Source of the DNA: a virus
Taxonomy: Duplodnaviria > Caudoviricetes
Virus record (IMG/VR): IMGVR_UViG_3300042889_000421
Span: 1 to 54,154 of that record
DNA: 54,154 bases
Reading direction: 5' to 3' (one strand)
The notes beneath the pieces are model-generated. The model saw only the letters and a list, made by a program, of their open reading frames with translations, did no database searches and was not told the origin of the DNA. Positions 1 through 54,154 of this stretch are shown here, one piece after another. How positions within the stretch are numbered: the first letter of the stretch is position 1; every line of letters begins with the position of its first letter. A program made the position numbers and the translations under genes.

Positions 1-4
1 TGTT

Positions 5-196
5 ATGAAGATGTCCGTATTGACAGAATTCAAAGAAAGCAATCCTATGTTAGAACTGGTTATATCTGGAGGTGCACTTTGTCGTTCTATCAATCTCGGA
101 AATGGTATTAACAAAGATGGAGGATTTAAAGACGTTTTAAAACGCATACATCAGAGAACTCCTGGGTCGGTCTTAGATAAGACGACTGTTATTTAA
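5..196 (+). CDS. Small protein upstream of phoH, probably the 3' part of an FmdB-like zinc-ribbon regulator (5' end likely outside the window)
   Basis: C-terminal DGGFKDVLKRIHQRTPGS resembles the small gene that precedes phoH in T4-like phages; lies at window edge. Confidence 0.5.
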   Translation: MKMSVLTEFKESNPMLELVISGGALCRSINLGNGINKDGGFKDVLKRIHQRTPGSVLDKTTVI

Positions 197-215
197 TCCT
201 TATAAGGAAATATAA

Positions 216-989
216 ATGGCTCGCAAACCAAAAATAGTTGATACACACTTTGAAGATTTATCGAAATATAACCAAGCAGCTAATGATAAAATCATTCAAG
301 GTGTCCAATCAAATAGACTAAAAATGCGTATTGAAGACCTAAAAACATTCGCACCACTAACTGAGAATCAAGGACTGTTCTTTAATTCTTATAAAGTGGG
401 TGAATATTTTATGATGCTGTCTGGCAGTGCAGGAACAGGTAAATCGTTTATTGCACTTTACAAAAGTTTGGAAGAAGTAATGGACAAAGGTAATTCCTTT
501 AATCAAGTTTTGATTGTCCGTTCTGCTGTCCAAACAAGGGATGTTGGATTCCTCAAGGGTTCTCTTGAAGAAAAAACATCTTTGTACGAAGAACCTTATG
601 TTCAAATTTGTGCTACTCTGTTTGGTAAGAAAGATGCTTACCAACGCCTAAAAGAACAAGGTTATATTGAGTTTACAACAACAACTGCTATGAGGGGAAT
701 GAGTTTTGACAATTGCGTAGTTATACTAGACGAGTGCCAAAATTGTACGTTCCAGGAGTTGGACACTGTAATAACTAGAATAGGTCATCAATCAAAGATT
801 ATGTTTGTTGGTGATACTGGACAAAATGATTTACAAAAGAAATCTTCAGAAGTCTCTGGAATGCCAGACTTTATTAAAATTGCAACTTCAATGAATGAGT
901 TCTGCCGTATCCATTTTACCAGTGCTGATATTGTTAGGTCGAGTTTGGTCAAACAATATATTATAGCAAAAGAAACTTTAGGTTATTAA
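216..989 (+). CDS. phoH: PhoH-family ATPase
   Basis: Walker A GSAGTGKS, RDVGFLKG, MRGMSF, Walker B ILDECQN, VITRIG, GDxxQxD motifs. Confidence 0.95.
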   Translation: MARKPKIVDTHFEDLSKYNQAANDKIIQGVQSNRLKMRIEDLKTFAPLTENQGLFFNSYKVGEYFMMLSGSAGTGKSFIALYKSLEEVMDKGNSFNQVLIVRSAVQTRDVGFLKGSLEEKTSLYEEPYVQICATLFGKKDAYQRLKEQGYIEFTTTTAMRGMSFDNCVVILDECQNCTFQELDTVITRIGHQSKIMFVGDTGQNDLQKKSSEVSGMPDFIKIATSMNEFCRIHFTSADIVRSSLVKQYIIAKETLGY

Positions 990-996
990 TCTCAAC

Positions 997-1029
997 AAAC
1001 CCATCTTAATCGGTGGGTTTACTTTTTTT
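997..1029 (+). terminator. Intrinsic terminator after phoH
   Basis: AAACCCATC / GGTGGGTTT stem followed by a T-tract. Confidence 0.8.
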
Positions 1030-1046
1030 ACTTTCAAAAGTAAATC

Positions 1047-1075
1047 TTTACAATTCTATAAATCTATAGTACAAT
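1047..1075 (+). promoter_or_regulatory. Sigma70-like promoter
   Basis: TTTACA-N17-TACAAT upstream of ORF 1121. Confidence 0.55.
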
Positions 1076-1120
1076 ACATAATAGTGAATCAATACAATAA
1101 TAAGATAAAGGGGAGGTGTT

Positions 1121-1456
1121 ATGAGTTCAAGATTTATGTCAGCATACGAAAAGGTTTTAAATTATAGAGATGATTTAGGTTTAGCGATAGTTACAGATGT
1201 CAATTATGCTATTGATGATTTGATATTTTCACACAAATGGTTAAACCATCAGTTCACACATCTAATGAAGTTTGTAGGTAGACTTCAGGAACAAAATGTA
1301 TTAGAAATTATGGATGCAGGTAGTTTTGATATATTTGAATTGTTCAAATCAATAGATAAAGTCTTACTACACAGAGAAGCAATGTTAAGAGTTATCAAGA
1401 ACTTCAAACTTGAAGAAGAATATGAAAAGGAACTTAAAGAACTATTAGAAGAATAA
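1121..1456 (+). CDS. Hypothetical protein
   Basis: 111-aa ORF with strong GGAGGT ribosome-binding site. Confidence 0.75.
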   Translation: MSSRFMSAYEKVLNYRDDLGLAIVTDVNYAIDDLIFSHKWLNHQFTHLMKFVGRLQEQNVLEIMDAGSFDIFELFKSIDKVLLHREAMLRVIKNFKLEEEYEKELKELLEE

Positions 1457-1463
1457 AAAAGTA

Positions 1464-1491
1464 TTGACAAGGATGTCAAATCAAGTATAAT
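1464..1491 (+). promoter_or_regulatory. Early sigma70-type promoter with a palindrome over the -35
   Basis: TTGACA-N16-TATAAT; TTGACA-AGGA-TGTCAA inverted repeat; A-tract upstream. Confidence 0.85.
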
Positions 1492-1533
1492 ACTTACATC
1501 GGTTCAACTTCTGAACCATTTAGGAATTATATC

Positions 1534-1980
1534 ATGACTACAATATCAAACCCAATGATCCAAAAACTTTTGACCAAGAAAGGTCAAATTGCCACTATGA
1601 CTACTGAAAGACCTATGAAGGTTCGTAAGGGTCAATCATCAATAATCAAAACATCTACATTCCAAACTAGAATTGGTGTTGATTACAACAACTTGAAATC
1701 TGTTAAAGAGAAACGTGAAACTGGTGTTCTATCTGCCATACCTAAAGAACTTCCTTATGGTAAATGGTTGGTGTTTCCTTACATCATTGAAACAGAAACT
1801 GATTTTCAAGTTAGATGTTCAAAATTCTCCAGTAATTTCAAATCCAGAACTGTTTATAAAAGAGCTGGTGTAGAGATTTCAAAAGATGAAGCAGAGATTG
1901 CATGTTTAGCATCTGAGTTCAAAGAGAATACTTCAGAAGTGTTCAATATCAAAATCAGTTCAATATTGGATGTGAAATAG
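1534..1980 (+). CDS. Hypothetical early phage protein
   Basis: 148-aa ORF, AGGA RBS, directly behind a promoter. Confidence 0.8.
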   Translation: MTTISNPMIQKLLTKKGQIATMTTERPMKVRKGQSSIIKTSTFQTRIGVDYNNLKSVKEKRETGVLSAIPKELPYGKWLVFPYIIETETDFQVRCSKFSSNFKSRTVYKRAGVEISKDEAEIACLASEFKENTSEVFNIKISSILDVK

Positions 1981-1988
1981 GGGGGAGT

Positions 1989-2699
1989 ATGACTAAAGAA
2001 GAGAAACAGAAATATAATAAGGCATACCAAGAATCTAATGCTGTTAAGTTAAAAGAATATCGTGAAGCTAATAAGGACAACAAGAGGCTTCAGAATAAGG
2101 AATATCGTGAAGCTAATAAGGATAAAATAAAGGAATATCGTGAAGCTAATAGGGAATATCAAAAGGGATATCGTGAAGCTAATAAGGATTATCAAAAGGA
2201 ATATTATGAGGCTAATAAGGATAAGATATTAGCATATAAAAAGAAATATTGTGAAGCTAATAAGGTCAAAATAAAGGATTATAAAAAGGCATACCGAGAA
2301 TCTAATGCTGATAAGTTAACTTATCAGCAAAAAGAATATTGTAAAAACAGGAGAGCTACCGACTACTTATTCAAGATAAAGGGCAATATTCGTACATTGA
2401 TAGCAAATGGAATGCGTAATAAAGGGTATAAAAAAACATCAAGAACTGCAGAAATTTTGGGTTGTTCTTTTGAAGAGTTTAAAGTACACATAGAACAGCA
2501 ATTCCCAAGGGATATGACTTGGGATAATGCTGGACTATGGCATTATGATCATATTAAACCATTAGCTTCTGCATCTAATTTGGAAGAATTATTAGAGCTA
2601 AATCATTACACTAATTTTCAACCACTTTGGGGTGAGGACAACCTAGAAAAGTCTGATAATCCTAACTGGATAAAATGTCCGATAAAATATGCAAAATAA
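1989..2699 (+). CDS. HNH endonuclease with N-terminal charged 11-aa repeats (possible homing endonuclease)
   Basis: WHYDHIKPL...LNHYTNFQPLW..DNLEKSD motif; EYREANKD repeats. Confidence 0.8.
   Translation: MTKEEKQKYNKAYQESNAVKLKEYREANKDNKRLQNKEYREANKDKIKEYREANREYQKGYREANKDYQKEYYEANKDKILAYKKKYCEANKVKIKDYKKAYRESNADKLTYQQKEYCKNRRATDYLFKIKGNIRTLIANGMRNKGYKKTSRTAEILGCSFEEFKVHIEQQFPRDMTWDNAGLWHYDHIKPLASASNLEELLELNHYTNFQPLWGEDNLEKSDNPNWIKCPIKYAK
2054..2265 (+). repeat. Imperfect coding repeats (GAATATCGTGAAGCTAATAAGG core) in the HNH gene
   Basis: About six copies encoding [KE]Y[RYC]EAN[KR]. Confidence 0.75.
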
Positions 2700-2700
2700 G

Positions 2701-2728
2701 TTGACATTAAATTTCACTTCTGTATAAT
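2701..2728 (+). promoter_or_regulatory. Early sigma70-type promoter
   Basis: TTGACA-N16-TATAAT. Confidence 0.85.
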
Positions 2729-2772
2729 TATTTCATCGGAGCAATTTTGCTTCATCTGATTAGGAATTTAAC

Positions 2773-3537
2773 ATGTTTTCAGCTAAATTAATTATCTCAA
2801 CTGGTCGTACTAATGCTATGTTCACATTGCGTGAAACATATCAATCATACAAACATAAAGAAGTTTCTATTAGTTCGGTACATTTGGTTAATCTTTCTAC
2901 AAACCCAGATGAAGCATTTGAAAAAGCTACAGCATGGTCTAAAGCTTCGGGTATGGAACTACACACAACTAGACATGATATAGATGATCAACTGCGTGAA
3001 ATTGAACGTATGTTGGGCGGTATGTCAATGGCAGAAAAGAAAGCATTAGCAAACGCTGAACGTCAAGCAGTGAAAGATGCTCAATGGGATGAATACTTAC
3101 ATGAATGTTTAGCAAAGGGTGTATATCCATTTGGTCCACATAAAGCAATGAAATTTGCTGATGCTCCACGCTCTTATATCACATGGGTTCTTACTACAGA
3201 ATATGAAGTAGACTCAAGAATGTGGCATGTCCAAGAAGCTGTTAAACCAGTTTGTTCAAATTTAGTATTACCAACACCAGATCCGGATATGATTGCTGGT
3301 ACTGTTGGTAAAAGAGAAGCATTTCAAGTTCAAATAATCAGAGTTGCTGGGTATTCATCACAATTTGGTTGGGTTAATGTAATCACTATGATCAATGAGT
3401 TTGGAGCGTGTTTAGTCTCTAAGGGTGCATTTTGTGCAGAAGTTGGGGAGTTCTTAAACATTAAAGGAACTGTTAAGGAACACACAATGTATAAACAACA
3501 AGTCCAAACAGTAGTTCAAAGAATTGCTGTAATTTAA
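2773..3537 (+). CDS. Hypothetical protein with a PFGxH...PxSYIxW module and a probable C-terminal OB-fold
   Basis: YPFGPHKAMKFADAPRSYITW; C-terminal IKGTVKEHTMYK..QTVVQR beta pattern. Confidence 0.6.
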   Translation: MFSAKLIISTGRTNAMFTLRETYQSYKHKEVSISSVHLVNLSTNPDEAFEKATAWSKASGMELHTTRHDIDDQLREIERMLGGMSMAEKKALANAERQAVKDAQWDEYLHECLAKGVYPFGPHKAMKFADAPRSYITWVLTTEYEVDSRMWHVQEAVKPVCSNLVLPTPDPDMIAGTVGKREAFQVQIIRVAGYSSQFGWVNVITMINEFGACLVSKGAFCAEVGEFLNIKGTVKEHTMYKQQVQTVVQRIAVI

Positions 3538-3548
3538 TAAAAAAAGTG

Positions 3549-3576
3549 TTGACAAGGATGTCAGTTGCTTTATAAT
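3549..3576 (+). promoter_or_regulatory. Early sigma70-type promoter sharing the TGACAAGGATGTCA palindrome with the promoter at 1464
   Basis: TTGACA-N16-TATAAT. Confidence 0.85.
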
Positions 3577-3606
3577 AGAACCATCTTAACCAAACCGAGA
3601 AATAAA

Positions 3607-3855
3607 ATGAAATATTCAACTGCTACTAAAATCATTGAAAGAATGAGAGCTGGAGAACAAGTCAAACTGAGAAAATCTAGAAATGGTGGAATATCTTCTA
3701 CCACTTGGTGCTTTCTGTGTGATGTTTTATTTTATGAAGGCATTCTTCAAGTTGGTTATGATTATTTACAATCATTTAGTAACAAGATCACTGTTTATTA
3801 TTATGATGATCGTGGTAACAAAATAATTTTAAGCAATACCGTTAGTTTATATTAA
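3607..3855 (+). CDS. Hypothetical protein
   Basis: Start moved to ATG 3607 because the track start (3565) lies inside the promoter. Confidence 0.7.
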   Translation: MKYSTATKIIERMRAGEQVKLRKSRNGGISSTTWCFLCDVLFYEGILQVGYDYLQSFSNKITVYYYDDRGNKIILSNTVSLY

Positions 3856-3868
3856 GAGGATTTATATT

Positions 3869-4192
3869 ATGACATGTTCAATCGGTTCAATAGGTACTTA
3901 CCAGTTCAATTCAAACTTACCATTATTGGAAGAAACATTAGGTTATCCAGAAGATAGCATAGTTGATGTTTGGTTCAATGTTGAAGTCTTTACATCAGGT
4001 GAAAACAGACCATCATGGGGTTATGAGCCACCAGAATTTGAAGATCTTGAGGATGTTAATCTTTTATCAATAGATGTTGAACTAGCAGATAAAACAGTTC
4101 ATATTGCCGATCAAAGTGTCATTGATATGATGCGAGGTTTTCTTCCAGAAGAAGATCAATACTATTGGGATATCGTTGAGGAGGCATCATGA
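3869..4192 (+). CDS. Hypothetical acidic protein
   Basis: GAGGA RBS; ATGA overlap with next ORF. Confidence 0.75.
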   Translation: MTCSIGSIGTYQFNSNLPLLEETLGYPEDSIVDVWFNVEVFTSGENRPSWGYEPPEFEDLEDVNLLSIDVELADKTVHIADQSVIDMMRGFLPEEDQYYWDIVEEAS

Positions 4193-4452
4193 AAGTTTAT
4201 ACAATAATGGATGCAGATAATTTTGACCATGAGCCTCTAGCAATATTTACAGATTTAGAAGAAGCTATTAAATCTGTGACTATACCAAATAAAACATGGA
4301 AAAGTTTTGAATATATAGATACTTCAACCTACATAGAAATATGGGAACATTCCTGCAACACCTATTTTACTAAAAGCAAAATGGTCTGGTCATGTACCTT
4401 TGAAGATATAGCAGACTATCCAGAAATAACTTGGGTAAAAACTATTCTCTGA
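4189..4452 (+). CDS. Hypothetical protein
   Basis: GAGG RBS, translational coupling. Confidence 0.75.
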   Translation: MKVYTIMDADNFDHEPLAIFTDLEEAIKSVTIPNKTWKSFEYIDTSTYIEIWEHSCNTYFTKSKMVWSCTFEDIADYPEITWVKTIL

Positions 4453-4461
4453 GGTGTTAAT

Positions 4462-4926
4462 ATGGCAGAAAAATTATTAAAACAACGGATAATTGAAAGA
4501 TCAATATCTAATAATTGGGAAGATGCAGTTAAAGAATGGGTAGTACATAAGATGTACATGGGTGTTGAAACTTGTACATGTGGTAAAAAAAATATTAATC
4601 GTGTTTGTATTATACGAAACTCTGGCACAAAACGGGCAGTTAAAGTAGGTAGTTCGTGTGTGCATAAGTTCATGTACATACCTACACAAACAGTATTTAA
4701 TAATATTATTAAATTACAATCAGATAAGTTGTTTTTAGTTAAAGAATGTACCTTACAGATTGCGCTTGATTCAAAGGCAATAACACAATGGGATTTTGAC
4801 TTCTACTTATCTGCCTATAAATTTAAGAGGAAATCACCAAAACAAGAAGCATTACTACTAAAGATTAATCATAAACTGGAAACTTTAGTCGGACTGTCAA
4901 AGGTTTCAATAGAGGAGGCAGCATGA
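4462..4926 (+). CDS. Hypothetical protein with a putative metal-binding CxCG...GSSC motif
   Basis: ETCTCGKKNI...VGSSCV; GAGGT RBS. Confidence 0.7.
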   Translation: MAEKLLKQRIIERSISNNWEDAVKEWVVHKMYMGVETCTCGKKNINRVCIIRNSGTKRAVKVGSSCVHKFMYIPTQTVFNNIIKLQSDKLFLVKECTLQIALDSKAITQWDFDFYLSAYKFKRKSPKQEALLLKINHKLETLVGLSKVSIEEAA

Positions 4927-5165
4927 ATCGGGAACCTATATCGGAAGTAACAATAGTAAAGCTAACCACAAGAGAACTATCAAACAATTATATTAGAGCA
5001 AACTTTACTGGTCGTAGTGTGTCTTCGTGTATCGCAAAAAAGGTATGTATTAGTTGTCATAAAGGATTTAATAAAAAAAAGGGTAGAATGCGAGAAGAAT
5101 TATCTAGTGTTATGTTGGAGGGCGGCATTCCTTGTTATGAGTGTACAAAATGTTTTAGTAAATAA
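4923..5165 (+). CDS. Small Cys-rich, putative zinc-finger protein
   Basis: CISC and CYECTKC motifs; ATGA overlap. Confidence 0.6.
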   Translation: MNREPISEVTIVKLTTRELSNNYIRANFTGRSVSSCIAKKVCISCHKGFNKKKGRMREELSSVMLEGGIPCYECTKCFSK

Positions 5166-5168
5166 GAA

Positions 5169-5196
5169 TTGACATCTCAAACCAGTTTTGTATAAT
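5169..5196 (+). promoter_or_regulatory. Early sigma70-type promoter
   Basis: TTGACA-N16-TATAAT. Confidence 0.85.
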
Positions 5197-5225
5197 AGCT
5201 ACACATTAACCCATTAGGATTTATC

Positions 5226-5432
5226 ATGTACAAACAAAACTGGTTTCCAACTCTTAACGCAGCTTTAGAATCAGAAGATTTGATTGGTTTCTGGGAGTTG
5301 GGTTCAAATGTTTCATATGGACAGAATGTTAGATTCACTACCGAATGTGGTAAACATATCTCTGTATACCGAGAAAATGATGGTAGATATGAAAGACCAA
5401 TTCACTATCAAACTAAACAGGTAAAAAAATGA
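5226..5432 (+). CDS. Hypothetical early protein
   Basis: 68 aa, TAGGA RBS, behind a promoter. Confidence 0.75.
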   Translation: MYKQNWFPTLNAALESEDLIGFWELGSNVSYGQNVRFTTECGKHISVYRENDGRYERPIHYQTKQVKK

Positions 5433-5581
5433 AAAGATATAAGTTTTACTACTTTGAGCTTGCTAATCGTAAGAAATTCCATATTGCAGAAATCGTTTAT
5501 ACAAATAAAGAAACTGCTACAAAGATGTTCTTTGATAAGTATCCCGAAACAGAATATCTTATGTTTGCGGTGGAGGGTTGA
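5429..5581 (+). CDS. Hypothetical 50-aa protein (not in the ORF track)
   Basis: ATGA overlap with previous stop; MKRYKFYYFELANRKKFHIAEIVYTNKETATKMFFDKYPETEYLMFAVEG. Confidence 0.6.
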   Translation: MKRYKFYYFELANRKKFHIAEIVYTNKETATKMFFDKYPETEYLMFAVEG

Positions 5582-5605
5582 TGTGTGAGGTGATATGTTA
5601 ATTAT

Positions 5606-5613
5606 GATAAATA
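5606..5613 (+). promoter_or_regulatory. T4-type late promoter variant
   Basis: GATAAATA (consensus TATAAATA) about 28 nt upstream of ORF 5641. Confidence 0.55.
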
Positions 5614-5640
5614 GTATGATACTATACAAAAGGATTAATC

Positions 5641-7674
5641 ATGAAATCATTCAAACAATTTTTACTAGATTCTCTAAATGACAAACAAAAAGAAAAGTTA
5701 GGTATATATTGGGATAATACCCCTAGAACAGCTGCCAAAGAATTATCTAAGCATGTCCTTCCTAATGATGGTGGGGGTAGTATTAATGTACCTCTTTCTG
5801 TAGATACTAAAGAAGATGTTAAACATCATTTAGAAAAGCATGGATTTGAACTTTCTAATTATTCGGAAGGTAAAGCAAAAGACAAACATGGAAGAGAAGT
5901 TTCTATTGGTTCTGTTTTAAAGTCCCCCAAAACTGCAGCACCAGATACCTTAGTTAAGGGTTTTGAGAATGATGACAGAAGTTCAAATATAACAAAAGAT
6001 ACACATCATATTTTATTCTCTAATATACCCGTACATATTGGGGAAGTTTCAACCAACAAAAAATGGAACTCTTGTGCTGGTTTAACACCCGCAGGAAGAT
6101 TCACTCCATTCGGTGGCGGTGCTGCTGCTAAACAAATTCCTGATGCAATTAAAGCTGGTTCTCATGTTGCATATCTAATGCCAAAAGACAAGCATGATGC
6201 TAATGATGCTGCTGCTAGAATTCTGCTACATCCCTATCATTCATATGGTAAAAATGGTGCTATTGAACATTCTGTTCTGATGCCAGAAAGAAAAGTATAT
6301 TCTGCTTCTGGTGGTAAGAATTCAGACTTTCATAATTCTCTAGAGAAGTTTGCACGAGAAAAATATCCAATGCAAGAAGGTAAGATATACAAAAAAGATC
6401 CTTCTGTTTATGATGATGATGGTCAAAGAATTAGATTCAATACCTCTCCAAATTCTGTAAAGAAAATCTTAACAGGTGGATGGAAAGAGGGTATGACACA
6501 TCTATCAAAAGAGGCGGCAATGCAAGCAGTTCAATTACCAGCTGCAAGTATAACTGCTGTATTAAATCATCCTAGAACACAAGAAAATTGGGAAGGGGTT
6601 GAAGAAGGTCATCAAGCAATTGCTAGTCATCAAAAATTAACAGATGCACATGTGGACAAACTGTTAGAATTAGGTAGAGGCACACATCTTGCAGGTAATA
6701 AAAAATTAACCAAAACTCAAGTTGGGAAAATTGCTAATTATAGACCTGAAAGATTTACGGGAGAATCTGATTCTGAAAAAGAAGTTTCTGATATGGCAAA
6801 TGATGCACAAGACAGAGAAACAATCAAAACACATGTGACATTAATTAGAACTCATGCTGATAAGATTAAACCAGAACACGTTAAAACGATGATTAGTCAT
6901 CCTGCTATAACTGCTTCTAATTTGGAAACGGTAGCTAGAAATACCAGTAACCCAGAAGTGCAAAAAGCAATCTTAGAGCACCCAAAAACTGATTCTGGTG
7001 CTCTTTGGAATATTGCTAGAGCTACTAAAAATCCAGAATTTCATAAAGCAATTTTGAATCATCCTAAAGTAGATGCTGATGCTATCGGAGAAGTTGCTAG
7101 AAATTCTACTGATCCTGAGAACCAAAAGGAAATTTTAACTAAAAAGGATGAAGATGGGCGGATTCGTTCAGCAGACAGGAGTGCTCTTAGGGCTATTGCT
7201 GAAAACACTACTGATTCTGAGATGCATAAAGCAGTTTTGAAACATCCTAATGCAGATGACTCTACACTTAGAGCTGTTGCTGAACATACTACTGATCCTG
7301 AGATTCATAAAGCAATTTTAAATCACCATCTTGATGTGGGTTCTAATGTTCTTCATACAATTGCAACACATAGTACTGATCCAGAAATCCATAAAGCTAT
7401 CGTGAAACTACCACAAACAATGAATTCTACTCTTGATACTGTTGCTAGATATTCCAATGATCCTGAAGTTCATAAAGCAATTGTGAATCACCCCATCGTA
7501 AGTAGTGCCGTTCTTGATACTGTTGCAAATCGTTCTAAAAATCCAGAAGTTCATAAAGCAATTATGAACCACCCTAAAGTTTCAGCAGATGTTCTTCATA
7601 CAATTTATAAAAGCACTGATAACCCAGAAATAGATAAGGCAGTACATGACCACCCCAAATGGAAATCATTATGA
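5641..7674 (+). CDS. Putative internal head protein: targeting peptide + WxSC domain + ~25-aa helical HPK repeats
   Basis: Starts MKSFKQFLL; KKWNSCA; about ten PE[IV]HKAI[LV]xHP repeats. Confidence 0.7.
   Translation: MKSFKQFLLDSLNDKQKEKLGIYWDNTPRTAAKELSKHVLPNDGGGSINVPLSVDTKEDVKHHLEKHGFELSNYSEGKAKDKHGREVSIGSVLKSPKTAAPDTLVKGFENDDRSSNITKDTHHILFSNIPVHIGEVSTNKKWNSCAGLTPAGRFTPFGGGAAAKQIPDAIKAGSHVAYLMPKDKHDANDAAARILLHPYHSYGKNGAIEHSVLMPERKVYSASGGKNSDFHNSLEKFAREKYPMQEGKIYKKDPSVYDDDGQRIRFNTSPNSVKKILTGGWKEGMTHLSKEAAMQAVQLPAASITAVLNHPRTQENWEGVEEGHQAIASHQKLTDAHVDKLLELGRGTHLAGNKKLTKTQVGKIANYRPERFTGESDSEKEVSDMANDAQDRETIKTHVTLIRTHADKIKPEHVKTMISHPAITASNLETVARNTSNPEVQKAILEHPKTDSGALWNIARATKNPEFHKAILNHPKVDADAIGEVARNSTDPENQKEILTKKDEDGRIRSADRSALRAIAENTTDSEMHKAVLKHPNADDSTLRAVAEHTTDPEIHKAILNHHLDVGSNVLHTIATHSTDPEIHKAIVKLPQTMNSTLDTVARYSNDPEVHKAIVNHPIVSSAVLDTVANRSKNPEVHKAIMNHPKVSADVLHTIYKSTDNPEIDKAVHDHPKWKSL
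6875..7665 (+). repeat. ~75-bp coding repeats (HPK repeat)
   Basis: Recurrent ATCC[AT]GAA[AG]TTCATAAAGCAATT-like units. Confidence 0.8.
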
Positions 7675-8387
7675 AAACATTCAAAGAATTTAACGCATTA
7701 ACAGAAGAGATATTAATAGAACAAATTTTATCTATTGATGAAGACCTATTAACAGAAGCAGTTGGTAATATCATTGATGCTAAAGACCATCATCTGTATC
7801 AAAAAAGAAGTGTTGAGGACTTAGGGTTACGTTCACCAGATGAAGTACAAAATGCTTTAGCAGGTGATGCTACTTCTGTAAAGATTATGAACAAAGGACA
7901 TATTCCCAAAAGTGGTGATTTGGTTGGAGCAAGATTGAATATTAATGTATTAAATAATACTGGTATACCAGTTTTAACTATGCATAAAGCAACTAATAAA
8001 TCTAACTACAAACGTGGTCAAGGATTCTATAAAGGCGAAGCACAATCCTATCAACAAGTTGCTACTCTTAAAGATGCACAATTTAATGTACATCAAGCAG
8101 GAAGAGAAGCTATTGCATCTGGAAAGATGAACAAGCATCCAATGGCATCAGTTGATGGAAATTTTGTACCAACCGATAAACCAAATTTTGATGGTGTTGA
8201 AGTTAGATTTAATCCTAAAGCACATCATCTATTTGTTGATGCTAATAATAATGCTATTAAATCAGCAGAAGATGTAACTTTATATGGACATCGTGCATAT
8301 TTAAGAGGTAAGATAGAATATCACACACCAGAAACGGCTCCAAAGAAAGTTGGGGGTGCTCCTTCTCAAACTAAATTTTTAGGTTAA
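7671..8387 (+). CDS. Putative internal head protein
   Basis: True start MKTFKEF at 7671 (ATGA overlap). Confidence 0.7.
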   Translation: MKTFKEFNALTEEILIEQILSIDEDLLTEAVGNIIDAKDHHLYQKRSVEDLGLRSPDEVQNALAGDATSVKIMNKGHIPKSGDLVGARLNINVLNNTGIPVLTMHKATNKSNYKRGQGFYKGEAQSYQQVATLKDAQFNVHQAGREAIASGKMNKHPMASVDGNFVPTDKPNFDGVEVRFNPKAHHLFVDANNNAIKSAEDVTLYGHRAYLRGKIEYHTPETAPKKVGGAPSQTKFLG

Positions 8388-8388
8388 C

Positions 8389-8676
8389 ATGAAATCATTT
8401 AAAGAACTATTAGAAGAGATTGGTACCGGAAAGTATATGCATTGTAACATATCATTACTAACTAATAAAACTTGGCATAAAAATCAAGATAGTGGACATG
8501 AGTGGTCAACAGAAACTCCACAAACTAGTAAATATGGCTCTACAACATATCAAGTAACTGGTGGTAAATTAGGTCAACGTATTTTTAAAACTATTGATAA
8601 TGCAAAGAAAGCAATTGAATTTGATCATGAAGTTCAATTTGGTAAATTTGCTAATCTAAAACCAAGTAAAGATTGA
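8389..8676 (+). CDS. Putative small internal head protein
   Basis: Starts MKSFKELLEE. Confidence 0.7.
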   Translation: MKSFKELLEEIGTGKYMHCNISLLTNKTWHKNQDSGHEWSTETPQTSKYGSTTYQVTGGKLGQRIFKTIDNAKKAIEFDHEVQFGKFANLKPSKD

Positions 8677-8677
8677 T

Positions 8678-10786
8678 ATGAAATCATTTAAAGAATATAT
8701 TGCTCTAGAAGAAGCAAAGATAGATGATTATAAAGCACAAGAATCTTCTATATCTACTGAACATGATCCTGACGCAACTATTAAAGAACCTTCTGATATA
8801 GTAGATCATTTTCATGCCCATAATCCCACTGGTGACATTAATCACACTAAATGGGTAGTTGGACAGTATAAGAAAGGTTTAATCAAACAGGAAGATGCTC
8901 CTGCCATGAAAGATCTTCTAACAAACTTCAACAAGTTTAAGGATAAACTCCTAAAGAAGAAGATTGAGCAATATAAGACTCACGCAGAACTTCAACATGC
9001 TATTGCACCACATATAGGAACCTCTACTTCCGAGAAACAATCTGCACAGATTGAAAAGGATATGGATGAAGGTACCACACTTGTGCATTCAACACCTAAT
9101 ATGACATTAAGACATATTCATACTAAAGAAGGATCTATTGCTGCTTCTAAATATCCTGATGGTAAAAGACCATCTTGGTGTACTGCAAGAGAAGATTCAC
9201 AGAATATGTTTGACCATTATAATAGTAGAACTGGTGGAAAATTCTTTGTAGCACATTTGCCTAATGAGAAACCACCATTTCATAAAATTGGTATTGCAGT
9301 TGGTGCAAATGAATTTCAAGATGCAGACAACACAAAATTAGAAGATCGTAGATTAAAGACTTTAGTAGATAGAAATCCAGAAATGAAAGAAATACCAGAA
9401 CTTCAAGGTGCTTCTATTCATACTACTAAACCGGAAAATGTTGAGAAACATATTCATGATTTGATGGACAATGATCCAGAAGATACCAGAGATGAAATAT
9501 TTAACAATTCAGAAAAATATACAAAGCACTTAAAACTATTTCATCTTAAAAAAGTACACGACACAATTAATCAATATGATGATGAAATGGAAAAGGCAGA
9601 AGATGAAGATGATTCTGTTAAGAATTCTAAGTTCAAAAGTGTATTAAAAGAACTAGCTCGTGGTACTGGTAATCCAGAAACATTAGAACATCTCTCCAAG
9701 CATCCTGATGATGGTGTAAAAGCTGCAGTTGCTAGAAACTATTCAACACCAAAGATTGTTAGAAAGCAATTCCTAGATCATCCTAATCCAATTGTTAGGG
9801 GTTCAGTAGAACTTAGAGATTTTCCTGAAAGAATAAGAGCAGAAACAGTTGCTAAAGAAACTAATCCTAGTGTAATAGCTAAACATGTTACTGGTGATGA
9901 TTCTCTTGATGTTCAGAAAGCAGCATTAGCAAATACTAATACTGGTTCAGATGCTCTTGGTAATATTGGAGCAATTTCTCATCATCCAGAAATCCACAAA
10001 GCAATTTTAGAACACCCAAAAACTGATGCTCCTGCATTAGAACTTTTGGTTAGAAATAATGTAGCTTTACATAATCATGCAAAGGAAATTTTAAATCACC
10101 CCAAAGCATCTTCAGATACTTTATCATATCTTGGTAGGAATGTGATGAATAAAGACATTATGCATGATATTATTAAACACCCCAATACTGATGCAGAAAC
10201 CTTATCATCAATGTCTAGAAATACCGGACAGCCAGATATTCATCAAGCAATTCTTAAACACCCTAAAGTTGATAGAAGAGCAATTGATCAAATTGCAGAG
10301 TCTACACATGATGAAGGTGTGATTAAATCTATTGTAAAACATCCTGAAACGCAAGGAAATGCTTTGCACCAAATTTCTATGAAAAAGGATGATCCAGAGA
10401 TTCAAAAAGCAATTATAAAACACCCAAATGTGGATAAGTATGCTCTTGGTTCTATTGCTAGAAGAAGAGCCGATATAGAAGTTCAAAAGGCAGTAATTGA
10501 ACACCCAAAATCAACTCTTGGTGTTATCAATGATATTGTTGATAAGAATCCTTCACATGATATTCTGCACCATATACTAAATAATCATCATGGTAGATTG
10601 ACACATGCTACTTTGAATGGTATAAAACGTGGATTGGGAAGTAAAGTCCCAGAGATATATGATAATTCTCATGCTACCCAAGAACATATAGATGCTGTTA
10701 GAAATGAAGGAAAACCTGTAGTCACACCAAAGAAAGCACCAGCAAAAAAACTAGATTTATATTCAGACGATTGGTTCAAAGAATGA
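8678..10786 (+). CDS. Putative internal head protein: targeting peptide + WCT domain + HPK repeats
   Basis: Starts MKSFKEYIALEE; PSWCTARE..NMFDHY; PEIHKAILEHPK repeats. Confidence 0.7.
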   Translation: MKSFKEYIALEEAKIDDYKAQESSISTEHDPDATIKEPSDIVDHFHAHNPTGDINHTKWVVGQYKKGLIKQEDAPAMKDLLTNFNKFKDKLLKKKIEQYKTHAELQHAIAPHIGTSTSEKQSAQIEKDMDEGTTLVHSTPNMTLRHIHTKEGSIAASKYPDGKRPSWCTAREDSQNMFDHYNSRTGGKFFVAHLPNEKPPFHKIGIAVGANEFQDADNTKLEDRRLKTLVDRNPEMKEIPELQGASIHTTKPENVEKHIHDLMDNDPEDTRDEIFNNSEKYTKHLKLFHLKKVHDTINQYDDEMEKAEDEDDSVKNSKFKSVLKELARGTGNPETLEHLSKHPDDGVKAAVARNYSTPKIVRKQFLDHPNPIVRGSVELRDFPERIRAETVAKETNPSVIAKHVTGDDSLDVQKAALANTNTGSDALGNIGAISHHPEIHKAILEHPKTDAPALELLVRNNVALHNHAKEILNHPKASSDTLSYLGRNVMNKDIMHDIIKHPNTDAETLSSMSRNTGQPDIHQAILKHPKVDRRAIDQIAESTHDEGVIKSIVKHPETQGNALHQISMKKDDPEIQKAIIKHPNVDKYALGSIARRRADIEVQKAVIEHPKSTLGVINDIVDKNPSHDILHHILNNHHGRLTHATLNGIKRGLGSKVPEIYDNSHATQEHIDAVRNEGKPVVTPKKAPAKKLDLYSDDWFKE

Positions 10787-11331
10787 AAACTTTTAAAGAA
10801 TTCATATCTGAGAGTAGTAAACAACTTATTCATAGAATAGACAACACTCAGATAGATAATTTCAACCATAAACTGAATACATATCACCATACTGCTGATT
10901 GGACTGAATCTGGACAAGCACACCCTAAAGATATTCCAGAAGAAGGCTTTGTTAAGTCTAGGGGTTTATTTGGTGGAGATCTCCATGCTATTGCACCATA
11001 TACTACACCGAGAGGTACTAGATTCATACAACATTATGATGATAAGGGTAAGTCAAATATTATGTTTCATGATAAAGATAAACATCTTATAATTGCTCAC
11101 CAACCCATACTATCATCTTTTCCAAAGAGTAGATTCAAATATCTTGAAAACTCTGGAGAACATTTCAGTATTAATCCAGGTATACCTATACAGCAAATTG
11201 TTATTAAGAATCCTATCAATTTCATGAAACGGCAAGGACATAAGGTAATCTTTGTTCCTAATCTAGATCATGCTAAGAAAAAATTAGAACAATCTGGAAT
11301 AAACCACAATGTAGAAGGAGAGTTTGAATGA
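10783..11331 (+). CDS. Putative internal head protein
   Basis: True start MKTFKEFISE at 10783 (ATGA overlap). Confidence 0.7.
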   Translation: MKTFKEFISESSKQLIHRIDNTQIDNFNHKLNTYHHTADWTESGQAHPKDIPEEGFVKSRGLFGGDLHAIAPYTTPRGTRFIQHYDDKGKSNIMFHDKDKHLIIAHQPILSSFPKSRFKYLENSGEHFSINPGIPIQQIVIKNPINFMKRQGHKVIFVPNLDHAKKKLEQSGINHNVEGEFE

Positions 11332-11459
11332 AAACTTTTAAAGATATCACAATGGGGTTGAATGTTCGTTCAGATAAAAATGCTGGATCTAGAACAATTA
11401 AAGCTGAAGTAGTACCAGAAAAACATATTACAACAATAGACACCAAATGGGAAGGGTAA
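11328..11459 (+). CDS. 43-aa ORF with targeting-like start (not in the ORF track); mini-protein or remnant
   Basis: MKTFKDITMGLNVRSDKNAGSRTIKAEVVPEKHITTIDTKWEG; GGAG RBS; overlaps both neighbours (ATGA, TAATG). Confidence 0.6.
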   Translation: MKTFKDITMGLNVRSDKNAGSRTIKAEVVPEKHITTIDTKWEG

Positions 11460-13210
11460 TGATATCATTTAAACAATTTATAAACGAACACTTATCTTCA
11501 TCTGAGCAAGAAGTTGTAGATGAAATGAAATTAGATTCATCTGCAGGTAAAGAGAACTTCAAAGGAATTATCCCAGAAGGACATTCACACACAGAAATTC
11601 CTATTAGAAACCCATTAGATTTAAAAATCAATGAACATTTAAAGGCTAATCCTGTTACAGATAGAGCAGGTAATCATCTTGGTTATTACAAGAGAGATGA
11701 AGAAGATCATAAAACAGTAGTTCACCCTGATGGAAGAAAGGTTAAGTTATCGGGAGTATTAAAAAGCAATCCTGTATTAGCTAAAGAATTTGCAGAAGTT
11801 GGTTCAAGAGCATCCGCTGAACGTACTAATACTAGATGGACTGCTCCTGCTATTGATACAACTCAAAAAAAGATTTACATATCTAATCACCCTCATGCAT
11901 GTTTTGGTAAATCTCAAGGAAAGCCTTGGAGAAGTTGTGCGGATTGGGGTTCTGGATATGCAGCAAATCATCTTGAATCTGATGTTGAACAAGGTGGTGG
12001 TGCAGCATTCTTAACTCATAAAGATGAACCAACACCAGATAATCCCAGAATGGCATTAGGAAGAGTTGCTATACACCCTTATCATGCTATAGATGAAGCG
12101 GGAAAAATCATTAGAGATGAAAATGGAGGTTCTGCACATACAATTTTAAGAGCATCTTCTAAAAGATATGGTGAAGATGATGCACATGAGAGTTTTCATA
12201 AGAATGTTGCCCAACATCTAGAAGAAAAACACCCAATGATATACTCAAGGTATAAACTTAATTCGCAGGTTTATCAAGGTGATGATGAGGATAACAAGAT
12301 TATTGAAAGACCTCTATCAGAAGAAGAAAAGAAACCTCATATTGAAAATCTTGACTTTGGTGTTAAGATGGGTTATTCATCTCCTGATGATGTTGTTCAT
12401 GCTATTAAACATAATTATTTAACTCAATCACATATTGATACTATAACAAAAACAAAAACTCAGAGTCCATCCCATCTTGAACTAGCAATAGCACATAAGA
12501 ATGGAAAGGTTAAATTATCAAATGATAATATTAATAATATTACAAAACATGGTAATGCTTTAGCATCAGATGAATTATCATTAGCACATAAGACAAAAAG
12601 ACTTCCCGATGAAGCACTTAATAATATTGCTAAGAATCCAACTGCGATTGCTGCACATGAACATTTAACTCAGGCATTTTTGGATAATAAACATCTTCCC
12701 GATTCTGCTATTAATGCTATTGCCAGTAATCCAAAATCACATTGGGCTCATTATAATCTAGCATCTGCTCATGCAAATGGTACTAAAATACCGGATGAAG
12801 CGATTCATTCAATAGTTCAAAACCCAATATCTGCTAATGCTCGTAAAGAATTAATTTCTGGTCATTTGCATGGTAAAAGTATTCCTGATGAAGCTATTGA
12901 TTATATGGCTAAAAATGGGTTTGAGGCAGAACATCATGGTATAGTCCAAGCACATTTAGCTGGTAAGAAAGTATCCGATGAAGCTATTGATCATATAGTA
13001 AAAAGTCCTTTCTCAACAATAGCTCATTCATTGTTAGCTGGTGCTCATGCTGATGGCAGAATAAAATTATCAGATGACCATTTAAATACTATAACAAGTA
13101 ACGACCATTCAAGAGCTGCCCACGATAAGTTAGAATTAGCACACAAAGTTGGTAAAACTCTTCCTGATCAGGCTGTATTCAATCTTAATAAGCGTGGATA
13201 TATGCTGTGA
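11459..13210 (+). CDS. Putative internal head protein: targeting peptide + WxSC domain + ~31-aa PDEA repeats
   Basis: True start MISFKQFINE at 11459; KPWRSCA; [IL]PDEA[IL]xxIxxNP...AH repeats. Confidence 0.7.
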   Translation: MISFKQFINEHLSSSEQEVVDEMKLDSSAGKENFKGIIPEGHSHTEIPIRNPLDLKINEHLKANPVTDRAGNHLGYYKRDEEDHKTVVHPDGRKVKLSGVLKSNPVLAKEFAEVGSRASAERTNTRWTAPAIDTTQKKIYISNHPHACFGKSQGKPWRSCADWGSGYAANHLESDVEQGGGAAFLTHKDEPTPDNPRMALGRVAIHPYHAIDEAGKIIRDENGGSAHTILRASSKRYGEDDAHESFHKNVAQHLEEKHPMIYSRYKLNSQVYQGDDEDNKIIERPLSEEEKKPHIENLDFGVKMGYSSPDDVVHAIKHNYLTQSHIDTITKTKTQSPSHLELAIAHKNGKVKLSNDNINNITKHGNALASDELSLAHKTKRLPDEALNNIAKNPTAIAAHEHLTQAFLDNKHLPDSAINAIASNPKSHWAHYNLASAHANGTKIPDEAIHSIVQNPISANARKELISGHLHGKSIPDEAIDYMAKNGFEAEHHGIVQAHLAGKKVSDEAIDHIVKSPFSTIAHSLLAGAHADGRIKLSDDHLNTITSNDHSRAAHDKLELAHKVGKTLPDQAVFNLNKRGYML

Positions 13211-13605
13211 AGACTTTCAAACAATATTTAAATGAGAATATCATTGTTGGACAACATAAGTTCATTGTAGATCCTGGGTATGATAATCATGAGGCATCTT
13301 TACATCTGTTTAATGTTAATAAAGTAGAGAAATCATTCTCACAGGATAAAGATAAGTATATTGGAAAAGGTGGTACTGGTGCTGGTATAATTAAAGATAG
13401 GTATCCAAGAGTACAAGACTTTATAAAACAAAATAAAGTTATACATTCTTCTTCTGTTGGTGTTGATGATGAAGGGAAGTTAACTTTTAATAATGGTAGA
13501 CATAGATATTCAGCATTTAGAGATATGGGTGTTAAACATATACCAATGTCTTTACATTCTGATGAAGATAGAACAAATGCAAAAAAGTTTGGTTATATTA
13601 ATTGA
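13207..13605 (+). CDS. Putative internal head protein with a ParB/sulfiredoxin-like motif
   Basis: GTG start, MKTFKQYLNE; FNNGRHRYSAFRDMG. Confidence 0.65.
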   Translation: MKTFKQYLNENIIVGQHKFIVDPGYDNHEASLHLFNVNKVEKSFSQDKDKYIGKGGTGAGIIKDRYPRVQDFIKQNKVIHSSSVGVDDEGKLTFNNGRHRYSAFRDMGVKHIPMSLHSDEDRTNAKKFGYIN

Positions 13606-13629
13606 CATTCTCACTTGATGGTTTATAAT
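13602..13629 (+). promoter_or_regulatory. Sigma70-type promoter
   Basis: TTGACA-N16-TATAAT. Confidence 0.85.
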
Positions 13630-13785
13630 GAATCATCAAGTTTTTCTACAACTAAAGGAGTCGCTTATAAGATAAACTGAAGTACCATTCCGTTATAAAA
13701 CTTCAATAAGGCAATGAGTCACCGAAGAATAGGAAAACAATATTAGGATTCTTCTGATATTGTAACTAAAGAATAGGAGAAATAC

Positions 13786-14241
13786 ATGCGATCAATTACA
13801 ATGATCTTATGTCTGTGCTTTATGTCTGCATCTGTTGATGCTCAGACTTTATCACATAAAAAGAATATTATTTCAAAATCAAAGACTGTTATCATTAATG
13901 GTCATATTTCAAAAAGGGATATATTATGCGCTGCTGAGACTTTGTACTCAGAAGCAAGAGGTGAATCATTGACTGGACAACTTGCAGTGGGCGCAACAAT
14001 TGTCAATCGGTCTAAATTATTAAATAAAACCGCATGTAAAGTAGTAAAGCAACAATATACACAAAAACGTATACCTGTTGATGATAAAAAAGAGTTCCAC
14101 AAACTAGCAACAAATATTCTATATGGGAATGTTAAAAACCCAATAGGAAAATTAGATTCTTTTGATTCCTTTAAACATAAACGTCACCCAAGACATAGTG
14201 TTCATATAGGAAATCACTGGTTTTATAAATCTATGTCTTAA
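13786..14241 (+). CDS. SleB-like cell wall hydrolase (Hydrolase_2) with signal peptide
   Basis: CAAETLYSEARGES..GQLAVG.TIVNR and C-terminal IGNHWFY; hydrophobic N-terminus ending VDA. Confidence 0.88.
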   Translation: MRSITMILCLCFMSASVDAQTLSHKKNIISKSKTVIINGHISKRDILCAAETLYSEARGESLTGQLAVGATIVNRSKLLNKTACKVVKQQYTQKRIPVDDKKEFHKLATNILYGNVKNPIGKLDSFDSFKHKRHPRHSVHIGNHWFYKSMS

Positions 14242-14248
14242 TCATATT

Positions 14249-14285
14249 GAAGAGCTATCAGAAAAATATGATAGTTCTTCTTTTT
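14249..14285 (+). terminator. Intrinsic terminator after the hydrolase gene
   Basis: GAAGAGCTATCA / TGATAGTTCTTC stem followed by TTTTT. Confidence 0.75.
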
Positions 14286-14381
14286 CAATTAGTTACAACA
14301 CTTTTATTCATTTTAAATCATTACACCACAAATTAATCGTGTCAATATACACATTATGTGTTTTAAAATGATGTTTTATCA

Positions 14382-14453
14382 TAAGTCTTTGATTTATAAA
14401 CAAAATCATAAAAGTGAAATTCATCCAATAATTTCTTATAAATCAATAGTTTA
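14382..14453. promoter_or_regulatory. Inverted pair of IHF-consensus sites
   Basis: AATCAA-AGAC-TTA on minus (14382-14394) and AATCAA-TAGT-TTA on plus (14441-14453) match WATCAANNNNTTR. Confidence 0.5.
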
Positions 14454-14529
14454 TCAGCATATTGATAAAATTCTGAAAATAAATATATTTTTCTAGAATC
14501 TTTTTTAAATGTATCAGTTTGTGCTACAT

Positions 14530-14676
14530 TTCTGGGGTTTTGGGATTTGAATTCTTCTCTTAGAACTGCACCAACAAATGAAACCCCTTATATTCAAGAA
14601 ACAGCATCTGCTGTAGATTCTGGGGTTTTGGTTACGAAATACATTAATAATGAAATATGTAATCAAAACCCCAGAA
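14530..14676. repeat. TTCTGGGGTTTTG: two direct copies and one inverted copy
   Basis: Copies at 14530 and 14618; reverse complement at 14664-14676. Confidence 0.85.
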
Positions 14677-14703
14677 AAGATTCTTTTATTTTCATCCAAA
14701 AGC

Positions 14704-14732
14704 TTGACAAGCTTGCTTTTCCGTGTTAACAT
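14704..14732 (+). promoter_or_regulatory. Sigma70-like promoter facing a non-coding structured region
   Basis: TTGACA-N17-TAACAT with TG extended -10. Confidence 0.55.
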
Positions 14733-14734
14733 AT

Positions 14735-14950
14735 ATCTGTAGTCCCGTCATGAGATAGCTTGTTCAATATCTTTAAAAGCATATTTAACAGCTTGAACAA
14801 AAAACAACAAATCTTTGAACGGAGCAAAGCGTAGTGAACCCCGAAGGGGACAGAAGCTTGTACAAGTTGTTAAATATCTATAGATCTAAAATATTTAAAT
14901 CTACAGTATCTGCTACAACTTTCTTGGTTCCTCACGATGTTCGGAACTTC
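14735..14950 (+). ncRNA. Candidate structured RNA or replication-origin element
   Basis: 20-bp inverted repeat (14781-14800 / 14858-14877, 18/20) around CCCC-GAA-GGGG; no ORF; upstream promoter. Confidence 0.35.
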
Positions 14951-15138
14951 CTTCCCGTTGGTCAGTCAGAAATTTCAATTTTTGTTACAACAGTTATCTA
15001 ACAAATTACACCAAATGGTTACTTTTTCTTATATAGTCTTATAAGGTTTAGTAACAGATTTATGTAAAATTTACCAGTTATTGGTTGATGTTAATATATT
15101 ATAGATAAGTAGTTTCTTTATATTACAAGGAAATTTAT

Positions 15139-15708
15139 ATGTCTGCAGCCATGTTTTCTCAAATCAATAAATCATTTAAAGGTAATAAAGAGCAACAAGC
15201 ATTTTACCTCTTGATGGATAATATAGACAACGAATCTATTAGAAGCGTTATTGAATGGATTATAGATGCAAATTTTTCTGAAGAGAAACCAGAAATATTA
15301 AACTTAATGATTTGTTCAGGAGGAGGATCTTTATCTGCTGGATTTGCTCTTATAGATGTTATGAGGGGTTCTGGTATTCCTGTAAGAACTATTGGTATTG
15401 GAGAGATTGCTTCTGCTGGTTTAATGATCTTTATGGCAGGTATGAAAGGTGAGCGAGTATTAACACCCAACACTAGTATATTAAGTCATCAATACTCATG
15501 GGGTAGTTCTGGAAAACACCACGAGTTAATTAGTACAACAAAAGCATTTGATCTTACCAGTGATATGTTATTGAGACATTATAAGAAATTCTCTTCATTA
15601 TCAGAAGATAAAATTAAGAAGATACTACTTCCTGCTCATGATGTCTGGTTGAGTTCTGACGAGGCATTGAAATATGGATTGTGTGATATGATCAAAGACC
15701 TTTCATAA
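15139..15708 (+). CDS. clpP: ClpP-like serine protease
   Basis: ICSGGGSL, GEIASAG (Ser), ILSHQ (His), HDVWLSSDEALKYGLCD (Asp). Confidence 0.9.
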   Translation: MSAAMFSQINKSFKGNKEQQAFYLLMDNIDNESIRSVIEWIIDANFSEEKPEILNLMICSGGGSLSAGFALIDVMRGSGIPVRTIGIGEIASAGLMIFMAGMKGERVLTPNTSILSHQYSWGSSGKHHELISTTKAFDLTSDMLLRHYKKFSSLSEDKIKKILLPAHDVWLSSDEALKYGLCDMIKDLS

Positions 15709-15710
15709 GG

Positions 15711-15738
15711 TTGACAGATCATATAATTGTGTTATAAT
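15711..15738 (+). promoter_or_regulatory. Sigma70-type promoter
   Basis: TTGACA-N16-TATAAT with TG extended -10. Confidence 0.85.
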
Positions 15739-15768
15739 AAGTTATTATTAATTGATGGAGTATATGAA

Positions 15769-15990
15769 GTGAGTTTAAAAATGACACCAATAGCTGTTTC
15801 TATTCATAGAGAACAAGAACATCCTTTATTTGGAGAAGGAGTAATTCATCTTAAATTAGAAGATGAGGCAGGTGGTTTCTTCTTCACAGTCAGTCAAGAT
15901 GGTGTGGGATTTAAGATTGATGGTGATGAAATTAACCAATTAGCAATTGCAGCAAAGTTTCTATTAGAAGGTGCAGGTGAGATGATTTAA
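15769..15990 (+). CDS. Hypothetical protein
   Basis: Start moved to GTG 15769 behind a GGAG RBS; track start lies inside the promoter. Confidence 0.65.
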   Translation: MSLKMTPIAVSIHREQEHPLFGEGVIHLKLEDEAGGFFFTVSQDGVGFKIDGDEINQLAIAAKFLLEGAGEMI

Positions 15991-15993
15991 AGT

Positions 15994-16021
15994 TTGACAA
16001 TCTACTAATCCATGTTATAAT
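15994..16021 (+). promoter_or_regulatory. Sigma70-type promoter for the gp33-gp59-gp32 unit
   Basis: TTGACA-N16-TATAAT with TG extended -10. Confidence 0.85.
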
Positions 16022-16041
16022 CTAGTTTTTATGGAGATGAT

Positions 16042-16302
16042 ATGGATTATAAAATTGTGTTAGCATATAGAATGAAAGAATATAAAAATCTGAGAAATAT
16101 GTCAAAGGATTTAGAAAAGAAATTAGCTAAAATTAATATATGGTTTGAAAATTTTCTAATGAAGAATTCTAGATATATTGGGGAAGATTTAGTTGATTGT
16201 TCAGCCAAAATAAGATATAATAAGAAGTGGTTAGAATATGAAGAGATTTTAAAATCTTCTAGATTATGTAAATATTATTTGGAGTTATCAAGTGAGCAAT
16301 GA
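16042..16302 (+). CDS. Hypothetical protein
   Basis: 86 aa, GGAG RBS. Confidence 0.75.
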   Translation: MDYKIVLAYRMKEYKNLRNMSKDLEKKLAKINIWFENFLMKNSRYIGEDLVDCSAKIRYNKKWLEYEEILKSSRLCKYYLELSSEQ

Positions 16303-16507
16303 AACTGATTTTAGCATCTTTATTGAAAAGATGGCATTAGAAAGAAAAATGACTAGATGGGATGCAATGATAGAATATTGTGCTGAGAATTTTATAGATC
16401 CAATAGAAGTTCAACCAAATCTCAGTAAATCTTTAATTTTAAAAATGGAAATAGAATTGCAAGAAGAGGGTAGATTACCAAAACCTACTACTAATAAGAT
16501 AGTATGA
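16292..16507 (+). CDS. gp33: Late transcription coactivator, T4 gp33-like
   Basis: FSIFIEK..DAMIEYCAENFIDP..LSKSLILKME pattern; synteny with 59 and 32. Confidence 0.85.
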   Translation: MSNETDFSIFIEKMALERKMTRWDAMIEYCAENFIDPIEVQPNLSKSLILKMEIELQEEGRLPKPTTNKIV

Positions 16508-16508
16508 A

Positions 16509-17102
16509 ATGGATGGTTTTACATTATTCAAATATGATCGTGTTGTTAAATTACATTTTACCAACAGGAAATATGATATTTTTGAACAAAAAGCAAAAGC
16601 AAATGGGCTAACCTTTGAAAATTTTCTTGCCAAATCAGATTATGCAGTGTATAATGCAATATCTAGAAAATTTGATTCAACAACCCAAGCTGTACAATTC
16701 TTTGTAGCAAATTATGCTTACAAGAATAACAGTCCTATTCACAATTTAGCATCAAGTGATAGGAACTTTAATATATGGAACAAACGTAAACAAGCAATAA
16801 CACATACGTTTAAAGAAGATCTGGGTGTGATAATGTTACATCTAGAGAAGAAGAAATTAGATGTTTCAAGTCTATTTCAATCTAAGACTAGTTTGCCGGA
16901 GTTGTTTAAGGTATATCTATCTGGGTTGATAAGTATTGAAACTTTGTATTTAATTAATAAGATTGAATCTTATATAGAAGAATGGGATAAACATCATTCT
17001 TTGATCTGGGGTTCTGAGTTCTTATTGATTGAAAGACTGGACAAATTTGTTCAGTATGATGAAGAAACCATTAAGAAGATCTATGAATATTTCACAACTT
17101 AA
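16509..17102 (+). CDS. gp59: Helicase loader, T4 gp59-like
   Basis: KLHFT..KYD, FFVANY, ISIETL motifs; synteny. Confidence 0.88.
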   Translation: MDGFTLFKYDRVVKLHFTNRKYDIFEQKAKANGLTFENFLAKSDYAVYNAISRKFDSTTQAVQFFVANYAYKNNSPIHNLASSDRNFNIWNKRKQAITHTFKEDLGVIMLHLEKKKLDVSSLFQSKTSLPELFKVYLSGLISIETLYLINKIESYIEEWDKHHSLIWGSEFLLIERLDKFVQYDEETIKKIYEYFTT

Positions 17103-17159
17103 TGGATATATTATGATGTTATATTGAGATGTACCTTTATTATGATTATATTATGTGAA

Positions 17160-17192
17160 AAAACTATACTAAAACTATACTAAAACTATACT
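17160..17192 (+). repeat. 3 x AAAACTATACT in the gene 32 leader (probable translational operator)
   Basis: Exact 11-nt tandem repeat next to the AGGA RBS. Confidence 0.8.
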
Positions 17193-17205
17193 AGGAAATA
17201 AAAAA

Positions 17206-18216
17206 ATGGATATGAAAGAATTACGTAAAAGAAGAAACGATACACCATCAACGCTATTAGCAAAATATGAACAAGCTAATCCATCTTCAAATAGAAAAGA
17301 TGATAGGCTTTGGAAAATGACAGAAGATAAAGCTAGAAATGCTTCTGCAATTATCAGATTCCTACCAGCTTTTGATGCTGAAAATGATCTGCCTTGGGTA
17401 AGAATCCTATCTTATGGGTTTAGTGATGAAAATAAGAAAAAATATTATATCAATAATTCATTAAGAACTTTTGGTAATGATGAAATAGATCCAGTTTATG
17501 AGTTGATTGGAAAATTGAAAGATATTGATACGATTGAAGCAAAAGTTCAACGTGAAAATATGAAACAAATTACTAGCTATTTCAGTAATATTCTTGTGGT
17601 AAGTGATCCATTAGCTAGAGAAAACGAAGGTAAAGTGTTTATCTTTAAGTTTGGCACTAAGATTCGTGACATGATTATGGAACAAATTACTCCAGACCCA
17701 TTATACCCCAATAAAGCAGTAGTTGATGTGACTATGCCACTTGATGGTGCAAATTTTAGAATAAGGCGTTATATGGCTGGTAGTGGATATCCATCATATG
17801 ACAAATCTTCTTTTGAATCCGTGTCAGAATTGTGTGATGGTGATGATGTCAAAGCGGATGCTGCATTAAAATCTAGATATGATCTTAATACATTACTAGA
17901 CCGAAAAAACTTTGGTACATATGAAGAGTTATCTATACAGTTAGCTAGATTTTATAATAAAACTTCTGTAGATATGCCAACAGCATCTTCTTTAGCAGAT
18001 AAACTGGCAAGCATCAAAACACCTGAACCAAAATCTTATTCAAAAAGTTCAGACGATGATGATGTTTTACATTACTTTAATGATCTGGTTGAAGAAAAAC
18101 CTGTTCAGAAAACAGTTGAACCAGTAGCAGATGTAGTTGTACCAAAATCTAAGCTTCAAGAACATCATGAAGATGATGAAGATATTATGAATCTGTTTGC
18201 AGATTTAGCAGAATAA
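17206..18216 (+). CDS. gp32: Single-stranded DNA-binding protein, T4 gp32-like
   Basis: DDRLWK, IIRFLPA, NILVVSDP..ENEGKVFIFKFG, GANF, YDKSSF, acidic tail. Confidence 0.95.
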   Translation: MDMKELRKRRNDTPSTLLAKYEQANPSSNRKDDRLWKMTEDKARNASAIIRFLPAFDAENDLPWVRILSYGFSDENKKKYYINNSLRTFGNDEIDPVYELIGKLKDIDTIEAKVQRENMKQITSYFSNILVVSDPLARENEGKVFIFKFGTKIRDMIMEQITPDPLYPNKAVVDVTMPLDGANFRIRRYMAGSGYPSYDKSSFESVSELCDGDDVKADAALKSRYDLNTLLDRKNFGTYEELSIQLARFYNKTSVDMPTASSLADKLASIKTPEPKSYSKSSDDDDVLHYFNDLVEEKPVQKTVEPVADVVVPKSKLQEHHEDDEDIMNLFADLAE

Positions 18217-18224
18217 CTATTAAA

Positions 18225-18290
18225 GAGAGGGGATTCGTTCCCTCTCAAATATATTTCTACATTATTATTAGATAGTGTAGAAATATATTT
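18225..18290. terminator. Tandem hairpins after gene 32
   Basis: GAGAGGGGA-TTCG-TTCCCTCTC, then an 18-bp stem at 18247-18290. Confidence 0.7.
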
Positions 18291-18437
18291 TTCCTAAGAT
18301 ATAGATGTTGTTAATGTTTTAAGTTAGTTCTGCGTATTTACGCCAATAAATGGGCAGGAGATAGATCAATATTGCAAGTATTGAGCTATCAAAAAGTGTC
18401 GGTTACAGCCTTCACTATAAAAACTCTCAAAGTTCTT

Positions 18438-18467
18438 AAGAGCTAATTCGTAATTGGATTAGCTCTT
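18438..18467. terminator. Hairpin terminator at the 3' end of the minus-strand tail operon
   Basis: AAGAGCTAATTC / GGATTAGCTCTT stem 4 nt from the stop codon. Confidence 0.7.
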
Positions 18468-18471
18468 TTGT

Positions 18472-20646
18472 TTAACGAAATTTGTTTCTTTCTAAGAATA
18501 ATCTATTTACTGATGCTTCTAAATTCTTTACTTCATTCTTCATAACAGTGCTAGATGAGCTGTTATTCACATTTGTTGTTGGGGCAGTTATATTGTTAAT
18601 AACTGGTGCAGAATTTCCTGTTGGGGATATTTCAGCAGATTTATTATAAACAGAATCAGCTTCTGATAATGGTGCACTAGCATTGATTTTAGATGGTGTT
18701 ACAGCTTCTGATTTATCCCAACCTTCTTGATTAACAGAAACCCCTTCTTTAGTTACAACTTTTGTTGGTTCTATTCTAGTTGCTTCAGGTGTTACATCTC
18801 CTGATTTATCCCAACCCTCTTGATTAACAGAAACCCCTTCTTTAGTTACAACTTTTGTTGGTTCAGGTGTTACAGCTTCTGCTCTAGTTGGTTCAGGTGT
18901 TACAACTTTTGTTGGTTCAGGTGTTACAGCTTCTGGTTTAGTTGGTGCGTTGAGTAATTGATTTAAATGTTCTAAATCTTTTCCTTCAAACTCGTTACTT
19001 CCTATTAAAGTTTGGATTTTTTCTGGAGATAATTTTTCAATAACATCCCATTTTTCTACAGTAGGTGTGGTACCAAATACTGGATATGATATTGCATCTT
19101 TATCACGTAATTCGTTTATTAATTCTAATCCACCTTCTCCAAATGAATCACTAAACCCTTGAGCAGCACCCATTACAGCCCCAGCTCCTGCACCAATTGC
19201 ATAACCAACTGGACCTAATGCAGATCCTATCATAGCTCCTGTTCCAGCACCTTGAGCAGCAGATCCAACAGTAGATACTACATCTCCAACATCACGATTA
19301 CCACCATCTGTTATTGCTTGTCCACCAGCTTCTATTGCCATACCTGCTACAGTTGCAATTCCACCTTTAAGAAAACTACCAGCTTTTCCTGCAAATTTAC
19401 CAAATTTACTTTTTCCTTTAGGTGTTCCTTTACCTTTACCCTTTCCTTTAGGTGCTCCTGTTGCTGCATCCGCAATTGTTTCTAATGGACCACCAACCCC
19501 ATCTCCTGTAGAGGTTGGGGTAGGTGGGGTAGGTGCTTTACTGATTATATCTACCTTTTCTAATATACTCTTTTGAACGTCTAATTGTTCAGCTAATATA
19601 TTAGTTTGTTTAATATCGTTATCTATTTGTGTATCTTGATATGTTTTTGTAGCTCTTGCTGTTTCAATATCAGATTCTTTAGTAGATAAATTAGCAGTTA
19701 CCATTTGTGGAATAGATTTAGCTTTTTGTGCAACAGCTTTACCTAAATCTTTTACATTTTCTTTAATAAAATTTACAATACCAGCTTTAACTTTAGTGAT
19801 TGGATTATCTTCAGTAGTTACAGAATCTGCCTTCACTGGTATTGCAATATCTGGTTTAAATTCCTCTGCTAATTTTTCTCTTGCTATTGCTTCTCTTTTA
19901 GCAACTTTTTCATTAAGAGTATATCTTGAATCTGTTTCTTTAAGACCTGCCCCAACATCTTGCTTCTCTTTGATGTATTGTTTAGATTCTTCAGTATCAC
20001 CTTTGATAAATTCTGGTTCAGTTAAATAACCCTTTGTCTTTTGCATGAAACTTTCATTAGCAACATTTCTCTGAAGCAATTGACTTCTTTTTTCATAAGT
20101 CTCTTTTAATTTTTCATCAGAAGCTTTGTTACCTAATGCCTTTTCGGATTTGATATATTGCATACGATCTTTATATCTTGGGGATACCGAAGATGCAATT
20201 GCTTGACCAGTAGATTTTAAAACTGTTCCGCCAGTCAATGCTTTTTTAATGCCGGAGAATGTATTCTTTAAATCTCTTAGATTGTCTGACCAAGACTTAT
20301 TGATAGGCTGATCTTTAGCTCTATTAGCAATATTTCTATATTCATTATTCTGTGCTAATGTTTCTTGTATTTTTTTTAATGCTTCAAGGTGACTATTGGA
20401 AGTTTCCTCAGATAATTTCTTTACATCTAAATCTCTAGATACATCAACTATATCGTTTTTAGTGATATTAGATTCTATATTCTTAATAGTCTCATGTATA
20501 TCATCTAATTTTTTAGCAATATGATCTTCATCAGATAACATCTTATGTGTTTCTATTGTATTAGCAATGTCAATATTTCTAGTGATAGTTAATAATCTAA
20601 CTACTTGTGCTAATTGATCTGATTGTCTTTTAAGTAAATCTTCCAT
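18472..20646 (-). CDS. Probable tape measure / baseplate hub protein (gp29-like)
   Basis: Helical N-half, Gly/Ala-rich hydrophobic segment, C-terminal APVINNITAPTTNVNN; follows gp26/gp51-like genes. Confidence 0.65.
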   Translation of the reverse strand: MEDLLKRQSDQLAQVVRLLTITRNIDIANTIETHKMLSDEDHIAKKLDDIHETIKNIESNITKNDIVDVSRDLDVKKLSEETSNSHLEALKKIQETLAQNNEYRNIANRAKDQPINKSWSDNLRDLKNTFSGIKKALTGGTVLKSTGQAIASSVSPRYKDRMQYIKSEKALGNKASDEKLKETYEKRSQLLQRNVANESFMQKTKGYLTEPEFIKGDTEESKQYIKEKQDVGAGLKETDSRYTLNEKVAKREAIAREKLAEEFKPDIAIPVKADSVTTEDNPITKVKAGIVNFIKENVKDLGKAVAQKAKSIPQMVTANLSTKESDIETARATKTYQDTQIDNDIKQTNILAEQLDVQKSILEKVDIISKAPTPPTPTSTGDGVGGPLETIADAATGAPKGKGKGKGTPKGKSKFGKFAGKAGSFLKGGIATVAGMAIEAGGQAITDGGNRDVGDVVSTVGSAAQGAGTGAMIGSALGPVGYAIGAGAGAVMGAAQGFSDSFGEGGLELINELRDKDAISYPVFGTTPTVEKWDVIEKLSPEKIQTLIGSNEFEGKDLEHLNQLLNAPTKPEAVTPEPTKVVTPEPTRAEAVTPEPTKVVTKEGVSVNQEGWDKSGDVTPEATRIEPTKVVTKEGVSVNQEGWDKSEAVTPSKINASAPLSEADSVYNKSAEISPTGNSAPVINNITAPTTNVNNSSSSTVMKNEVKNLEASVNRLFLERNKFR
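18690..18940 (-). repeat. Coding repeats in the tape-measure gene
   Basis: 64-bp duplication (18708-18771 vs 18801-18864, 1 mismatch) plus VTPEPT units. Confidence 0.85.
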
Positions 20647-20648
20647 GT

Positions 20649-20786
20649 TTATCCTTGTTGCTGCCTTTGTTTCTGTTCTTCTAGATAATTAACTAACATA
20701 GATATATAAACCTCTCTTTCAAAAGGTATCATATTTTCTATGTCAGCTAATGAATATTTGTGGTATTGCATTAAAGCAAAATTCAT
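20649..20786 (-). CDS. Small baseplate hub assembly ORF (gp51-like), probably the -1 frameshift extension of the upstream gene (not in the ORF track)
   Basis: MNFALMQYHKYSLADIENMIPFEREVYISMLVNYLEEQKQRQQQG; frame open back to 20834. Confidence 0.8.
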   Translation of the reverse strand: MNFALMQYHKYSLADIENMIPFEREVYISMLVNYLEEQKQRQQQG

Positions 20787-20824
20787 TTTATAATAATTAA
20801 CTAAAGAATCAGAACAAAGGCTTA

Positions 20825-21538
20825 TTAGAAAAAAGATTCTATTCCTTCAATATATTTATTGTGAACCTTTGAACACACTGGACATGTATATTGAATGTCG
20901 TGTCTCAATTTTGGCATAGTTTCAAAGAACTCTTTTATTTTTTGAAATTGTTGTTGTGTTAAGTTATTGATGAACTCTTCAAGATCTTCTTTTGTTTGTT
21001 CTTTGGTGTGGAATATTTCAGAACCATCGTAGATATAACTAATAGATGCTATAATCAACCCAAAGATTTCTTCAATATTATCTAAATCTTGTTTCTCAAA
21101 CTTATTAACATCAGAAATGTTTGGGTATTTCATCACAATCCCAACATCATCAAATAGACCAATCTTCTTGTTATGTTCTGGGTTTACCACAACTTTGATT
21201 TTAGTTAAGTCTACAAATACTTTTGCTTTTGCTTTAGGATCTTCACAGGTATCGCATGAAAAATAAAGTTCAGCAATTTCCCCAATAGATTTTGATCTAA
21301 TCTGTAGCAGAAGATATTCAAGATCAAATACTGCCAAGGCATTGACATCTATTTTTCCAACAACACAATCTTGTATTATTGTTTTGAGAGTATCTACCAT
21401 TACTGTACTATCTTCACTTTGTTGAGCGATTAGTAAAGCTTTTTCTTCTTTAACTAAGAATGGTCTAAATTTGATTTCTTCATCGGTTGATGGTATATTT
21501 GTGGTATAGATTGCAGTTGATGCTTTTGGTAATGCCAT
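20825..21538 (-). CDS. gp26: Baseplate hub assembly protein, gp26-like
   Basis: MALPK, FRPFLVKEEK, FDLEYLLLQIRSKSIGE, two CxxC, FFETMPKL, ends GIESFF. Confidence 0.85.
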   Translation of the reverse strand: MALPKASTAIYTTNIPSTDEEIKFRPFLVKEEKALLIAQQSEDSTVMVDTLKTIIQDCVVGKIDVNALAVFDLEYLLLQIRSKSIGEIAELYFSCDTCEDPKAKAKVFVDLTKIKVVVNPEHNKKIGLFDDVGIVMKYPNISDVNKFEKQDLDNIEEIFGLIIASISYIYDGSEIFHTKEQTKEDLEEFINNLTQQQFQKIKEFFETMPKLRHDIQYTCPVCSKVHNKYIEGIESFF

Positions 21539-21951
21539 TATGATTCACCTTTTGTCATTTTCTCTATCATTTTATTTAAGTCAGTTGATGTACCAACAAA
21601 TATTGCATTATTGGTAATTGAACCAGTATTCTTCTCTGGTTCTTTTGTAGTCATTTTTTGTTTCTTTAGATGAATATCTAGGAGCTGATGATTGATGTCA
21701 GCTAATTGTTTCATGAGATTACCAACTACTTCAAACGCTCTTGGGTTTTCTGAATCTTTTGCTATTTCTATAGCATAGTTCAAAGCATCTTGACCATTTT
21801 GTAATAGTGTGTGTAAATTATTTCTAGATTTTTCACAATCATATTCAATTGCTTTATCAGAAGGAGCTAGAACTTCTCCAGATTTAGTTATTAAAGTACC
21901 TTCAATTGGTTCTAAATTGAATAATGTATTTAGGTTATTATCAATGTTCAT
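21538..21951 (-). CDS. gp16: Terminase small subunit, T4 gp16-like
   Basis: SRNNL..L...GQDAL..A.EIA.DSENPRAFEV; NNAIFVGTSTDL. Confidence 0.88.
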   Translation of the reverse strand: MNIDNNLNTLFNLEPIEGTLITKSGEVLAPSDKAIEYDCEKSRNNLHTLLQNGQDALNYAIEIAKDSENPRAFEVVGNLMKQLADINHQLLDIHLKKQKMTTKEPEKNTGSITNNAIFVGTSTDLNKMIEKMTKGES

Positions 21952-21954
21952 TAT

Positions 21955-22605
21955 TTAAAATTTTGGGATAGGGATATTAGAGTTATGTTGAATATTATTG
22001 GTAGATAAGAAATGTTTTAAAGATTCTTCATCATCAAATTTATCTTCTACGAGATAATATTTGTATTGAAAAGTGATTTGCATTTTCATTATATCTCTTG
22101 AAGCATAACTCATATCAATTTGTTGAATAGCTTTAGGGTAACACTCAAATAATACTACTTGATATGTGATATTAAAATTCTTATCATGAACATATAATTC
22201 AACATTAGCAATATAATCTTCATAATAATATGCAGATCTAGTTTTAGGATTAATAATTATATCCATCCACGAGTCAAAAAATCTTTTGGCGTTCATTTCA
22301 TGATCTACATAGAATGTCATAGTCATGTCTGAAAAAAGTCTTTGTGTGGGCATTTGTCTTGCTTCACCATATACTGCAACATCATTTGTTATTAAACTAA
22401 GTCCTGGGATACTCACAGAGTCACATAACAAAGTTAATTTTTGTATATTTTTTTTAGATGTTGTTGCAGTATGAATATTTTGTAAATTATTTGGTAGATA
22501 AAATACAGCACTATATTGATTACTATGTGCTAATGAATCATTCTTTACTAAAGATATGAACTTATCTAAACCATAACTTACAGCATCTGGATCTTTATAT
22601 GACAT
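21955..22605 (-). CDS. gp54: Baseplate tail-tube initiator, gp54-like
   Basis: LCDSVSIPG, MTFYVD, FFDSWMD, LFECYPKAI tube-fold motifs. Confidence 0.75.
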   Translation of the reverse strand: MSYKDPDAVSYGLDKFISLVKNDSLAHSNQYSAVFYLPNNLQNIHTATTSKKNIQKLTLLCDSVSIPGLSLITNDVAVYGEARQMPTQRLFSDMTMTFYVDHEMNAKRFFDSWMDIIINPKTRSAYYYEDYIANVELYVHDKNFNITYQVVLFECYPKAIQQIDMSYASRDIMKMQITFQYKYYLVEDKFDDEESLKHFLSTNNIQHNSNIPIPKF

Positions 22606-22614
22606 GTTTATTAC

Positions 22615-23202
22615 CTATTGTTTCCATACATAAGAAGGTGATGCACCAATAAATTTATGTGTTGGTAACATCATAGCAGTAGCCCAGTCAGAAGAATGTA
22701 TAATTCTTAATCCAGTTCTCAGTTGACTATAAAGATATCTATGTACACATGCTTGTAATGGTTGATATTTAGCTACTGATGAAATTAATTCCCAAGATAA
22801 CTGTAATTTATAGTGCTTTGAAGTTGATCTTAATTTTATTCCAACTAAATCATTTAAAATTTTAATCCTATAAGCATAAGGAAGATAATGCATATTGATT
22901 CCAAGGAACCCATCTTTGACTAACTTAAAGGGGAAGGTTAAAGGATATTTATCCCAATAAGGTAAAGTTGCTTTATGTTTTGCATCATATGCATACATGT
23001 ATAACTTTCCTGGGATTGGAACCTGTGCCCAATCTCCAGATATACCAGATAATAATCTTTTAGAAGTATAACCTTGTTTACCCATCAATTTTGCTTGTTG
23101 AGCATACCATCTCATAGAATTCTGGGCGGCATCCTTTAGGTTGTATTTGTTTTTATCAAATACATCTTGTAAGTTTTCTTTAGTTCTAGATTCTATTGCC
23201 AT
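22615..23202 (-). CDS. gp2: DNA end protector, T4 gp2-like
   Basis: YDAKHKATLPYWDKYPL, GFLGINMHYLP, W.TA.MLPT. Confidence 0.92.
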   Translation of the reverse strand: MAIESRTKENLQDVFDKNKYNLKDAAQNSMRWYAQQAKLMGKQGYTSKRLLSGISGDWAQVPIPGKLYMYAYDAKHKATLPYWDKYPLTFPFKLVKDGFLGINMHYLPYAYRIKILNDLVGIKLRSTSKHYKLQLSWELISSVAKYQPLQACVHRYLYSQLRTGLRIIHSSDWATAMMLPTHKFIGASPSYVWKQ

Positions 23203-23215
23203 GTACCTATTTATC

Positions 23216-23653
23216 CTAGAATAATTGTTTTTCTGTTAATATTATAAATTCCCAACCACGATCTTTTGCCCATATTTCAGCTGCTTCCCATTTTGATTGG
23301 TTGACCATAAAGGTAGCACATTCTTTTAAATACCCTTTAGATTGTCTTTTGGGTTTCTGAGGTGGTAGGGTTTGAACAAAGGGTTTAATTTCTACTAAAT
23401 ATGTTTTAAGAATTCCATCAGCAGTTTTAACTTTAATCTTAGCGTCTAGATAATATCTATGAACTTTCTGATCAACAGGAGACCTATATGGAACAATAGT
23501 CTCTTCAGAAGAGTATGAAATAACGCTGGAATTAGAATCACACCAATTCAAAAACTTAACTTCCCATGAACTTCTAGTAATTATATTACTTACATCTCCA
23601 AGATATTTTTCTGGATGAAGAGGGTGCCATTTTTTTGGTTTTGGATATTTCAT
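23216..23653 (-). CDS. gp4: Head completion protein, T4 gp4-like
   Basis: PEKYLGD..I..RSSWE, SSEE..VPY.SPVD, VEIKP..QT, NQSKWEAA, ILTEK. Confidence 0.93.
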   Translation of the reverse strand: MKYPKPKKWHPLHPEKYLGDVSNIITRSSWEVKFLNWCDSNSSVISYSSEETIVPYRSPVDQKVHRYYLDAKIKVKTADGILKTYLVEIKPFVQTLPPQKPKRQSKGYLKECATFMVNQSKWEAAEIWAKDRGWEFIILTEKQLF

Positions 23654-23654
23654 A

Positions 23655-23668
23655 TATTTATATAAATA
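23655..23668. promoter_or_regulatory. Back-to-back T4 late promoters in the gp4/gp48 divergence
   Basis: Palindromic TATTTATATAAATA; TATAAATA on plus at 23661-23668. Confidence 0.75.
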
Positions 23669-23698
23669 GTGTAATACTATATTTAGAAGAGAATAAAA

Positions 23699-24865
23699 AT
23701 GGCAGAACCCTTTTACAACACAGGTGCGTTAAATCCTAATGATCTTCAGATAGATGGGTTACCCTATAAAAGGTTGCTTCCTGAAGAACAATCAAAGTTA
23801 TTACTTGAAGAAGCACGAATTGATGCTATTCGTGGAGTAACACCTAATGTCTCTGAATATTCTGTTGCATCGTATACTTATCCAGAAAATCTTTTAGGAT
23901 CTGAAGAATATGGCGGAAATTATGCTATGTTCTTTATTAATGTTCAATCAGAATCTAAACTTAAGAATGGTGGTGGTGGGTATGGGTTAAATGATTTAGT
24001 AGATAAGGCTACAACTGGATTAAATAATGTTGGGGGTGCTTATTCAAAAGGGGGTCTTGTTGCTTATACAGAACTAAATCTTGCTAAGGATTTAATAGTT
24101 GCAGGTGGTGCAGCAGCGGCAGCAGGAGCTAGTGCATTCGGATCATCAAAACTAGCAGGAATAGTTGCTGCTGGTGCAATTCTCGGACCGTCACTAATAA
24201 AAGATGCTGCAATGGGTGTTATAGCATATGCTGGAGAATTTTCTAAACCAACTAAAAGATTAAAGACCGCAATTGCTCTTCATATGCCAATTGCTTTATC
24301 TGTTAGATATTCCATGAATTATGAAGAATCGGAAACTCCAATTGGATTGAAAACAACAAATGCATTAGGCGCAGATACAAATGGCACCTTAAAAAGTGCA
24401 GCAGTTGCAGGTGGATTACAACAACTAGGGGATGTTGGGAATATACTTTCTAAAATAACCAAACTGGCGGTTAATCCTACTAAAGAACAAATCTTTAAGG
24501 ATGTTGATTTTAGAACCTTCACTTTTACATATTTATTTGCCCCTAAGAGTGCTATTGAAGCTGGTAATATATTAGCATTGATACAACAATTTAAATTTCA
24601 TATGCATCCAGAATTTAAAGATCAAGATAAGTTTCTTTATATATACCCATCAGAATTTGATATTGTTTATTATACTGGTGGTAGAGAGAATGATAAAATC
24701 CATAGACACACTTCTTGTGTTTTGATAGATCTGACTTTAGATTATGCTCCTCAAGGAACTTATTCAACATTTGCTAATGGTATGCCAACACAAATTTCAA
24801 TGAATATGGTATTCAAAGAACTTGCTAAACTAGATAAAGAGAAAATAAGCATAGGTAAATTCTAA
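23699..24865 (+). CDS. gp48: Baseplate tail-tube cap, gp48-like
   Basis: IALHMP, NP.KEQIFKDVDFRTFTF...FAPKS, YPSEFDI, NGMPTQI. Confidence 0.85.
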   Translation: MAEPFYNTGALNPNDLQIDGLPYKRLLPEEQSKLLLEEARIDAIRGVTPNVSEYSVASYTYPENLLGSEEYGGNYAMFFINVQSESKLKNGGGGYGLNDLVDKATTGLNNVGGAYSKGGLVAYTELNLAKDLIVAGGAAAAAGASAFGSSKLAGIVAAGAILGPSLIKDAAMGVIAYAGEFSKPTKRLKTAIALHMPIALSVRYSMNYEESETPIGLKTTNALGADTNGTLKSAAVAGGLQQLGDVGNILSKITKLAVNPTKEQIFKDVDFRTFTFTYLFAPKSAIEAGNILALIQQFKFHMHPEFKDQDKFLYIYPSEFDIVYYTGGRENDKIHRHTSCVLIDLTLDYAPQGTYSTFANGMPTQISMNMVFKELAKLDKEKISIGKF

Positions 24866-25365
24866 TGTATTTTGATAACTTCCCAAAAATCCCATACAGT
24901 TTTACCATCAACAATAAAGAAGAATTTAAAGTATTGACAGATATAACTAAGAATGTAAGATTGAGAAAAGAAATTCTTTCTAACATTACTTTATTTGATA
25001 TGTATATCATTTCTGATGGAGAAACTCCAGAATTTATAGCAGAAAAGATTTATGGTAATCCTGATTATTTCTGGGCAATTATGTTGGCTAATGATAGATA
25101 TGATTATCTAACAGATTTTCCTATGCGTCAAACCGCTATGGAAAAGATTATATCAGACAAATATGGTGTAGATAATATAAATGATATTCATCATTATGAA
25201 GCAGTTATAAATGGTAGTACATATATTGTTGATAGTACAATAGCGGGATCTAATCCTATTACAAACAGTGGTCATGAGTATGCTGTTAATGAGAGTAAAA
25301 GATTAATAAAGATCATCTCTCCTGCCATTATAGAAAAAGTTGCAGCTGAATTTGGGGTTATGTAA
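24865..25365 (+). CDS. gp53: Baseplate wedge protein, gp53-like
   Basis: MYFDNFPKI, DGETPE.IAEKIYG...YFWAIMLAN, IHHYE, NESKR.IK. Confidence 0.9.
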   Translation: MYFDNFPKIPYSFTINNKEEFKVLTDITKNVRLRKEILSNITLFDMYIISDGETPEFIAEKIYGNPDYFWAIMLANDRYDYLTDFPMRQTAMEKIISDKYGVDNINDIHHYEAVINGSTYIVDSTIAGSNPITNSGHEYAVNESKRLIKIISPAIIEKVAAEFGVM

Positions 25366-26633
25366 TGGGGTTAAAGAGTGCGGGTGATATAGATATTCAT
25401 CAATTAGATATAGTCTCTTCTACAGGGTTAACTCTTGATATTAGGCATCTTTGTTTGACTATCAATATCTATGAAGATATATTTTCACCATTCATAACTG
25501 GTTCATTAGTTATAAAAGATTCTTTAGATTTGGTAAACTCTTTTCCTCTTATTGGTGATGAAACTCTTCATGTAAAAATGGCAACCCCAGGTTTCACTAA
25601 AGAAGGTTCATATATTCAAAATACCTTTAGGATATACAAGTTATCAGATAGGGAATTTATGGGTGATCGTTGTGTAAGTTATATTTTACATTTCGTATCT
25701 GCTGAAGCAATGGTAGATCTTAATGTAAAGATTAGTCGTGCATATAATGATAATATTGGAGTTCTTGCAGCAAAACTTCTTGATGAATATAGTGTTAAAT
25801 CTAATGTAGAAAGATACCATGTAGAACCAACAAATAATGGGTTAGCTTATGTTTCTAATTTTTGGTCACCATTTAAAAATTTAAATTATTTAGCAGATCA
25901 TGCATTATCATTAACCAATTCTCCAACATTCTTATTCTTTGAAAATAGAAATGGATTGAATTTTATATCTTTAGAAGCTCTATACAATAATGAATCTGTG
26001 CGAGAATTTAGCAAAGACAATTTTGTTAGAGACTTTACATACAATGGTAACATAAGAAATATAGAACAAGATTATAGTGGTATTATGGATATAGTTATTC
26101 CAACAGCATTTAACTATATGGATAATATTCAGAATGGTTCTTATTCCTCTACTCTGATAACACATGATGTTACTACAAAAAACTATATGGTTAGAAAGTT
26201 TGATGTTTTGGAAAATTATACAAAAGATGTAAGACTTAATAAGTATCCTTATTTAACTAAAACATTGATGCACAATTCAAATTCTGCTATTGCAACAATT
26301 CATAAGGCAAATGCTTTAATGACTGGTAATCATGATTGGTCAAATTCTAAATATTTTCAAAGAAGAAGATCTCTTATGAATATTGCAGAGAGTTGTAAAG
26401 TAGAAATTACTGTACTTGGTAGAACTGATTATACAGTTGGACAAAAAATTAAGTTAAAGTTATATAAGAATCAGGCTATTGAAAAACAAGATAAAGATAT
26501 AGTTGATAAAGTATTTTCTGGTTATTATATCATTTCATCTATACGCCACAAAATAAATAATCAATTACATGAATGTATTTTTGAATTGATAAAAGATTCT
26601 TTTGATATAAATCTAAATATGGGAAGCATATGA
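25365..26633 (+). CDS. Baseplate hub protein, gp27-like
   Basis: INIYEDIFSPFITG, FLFFEN..G.NF.SL, SGYYIISSIRH; lies between gp53 and gp5. Confidence 0.75.
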   Translation: MGLKSAGDIDIHQLDIVSSTGLTLDIRHLCLTINIYEDIFSPFITGSLVIKDSLDLVNSFPLIGDETLHVKMATPGFTKEGSYIQNTFRIYKLSDREFMGDRCVSYILHFVSAEAMVDLNVKISRAYNDNIGVLAAKLLDEYSVKSNVERYHVEPTNNGLAYVSNFWSPFKNLNYLADHALSLTNSPTFLFFENRNGLNFISLEALYNNESVREFSKDNFVRDFTYNGNIRNIEQDYSGIMDIVIPTAFNYMDNIQNGSYSSTLITHDVTTKNYMVRKFDVLENYTKDVRLNKYPYLTKTLMHNSNSAIATIHKANALMTGNHDWSNSKYFQRRRSLMNIAESCKVEITVLGRTDYTVGQKIKLKLYKNQAIEKQDKDIVDKVFSGYYIISSIRHKINNQLHECIFELIKDSFDINLNMGSI

Positions 26634-27316
26634 ATCAGATATTTTACACTGGGGTAGTTGAAAATAGACTTGATCCCCTAAAACTTGGTAGATGTCAAGT
26701 TAGGATTGTTGGTTTACATACAGAAAACAAAGTGGAATTGCCAACATTTGATTTACCTTGGGCACATCCTATGATGCCTATTAATTCTGCTTCTATGAAT
26801 GGTATTGGTTGGAGTCCTACTGGAGTTGTTCAAGGTTCGTGGGTAGTTGTAATATTTCTTGATGATGCTCAACAACAACCTATAATGCTTGGGACTCTTG
26901 GTGGTATACCTCAAACAAGATCTGCCGCATATGTTTCAGAAGTTACTAATGGTGCTGTAACTACAGATGTAGATGGTGAATTAATAAGCACAACTGGAGA
27001 TGTAGTAACAGAATTAATTGATTCTATTGCTGAAGATAAGGTTGAAGGTGTTACTCAAGAAACTGCCAAGAAATATCATATCAATGCGATAACAGTTCAA
27101 TTATCAGAAGGAACACATACAACATATGATATTAAATCTAATATTGATGATACGACAATTTCAACTGTTGCTTATGATGAGAACACTAAGAAATACAACG
27201 CAACTTTATTAAACCCTGAACAATGGGAAGATTTCCAATATTTGCCATTCAAAGGAACCAGTATGTCTTTTGATACTAAAGAACAAGTATTAAACTATTT
27301 TGACAATAACTTTTAA
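26630..27316 (+). CDS. gp5 N-terminal OB-fold as a separate gene, with an extra acidic C-terminal region
   Basis: GVVENRLDPLKLGRCQVRIVGLHT..DLPWA...QQPIMLGTL. Confidence 0.9.
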   Translation: MNQIFYTGVVENRLDPLKLGRCQVRIVGLHTENKVELPTFDLPWAHPMMPINSASMNGIGWSPTGVVQGSWVVVIFLDDAQQQPIMLGTLGGIPQTRSAAYVSEVTNGAVTTDVDGELISTTGDVVTELIDSIAEDKVEGVTQETAKKYHINAITVQLSEGTHTTYDIKSNIDDTTISTVAYDENTKKYNATLLNPEQWEDFQYLPFKGTSMSFDTKEQVLNYFDNNF

Positions 27317-27324
27317 GGTATATT

Positions 27325-30231
27325 ATGGCTGATCCAATAGAAAGCATACCAATCCCAAGTACACCACCTACTAGTTCTGGTGCAACACAAGGAGCAGTCG
27401 CAGGTATAGCAGCTATTATCGCTGCCTGTGATGCTGCTGGTTTAAAATCTAAATATGCTAAATGTGCCTTGCTTGGTGTTGCTGGTGTTGAAAGCAAATG
27501 GTTATATTCGGCATTAGAAGATCATACTTATTCCACCAAGGGTATACGTGGAACTTGGCCAAGGATTAAACAACCAGACGCAGAACATTGGAATAATAAA
27601 CCAAATCAATATTCTAGGGTAGAATTCTTTGGTTTTATCTATGGCACAAGTAAAAACAAACCTGCATCTATCGGAAATTATCATGGTAGGGGGTTTATAC
27701 AAATTACTTTCCCAGAAGCATATAAGGCTATTGGGGATAAATTAGGTATTGATTTAGTTGGGAATCCTGATTTAGTGGCTTCTTCTGCTGATATTGGCGG
27801 TAAGGTTATGGTGGAATTTGTCAAGTGGAAAATGAAAGACTGGGAAACACGACAATGGAGTTCTGGATTTTTTGATTATTTACTGAGTAAAGTAGGCGGT
27901 GATGCGAATGGCTGGCCAGTAAAAAGAAAATATTATGAATACTTCTTAGGTGGTAAATCGGATTCTCCTCCAACAAATAAAGATCCATCCTCAACCTCAG
28001 TAAATAAAACTGCTAGAGAAATAGATTTATCTAATCCAAATAAACGAGAAGCATATACTGAAGATAGATCTGCAAATTTCAATACAGAAGGATTTACTGA
28101 TCCGGAAGGGAAATACCCACTTAGAGATTTTATGAATGAACCAGATACCAATAGACTTGCTCGTGGTATTATAGATGGAACTCATGTAAAATTTAAAGAT
28201 ATAACTAGAAAACTTGATATCCCTATTGCTAATATGGCAGGTGGTACGGGTGAACAGGGCACTTGGGATCAACCAGAATGTGCGTATAATACGGTATATC
28301 CATTTAACAAGGTATTTGAGTCTGAGGCTGGACATGTTTTAGAATTTGATGATAGTCCAGATGGTGAACGGGTAAATATCTACCACAGTAAAGGGACATT
28401 TATTGAAATAGATCCTAATGGTTCTCAAATTAATTATATCGTTGGTGATGGATTTTATATCACAGAAAATAATGGAAATGTTTTTATTAATGGAACATGT
28501 AATATAACAGTTGCTAGTGAATTGAATATTTTATGTCAAGGAAATGCTAATATTGAAGTGAACGGAACAGCAGATGTTGTTATTCATGATGACCTTAATA
28601 TTGGTGTTGCAAAAGATCTTAATATTGCTGTGGGTGGGGATTATAATGTTCTTGTAGAAGGAAATTATAATGTTGAAGTTGCTAAAACTTCTAATACTAG
28701 ATCAATTGGTACAATGTCTATTGAATCTACTGATGCATTAAAATTAAAAACTGCTAAGACTATGAGCATGGAAGGGGGTGATACTGCTTCTACTGCTGAA
28801 ACATTAATGAAGATGTCTAGTAGTTTCAAATTGGAAACACCTGCTGATTTTCAAATTAAAGCAAAAACTTTCACGCTGGATATAGAAGATTCAACTGAGA
28901 TAAAAACTAAAACCTTTTTGCTTCAAACAGAAGAAACTACTAAGATTAAAACAGATATGTTTCAATTAGATGGAACAACATCTACAGATATTCTTACAGG
29001 AATGTTTAATACTACTACAACTATGGGTATTCTTCAACTAAATTCTACTGGAACTGCTATTATAAACGCTAATGCCACATTATCTGCAACAGCAGGTTTT
29101 ATAGATTTGAATGGAACTGCTATACCACCAACCCCAATAACTGCAATATCCGATAAAGTAGAACCATTAGTATTATTAGGTGCCCCAAAAGTTCCAGTAG
29201 ATTTTGCTGGAGATCCTGTTAAAGATAGAAAAGAAGAGCAAGTATTAGTTGATACTGTATTAAATCCTGCTGGTGAATATAACCCAAACACATTATCAAA
29301 ATCTATTATTGAATATGCGTTAACTGGTATACCATTTGTTGGTGGTATTGCTCCAGATATATATGATGTTAAATATACTGGTGCACCAATTGAGAATAAG
29401 ACATCATTAACTTCATCTGGAGCAAGTGTTAGTCCTTATTCTAAATTACAAGTACCACCAAGTGTAGGTTCAAATAAACCACCACAAAATAATTTAAAAA
29501 CTCCAGAAAGACATTCTGAATCAACATCAAAATATGAAACTGAAGCGGATTGGGCAAGTTCGGGTGGTCAGAAATTAGAACATAAAATATCATCAACAAG
29601 TGATTATGAACACAATCATGTTGATCCAACTGCTGAAGATTCTACTACTCCTTCTGGAGGAAAATCTGGGGGGACTGATATTTCTCAAGATAAACTTAAT
29701 GATATAAATGGAAGAGGTGATTTCCCTTTAAGTTATCCATTATCTAAACATTTTACTTTAGGTATGTTATGTAAAGATGGTAATCTACAGGAACAAACTA
29801 TAGCAGGAACTCTATACACAAAAGCCAATATAGTTGCTAATTTATCTGAGTTGTGCGAAAATTTATTAGAAAAAATATATGATGAACTTGGTCCTTGTCA
29901 AGGTGGAGGAAATGGTGCTACTTGGAGAATTTCTGATGGATTTAGACCTAATAATAGAGCAAATTCTAAAGGTTCTAAAACTTCACACCATCTAAAAGGT
30001 AGGGCTGCAGATATTCAATTAGTAACACCAAATAAAATATCTGATCTGTATGATCTATGTGTAAAGTTAGAAAAGATATTACCATATCAAGAATGCTTTA
30101 TGGAATATGCTAATGGTGGAAAATCTAGATGGATTCATTTAGCATATGATAAAAATAATTCATCTAAAGAAGTTACTACTCAGGTAGAGTGGAAAAAGAA
30201 ATCTAATAAAATAGAAAAACTATTTTCATAA
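27325..30231 (+). CDS. gp5: Central spike gp5 body: GH19-like lysozyme + beta-helix + peptidase M15-like domain
   Basis: YHGRGFIQIT; GFTDPEGKYP, YPFNKVFESEAGH..EFDD; V.G repeats; SHHLKGRAADI...WIHL. Confidence 0.85.
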   Translation: MADPIESIPIPSTPPTSSGATQGAVAGIAAIIAACDAAGLKSKYAKCALLGVAGVESKWLYSALEDHTYSTKGIRGTWPRIKQPDAEHWNNKPNQYSRVEFFGFIYGTSKNKPASIGNYHGRGFIQITFPEAYKAIGDKLGIDLVGNPDLVASSADIGGKVMVEFVKWKMKDWETRQWSSGFFDYLLSKVGGDANGWPVKRKYYEYFLGGKSDSPPTNKDPSSTSVNKTAREIDLSNPNKREAYTEDRSANFNTEGFTDPEGKYPLRDFMNEPDTNRLARGIIDGTHVKFKDITRKLDIPIANMAGGTGEQGTWDQPECAYNTVYPFNKVFESEAGHVLEFDDSPDGERVNIYHSKGTFIEIDPNGSQINYIVGDGFYITENNGNVFINGTCNITVASELNILCQGNANIEVNGTADVVIHDDLNIGVAKDLNIAVGGDYNVLVEGNYNVEVAKTSNTRSIGTMSIESTDALKLKTAKTMSMEGGDTASTAETLMKMSSSFKLETPADFQIKAKTFTLDIEDSTEIKTKTFLLQTEETTKIKTDMFQLDGTTSTDILTGMFNTTTTMGILQLNSTGTAIINANATLSATAGFIDLNGTAIPPTPITAISDKVEPLVLLGAPKVPVDFAGDPVKDRKEEQVLVDTVLNPAGEYNPNTLSKSIIEYALTGIPFVGGIAPDIYDVKYTGAPIENKTSLTSSGASVSPYSKLQVPPSVGSNKPPQNNLKTPERHSESTSKYETEADWASSGGQKLEHKISSTSDYEHNHVDPTAEDSTTPSGGKSGGTDISQDKLNDINGRGDFPLSYPLSKHFTLGMLCKDGNLQEQTIAGTLYTKANIVANLSELCENLLEKIYDELGPCQGGGNGATWRISDGFRPNNRANSKGSKTSHHLKGRAADIQLVTPNKISDLYDLCVKLEKILPYQECFMEYANGGKSRWIHLAYDKNNSSKEVTTQVEWKKKSNKIEKLFS

Positions 30232-30240
30232 GGAATTGAT

Positions 30241-30621
30241 ATGCCAGCAGTAGCGAGAAGAGGAGGACAGGATACAGTAAATACTGGTCATACTTGTGAT
30301 GCTACTACTGTAACTGATGTTGGTTCGTCTAATGTGTTTGTGAATGGTTATGGTGTTTGTAGACAAGGTGATGCAATTCAAATACATAACATTAAAGTTG
30401 GACAATACTGTGTCCCACATACAGCTGTTATCAATACAGGTTCTAATAGTGTTTATGTTAATGGAAAACCTATTGCTAGAAATGGGGATTCTACTGATCT
30501 TGGAACTTTAACATCTGGTTCTTCAAACGTATTTGCAGGAACAGGAACTTTCCTGTTAGTAACAGAAGATGGTTTTCAAATAATCACAGAAGATGGATTT
30601 ATATATGAAGGAGGGTATTAA
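30241..30621 (+). CDS. PAAR spike-tip protein (gp5.4-like) with a C-terminal extension
   Basis: MPAVAR.G..D...GH.C, VFVNG..CRQGD, GKPIARNGD, SGSSNVFAG, then LLVTEDGFQIITEDG. Confidence 0.9.
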   Translation: MPAVARRGGQDTVNTGHTCDATTVTDVGSSNVFVNGYGVCRQGDAIQIHNIKVGQYCVPHTAVINTGSNSVYVNGKPIARNGDSTDLGTLTSGSSNVFAGTGTFLLVTEDGFQIITEDGFIYEGGY

Positions 30622-33386
30622 TGGCAACAAAAAAATTATCTGATTTACCAGTAGCTTCAACAATAGTTGGAACTGAAACTATTTTTGGTTTACAAAGTGG
30701 GGTTTCTGTTCAGATACCTTATGGTAGTTTTAATGGTATTACCTCGACTGGCAGCGTTGGGATTGGGACGAGTAGTCCTAATAACAGATTAGATGTACTT
30801 AATGGAGTAGCCAATAGTGCGGGAGATTCTATAGCAAGTGCTGTTGCTTCATTTACTGGACTAAATTATAACTTTAACACAGGAAGTAATCCTGCAACAT
30901 TTCAAATACAATCAAATTCAACTTTAGGTATTGATGTTGGTGCAACCATAGGTTTAGGTGGCAGGTATACAGGGACATCATTTGCTCAATTTGCAATAAT
31001 TAAGGGGGCTAAAGAAAACGCAACTGATGGTAATTTTGCCTCATATCTTGCATTTGGAACAAGGTTAAGTGGAAATCAAGTAACAGAAAAAATGCGCATC
31101 ACCTCCGCAGGAGGCATATCTTTTGGTTCATCGGGTACAGCGTATGGTACATCTGGACAAGTATTAACATCGGCAGGTAACGCAGCACCAACTTGGACAA
31201 CTCCTACAACAGGCACGGTAACTTCTGTCGGTGGTACAGGAACTGTTTCAGGACTGACATTAACTGGTACTGTCACTTCTACTGGTTCTTTAACTTTAGG
31301 TGGAACTCTTGCTTTAGGTAGTTTGAACACATCAGGTACAGCTGCTGGATTATCTGCTACTTTAATTGTCGGTTCTGGTGGTACAGGTGTAACAACTTTA
31401 ACTGGTATTCCATACGGTAATGCAACTTCTGCCTTTACTGTTGCAACTGCTGCCCAATTAGTAACTGCAATAGGCGCATCAACAACATCAGTCGCTGGTA
31501 GTATGAGTGCCGCAGACAAGACTAAACTGGACGGTATCACGGGAACATTGGACTTAAAAGCACCACTGGCTTCACCGACATTAAGTAACCCAACCTACAC
31601 AGGCACACTCACAGGCTCAACGGACATACTGAACATTGGTTCAGGTCAAGTCTATAAAGATGCTTCCGGCAACGTGGGGATTGGGTGTACACCTACTTCA
31701 ATTCCAGCAACAGGAAACCCAGTTGTAGGGGCAAGTAATTTAATAATGTATAACGCTGGTGATTTAGGTTTAACATTACTAACTGATAACGCAGCTACTA
31801 GAACGCAACAAATAGGGTTCGGTTCAGCGGGTATATCACTATTTGATGCGGGGCTTAAATACGATAATAGCTCAAGAAGCTTGCAGTTATGGACAGGGGC
31901 ATCTGTAAAAACGACCATAGACGTCTTCGGCAACGTGGGGATTGGGGCGAGTATTCCAGGTGCAAAACTTCATGTTTTTGGAAATAATGGAATATTTGGG
32001 CTAAATTCTTTTTTTGGTCTTAATAGTTCCACTGCTGGTATTGGCATCGGTAATAACGCAAGTATTGGCCTTATCCAAGGGATGGCAACTGCCACTTCTT
32101 CAACAACTGCTGATATTGCAATTAACCCTAATGGCGGCAACGTGGGGATTGGGACTGCTAGTCCTACATCAAAATTGGATGTTTATGGTGGTTATATAAC
32201 CACAGCAAACAGTCAACTATCTTTTGGGGATATACTCAGTACAACAGCATCTTTAGTGGCAGGAAATTGGTATCGAATAGCGACATTTCCTGCCTCTAAC
32301 CAAGGACAAGATGTTGAGATTCATATTCGACACGGACACACACATAATAATACTGTAATAAAAGTTGCCAAAGGTACTGGTCAATGGCGTGCCGAAGTTT
32401 ATCGTGCTGGATATTATGTAAATCCAACAGATAATGCTGGGTATCCTGCAATTAACAAAGTTCGAGTTTATGATATTGGTGTTAATAGTGCTACGCATAT
32501 TGACGTACAAATCTTAGGGAATACTGGTTCCCTTACTTATAATGTTATTGTCAAAAATGATATTGCTGATGTAACAGGAAATAGAATAACTCTTGTTGGA
32601 TTTACAGATCAAGGAACAACCCCTGCAGGCATTGAATTTCAAGCAATAGGTACAATGGCGAGTTGGGGTAATAATGGGGGTCAGCGTGTAACATTCAATG
32701 AAAACGGCAACATATCAGGCACAAACATAACTACTGGCGGTGACGTAACAGGTTCTTCAACTTCTTGCACAGGCAACGCTGCTACTGCTACAAATCAATC
32801 AGGGGGTACTGTTAGCGCAACCACTGGAGCGTTTAGTGGTACTACTTCATTTCCATGTGCGACTGGAGCATTTAATATACAGAATGGCACGGGCGATGGA
32901 GCTTCATTCACTGTTTATAACACAGCTATTCATAGCCATTGGGGTATTGGGTTTAGAGATTATCAAGATTTAACTACGGTTAAAGCATATATTGATTGTA
33001 GGTCTGGAGATATTGGAACAAGTGGGTCTTTTGTAGGCGCAAACGTCCCAGTAATATCCGGAACCGCCCCAGTCTACGCATGCAGAGCGTGGGTAAACTT
33101 CAACGGTACTGGTGCTCCTATGGGTATTCGTGCAAGTGGGAACGTGTCGAGTATTACGGATAACGGGACTGGGTCTTACACAGTCAACTTTATAACTGCT
33201 ATGCCTGATATTAATTATGCGGCAGTAGTGAGTGGTACTACGACAACAGGGACTGATACGGCATCTACTGGTACTATTGCCGCAGTAGATTTTACTTCTT
33301 CTAACTTTAGAATTGATTGCGAAACTGGGAATGGCACTCCAGTCCAATCTGATTTTGCAATAGTGTGTGCTGCCATATTCCGCTAA
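30621..33386 (+). CDS. Tail fibre / receptor-binding protein
   Basis: Gly/Thr-rich, GNVGIG modules, C-terminal AWVNFNG...SSITDNGTG.YTVNF domain. Confidence 0.85.
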   Translation: MATKKLSDLPVASTIVGTETIFGLQSGVSVQIPYGSFNGITSTGSVGIGTSSPNNRLDVLNGVANSAGDSIASAVASFTGLNYNFNTGSNPATFQIQSNSTLGIDVGATIGLGGRYTGTSFAQFAIIKGAKENATDGNFASYLAFGTRLSGNQVTEKMRITSAGGISFGSSGTAYGTSGQVLTSAGNAAPTWTTPTTGTVTSVGGTGTVSGLTLTGTVTSTGSLTLGGTLALGSLNTSGTAAGLSATLIVGSGGTGVTTLTGIPYGNATSAFTVATAAQLVTAIGASTTSVAGSMSAADKTKLDGITGTLDLKAPLASPTLSNPTYTGTLTGSTDILNIGSGQVYKDASGNVGIGCTPTSIPATGNPVVGASNLIMYNAGDLGLTLLTDNAATRTQQIGFGSAGISLFDAGLKYDNSSRSLQLWTGASVKTTIDVFGNVGIGASIPGAKLHVFGNNGIFGLNSFFGLNSSTAGIGIGNNASIGLIQGMATATSSTTADIAINPNGGNVGIGTASPTSKLDVYGGYITTANSQLSFGDILSTTASLVAGNWYRIATFPASNQGQDVEIHIRHGHTHNNTVIKVAKGTGQWRAEVYRAGYYVNPTDNAGYPAINKVRVYDIGVNSATHIDVQILGNTGSLTYNVIVKNDIADVTGNRITLVGFTDQGTTPAGIEFQAIGTMASWGNNGGQRVTFNENGNISGTNITTGGDVTGSSTSCTGNAATATNQSGGTVSATTGAFSGTTSFPCATGAFNIQNGTGDGASFTVYNTAIHSHWGIGFRDYQDLTTVKAYIDCRSGDIGTSGSFVGANVPVISGTAPVYACRAWVNFNGTGAPMGIRASGNVSSITDNGTGSYTVNFITAMPDINYAAVVSGTTTTGTDTASTGTIAAVDFTSSNFRIDCETGNGTPVQSDFAIVCAAIFR
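31667..31685 (+). repeat. Exact 19-mer CGGCAACGTGGGGATTGGG, also at 31928, 32135 and 48715
   Basis: Four identical copies plus a variant at 30750. Confidence 0.9.
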
Positions 33387-33398
33387 GAGGACATCAAA

Positions 33399-33596
33399 AT
33401 GAATCAACGAATTATTTACCCTAACGATGATGGTGGCGTTGCTATTGTTATCCCGACCCCAGAGGCGTTGGAAACCATGACTATTGAAGATATTGCCGAA
33501 AAAACTGTGCCTGTCGGTAAACCGTTCAAGATTGTGGATGTGTCAGATATCCCAGAAGACAGGACTTTCCGTAACGCATGGGAGTACCAAGAATGA
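33399..33596 (+). CDS. Tail fibre accessory / chaperone
   Basis: RIIYP..GGVAIVIP...IPEDRTFRNAW; follows the fibre gene. Confidence 0.7.
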   Translation: MNQRIIYPNDDGGVAIVIPTPEALETMTIEDIAEKTVPVGKPFKIVDVSDIPEDRTFRNAWEYQE

Positions 33597-33871
33597 TTGT
33601 CATTAACTTAGACAAAGCTAAAGCGATTACTAAAGACCGCCTACGCCAAGAACGCACACCATTGCTTCAAGCATTAGATGTGGCTCAACTTAGAAATCTA
33701 GCTGATCCTGTAGCTTTAGCGGATATTGAAGCTAAGAAACAAGTGCTACGAGATGCAACTAAACAGGTTGACAGCTTGACTACGCTTGATGAACTTAAAG
33801 CAGCCCAACTCCCCAATGGATCACAAATAATAAAATTTGAAACCAAGATTCCTACTCAAATATCTATATAA
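33593..33871 (+). CDS. Tail fibre assembly chaperone-like protein
   Basis: Start MIVINLDKAK at 33593 (ATGA overlap); R.ER.PLL.ALDV...KQ.LRD motif. Confidence 0.7.
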   Translation: MIVINLDKAKAITKDRLRQERTPLLQALDVAQLRNLADPVALADIEAKKQVLRDATKQVDSLTTLDELKAAQLPNGSQIIKFETKIPTQISI

Positions 33872-33874
33872 ATA
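33867..33874 (+). promoter_or_regulatory. T4 late promoter
   Basis: Exact TATAAATA upstream of gp25. Confidence 0.75.
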
Positions 33875-33897
33875 CTATATAAAATTAGGTAGTTGAT

Positions 33898-34515
33898 ATG
33901 AAAAACACAAGAACATTTACAGATTTAGATCTTAACTTTACACCAGCACCATCTTCACAGGATAGATATGTTGGAACGGGAACAATTTCCTTTACTAATC
34001 TGAATTCTATAGTGTCTGGAATAAATGCTATTTTTCTAACATTCTTAGAAGTAAATAATAATCTCTATGTCGATAATGTATTCTTGGGTAAAATTAAAAC
34101 TATTATTTCAGATTCATCATTAGAACTTTATGGAGTTGTATCTCTTTCTAGTGAAATAAATAAGGCATTTACTTATTCTTTACCTGCAGATATATCAGTA
34201 AAGACTGATGCTAATGCAATAAAAGCGTCTCTTAAGCATCTAATTCTTACTATGAACTATGAAAGACATTTCAATAGTAAAGTTGGTTCGCAAGTTAATG
34301 CAATAATGTTTGAACCAGCTTCTCCTATGACTGAAATTTTGTTACGAAGATCTATAGAAGATACTATAACATCTTTTGAGCCTAGAGTTATTATATTAGA
34401 TATTGTGATAAATATGGATAAAGAAAATCATACTGCTAATATTTCCATATATTTCCAAATAGTAAATACAACACAACCACTAAGGATAGACTTAGTGTTA
34501 GAAAGAACACGTTAA
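33898..34515 (+). CDS. gp25: Baseplate wedge gp25-like protein with an inserted domain
   Basis: FTDLDLNF...AIKASLKHLILT..YER.F...GS..FEP, FEPRV, LERTR. Confidence 0.88.
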   Translation: MKNTRTFTDLDLNFTPAPSSQDRYVGTGTISFTNLNSIVSGINAIFLTFLEVNNNLYVDNVFLGKIKTIISDSSLELYGVVSLSSEINKAFTYSLPADISVKTDANAIKASLKHLILTMNYERHFNSKVGSQVNAIMFEPASPMTEILLRRSIEDTITSFEPRVIILDIVINMDKENHTANISIYFQIVNTTQPLRIDLVLERTR

Positions 34516-34527
34516 AGGGATAGATTA

Positions 34528-36327
34528 GTGGCAACAAATAATAAAATTTCTACCACTGAATTGGGTTTTGATAATATCAAATCTAATATCAAACAATTCT
34601 TTCAAGGTCAAGAAGAATTTTCAGATTACGATTTTGAGGGTTCAGGACTTTCGATTCTTTTAGATGTGTTATCATATAATACACATTACAATTCCTTATA
34701 CACTAATCTTGCTGTAAATGAATCATTCCTTGATTCTGCTGTTAAAAGAGAAAGTGTTGTTTCTAAAGCATTTGAACTGGGTTATCTACCTAGATCTGCT
34801 TCTACAGCTAAAGCAAAAGTTAACATTAAACTTACTAATGTTAGTGGTACGCCAGATACAATAGTTCTAAATGCTTTAACTCCTTTTAATACCTCAGTTA
34901 ATGGTACTCCTTACACATTCTATAACGATGTTCCTTATACTGCTGTTAATTCATCTGGAACATATAACTTTAGTAATGTATTTTTGCTTGAAGGAACTCC
35001 TTTAACACAATCTTATGTGGTATCTGATAGTTCAAGATATATCATTTCAAACAATAATTGTGATATCTCTACATTAACTGTTGGTATATTCAATAACATC
35101 AATTCTAGTATTGTGACCAATTTCAGAAAAGTAGATGATATCTTATCTATAACTGCGACTGATACTATTTACTTCTTAAAAGAAATAGAAAATGGTTTAT
35201 ATGAAATACAATTTGGTAATGATAGAATAGGTAAATCTGTTAATACAGGTAATGTTGTTAGGTTATCTTATTTTGTTACTAACAAAGGTTCTGCTAATGG
35301 AGCAAGAACATTTAGTTGTGGTTCTCTTAGCAATGCTATTATTACAACAGTTAGTTCATCAAGAGGTGGCGCAGAAGCTGAAACTGTAGATGAAATAAAA
35401 CACAATGCTCCTAGATTGTTTAGTGCTGCCCATAGAGCAGTTACAAATGATGACTACAAAGCAATTATTACTTCAAATTTCTATAATCTTGATTCTATAC
35501 AAGTTTGGGGAGGCGATGAAAATATCCCACCAATTTATGGTAAAGTGTTTATCTCTGTTGCACCAAAAAATAATGAAGTTTTAACGATTGAAGAAAAAAT
35601 AGCAATAAAAGAACAAATTCTAAAGAATAAGAAAATTGTAACAGTTATACCAGAATTTGTTGATCCATTTTATCTGAATATTAGTTTATCCACAACAGTT
35701 TACTATAACCCAAATATCACAACACAATCTTCTTATGATCTAATTTTACAAGTAAAAAATAACATATTAAATTATAATAACACAGATTTGAAGCGGTTTG
35801 ATTCTATCTTTAGATATTCGAAGTTGATGGGCATTATTGATGCAACTGATCCAGCAATTACGAGTAATATTTCTTCATTAGTAGTGAAAAGAAAAATATA
35901 CCCTAAATTTAATATAACAGCCGATTATTCCTTTAAAATAGATAATCCAATCTATTCTGCTGGTGTTCCAGAAGAGGCTGTCACTTCTAATGGGTTTTAT
36001 GTTAGTGGGGATAGCAATATTCAGTATATTGAAGATAATGGATATAGTATTCTGCAAAGATATTATAAAGATAATAATGGAAATAAAGTCATAACTAATA
36101 AAGCACAAGGTATTGTAGATTATACAATGGGTAGTATTACACTCAAATCTATAAATATTGTAGGATTGGCAGAGGCGTATTTTTTAATTGCTTTTAAACT
36201 ACAATCTAATGATATTATTTCTATTAGGGAACATATTGTCAGAATAGATGAATTGGAGTTAAAAGTTGATGCAATAGCAGAAACTAAGGTAACAGGTTCT
36301 CAATATATATTTACACCAAGTAGATAA
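34528..36327 (+). CDS. gp6: Baseplate wedge protein, gp6-like
   Basis: FSDYDFEGSGLSILLDVLSYNTHYN, ESFLDSA, RAVT.DDY, VWGG...PP.YGKVFIS. Confidence 0.95.
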   Translation: MATNNKISTTELGFDNIKSNIKQFFQGQEEFSDYDFEGSGLSILLDVLSYNTHYNSLYTNLAVNESFLDSAVKRESVVSKAFELGYLPRSASTAKAKVNIKLTNVSGTPDTIVLNALTPFNTSVNGTPYTFYNDVPYTAVNSSGTYNFSNVFLLEGTPLTQSYVVSDSSRYIISNNNCDISTLTVGIFNNINSSIVTNFRKVDDILSITATDTIYFLKEIENGLYEIQFGNDRIGKSVNTGNVVRLSYFVTNKGSANGARTFSCGSLSNAIITTVSSSRGGAEAETVDEIKHNAPRLFSAAHRAVTNDDYKAIITSNFYNLDSIQVWGGDENIPPIYGKVFISVAPKNNEVLTIEEKIAIKEQILKNKKIVTVIPEFVDPFYLNISLSTTVYYNPNITTQSSYDLILQVKNNILNYNNTDLKRFDSIFRYSKLMGIIDATDPAITSNISSLVVKRKIYPKFNITADYSFKIDNPIYSAGVPEEAVTSNGFYVSGDSNIQYIEDNGYSILQRYYKDNNGNKVITNKAQGIVDYTMGSITLKSINIVGLAEAYFLIAFKLQSNDIISIREHIVRIDELELKVDAIAETKVTGSQYIFTPSR

Positions 36328-36329
36328 CA

Positions 36330-38108
36330 ATGACTTATAAAATACCAGCAGTTTCTACAGTATCACACCAGTTTCCCGAATTTGTTAAAGAAGATTATCC
36401 CAAATTTATCAGATTCGTTGAACTCTATTATGAATTTCTGAAAACATCAGAACTTGAGGGTGTTGGTGAAAGTTTTAATTCAATAAGGGATGTTGATAAT
36501 ACATTAGATAAATTTATAGATTCCCTATGGAAAGAATTTGGTATTAATGTTCCTAGAACAAATGTAGCTAATGACATACATTTTCTAAAACATATTAAAG
36601 ATTTCTATTCATCTAAAGGTAGTGAAGAATCTTTTAAAATTCTATTTAGACATCTTTTCAATATTGAAATAGATATAAAATATCCAGCTGAATATATCTT
36701 CAAACCTTCAGATGGTGAATGGCAACAAGATGTTTCTTTTTTAGTTAATGTGTCTCACGGTGATATCTACAGTATTGTAGGTAAACAAATTTATATCAAT
36801 TCTGCATCACAAACTATCTTAGTTAATGTCATAAAGATACAACAATTAGGATCATATTTTGAAGTTTTTATAGAACCAACAGTGTATAACATAATATCGG
36901 TTGGTGATAAAATATCATTAAATGACTTCGATGCAACTATCATAAATTCAATCACAAAAGTTGATGTTGTTTCTTCTGGTTCTGGGTTCTATAGAGGGCA
37001 ATTAATAACCATAACAACCCCAACAGGCACGAATGCTTTATTGAAAGTTTCTGATGTTGATTCAAGCGGTGGAATATTAAAAATTGAAGTAATAAATTTT
37101 GGTGTTGGTTATGTAAATCCTTTTTATGTATATGTTCCAAACTTTCCTTATTTAGTAGATAAAATAGGATTAAAAGAAAGTTTCCTTGTTACAAAAAATA
37201 TTGTTTCTGATTTTTTTGTTGTTAGCGGTTATGTAGATGATAGCTATTTTGGGACTCTTGTTACTCAACTATCTTCTGATACATCTACACCAGATTATTC
37301 CTTGGATGAAACTTCAGCTTATATAAAAATTAACACTGGTAGCGTTAGAAAATATAAAGGATATTACAAAAGTGAAAGGGGGTTTGTATCAAATTCTTAT
37401 AAGTTACAAGATAGTGTATATTATCAACTGTATTCTTATGTGATAAATTGCTCAGAATCTATTAATACTTATAGGGATATAGTTAAAACTCTTGTGCATC
37501 CTACAGGTATGAAATTGTTTGGAACACAGGTGCTATCTAATGAAATATTTTTGATAAATACTCTTGAAATTCTTGAAAAATTTATTAATGTATCTCCAAT
37601 TGATTTCTTATCGGTTAATGAAATTTGTAGATTTGCGGTAAGTAAAGGTTTAAGTAATGAAGTTGTAATTGATGAATTACAATCTTTCATTTTTAGGAAA
37701 GGAGCAATATCTGAAAGTGTTTCAGTTTCTGAATCAAAATCTTTTGAAATAAGTAAATTTTTTACTGAAAATATTTTAATTACTGATACTATATACAATT
37801 CGTTAAATAACTCATTACCTGAAAGTGTTCTAATTGGCGAATTACAATCTTTTATACTAAACAAAGGTTTACCTGAAAGTGTTTCGGTTTCTGAATCAAA
37901 ATCTTTTGTACTAAATAAAGGATTAACTGAAAGTGTTTCGGTTTCTGAATCAAAATCTTTTGTACTAAATAAAGGATTAATTGATGCTATATCTATTTTA
38001 GGGTTTGAGCATTGGGTTTCTGATTATAATGTGGATTATGTTAACACCGAAACTCCTGCGGTTATTACTTATTCTGGCTCTACTTTTTCTATTACATTAA
38101 ACAACTAA
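36330..38108 (+). CDS. Baseplate wedge protein, gp7-like, with C-terminal 18-aa repeats
   Basis: QFPEFV..DYPKF, FY.SKGSEESF..LFR.LF, LQDS.YYQ.YSY, HPTGMKLFG. Confidence 0.8.
   Translation: MTYKIPAVSTVSHQFPEFVKEDYPKFIRFVELYYEFLKTSELEGVGESFNSIRDVDNTLDKFIDSLWKEFGINVPRTNVANDIHFLKHIKDFYSSKGSEESFKILFRHLFNIEIDIKYPAEYIFKPSDGEWQQDVSFLVNVSHGDIYSIVGKQIYINSASQTILVNVIKIQQLGSYFEVFIEPTVYNIISVGDKISLNDFDATIINSITKVDVVSSGSGFYRGQLITITTPTGTNALLKVSDVDSSGGILKIEVINFGVGYVNPFYVYVPNFPYLVDKIGLKESFLVTKNIVSDFFVVSGYVDDSYFGTLVTQLSSDTSTPDYSLDETSAYIKINTGSVRKYKGYYKSERGFVSNSYKLQDSVYYQLYSYVINCSESINTYRDIVKTLVHPTGMKLFGTQVLSNEIFLINTLEILEKFINVSPIDFLSVNEICRFAVSKGLSNEVVIDELQSFIFRKGAISESVSVSESKSFEISKFFTENILITDTIYNSLNNSLPESVLIGELQSFILNKGLPESVSVSESKSFVLNKGLTESVSVSESKSFVLNKGLIDAISILGFEHWVSDYNVDYVNTETPAVITYSGSTFSITLNN
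37650..37981 (+). repeat. 54-bp coding repeats (ESVSVSESKSFVLNKGL)
   Basis: Near-identical tandem copies around 37873-37980, degenerate copies upstream. Confidence 0.8.
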
Positions 38109-38126
38109 ACAACTAAGGAAATACAA

Positions 38127-38579
38127 ATGGATACAAACGAACAAATAAAAATAACTGGTGCTTTAACTATTGTTAAAACTAATGCAGATGGTGTAGTTAC
38201 TGATACGAGAAGCATTCCGAATATGGTCGTTACCGCTGGTAAGGCTCATATCATATCTAGAATGCTTGGAGTTGCTGATGCAAGTATGACACATATTGGT
38301 CTTGGGACAGATACGGTAACAGCACCAGCTCTAGGACAAACTGCATTAAGTGGTGCATTTGCTGGTAACAGAACTGCGATGGCTACACCTACACAAGCAT
38401 CAAATGTTGTTACTTATGTCGCTACATTTGCTGCTGGTGTAAATACTGGTGCTATTTCAGAGGCTGGTATTTTTAATGCTGTTACTGGAGGTACTATGTT
38501 ATGCAGAACCCAATTTGCTGTAGTCACTAAGGGTATTTCAGATAGTATTGTTATTACTTGGGTAATTACACTTTCTTAA
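38127..38579 (+). CDS. Virion structural protein (baseplate or fibre attachment)
   Basis: NMVVTAG...GAISEAGIFNA..GGTMLCR; lies between gp7-like and gp8-like genes. Confidence 0.65.
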   Translation: MDTNEQIKITGALTIVKTNADGVVTDTRSIPNMVVTAGKAHIISRMLGVADASMTHIGLGTDTVTAPALGQTALSGAFAGNRTAMATPTQASNVVTYVATFAAGVNTGAISEAGIFNAVTGGTMLCRTQFAVVTKGISDSIVITWVITLS

Positions 38580-38591
38580 TTGGATTAACCT

Positions 38592-40436
38592 ATGTCAATT
38601 TCAATCAATCCATTAATGCATACTACTATAGCTCAATCGATCTATAATAATGTGTTATCGAAATCTTCTAAATATTTTTATTTTTTAGGTAAAACTACAC
38701 CTTATGCTCTTGTTAATGGGATTGAAGAAATAGAGGAAGCTGTTCCTACTTACAAATATGAATTGTCAACAAGAAAAGATATTATATCATTCAAGGAAAT
38801 AACAAACAATGATATTAGTTTTGTTATTCCTAGAATAAATTGGGTGACTAATGAAGTATATGATCATTATGATGATAATTATTCAGTTAATTATCTATCA
38901 CATTCTGGTGCGTCATCTATAAGTGAATCAAAATTTTATGTATTTGTAGATGAAACTAATTTATATATTTGTTTAGATAATAATAACAATTCTGTATCTA
39001 CAGTAAAGCCTACTGGGAATAGTGAATTACCATTTTCTACAGGGGATGGTTATAAATGGAAATTTATAATGACTGTTCCTCCTGCTCTAAAAGTAAAATT
39101 CCTGACATCATTTTATATACCAGTAACAACTGCGGTAAATAATATTTTCTATAACAATGGTGCTTTAGATTCAATTGTTATCAATAATTCTGGAACAGGT
39201 TATCCAAGTGCCTCAGTAGCAACAACAATAACAGTTACTGGTGCTGGAACAGGTGCTTTATTATCTCCTAGAGTTTCTACCAGTGGAGAAATAACAAGGG
39301 TTGATATAATTTCAGGGGGAACTGGTTATGTTTTAGGAACAACTACATTAACTGTAACAAGTGATACAGGAACTGGTAAATTTACTCCTAATATCAGAGC
39401 GATGCTAACACCTGTTATTGTAGGTGGTGTTATTTCTTTTGTTTCTATTGATGATCCAGGAAAGAGTTATAGTACACCAACAACTACATTAATTGTAACA
39501 AGTGATACAGGAACTGGTGCAACTTTAACTCCTATTGTCCAAGGTGGTCAAATTGTTGATGTTATTATAGATCAACCAGGAGTAGGTTATAAAGCTGCAA
39601 AAATTACTGCCTCTGGAACTGGTGGTTCTGGAGCGACATTTACTGCATCTACATCTGGTGGTCAATTAAATACCACACAAGCGAATGTAGAATTATTGAG
39701 TGTTGATGGCACAATAGATTATATCCAAGTAGAAAATAATGGATCTGGTTATACTTCTATAACTATTACAATAAGTGGTGATGGGCAGGGAGCAACAGCT
39801 TCTGCTGTTATAAGTAGTGGTCAATTAGTAAAAATAAATATAACCAATAGAGGAAGTGGATATACATACGCAACCGTGTCTGTGGTTGCAGTAGGAACAG
39901 CACCAACTTCAGTTGCTTCTGCTAGGGCAATTATGTCACCTAGATATGGTCATGGAAAAAATGCAATTTCTCAACTATTTTCTGATACATTAATGTTATA
40001 TAGCACAATCAGCAATTCTAACACCTCTGGGTTTATATTCAATAATGATTATCGTCAGTTTGGGATAATTAGAAATCCTACTAAATTTGATTCAACACAA
40101 TTTTATAATGATATTTTAGGAACTGCTTGTTATGTTACGACTGGAACTACTACTGGTACGTTAGTCAATGATCTAATTCTATCAGACACTTCCGGTAATT
40201 CATATACAGTTATATCGGTTACGACTAATACAAAAATTCTATTACAGCCAAATACAAATTCTACTCCAGTAATAGGGCAAGTATTAACTAATGGAGCCAT
40301 TACTTTCACTATAGGAACAGTCATTAATCCAACTGTCGATAAGTATAGTGGCGATTTGCTGTATATTAATAATAGAACATCGTTCTATCAAACAGAAGAT
40401 CAAACAGTTACTCTACAAACTATTCTAAAGTTCTAA
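38592..40436 (+). CDS. gp8: Baseplate wedge protein, gp8-like, with GxGY repeat insertion
   Basis: PRINW....YDHY, YICLDN...STVKPT, DGYKWKF, GHG.NA, DYRQFGIIRNP, SGDLLYINNR. Confidence 0.85.
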   Translation: MSISINPLMHTTIAQSIYNNVLSKSSKYFYFLGKTTPYALVNGIEEIEEAVPTYKYELSTRKDIISFKEITNNDISFVIPRINWVTNEVYDHYDDNYSVNYLSHSGASSISESKFYVFVDETNLYICLDNNNNSVSTVKPTGNSELPFSTGDGYKWKFIMTVPPALKVKFLTSFYIPVTTAVNNIFYNNGALDSIVINNSGTGYPSASVATTITVTGAGTGALLSPRVSTSGEITRVDIISGGTGYVLGTTTLTVTSDTGTGKFTPNIRAMLTPVIVGGVISFVSIDDPGKSYSTPTTTLIVTSDTGTGATLTPIVQGGQIVDVIIDQPGVGYKAAKITASGTGGSGATFTASTSGGQLNTTQANVELLSVDGTIDYIQVENNGSGYTSITITISGDGQGATASAVISSGQLVKINITNRGSGYTYATVSVVAVGTAPTSVASARAIMSPRYGHGKNAISQLFSDTLMLYSTISNSNTSGFIFNNDYRQFGIIRNPTKFDSTQFYNDILGTACYVTTGTTTGTLVNDLILSDTSGNSYTVISVTTNTKILLQPNTNSTPVIGQVLTNGAITFTIGTVINPTVDKYSGDLLYINNRTSFYQTEDQTVTLQTILKF

Positions 40437-40442
40437 TAAATA
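40435..40442 (+). promoter_or_regulatory. Late promoter variant
   Basis: AATAAATA upstream of ORF 40477. Confidence 0.45.
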
Positions 40443-40476
40443 TATTAAATTACAATGATTTAACACAGGTATACAA

Positions 40477-43400
40477 ATGGCTAATCTAGATTTTAATATT
40501 GAACCATATTTTGACGATTTTGACGACAGTAAACATTTTCATAAAATTCTGTTTAAGCCTGGATATGCAGTTCAAGCTAGGGAATTAACACAACTACAAT
40601 CTATTATACAATCTCAAATAGATAAATTTGGTTCACATATCTTTAAAGATGGATCAGTTGTTCATAATGGGGATCATTCTGCAGTATACACAAAAGCTAT
40701 TCCAATAAAATCCTTTTCTGGAACAATAGTATTAGCTGATTTTTTGGGTAAAATAGTTTACATTGGAACCACTAGAAAATTAATAGTTCATACCGAAGTT
40801 ATCAACTCTGTTAACTATATTTTTACAGTCGATAAAACTGATGGTATTATATCAGAAAATACTACTCTTACTGTTGAAGGTAATGTAACATTTACCTTGT
40901 TAGTTGAGAGTTCTGATAATTTTGCTGTCTATACAGATTATATCTTACACAAAATCCTAAAAGGTGTATATTTTATATCTGGGTACTTTACAACAGTAGA
41001 AGAACAAACTATATTAGTATCTGGCGATAACACTGCTAATATTGATGTTTACTTAGAGGCGATAGAATCTATTATAACATATAGTGAAGATGAATCACTA
41101 TTAGACAATGCTGCAGGTTCTCCAAATTATTCTGCTCCTGGAGCAGATAGATATTGTATAGAATTAACTCTTACTTCTACTCACGCTGGTGAAACTTTAG
41201 ACACTAGTAATAAACATTTTCTTTTAGCATCTTATAGAAATGGAACAATTGTTGTAGACATTGATAAACCTGCATATTCTGATTTAGAAAAACATTTAGC
41301 AGAAAGAACCTATAATGAATCGGGTGATTACACCGTAATGCCATTCATGGGTAAAGTTGTTCCTGAAACAACTTATACAACAGATTATTCGGTAAAATTA
41401 GATAAAGGTCTAGCTTATATACAAGGGTTTGAGTTTAGCACAAAAGAACAAACAACTTTAACTGCTCCAAAAGCAAGAACAACTTCATCTGTCAATAATG
41501 CTCAAATTATTTTAGATAAAGGTCCTTATGTTGTTGTCGAAAATTTGTTTGGTTTAATATTTCCATATTCCACAAGAACAACAATAGATATTCATAGTAA
41601 TCTTACTACTGCAGGCGTAGATGCAGGCGTAAATTTAACATCAGCAACAACTTATAATACTACAAAAATAGGAACAGCTACTGCCTTATATACAATCAAT
41701 TCTGGTGTTACTGGAACATACAAATTATTTTTAACAGATATAAGTATGTTTACAGGAAAGAGTTTTGCAAACGCAAAATCTTTTATTGTGAAAACAGGAA
41801 CTGGTCCGTACGCTAAACAATTTAGTGCAGATTTTAGCAATGAAGAATACACTGCTGCAGTTTCGGTGTATAATTCTCAAAACTATTCGCAATTATTTAA
41901 GTTACCTAACACACCAGTAAAAACACATCTATCTACAAATAATTTAACTGATATATCTTATCAATCTTATAAAGAATTTTTATATGTATCTTTTGCTGCT
42001 GTTAGTTCTATGAGTCAGGGTTCATTTACTTTAACTTCACCTCAATCATTTATAGGTAGTGGATTGTTGTCTGCATCTACTATTTCCCAACACTGGTATG
42101 CAAGAGTGGTTTCCGCAGGTGGTTCTGGCTATACTGTTGGACAAATTGTTCCGATTACTGATATTGCTTCTGTCAATATTTCTAGTCCTACTTCAGCTAC
42201 AGTGCGTATAAACAAAAATACTAATATGACAATAGATGTTTTTGTTGTTGTTAGTAATAGTCTTACCTCTACTAGAAATAAAACTTTAACAAATGGGTCT
42301 AAGGTTATATCTGGGGTTATATCTGGGGTTACTATTGATGATACAAGTATATCTTTGAATACAGCTGATGGATATGAATTAATATCAGTAATGGATGATC
42401 AAGGTGGTGATCAAACAGACCTATACAATTTGTATAGTGGGCAGAAAGATGCCTATTATGATCATGCTTATATAAAACTAAAAAATCCTAATATCACACC
42501 AAGGTCAACTAATCAACGAATTACATCATTAACAGTATCGTTTAAGTATTTTTCACATACTGGCGTTGGTCCGATTACAGTAGATTCGTACAGCACTGCA
42601 TTATCATATGATCAAATTCCTAGTTATAAAGTTGCATCTGGTGATATTTTTAGATTATCTGATGTGTTAGATTTTAGACCAAGAAGAACAGATAATTCTA
42701 CAACTTTTGATGCATTTCATCTGCCAATATTTGATAGTTTATTAACCACAGATTATGAGTTTTACTTACCAAGAACAGATAGAATAGTAGTTACTCCAGA
42801 TTTAAATCTGTCTATTGTCCAAGGGGTTCCAGCAAAATTTCCATTGATTCCTTCTGTTGGAGACTCATTGACTTTGTATATTGTATCAATCCCAGCTTAT
42901 ACCTTTTCGGCTGATGATATTACTATAGAGTATATAGATAACAGACGTTATACTATGAAAGATATAGCAAAAATTGATAAGAGGGTTAATCGTTTAGAAT
43001 ATTATTCAACATTATCTCTTTTAGAAAAACAAGCCTCTGATGAATCAGTTGCTTCTGATGTTCCTGGAATGGATAAATTTAAAAATGGTATTTTAGTGGA
43101 CGCTTTCGCTGGACATAGTGTTGGTGATGTATATAATCCGGATTACAATTGTGCAATCGATTTTAACACTAGAATTTTAAGACCTGCCTTTGATAGTAAT
43201 TCATATGGTTATAATGTTGTTGATAATAGCATTATAAATATAGATATATCAAGAGATCTAGCGACATTAGATTTTACTGAATCCCCTGTTGTTATACAAA
43301 TGATCGCTTCTGAAGCAGAATCCGTTCAACCCTTTGGTGTGTTCAATTGGAATGGAATTATGGCTATGGACCCTCCAACTGATGTATGGATAGATACAGT

Positions 43401-43575
43401 TACTAAGCCAGAAGTGACAGTTAATTTGAATGGTGAACATGATGCATATTCGGTATTTGCGACAGGTAATGGACAATCCTGGTCAAATTGGGAAACGACA
43501 GGTAAGGGTGTTACAGATTTAGCGTTACAATCTAATGTTTCTGTTCGATCTAATGTTACAATAATTAATCAATAA
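40477..43575 (+). CDS. Large virion protein, VrlC/DUF4815-like, N-terminal part
   Basis: PYFDDFD..K.FHKILFKPG.AVQARELTQLQ, APGADR, RRYTMKDI, FKNG..VD.F. Confidence 0.85.
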   Translation: MANLDFNIEPYFDDFDDSKHFHKILFKPGYAVQARELTQLQSIIQSQIDKFGSHIFKDGSVVHNGDHSAVYTKAIPIKSFSGTIVLADFLGKIVYIGTTRKLIVHTEVINSVNYIFTVDKTDGIISENTTLTVEGNVTFTLLVESSDNFAVYTDYILHKILKGVYFISGYFTTVEEQTILVSGDNTANIDVYLEAIESIITYSEDESLLDNAAGSPNYSAPGADRYCIELTLTSTHAGETLDTSNKHFLLASYRNGTIVVDIDKPAYSDLEKHLAERTYNESGDYTVMPFMGKVVPETTYTTDYSVKLDKGLAYIQGFEFSTKEQTTLTAPKARTTSSVNNAQIILDKGPYVVVENLFGLIFPYSTRTTIDIHSNLTTAGVDAGVNLTSATTYNTTKIGTATALYTINSGVTGTYKLFLTDISMFTGKSFANAKSFIVKTGTGPYAKQFSADFSNEEYTAAVSVYNSQNYSQLFKLPNTPVKTHLSTNNLTDISYQSYKEFLYVSFAAVSSMSQGSFTLTSPQSFIGSGLLSASTISQHWYARVVSAGGSGYTVGQIVPITDIASVNISSPTSATVRINKNTNMTIDVFVVVSNSLTSTRNKTLTNGSKVISGVISGVTIDDTSISLNTADGYELISVMDDQGGDQTDLYNLYSGQKDAYYDHAYIKLKNPNITPRSTNQRITSLTVSFKYFSHTGVGPITVDSYSTALSYDQIPSYKVASGDIFRLSDVLDFRPRRTDNSTTFDAFHLPIFDSLLTTDYEFYLPRTDRIVVTPDLNLSIVQGVPAKFPLIPSVGDSLTLYIVSIPAYTFSADDITIEYIDNRRYTMKDIAKIDKRVNRLEYYSTLSLLEKQASDESVASDVPGMDKFKNGILVDAFAGHSVGDVYNPDYNCAIDFNTRILRPAFDSNSYGYNVVDNSIINIDISRDLATLDFTESPVVIQMIASEAESVQPFGVFNWNGIMAMDPPTDVWIDTVTKPEVTVNLNGEHDAYSVFATGNGQSWSNWETTGKGVTDLALQSNVSVRSNVTIINQ

Positions 43576-43586
43576 TTAAGGAATAA

Positions 43587-46500
43587 ATGATGGCAACAGT
43601 TTCAGCTAATAATCCAACTACCACCACGACACAAGGTTCGACTACACCAATAAATCCAGATCCAACTGCAGTAATTACCCTTGGTGTTGCAGCAGCAGCT
43701 TTATTAGCAGCAACACAACCACCAGTAGTTTCTATGGATGTTTCTGCTACCTATAATGCGTCTACAACTCAATCACAAGTTGGATTACAATTCGGTTCTA
43801 CTCAATCTACTAATACTGTGTCTATCGGTGAATCTGTTATTGATATATCTGTTATTAATACAATTCGGTCTAGGTCTATAAACTTTAGTGCATATCATCT
43901 AAAACCTTTAACAAATTTGTATGCATTTTTTGATAATGTTAATGTAGATAATTATGTTTTTACTTCTACAAGGTTGGTATTGGATAAAGCAATACCTGAA
44001 AAATACTCTAAAGAATTTACCTTGACGGATAGTGTTGTTACTGTTTTATTTGCGAAAGGTAAGACAGCTTTCATCAGACAGAAATTTAACGATCCTAGTC
44101 TTATAACTAATCATACATTAACTGCCGCTGATACTTTTACTTGGGGTAATGAGACATATAATGAGACATATGAAATCACCGCAATAAATCAAGATGAAAA
44201 ATTGACAACCGATAAAGATGGTTATGTTGCGGGGGTTTTCGTATTACCTAATACCGATCAAGCATCATTCAAAACAGGCACTCGTTCTTTTTTATTATGT
44301 GATAGTGTAACCAATAATTCAGCAGAAATTCATACCGCTGCAGAATTTTCGTATTATGCGAGTGGTACAACTCAAACTAAACAAGCAACAACTTTAGCGA
44401 CTAGAATTAATCAAGTTACGATAGATCCAATACTTAAATCATCTACCACTGAAGTAGCAACTACAGTTGCCGCACCTACCGCATCTTCTCCATCAAATCC
44501 AATAACAATAACTGTAGATTCATCTAATCCATATATAACTGCGTATTCACCAACTCTTGGGCAAACTGGAATTGCGGTAAACTCAAACATAGTCTTTACT
44601 TTCAGTGAAAATATTGTAAAAGGGGGCGGAAATATAGTTCTTAAAAAATCAAATGGGACTGTGGTTGAAACATTTGATATAGCAACAAGCACACGGTTAT
44701 CTTTTGTTGGCAATACATTAACTATAAATCCAACAGCAGATTTATTTAAAGATGTAACATATTATGTGGATATACCATATGATTCTATAAGAGATGCTGT
44801 GGCTAATCCTTACGCTGGTAGCAGTAATTATTCTTTCACGACAATACCAGAACCAGTTGTTGTTGGTGTTCCAACAACATTATCTGCTATAAGTTTTTTC
44901 CCTTCTGATGGGGCAACCGATATTGATATGGGCACAAATATCAAAATTGAGTTCAACAGTGGTATATTAAAAGGAACTGGGACTATAAATTTATATATAG
45001 GTGCAACAGTGTTTGAGGCTTTTGATGTTGCTACAAGCACACTGTTATCTTTTGTTGGCAATACATTAACTATAAATCCTTCACAAAATTTGTCTCCGAT
45101 CACAAAATATGTTGTTGGTATTCCAGGAACAGCGATTAAATCAGCAGAGAATAACAGCATATTTTGGGTCGGAACAACCCAATATGATTTTACCACACCT
45201 ATTGCAACTACAAATATTGTAATAGGTAAAACAGTTGAACGAAGACATTCAGTAACAGATTATGAAATAGATTTTTCTACTGGTCTTGGTATGTGTGGTA
45301 TTGATGTGACACAGTGTTTAGGTGGCGGTCCAACAGTAGAAGGTGTAGAATCGTTTCAGTTAATCTGGGATGGGAAAATAGTTGCTGGATCAGGAGGAAC
45401 TTTAGAAGAACCATCATTTGTTACTTCAGATGTATCGCCTTTCACAAAAATAGGTAAACGGTATAAAGGTATTCATAATTGGGTTACAATAATACCACCC
45501 ACTAAAACAAATCCACTTAAATACAGATTTAACAAAGATAAGTCATATCCTAAAGGTGCATTATTGAGAGTTACTTCTTGGGGTAGTAATACTTGGAATA
45601 GCGTATTACCAGCATCTACAATAGTTACTGATGGTAGAGCGAATCTTAATCTTACTCCAAATAATACTAATTTCGCTCCACCAAAATTAGATGGCATATT
45701 ATCTATGTGGCATCTAGGCGATAAAGCATTTTATTCAAATACAAAGTCACAATTTGGACTTCCTAATAATGTTGGTGGAAAATCAATTGCTACTTTACAA
45801 TATAGAGGGCAAAATAACGAAATTCTATATGCTAATCGTGGGCAATGTCTTGTTACATTCCCTGCAGGTAACAAAACAATTACTTATACTATAGCTAATA
45901 ATGGGAAAGGTCCTGGTACTATAGAATCTGTCAATGTTAATATGTCACAAGATTATTCTGGAGCCTCCGCTAAAAGTCCTGCATATAATTTACCATTTAG
46001 AGCTAATATAACAACTGCTATATCAAACATAGTTTCTGTAAGTAAAAAGGTTCGTACAAATCGCACTGCGTTTCCCATTACTCTTCAAGTTGGTGAGTCT
46101 GTTGTGTTTAATGTTACTGTGACTTGGCCATATGTTTTCTATTCACCCGCATTTGATTGGGCTGCAAAAACAGGTCTTACTCAACCTATTTCTTATAATA
46201 AATTATCTAAATTGTCAAATTATGCAGCTATAATAGCCGACTATAAAAAAACAGTTTATGAACCTGTCAAAGCTATAAATACTTTTTTACTAAATTGGGA
46301 AGTCACACCACTGTATGCAGGAGATCCTAAATTAGATGTTTCATCTAATTTAAAACTGATATCTAATGCTACGGCTATAGCAAATATTGATCCATTAGCG
46401 CAAACATTCTTTATTAATCCATCGGAACATCCTGAAGGTTATTTTGTTTCATCTATTGATTTATACTTTAAAAAGAAATCATTTACTGATGATATAACAG

Positions 46501-48038
46501 TTCAAATAAGACCAGTGGTAAATGGCATTCCTAGTGCAGTTGATATAGTTCCATTCGCTACTTCTTCTTTGTCTGCATCACAAGTGAATACAACAGTGTA
46601 TCCATCAACAGATGCTAATTCAGCAACTAAATTTAGGTTTTCATCTCCTATATATTTGTCAGCTGGAACATATTCGATTGTTATTATATCACCATCTATC
46701 GATTATGAACTATTTACTGCAACATTAGGAAATTTTAGGTTAGATAGTTTGACTTCTAGAATAGCAGAACCACCGTATTCTGGTGATCTATTTAAAAGTT
46801 CAAATTCACAAACGTGGCTTCCTTCTCCTTATCAAGATTTATGCTTTGTTATAAACAGATGTAATTTCGTTCCATCTGGGGAACTGTCTTTTATCTCTAG
46901 TAAACCAGTTTCTAATTTTGAACTGCAATATAATAAATTTATACCATCGACACGTTATAATCAAGATTCTATCATAAGAGTTGAATCTGCTGAAAATACT
47001 GATAGGGTATATATGGTCACAACTCAAGGAACAAATGGAATAAGTGGAACAACTGCTCCAACTCATACTACAGGCACTGAAACAAATGGTTCATTAAGCC
47101 TTTTATTCCTAAGAACTGAAGCAAGATGGCAAACTATTCCTGTTGCATATGATGTTATATACCAACAAGGCGAAAATTTATCCTTCAATAAAACTGATAC
47201 TAAATATTATTATAAATCAACAAATGAAGCAGGTGTTACAGATACAAATTATACTGGCATAATGAAAGATATATCATACGACTTACCTGAAAGAAAAGTT
47301 ATAGATTCTGTAAGTAAAGATTTATTCTCTAAAATTGAATTGACTACTGAAGACGATAAACTTTCACCTGTTATAGATATCTTTAGACTATCAAATATTC
47401 TGGTAAAAAACCTTGTAAATTCCGATACAATAGCACCTAATTTTATTGCTAGTACAGCTATTACTGCTGATAAATATATAAAAGTCCTATATGGCTCTAT
47501 GTATAAAATGTATTCTGTTATTGTTCCTGGGGTAACAAGTACATTGGCTCCATCTTTTGATGGTAATGATACCTTGAATGGTAGTGCATTATTGAGGTAT
47601 ATAGGAGAAACACATAATGGTGATACTGAACTATTACCTGCTGGTGGGATGGCTTTATCAAAATATATAACTAGAAAAGTTATCTTGGCAGATGGATTCG
47701 AATCTACTGATATTGTCGTTAGATTTAATGCTAATACTCCAATTGGATCTTCTATAAAGGTTTATTATAAAGCAGTATTTGTTAGCGGAAATAACACTTT
47801 AGAACAATCTCCTTATTATGAAATGAGTATGTCAGAAAGAGGTGCTTCCTTTACATCACAATATGTTGAACATAAATTTATATGTGATTACGATGATGTT
47901 GCAAGTCCAGGAGTTAGGTTCGCTTTACCAAATAAACAATTATTTAACCAATTCATTATTAAGATTGTTATGTTATCAACAGATACAGTTATTGTTCCTA
48001 AAATTAGAGACTTAAGGGTTATTGCTTTAAATGATTGA
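43587..48038 (+). CDS. Large virion protein, VrlC/DUF4815-like, C-terminal part with two Ig-like (Big_5/SbsA-type) domains
   Basis: RSR.I.F...LKP.T..Y.FFD, DPLAQTF, LFKSSN..TW, KYITRKV.L, PKIRDLRVIAL; duplicated LSFVGNTLTINP. Confidence 0.8.
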   Translation: MMATVSANNPTTTTTQGSTTPINPDPTAVITLGVAAAALLAATQPPVVSMDVSATYNASTTQSQVGLQFGSTQSTNTVSIGESVIDISVINTIRSRSINFSAYHLKPLTNLYAFFDNVNVDNYVFTSTRLVLDKAIPEKYSKEFTLTDSVVTVLFAKGKTAFIRQKFNDPSLITNHTLTAADTFTWGNETYNETYEITAINQDEKLTTDKDGYVAGVFVLPNTDQASFKTGTRSFLLCDSVTNNSAEIHTAAEFSYYASGTTQTKQATTLATRINQVTIDPILKSSTTEVATTVAAPTASSPSNPITITVDSSNPYITAYSPTLGQTGIAVNSNIVFTFSENIVKGGGNIVLKKSNGTVVETFDIATSTRLSFVGNTLTINPTADLFKDVTYYVDIPYDSIRDAVANPYAGSSNYSFTTIPEPVVVGVPTTLSAISFFPSDGATDIDMGTNIKIEFNSGILKGTGTINLYIGATVFEAFDVATSTLLSFVGNTLTINPSQNLSPITKYVVGIPGTAIKSAENNSIFWVGTTQYDFTTPIATTNIVIGKTVERRHSVTDYEIDFSTGLGMCGIDVTQCLGGGPTVEGVESFQLIWDGKIVAGSGGTLEEPSFVTSDVSPFTKIGKRYKGIHNWVTIIPPTKTNPLKYRFNKDKSYPKGALLRVTSWGSNTWNSVLPASTIVTDGRANLNLTPNNTNFAPPKLDGILSMWHLGDKAFYSNTKSQFGLPNNVGGKSIATLQYRGQNNEILYANRGQCLVTFPAGNKTITYTIANNGKGPGTIESVNVNMSQDYSGASAKSPAYNLPFRANITTAISNIVSVSKKVRTNRTAFPITLQVGESVVFNVTVTWPYVFYSPAFDWAAKTGLTQPISYNKLSKLSNYAAIIADYKKTVYEPVKAINTFLLNWEVTPLYAGDPKLDVSSNLKLISNATAIANIDPLAQTFFINPSEHPEGYFVSSIDLYFKKKSFTDDITVQIRPVVNGIPSAVDIVPFATSSLSASQVNTTVYPSTDANSATKFRFSSPIYLSAGTYSIVIISPSIDYELFTATLGNFRLDSLTSRIAEPPYSGDLFKSSNSQTWLPSPYQDLCFVINRCNFVPSGELSFISSKPVSNFELQYNKFIPSTRYNQDSIIRVESAENTDRVYMVTTQGTNGISGTTAPTHTTGTETNGSLSLLFLRTEARWQTIPVAYDVIYQQGENLSFNKTDTKYYYKSTNEAGVTDTNYTGIMKDISYDLPERKVIDSVSKDLFSKIELTTEDDKLSPVIDIFRLSNILVKNLVNSDTIAPNFIASTAITADKYIKVLYGSMYKMYSVIVPGVTSTLAPSFDGNDTLNGSALLRYIGETHNGDTELLPAGGMALSKYITRKVILADGFESTDIVVRFNANTPIGSSIKVYYKAVFVSGNNTLEQSPYYEMSMSERGASFTSQYVEHKFICDYDDVASPGVRFALPNKQLFNQFIIKIVMLSTDTVIVPKIRDLRVIALND

Positions 48039-48243
48039 TTTGATGGAAGTGGATGATACCAAAGACCTTATGAGGGATACTCACTCTAAGGCTTTACTAT
48101 CAGTCAATCAAAATAAATTAAAAGAGCATAACTTGAAACGTGATGCTCTCAGATTAGCATATAAAAATTCTTCAGATATTCTTAAATTGAATGATGATCT
48201 AACAGAAATAAAAGAACTTCTTAAACTTTTGATAAATAAATAA
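48031..48243 (+). CDS. Small coiled-coil protein typically following the VrlC-like gene
   Basis: L.RD..SKALL...DL.EIKELL pattern. Confidence 0.7.
   Translation: MIDLMEVDDTKDLMRDTHSKALLSVNQNKLKEHNLKRDALRLAYKNSSDILKLNDDLTEIKELLKLLINK
48231..48238 (+). promoter_or_regulatory. Late promoter variant
   Basis: GATAAATA upstream of ORF 48290. Confidence 0.45.
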
Positions 48244-48289
48244 CTGATACGATTATTAGTTCAACCATGAATATAGGTAAAATAAAAAT

Positions 48290-48925
48290 ATGGCTACATT
48301 AACACTGAGATCTGTTAAGGGAACACCATTAACTGTTGCAGAACTTGATGCAAATTTCACTAGCTTAAATAATGCTTATGGGACAGGTAATATAACAACA
48401 AATGTTGCTATTGGAAATTATGCGTTAAATTCTAACTCAACAGGATCTAATAATACCTCTATAGGGGTAAATGCACTCTATGGTAATACTACTGGGAGTT
48501 ATAATTTATCAGCTGGCGCTATTGCTGGTAGATATATTGCCGATGGAATAACTTCAGCAACTATCCTAAATAATTCTACTTTTATAGGATATGGAACTAG
48601 AGCGTCTGCTAACAACATTACAAATGAAACAGTAATAGGATATAATGCTATTGGTTCTGGTAGCAATTCAGTTACGTTAGGTGGAAGTACAGTTACTAAA
48701 ACTATTATACCATTCGGCAACGTGGGGATTGGGACGAGTTCGCCAAACGCATCAGCAATATTAGACGCACAAAGTACGACTAAAGGTGTGCGTATGCCTA
48801 ATATGACTACTACACAAAAGAACGCTATAGCTAGTCCTGCCGCTGGTCTCGTAATCTTTGACACAACTCTGGCAAAACTCTGTTTATATACAGGCGTGGC
48901 TTGGCAGACTATAACATCTGTGTAA
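48290..48925 (+). CDS. Short fibre-like virion protein
   Basis: LRSVKG.PLT..ELDANF anchor; N.AIG..AL..N.TG repeats; MTTTQKNAI.SPAAGL module. Confidence 0.75.
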   Translation: MATLTLRSVKGTPLTVAELDANFTSLNNAYGTGNITTNVAIGNYALNSNSTGSNNTSIGVNALYGNTTGSYNLSAGAIAGRYIADGITSATILNNSTFIGYGTRASANNITNETVIGYNAIGSGSNSVTLGGSTVTKTIIPFGNVGIGTSSPNASAILDAQSTTKGVRMPNMTTTQKNAIASPAAGLVIFDTTLAKLCLYTGVAWQTITSV

Positions 48926-48963
48926 GTATTACCATTTATATAACCAATTAAACAAGGAACAAT

Positions 48964-51447
48964 ATGACAACAATAGTTCTTAGGAGTGTTAAAGGATCTG
49001 CATTACTATCGACAGAAGTTGATGCAAACTTTACTAACTTAAATACCAATAAAGCAGAACTTGCTAGTCCATCTTTTACTGGAACTGTCACCACTTCTGG
49101 ATCATTTGCATCAACTATTGCTACTGGAACTGCACCATTATCTGTAACTTCAACAACTAATGTTGCTAATTTAAATGCTTCTTCTTTAAGTGGTGCTACT
49201 TTTGCAAGTCCAGGTGCTATTGGTGGAACAACTGCAGCATCAGGGGCATTTACAACATTATCTGTTTCATCAGGATTATCATATTCTTCCACGCTTACAG
49301 GCGGAACAGGTGTTATTACTATTGGAACCACTCAGATAATCAAAGATGCATCAGGTAATGTTGGACTTGGTGTTTCCCCATCTGGAACATATAAACTACA
49401 AGTTTCAGGAAATATTAGTGCAACATCATTTGTTGGAGCTGGAACTGGTTTAACAGGAACAGCTTCTGTTTTTACAGTTGGATATGCTGGAAATTCCAAT
49501 ACAGTTACTACAGTTACTGCTTCAAATTTAGCTGGTGCAGTAACTCCAGGAGCATCAGGTAATCTACTTACAAGCAATGGAACATCTTGGACTTCTGGTT
49601 CTCCTCCTACACCATTGCCATCACAAACAGGTAATTCGGGAAAATATTTAACTACTAACGGAACTGCTACTAGCTGGATAAACGCTGCAGCAGTAACTGA
49701 AGAATTAACAAATAAAACCATAACTCAACCAATATTAAAAGCATATAAAGAAACAATATATTCTCTTGGTTCGGTCACTACTGCTACTGTAAATATAGAT
49801 ACCAGTTTAGCTAATATATTTGATTTGACATTGACAGCTTCTACAATAGCTACATTCACAAATGTTGTTGGGTCAGGTTACGCAAGACCTATAACATTAA
49901 TTGTTAGACAACCAGCAAGTGGTGCAGGAAAAACATTAACTGTTACTGGCGCAAATTATATAGATGGTGCTGCACCAGTATTATCTACAGGCGTTAATCA
50001 AATAGATGTATTGACTTATTGGTCGCCAGATGGTGGCACTACCTTCTTTGGCACTTTTGCTATGGCTAATGGAGTTTACACAACTGGAACTCAAACTATT
50101 GGTGGAAGCAAAACCTTTAGCAGTACGGTTTTATTGGCAGATGGTGGTGTAATGTTTGCTTCTGATGGTGCCCAAGACACAGGTTTTTCTTGGGCATCTG
50201 ATGGTGTAATGAATGTAAGATGTAATGCAAGTACCGTTGGACAGTTTACTTCTTCAGGATTTACAGGTAATTCAGCAACTGCTACAAACGCTACTAATCA
50301 GAGTGGTGGTACTGTTAATGCCACAACTATAACAGGGTCATCAGACGCAGCTATTAACGGCATGACTGTTGGTAAAGGCGGAGGCAATGGAGGCACTCTA
50401 GCGGATAACGCAGCCATTGGGCGGAACGCACTCCAAAGCAACACCACAGGCTACTACAACTCAGCTAGTGGGTCGTACGCACTCTTCAGCAACACCACAG
50501 GCTCCAGCAACACAGCCAGCGGGATGTCCGCACTCAACAGCAACACCACAGGCATCAGCAACACAGCCATTGGGCGGAACGCACTCCAAAACAACACCAC
50601 AGGCTCCAGCAACACAGCCAGCGGGATGTCCGCACTCCAAAGCAACACCACAGGCTACTACAACTCAGCTGTGGGTGTGGAGGCACTCCAGAACAACACC
50701 ACAGGCTTCCAGAACACAGCCAGTGGGGTGCAAGCACTCCAGAGCAACACCACAGGCTTCCAGAACACAGCCTGTGGTGTGAGCGCACTCTTCAGCAACA
50801 CCACAGGCTACTACAACGCAGCTAGTGGGTATCAAGCACTCAACTACAACACCACAGGCAACTGGAACACAGCCAACGGGGTGTACGCACTCTTCAGCAA
50901 CACCGAAGGCAGCAGCAACACAGCTGTGGGTGAATCAGCACTTGTCAGCACCACAGGCAATTACAACACAGGTTTGGGGCGTTATGCGGGATATAATTCA
51001 ACCACTGGTAGTGGTAATGTTTCTATAGGAGGTATAAACAGTTCAGGGACATTTGCTCCAGCATATAATATAACTACAGAAAGTAATCATGTTTATATAG
51101 GGTCAACCGCAGTTACTAAGGCGGTATGTAAAGTTGCATGGACTATTTCTTCTGATGCTAGAGATAAAACTAACTTTGCCGTAGTCCCTCACGGTTTAGA
51201 TTTTGTAACCAAACTTAAACCTACTGCATATCAATTCACAGAAGATAGAGTTAGTAATGTTGCTGTAGGGGATGTTAAATATGGGTTTTTAGCTCAAGAC
51301 ATTCTCGAATTAGAAGGAGCTTCACCAGTTCTTATTGATGCTGGAAATCCTGACAATTTGTATTACACGGAGTCAAATCTTATCCCTATATTAGTGAACG
51401 CAATCAAAGAACTTACCTCACGTCTTGAACTTTTGGAAGGTAAATAA
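48964..51447 (+). CDS. Tail fibre with 17-aa beta-roll repeats and a C-terminal peptidase S74 intramolecular chaperone
   Basis: SSDARDKTN...GFLAQD...LVNAIKEL coiled coil. Confidence 0.85.
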   Translation: MTTIVLRSVKGSALLSTEVDANFTNLNTNKAELASPSFTGTVTTSGSFASTIATGTAPLSVTSTTNVANLNASSLSGATFASPGAIGGTTAASGAFTTLSVSSGLSYSSTLTGGTGVITIGTTQIIKDASGNVGLGVSPSGTYKLQVSGNISATSFVGAGTGLTGTASVFTVGYAGNSNTVTTVTASNLAGAVTPGASGNLLTSNGTSWTSGSPPTPLPSQTGNSGKYLTTNGTATSWINAAAVTEELTNKTITQPILKAYKETIYSLGSVTTATVNIDTSLANIFDLTLTASTIATFTNVVGSGYARPITLIVRQPASGAGKTLTVTGANYIDGAAPVLSTGVNQIDVLTYWSPDGGTTFFGTFAMANGVYTTGTQTIGGSKTFSSTVLLADGGVMFASDGAQDTGFSWASDGVMNVRCNASTVGQFTSSGFTGNSATATNATNQSGGTVNATTITGSSDAAINGMTVGKGGGNGGTLADNAAIGRNALQSNTTGYYNSASGSYALFSNTTGSSNTASGMSALNSNTTGISNTAIGRNALQNNTTGSSNTASGMSALQSNTTGYYNSAVGVEALQNNTTGFQNTASGVQALQSNTTGFQNTACGVSALFSNTTGYYNAASGYQALNYNTTGNWNTANGVYALFSNTEGSSNTAVGESALVSTTGNYNTGLGRYAGYNSTTGSGNVSIGGINSSGTFAPAYNITTESNHVYIGSTAVTKAVCKVAWTISSDARDKTNFAVVPHGLDFVTKLKPTAYQFTEDRVSNVAVGDVKYGFLAQDILELEGASPVLIDAGNPDNLYYTESNLIPILVNAIKELTSRLELLEGK
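50407..51015 (+). repeat. About 12 x 51-bp coding tandem repeat (NxAxGxxALxxNTTGxx)
   Basis: Recurrent GCACTC...AACACCACAGGC; markedly C-rich relative to flanks. Confidence 0.9.
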
Positions 51448-51669
51448 ATGTTAGAAATCACACCTGAACAAATCGCCAAGCACTACTCAGCAGCTATGGA
51501 CTCAGTGAACCTAATCAATGGTGTTAAGCCTGCGATGATGGATGACATTGAGTGGGCAGATATAATCAAAAGAAACAAAGAACACATTGAAATTATGTTG
51601 GCTAAAGATTACTGGACAACTGAAGATTTAACACCATTCGAGAAGGAAATAAATAATGATAGAAATTAA
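51448..51669 (+). CDS. Small fibre-associated protein
   Basis: HYSAAMDSV.LIN...RNKEH.EIM.AK..W; abuts the fibre gene. Confidence 0.65.
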   Translation: MLEITPEQIAKHYSAAMDSVNLINGVKPAMMDDIEWADIIKRNKEHIEIMLAKDYWTTEDLTPFEKEINNDRN

Positions 51670-51693
51670 TCCAGCACAGCAACCTTATATTTA

Positions 51694-51701
51694 TATAAAT
51701 A
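51694..51701 (+). promoter_or_regulatory. T4 late promoter
   Basis: Exact TATAAATA upstream of ORF 51720. Confidence 0.75.
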
Positions 51702-51719
51702 CATAAGAAAATAATAGAT

Positions 51720-52043
51720 ATGTCAACTAATTTAGATATAAATAAAAATACAGATTATACTAGAACTTTTACAGTTATGGACACAAATAATACTGTAATT
51801 AATTTAAATGGATTTACAATGTCATCACAATTAAGAAGAACACCATTATCGACAGCAAGTGTTTCTTTTACAATGAGTTTTATAGATGCTGCAGCTGGTA
51901 AAGTGCAAATGTTTTTACCACATAGTATCACTAATACACTTGAAGGTAAATATTTTTATGATATTTTCTTAACAGATCCAAGCTCTCTTAAATTTAAAAT
52001 TGAAGACGGTTTAATTTTCATCCACCCTAACATAACACAATAA
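51720..52043 (+). CDS. Small virion structural protein (BppU-N-like beta sandwich)
   Basis: INL.G....SQLR...G.Y.YDI...K..DG...P pattern. Confidence 0.65.
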   Translation: MSTNLDINKNTDYTRTFTVMDTNNTVINLNGFTMSSQLRRTPLSTASVSFTMSFIDAAAGKVQMFLPHSITNTLEGKYFYDIFLTDPSSLKFKIEDGLIFIHPNITQ

Positions 52044-52044
52044 T

Positions 52045-52311
52045 ATGACTGAAATAGTATCAATACCAACAGGAGTAGATTTTTCTGCTCAAATTAACCT
52101 AACTTCATCTGAAGATTTACCTGTAATGTTCACTGCAAAGGGAAATATTCCTCTTGATGCAATGAGATATGAAACTGAATGGACTACAGATATCCATTAT
52201 ATTATGTTTAGTGAAAGGTGGTTCTTAGATGAGGAATTAGTAAAATCAAATTCACACTGTTTTGGAGCTAATCCATTAGTAGGTGAAACTTCAGCACAAC
52301 AATCTTTTTAA
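52045..52311 (+). CDS. Hypothetical protein
   Basis: 88-aa ORF in the late operon. Confidence 0.65.
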   Translation: MTEIVSIPTGVDFSAQINLTSSEDLPVMFTAKGNIPLDAMRYETEWTTDIHYIMFSERWFLDEELVKSNSHCFGANPLVGETSAQQSF

Positions 52312-52322
52312 GGAAATAAACA

Positions 52323-52784
52323 ATGGCAAGTACATACGGTCTATGCAGTTCATTCAAAACTGAACTATTAAATTCATATCATAATTTTGCTGCAGCAAAT
52401 CCAGTTAGAGTAGCTTCAACAGCTGATGTGTTTAAAGGTGCATTATATTTAACTGCAGCAACACTATCTGTAGCTACTACAGCATATGCAGCTACAAATG
52501 AAGTAGCAAACTCTGGTTCTTATACTGCAGGCGGTCAAACAATTACAAATGCATCTGCACCTGCTCTTTCTGGTACAACTGCTTGTTGGACTCCATCAGG
52601 TAGTTTATCTTGGACTACTTTCAGCGCAACAGGTTTTGATACATTATTAATTTATAATTCTTCTCAAGGTAATAGAGCTGTTGGTGTTTTTGGATTTTCT
52701 CTACAAACTATTACAGCTGGAACTTTTACACTTACTATGCCAGCAACAAATACTGCAGGTGTTGCTTTATTGCAATTAGCATAA
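52323..52784 (+). CDS. Virion structural protein
   Basis: CSSFK.EL...HNF...FK.ALY...TT.Y..TNEV..GY.AGG pattern. Confidence 0.7.
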   Translation: MASTYGLCSSFKTELLNSYHNFAAANPVRVASTADVFKGALYLTAATLSVATTAYAATNEVANSGSYTAGGQTITNASAPALSGTTACWTPSGSLSWTTFSATGFDTLLIYNSSQGNRAVGVFGFSLQTITAGTFTLTMPATNTAGVALLQLA

Positions 52785-52808
52785 GAGTTTTTAATTAAAC
52801 TAATTATA

Positions 52809-52836
52809 AAGTCTATGCTTCGGTATAGACTTATTT
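52809..52836 (+). terminator. Hairpin with a C(UUCG)G tetraloop
   Basis: AAGTCTATGC-TTCG-GTATAGACTT followed by ATTT. Confidence 0.75.
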
Positions 52837-52857
52837 AATATCTATGGAGCAATAATA

Positions 52858-53790
52858 ATGGCATTGGTTTTAGCTGATAGAATAAAAGAAAGTACAACTG
52901 TCACTAGCACAGGTCCTGCTACATTATTAGGTGCTGCAACAGGATTTCAAGCCTTTAGTGTTTTAGGTAATGGAAGCACTACTTATTATTGTATTTCCGA
53001 TCAAACTGGAGCAAATTGGGAAGTAGGATTAGGAACATATTCTACAACAGGTCCAACGCTCACTCGTACCACCATAATATCATCATCAAATTCAGGTTTA
53101 GCTGTCAATTTTGGGGCAGGAACCAAAGATATTTTTGTAACAATTCCTGCAGAAAAAGGTGTTTGGACAGATACTGCTGGAACAACTGGTCAAGTATTAA
53201 CTACATCAACAACAGGAAGTGCACCTACTTGGGTGACTCCTGGCACTAATGTTGGGTTTCAAAGAACAGTATCTACAATTACTCCAACAGCAGGAACTAC
53301 AGTTTTTACAGTTACTTATACTGTTGGATATATCGATGTCTTTCAAAATGGTGTTAAATTGGTAATTGCTGATGATTTTGTTGCTACCAATGGAACTTCT
53401 GTAACTCTTTCTGTTGCAACATTAACTGGTGATTTAATAGAATTTGTCACATATCTTTCTTTTTCTGGACAACCAGGATATACAGCACCTAGATCAACAA
53501 CTATTACATCTTCAGCAACACCATCTATCAATACAGATACAACTGATATGTTTGGTATAACTGCCCAAGCAGTTACTATAACTGGGTTTACTATGACAGG
53601 AACTCCAGTTAATGGGCAAAAATTATGGATATATATAACTGGAACGGCAGCTCAATCTATTACTTGGGGAACTTCTTTTGAAAGTGCAACTGCTACGTTA
53701 CCTATAACAACAGTTCTTACAAATAGATTAGACATTGGATTTATTTGGAATATAGCCACTTCAAAATGGCGATGTATGGCAACAGGATAA
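52858..53790 (+). CDS. Fibre-like virion protein
   Basis: MAL.LADR.KE...WEVG.GTY...L.R N-domain; DVF.NGVKL...DF.ATNGTS module. Confidence 0.75.
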   Translation: MALVLADRIKESTTVTSTGPATLLGAATGFQAFSVLGNGSTTYYCISDQTGANWEVGLGTYSTTGPTLTRTTIISSSNSGLAVNFGAGTKDIFVTIPAEKGVWTDTAGTTGQVLTTSTTGSAPTWVTPGTNVGFQRTVSTITPTAGTTVFTVTYTVGYIDVFQNGVKLVIADDFVATNGTSVTLSVATLTGDLIEFVTYLSFSGQPGYTAPRSTTITSSATPSINTDTTDMFGITAQAVTITGFTMTGTPVNGQKLWIYITGTAAQSITWGTSFESATATLPITTVLTNRLDIGFIWNIATSKWRCMATG

Positions 53791-53794
53791 TAAA

Positions 53795-54028
53795 ATGATA
53801 ACTATACCTTTTGAAAAATCAGATGATACCGGATTATATGTCCTGAGAGATGCCCTTGTGCTTCCTGATGACCACAGTTTTACAGATGATGAGTTGGAAA
53901 CGATGAAGCAAGGGCGTTTTGATGATTGGTATTTGATAGTCACTACACCACCGATTGAGTATGAGCTTGATGCCGAGGGCAATACTATCCTTGATGAGAA
54001 CGGCAATCCAATACTTTTAGGAGCGTAG
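53795..54028 (+). CDS. Hypothetical acidic protein
   Basis: 77-aa ORF in the operon. Confidence 0.7.
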   Translation: MITIPFEKSDDTGLYVLRDALVLPDDHSFTDDELETMKQGRFDDWYLIVTTPPIEYELDAEGNTILDENGNPILLGA

Positions 54029-54029
54029 T

Positions 54030-54154
54030 GTGGCAAATCGGTACTGGGGTGGAGGCACAGGTGGTTGGAATACAACTAACACAGCTAACTGGTATAGTGA
54101 TTTAGCCCGTACCACTTTGGCTGGAGCTGTTCCAACGGCTGCTGATGATGTCTT
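54030..54154 (+). CDS. 5' end of a probable virion/fibre protein, truncated by the window
   Basis: GTG start after AGGAG; MANRYWGGGTGGWNTTNTANW...VPTAADDV. Confidence 0.7.
   Translation, partial: MANRYWGGGTGGWNTTNTANWYSDLARTTLAGAVPTAADDV

Follow-up and report, generated by a model that had tools for sequence, protein, structure and literature searches.

Which role unites three large neighbouring genes of an uncultured phage, in which N-terminal domains and repeat arrays occur in different combinations? A preliminary description of this locus had read them as shuffled effectors, each joining a conserved-Cys enzyme to a variable helical solenoid for target recognition, and as not being a described system. 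The window, which is the whole stretch of 54,154 nt analyzed, comes from a distant T4-like myovirus with T4-like gp32, gp5, gp6, gp8 and tail-tube genes. Its closest cultured relatives are T4-like myophages of Methylophilales and Pelagibacter (gp6 identity 36-38%), and the genome is AT-rich with a G+C content of 33%. The contig is about 34% complete according to CheckV and lacks the head module, so that a gp21 or scaffold gene of this phage cannot be shown from it. We propose, with a probability of roughly 0.7, that the eight genes of the region 5641-13605 are a coupled operon encoding internal head proteins of the T4 type.

A coupled operon of eight leader genes

A total of eight contiguous genes on the + strand were found in the region 5641-13605, all of them beginning with the leader M-K/I-S/T-F-K, a feature absent from the preliminary description. 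The features of the locus are as follows.

5606..5613, + strand: candidate T4-type late promoter GATAAATA, 27 nt 5' of gene A
5641..7674, + strand: gene A (ORF 5641), 677 aa; leader MKSFKQF, Ser-Cys N-domain, 27-aa LRV-type array
5992..6438, + strand: weakly GNAT-like core in residues 118-266 of gene A, with the invariant Cys145 encoded at 6073-6075
6898..7671, + strand: LRV-type array of gene A (residues 420-677), about nine repeats of 27 aa
7671..8387, + strand: leader gene 2, 238 aa; MKTFKEF; Phage_L5_gp82 domain (Pfam PF25735, 7.7e-11); phrog_586
8389..8676, + strand: leader gene 3, 95 aa; MKSFKELLEE
8678..10786, + strand: gene B (ORF 8678), 702 aa; leader MKSFKEY, 'WCT' N-domain, 27-aa LRV-type array
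9179..9181, + strand: sole Cys of gene B, C168
9932..10582, + strand: LRV-type array of gene B (residues 419-635), about eight repeats of 27 aa
10783..11331, + strand: leader gene 5, 182 aa; MKTFKEFISE
11328..11459, + strand: leader gene 6, 43-aa ORF; MKTFKDI
11459..13210, + strand: gene C (ORF 11459), 583 aa; leader MISFKQFINE, Ser-Cys N-domain, 31-aa array
11936..11938, + strand: Cys160 of gene C
12515..13207, + strand: 'PDEA' array of gene C (residues 353-583), about seven repeats of 31 aa
13207..13605, + strand: leader gene 8, 132 aa; GTG start; (M)KTFKQYLNE; weak PFIN match (0.044)
13602..13641, + strand: downstream boundary; a perfect promoter (TTGACA-16-TATAAT) overlaps a stem-loop of 13 bp with a T run

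The genes are translationally coupled, with junctions of -4, +1, +1, -4, -4, -1 and -4 nt along the operon, and the start of leader gene 2 overlaps the end of gene A as ATGA. Leader gene 6 was detected via the DNA repeat D14 and closes the sole apparent gap of the operon, and leader gene 5 is kept at the same position in the relative L084. No family match was found for leader gene 3 in Pfam or phrog. The promoter and stem-loop at the downstream boundary resemble the cassettes described for T4-type variable regions (PMC2839356). On the upstream side, ATAAATA in the 5606 region is its sole + strand copy between 5.6 and 14.4 kb, and the same motif lies 25-58 nt 5' of the structural-gene starts 23699, 33898, 40477, 48290 and 51720. 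This is suggestive of a T4-type late promoter of the cluster at GATAAATA.

The start MKTFKEF of genes 7671 and 10783 is identical over seven residues to that of T4 IPI (NC_000866); T4 ipII and ipIII start with MKTYQEFIAE. L/I at position 8 together with E at position 10, as in T4 IPII and IPIII, is present in genes 8389, 10783, 11459 and 13207. Six of the eight genes possess an aliphatic-x-Glu candidate gp21-type site 10-19 residues from the start, namely these four, 8678 (L-E-E12) and 7671 (L-T-E12 and L-I-E17). The I/L-x-E site is missing in gene A, which has Asp10, and near the start of the 43-aa ORF. The first 10 residues of T4 IPIII are reported to be enough for packaging, residues 4 and 7 to matter for targeting and 8 and 10 for processing, and Asp at position 10 to stop processing, not targeting (PMC9026906). 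Of the A-family representatives, 45 of 148 also begin with a T4-like leader, as do 12 of the 38 B-family proteins and all five close relatives of C. Among 75 related loci, 20 have extra genes with the homologue's leader; 27 such genes lie on the same strand and 2 on the opposite one. The common leader thus places these genes among T4-type capsid-targeted internal proteins. The system is therefore a described one after all, and what stands of the earlier statement is that the N-domain families are unnamed.

N-domains and repeat arrays of A, B and C

The N-domains of A and C are paralogous, as had been suggested, with a BLASTP E-value of 2e-15 and 27% identity over 296 aligned columns. The motif pairs quoted for them (ILFSNIP/IYISNHP, KKWNSCA/KPWRSCA, ARILLHPYH/GRVAIHPYH, EKYPM/EKHPM) fall within this alignment. 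The N-domain of B is indeed different; it is unrelated to that of A in profile comparison, and BLASTP of 8678 against 11459 found nothing in common (best E=4.2). The Cys is conserved in all 149 representatives of the A-type family and in all 29 aligned members of the B-type family. S144, C145 and R193 are all invariant in the A-family (149/149), and a His and three Tyr are near-invariant. The Ser-Cys domain family comprises at least 779 clusters at 50% identity.

The order of secondary structure elements in the A-type core is GNAT-like, and the fold matches listed were GNAT-fold in 50 of 50 cases in one listing and, by their titles, in about 43 of 50 in another, where the rest includes malonyl-CoA decarboxylase, FemA, MprF and phage Mu Mom. 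The likeness to GNAT acyl-CoA N-acyltransferases such as HAT1 consists of this element order and these listed matches. No acetyltransferase Pfam family was detected in 43 A-type members (E<=10) or in 71 more (E<=0.001). The acetyl-CoA pyrophosphate-binding loop has the motif Q/R-x-x-G-x-G/A, which by eye is not evident in the A-type consensus PExxxYGxxxxxF from strand 4 to helix 3. In our reading, the N-domain of A and C has an alpha/beta core, weakly GNAT-like, that bears a Ser-Cys/Arg/His/Tyr centre. The preliminary description had also guessed at a PcfJ-like fold. This guess failed in all HMM searches: PF14284 gave no match in 43 plus 29 family members (E<=10), in the window (E<=10) or in five phage records (E<=1); its sole support is a protein-language-model neighbour (0.88 and 0.90), with 38% and 33% of the cluster carrying PcfJ. 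The N-domains may be catalytic, perhaps as acyltransferases or through thiol-dependent chemistry on a host component. An ADP-ribosyltransferase match for domain B (PARP2, E 1.4, TM 0.11) was dismissed as noise.

The similarity between A and B is limited to their C-terminal arrays (E=1e-34, 37% identity, 241 columns) and extends to DNA, where 6935-6993 and 9969-10027 are 73% identical over 59 nt (family D2); the 30-mer quoted at 6964 and 9998 has two mismatched positions. Of the repeat periods given previously, 31 aa in gene C was corroborated by autocorrelation and a 93-nt spacing (family D5), and the 25 aa of the 'HPK' repeat has to be corrected to 27 aa (81 nt), based upon an autocorrelation peak at lag 27 in both proteins and a period of 81 in Tandem Repeats Finder. 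The 27-aa arrays pass the cut-off of 27 bits of Pfam LRV_2 (PF25591) with 47.8 bits in A and 34.9 bits in B. The family profile matched 1lrv_A (6.5e-05) and the B-family profile matched designed HEAT-like alphaRep proteins, so that the term variable helical solenoid is apt for arrays of LRV/HEAT type. The 31-aa array of gene C, in contrast, does not pass the LRV_2 cut-off and has no Pfam family match; only five homologues were found, with identical architecture in all. The LRV and HEAT proteins described so far are cellular, and none is known to be virion cargo. The solenoid would pick the target.

The A-family C-terminal extension has a median of 348 aa, and Pfam searches (E<=0.001) revealed only helical-repeat or low-complexity families in it, with HEAT in 22 of 71 members, HEAT_2 in 14 and LRV in 10. 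In the relative L085, an N-domain 54% identical to that of gene C (6e-118) is followed by A-type repeats (1e-20). Pairing a C-like N-domain with the other repeat type denotes that the modules are shuffled. Judged from these sequences, the two modules have been recombined in evolution. With N-domains of A and C that align, a Cys that is conserved and architectures that vary across relatives, the shuffling proposed earlier holds.

Homologues in virions and competing explanations

Homologues of both large families have been detected in phage particles. ORF132 of Ralstonia phage RsoM2USA matches the A-domain profile at 3.6e-58, starts with MKTFKQF and keeps GWTSCM. It is reported as one of 10 bands from virions to which SDS-PAGE and LC-MS/MS gave an identity, its band being assigned at the full predicted 76.64 kDa (PMC8504454). 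EST35_0205 of Pseudomonas phage PA5oct matches the B-domain profile at 8.2e-42 and is annotated in GenBank as 'structural protein, ESI-MS/MS'. By N-domain, ORF132 is a genuine member of the A-type family and EST35_0205 of the B-type family, and each phage encodes a gp21-type protease, but these are jumbo phages with other hosts, the proteins have other C-terminal parts, and they are described only as 'hypothetical' or 'structural'. Their detection places the homologues in particles, not specifically in the head nor among ejected proteins. The gp21-type protease PF03420 was found in all five large viral contigs with an A-family gene and in four of five named records (PA5oct, RsoM2USA, Atu_ph07 and T4); there was no match in JA29, although this phage has two A-family genes.

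In the proposed explanation, the capsid targeting sequence (M-K/I-S/T-F-K-x-aromatic or aliphatic) would dock each product on the scaffolding core during prohead building, and a gp21-type prohead protease would cut most products after Glu of an I/L-x-E motif near residue 10-17. The mature proteins would remain in the head beside the DNA and then be ejected with it into the host. A, B and C would each consist of a compact N-domain with one invariant cysteine and a C-terminal alpha-solenoid. Packaging and cleavage in this phage, as well as ejection, are predictions of this model. A more specific version seems possible to us, though only tentatively: the Ser-Cys and WCT families may be two undescribed enzyme classes, capsid-loaded and injected by T4-like and jumbo phages, each fused to fast-evolving exchangeable alpha-solenoids that aim at different host proteins. 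The Ser-Cys family might then be an enzyme with a GNAT-like scaffold that transfers acyl groups in a thiol-dependent manner, acting in the first seconds of infection.

The packaged proteins might instead be non-enzymes, with the N-domain as an extended core-docking or ejection module, solenoids that bind and organise DNA or protect its ends, and residues kept invariant for folding or docking. The Ser-Cys domain is N-terminal, directly after the leader, in 145 of 150 representatives with a variable C-terminus behind it, neither a cofactor motif nor a catalytic family was recognised for the N-domains, and ejection proteins of giant phages are reported to have N-terminal propeptides of about 125 residues (PMC5694885). 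The abundance of ORF132, enough for a Coomassie-stained band, also fits a structural role (PMC8504454). We nevertheless regard this reading as unlikely, because the polar residues that are kept, Ser-Cys and Arg invariantly and a His and three Tyr nearly so, form a set typical of active sites, and because A and B keep a single Cys in about 700 residues (C145 and C168), which is the invariant one. The B-type domain moreover occurs alone in proteins of about 255 aa, and the full-mass band assigned to ORF132 (PMC8504454) argues that the domain is not cut off as a propeptide.

It is far less probable that the products are unpackaged cytoplasmic proteins for early takeover or anti-defence, whose common N-terminus stems from a shared start region, coupling or a recombination linker. 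A perfect sigma-70 promoter at 5169-5196, 470 nt upstream of the cluster with no terminator before 5641, makes early transcription possible, the exact octamer TATAAATA is absent 5' of the cluster without enrichment across the window, and the leader DNA is a dispersed repeat (families D10, D14 and D18) able to mediate recombination. However, eight otherwise unrelated proteins hold the leader at the protein level despite synonymous codon changes among the genes, the leader equals that of T4 IPI, with the I/L-x-E10 processing pattern in four genes, and homologues of both large families are present in purified virions. That a short leader in a genome of 33% G+C resembles T4 by chance or composition, the mix-and-match pattern being ordinary repeat-protein paralogy, has a negligible probability and is already contradicted by several controls. 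In a six-frame scan of 54 kb the pattern occurred only at seven gene starts of the cluster and at one further non-start (the eighth leader, at 11328, came from DNA-repeat analysis); a degenerate leader DNA pattern gave four forward matches, none in reverse and none with the reversed-pattern control; and in 186 homologues a T4-like leader occurs at none of the 1989 Met positions inside the proteins. Ordinary paralogy is at odds with arrays of A and B that match at 1e-34 behind N-domains unrelated by profile.

Comparison with T4 internal proteins

Internal proteins injected with the DNA are the earliest phage products that the host encounters. If the internal-protein reading is correct, distant T4-like phages load much larger, modular cargo with the same tag, two widespread unnamed families belong to this cargo and are abundant enough for gel bands in some virions, and the leader offers a simple sequence rule to spot packaged proteins in T4-like phages that have not been cultured. 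Early host takeover or counter-defence could then be studied by way of the invariant cysteine and the exchangeable solenoids. Injected enzymes of two classes with exchangeable solenoids, if true, would correspond in phages to the polymorphic effectors of bacteria.

The large products are similar in size to the T4 enzyme Alt of about 682 aa, but no sequence or fold relation to it was detected. Alt, with a mature mass of 68.2 kDa, is reported as a packaged ADP-ribosyltransferase that is trimmed by gp21 after Glu (ITE-6, LTE-619), ejected, and modifies host proteins, reprogramming RNA polymerase (PMC5694885, PMC9026906). T4 IPI is reported to disarm a restriction enzyme, and the mature parts of the T4 IPs to be mutually unrelated with only the leader in common (PMC3012670), the same as in this locus. 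Sequence similarity to the T4 IPs ends with the leader; when both N-domains were compared by tblastn with 50,697 phage records including T4, no T4 record was matched. The T4 IPs are single-domain proteins of 95-193 aa, whereas three products here are two-module proteins of 583-702 aa, and the eight leader genes form one coupled operon, unlike those of T4. The likeness to T4 includes the leader, with MKTFKEF at the start of IPI and an I-x-E that ends at residue 10 of IPII and IPIII, and the genomic surroundings, as the lysis gene e follows ipII and ipIII in T4 and a cell-wall hydrolase gene lies after the cluster here.

The leader-tagged operon and its phage

The window is a single viral contig of 54,154 bp with an estimated completeness of about 34% and a G+C content of about 33%, in which no tRNA genes were found. 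Its genes include one for a single-strand DNA-binding protein of the gp32 type (phrog_224, 6e-69) and those for baseplate and tail proteins of the T4 type (gp5 OB domain, gp6-like, gp8, gp48/54-like tail cap and gp36-like). Its gp6 homologue is closest to that of Methylophilales phage Melnitz (38% identity), with Pelagibacter phages Mosig and HTVC008M at 36-37%, and its gp32 homologue shares 34-37% identity with cyanomyovirus gp32. Judged by these genes and identities, the source phage is a distant, uncultured T4-like myovirus. In the gp5-like baseplate hub (27325-30231, 968 aa), the gp5 OB domain is accompanied by a class I chitinase-like domain (Glyco_hydro_19) and by a weak match to Peptidase_M15, so that one protein carries wall-degrading modules of two kinds. 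Megablast of 5641-13210 against phage records returned zero matches. This region holds three large ORFs, each with an N-domain and a C-terminal repeat array:

5641-7674, ORF A, 677 aa
8678-10786, ORF B, 702 aa
11459-13210, ORF C, 583 aa

A six-frame scan of the window with the leader pattern M-[KI]-[ST]-[FY]-[KQ]-[EQ]-[FYL] matched seven gene starts (5641, 7671, 8389, 8678, 10783, 11459 and 13207) and only one further position, which is not a gene start. An eighth leader, MKTFKDI at 11328, was discovered through a DNA repeat and heads a 43-aa ORF that closes the sole apparent gap in the cluster. The eight genes abut or overlap, with junctions in order of -4, +1, +1, -4, -4, -1 and -4 nt, and form one translationally coupled operon. 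Since the leader codons vary synonymously from gene to gene, selection on the leader acts at the peptide level. Two of the smaller tagged proteins show hints of domains of their own: that at 7671-8387 has a mycobacteriophage L5 gp82-like domain (PF25735, 7.7e-11), and that at 13207-13605 has, around an NGRHR motif, a weak match (0.044) to PFIN, a fertility-inhibition family of plasmids.

The leader resembles the capsid targeting sequence of T4 internal proteins. T4 ipI (NC_000866) starts with MKTFKEF, as do genes 7671 and 10783, and ipII and ipIII of the same genome start with MKTYQEFIAE. In genes 8389, 10783, 11459 and 13207, position 8 is Leu or Ile and position 10 is Glu, which is also the case in T4 IPII and IPIII. 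An L-x-E motif ends at residue 12 in B and 7671, and in the latter also at residue 17; position 10 of A is Asp. The T4 propeptides of 10-19 residues are described as capsid targeting sequences, and packaging of IPIII is said to need no more than its first 10 residues; residues 4 and 7 are assigned to targeting and 8 and 10 to processing, and Asp at position 10 is reported to block processing and not targeting (PMC9026906). The same source presents the tag as a route by which T4-like phages may load diverse proteins into the head. T-even internal proteins are characterized elsewhere as highly diverse defence proteins with only the targeting sequence in common (PMC3012670), and gp21 is reported to cleave after Glu, with Alt trimmed at ITE-6 and LTE-619 (PMC5694885). 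Downstream of the cluster, a SleB-type cell-wall hydrolase of 151 aa with a hydrophobic N-terminus (13786-14241; Pfam Hydrolase_2 6.3e-07; phrog_938 endolysin) occupies a position like that of T4 gene e downstream of ipII and ipIII.

By this comparison, the locus is best read as an expanded and well delimited T4-type internal-protein operon. The preliminary description had not recognized a described system here; the leader places the locus in one already known, the T4-type internal-protein system, and what is new is the cargo and its modular architecture. In a limited full-text search, no paper connected the capsid targeting sequence to an acetyltransferase or to HEAT/LRV repeats, which does not prove that none exists.

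Combination of N-domains and repeat arrays

The first ~290 residues of A align with C (E=2e-15, 27% identity), in agreement with the paralogous N-domain proposed earlier for these two ORFs. The C-terminal arrays are the only part in which A and B align (E=1e-34, 37% identity). B joins a different N-domain to a shared type of array, as had been described, and the likeness between the two arrays was recovered at the DNA level as well (DNA repeat family D2). Direct sequence comparison found no similarity between B and C. The period of 31 aa given for the array of C was reproduced, and that of A and B was measured at 27 aa rather than 25. The A and B arrays score above the Pfam LRV_2 cut-off, and the array of C has no Pfam family match.

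Shuffling of modules extends to the relatives. At E<=0.001, every Pfam family on the C-terminal extensions of A-family proteins is of the helical-repeat or low-complexity kind, with HEAT in 22 of 71 members, HEAT_2 in 14 and LRV in 10. The nearest N-domain relatives of A (64-66% identity) differ from it in length and show no 27-aa period, and the arrays closest to that of A belong to the B family (homologue P0038, 3.5e-38; B itself, 1e-34) and to one A-family member (P0043, 1e-29). The gene order B, 10783-like, C is kept in a close relative, viral locus L084. In another locus, L085, a protein has an N-domain 54% identical to that of C (6e-118, residues 1-308) followed by an array of the A/B type (1e-20, 43% identical to A), with no match to the 31-aa array of C. 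N-domains and solenoids therefore occur in different combinations: related N-domains bear different solenoids, and unrelated ones bear the same solenoid. The mix-and-match arrangement proposed earlier thus holds when domain combinations are compared across relatives. The 31-aa array was not found on any other N-domain among its homologues, only five in number and all with the architecture of C. A recent exchange of repeats between A and B is rejected; with the arrays ~37% identical, the exchange is old. Judged from translations, the C-like gene of L085 (252-2113, minus strand) has as neighbours a gene resembling C5 cytosine methyltransferases and another methyltransferase-like gene on the opposite strand. 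Its neighbourhood is unlike that of the window.

Two N-domain families

The A-type (Ser-Cys) domain was searched exhaustively by phmmer with A(1-300) against 1.84 billion representatives, giving 779 matches at E<=1e-3, 292 at E<=1e-10 and 25 at E<=1e-30. Among the best 150 of the 779, with protein lengths from 61 to 1980 aa, the domain begins within the first 60 residues in 145 and the median C-terminal extension is 348 aa. When the 61-aa fragment is left out, S144, C145 and R193 are present in 149/149 of these, followed by W142 (147), Y250 (147), Y220 (146) and H175 (142). The domain is covered by no Pfam, PHROG or PDB sequence family. In five related IMG/VR loci (L045, L046, L056, L036 and L050), the Ser-Cys domain gene is present as two to four paralogues, in tandem or close to one another, with a lineage-specific leader common within the locus; the four such genes of L045 start with MRLKSFQEY.

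A total of 38 homologues were found for B(1-300), the B-type ('WCT') domain. The domain stands by itself in proteins of about 250-300 aa and is joined to HEAT/LRV repeats in others of 360-512 aa. D30, H44, Y64, Q71-E72-D73, W167-C168-T169, F178 and Y181 are invariant in 29 aligned sequences, as is the Glu of the L-x-E after the leader. A single-protein query of viral contigs yielded no close relatives of B. The conserved Cys expected in each domain is present in both families, and it is the only cysteine in A and in B.

Homology between the two N-domain types is rejected at the sequence level, as hhalign of the trimmed profiles gave probabilities of 0.6% and 3.3%, and the match between the full alignments (6.8e-19) is due only to the HEAT/LRV tails. 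The models of A and B seem to show the same order of secondary structures around the Trp-Cys loop, judged by eye; in A, the Ser-Cys pair lies in the loop joining the first two helices of a core that may be weakly GNAT-like. The model of B is of good quality (pLDDT 86.9) and has no convincing fold match, Foldseek of both models against the PDB returned none at E<=0.001, and profile search of PDB sequences matched the repeat parts only. All 17 BFVD matches at E<=0.001 are uncharacterised or unnamed. A PcfJ-like fold, guessed at for both domains in the preliminary description, fails all HMM tests, the PcfJ HMM matching nothing; the partly PcfJ-annotated cluster nearest both N-domains in a protein-language-model search (0.88 and 0.90) is a lead only.

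Proposed virion cargo and flanks of the operon

The top phage-database match of A is RsoM2USA_132 (A profile, 3.6e-58), which keeps GWTSCM and starts with MKTFKQF; ORF132 of RsoM2USA (76.64 kDa) is reported among ten virion bands by SDS-PAGE and LC-MS/MS (PMC8504454). For B, the top match is EST35_0205 of phage PA5oct (B profile, 8.2e-42), annotated 'structural protein, ESI-MS/MS', and 93 virion-linked products are reported for PA5oct (PMC7318152). The gp21-type protease PF03420 is encoded in 5/5 large viral contigs bearing an A-family gene and in PA5oct, RsoM2USA, Atu_ph07 and T4, and was not found in JA29. A T4-like leader stands at the N-terminus of 45/148 A-family representatives, 12/38 B-family members and 5/5 close C relatives, and at 0/1989 internal Met positions. 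Across 78 related viral loci, 34 occurrences of the pattern are on the gene strand and one is on the opposite strand, and further genes carry the homologue's own leader in 20/75 loci; both counts are soft, as the loci include near-duplicates and their genes are mostly on the plus strand. The operon's large members fall into two families of virion cargo that are widespread and unnamed and are built from exchangeable modules.

By extension from T4 and from homologues detected in virions, the leader would direct packaging into the head, be trimmed after Glu, and the cargo would be ejected together with the DNA; the head module of the source phage is not on the contig. The Cys domains may plausibly be enzymes whose targets would be chosen by the solenoids. 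The chief alternative is a role without catalysis, in docking or in organising DNA.

Upstream of the operon, 5169-5640 holds a perfect sigma-70 promoter (5169-5196) and, after it, two short reading frames, both unlisted, that start near 5227 and near 5430. A possible late promoter, GATAAATA, is located 27 nt upstream of 5641, and its heptamer also occurs 25-58 nt upstream of several structural genes. The locus lacks the exact T4 late-promoter octamer, and the window shows no enrichment of it (9 copies, where 11.5 would be expected). Directly upstream of the locus (4462-5165) lie two small ORFs, of 154 and 80 aa, that are rich in Cys and show CxC/CxxC patterns; the first of them has no Pfam family match. 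At the operon end (13602-13641) there is a 13-bp stem-loop with a T run after it, overlapped by a perfect TTGACA-16-TATAAT promoter. This element resembles the cassettes of promoter plus stem-loop to which module shuffling in T4-type variable regions has been attributed (PMC2839356).
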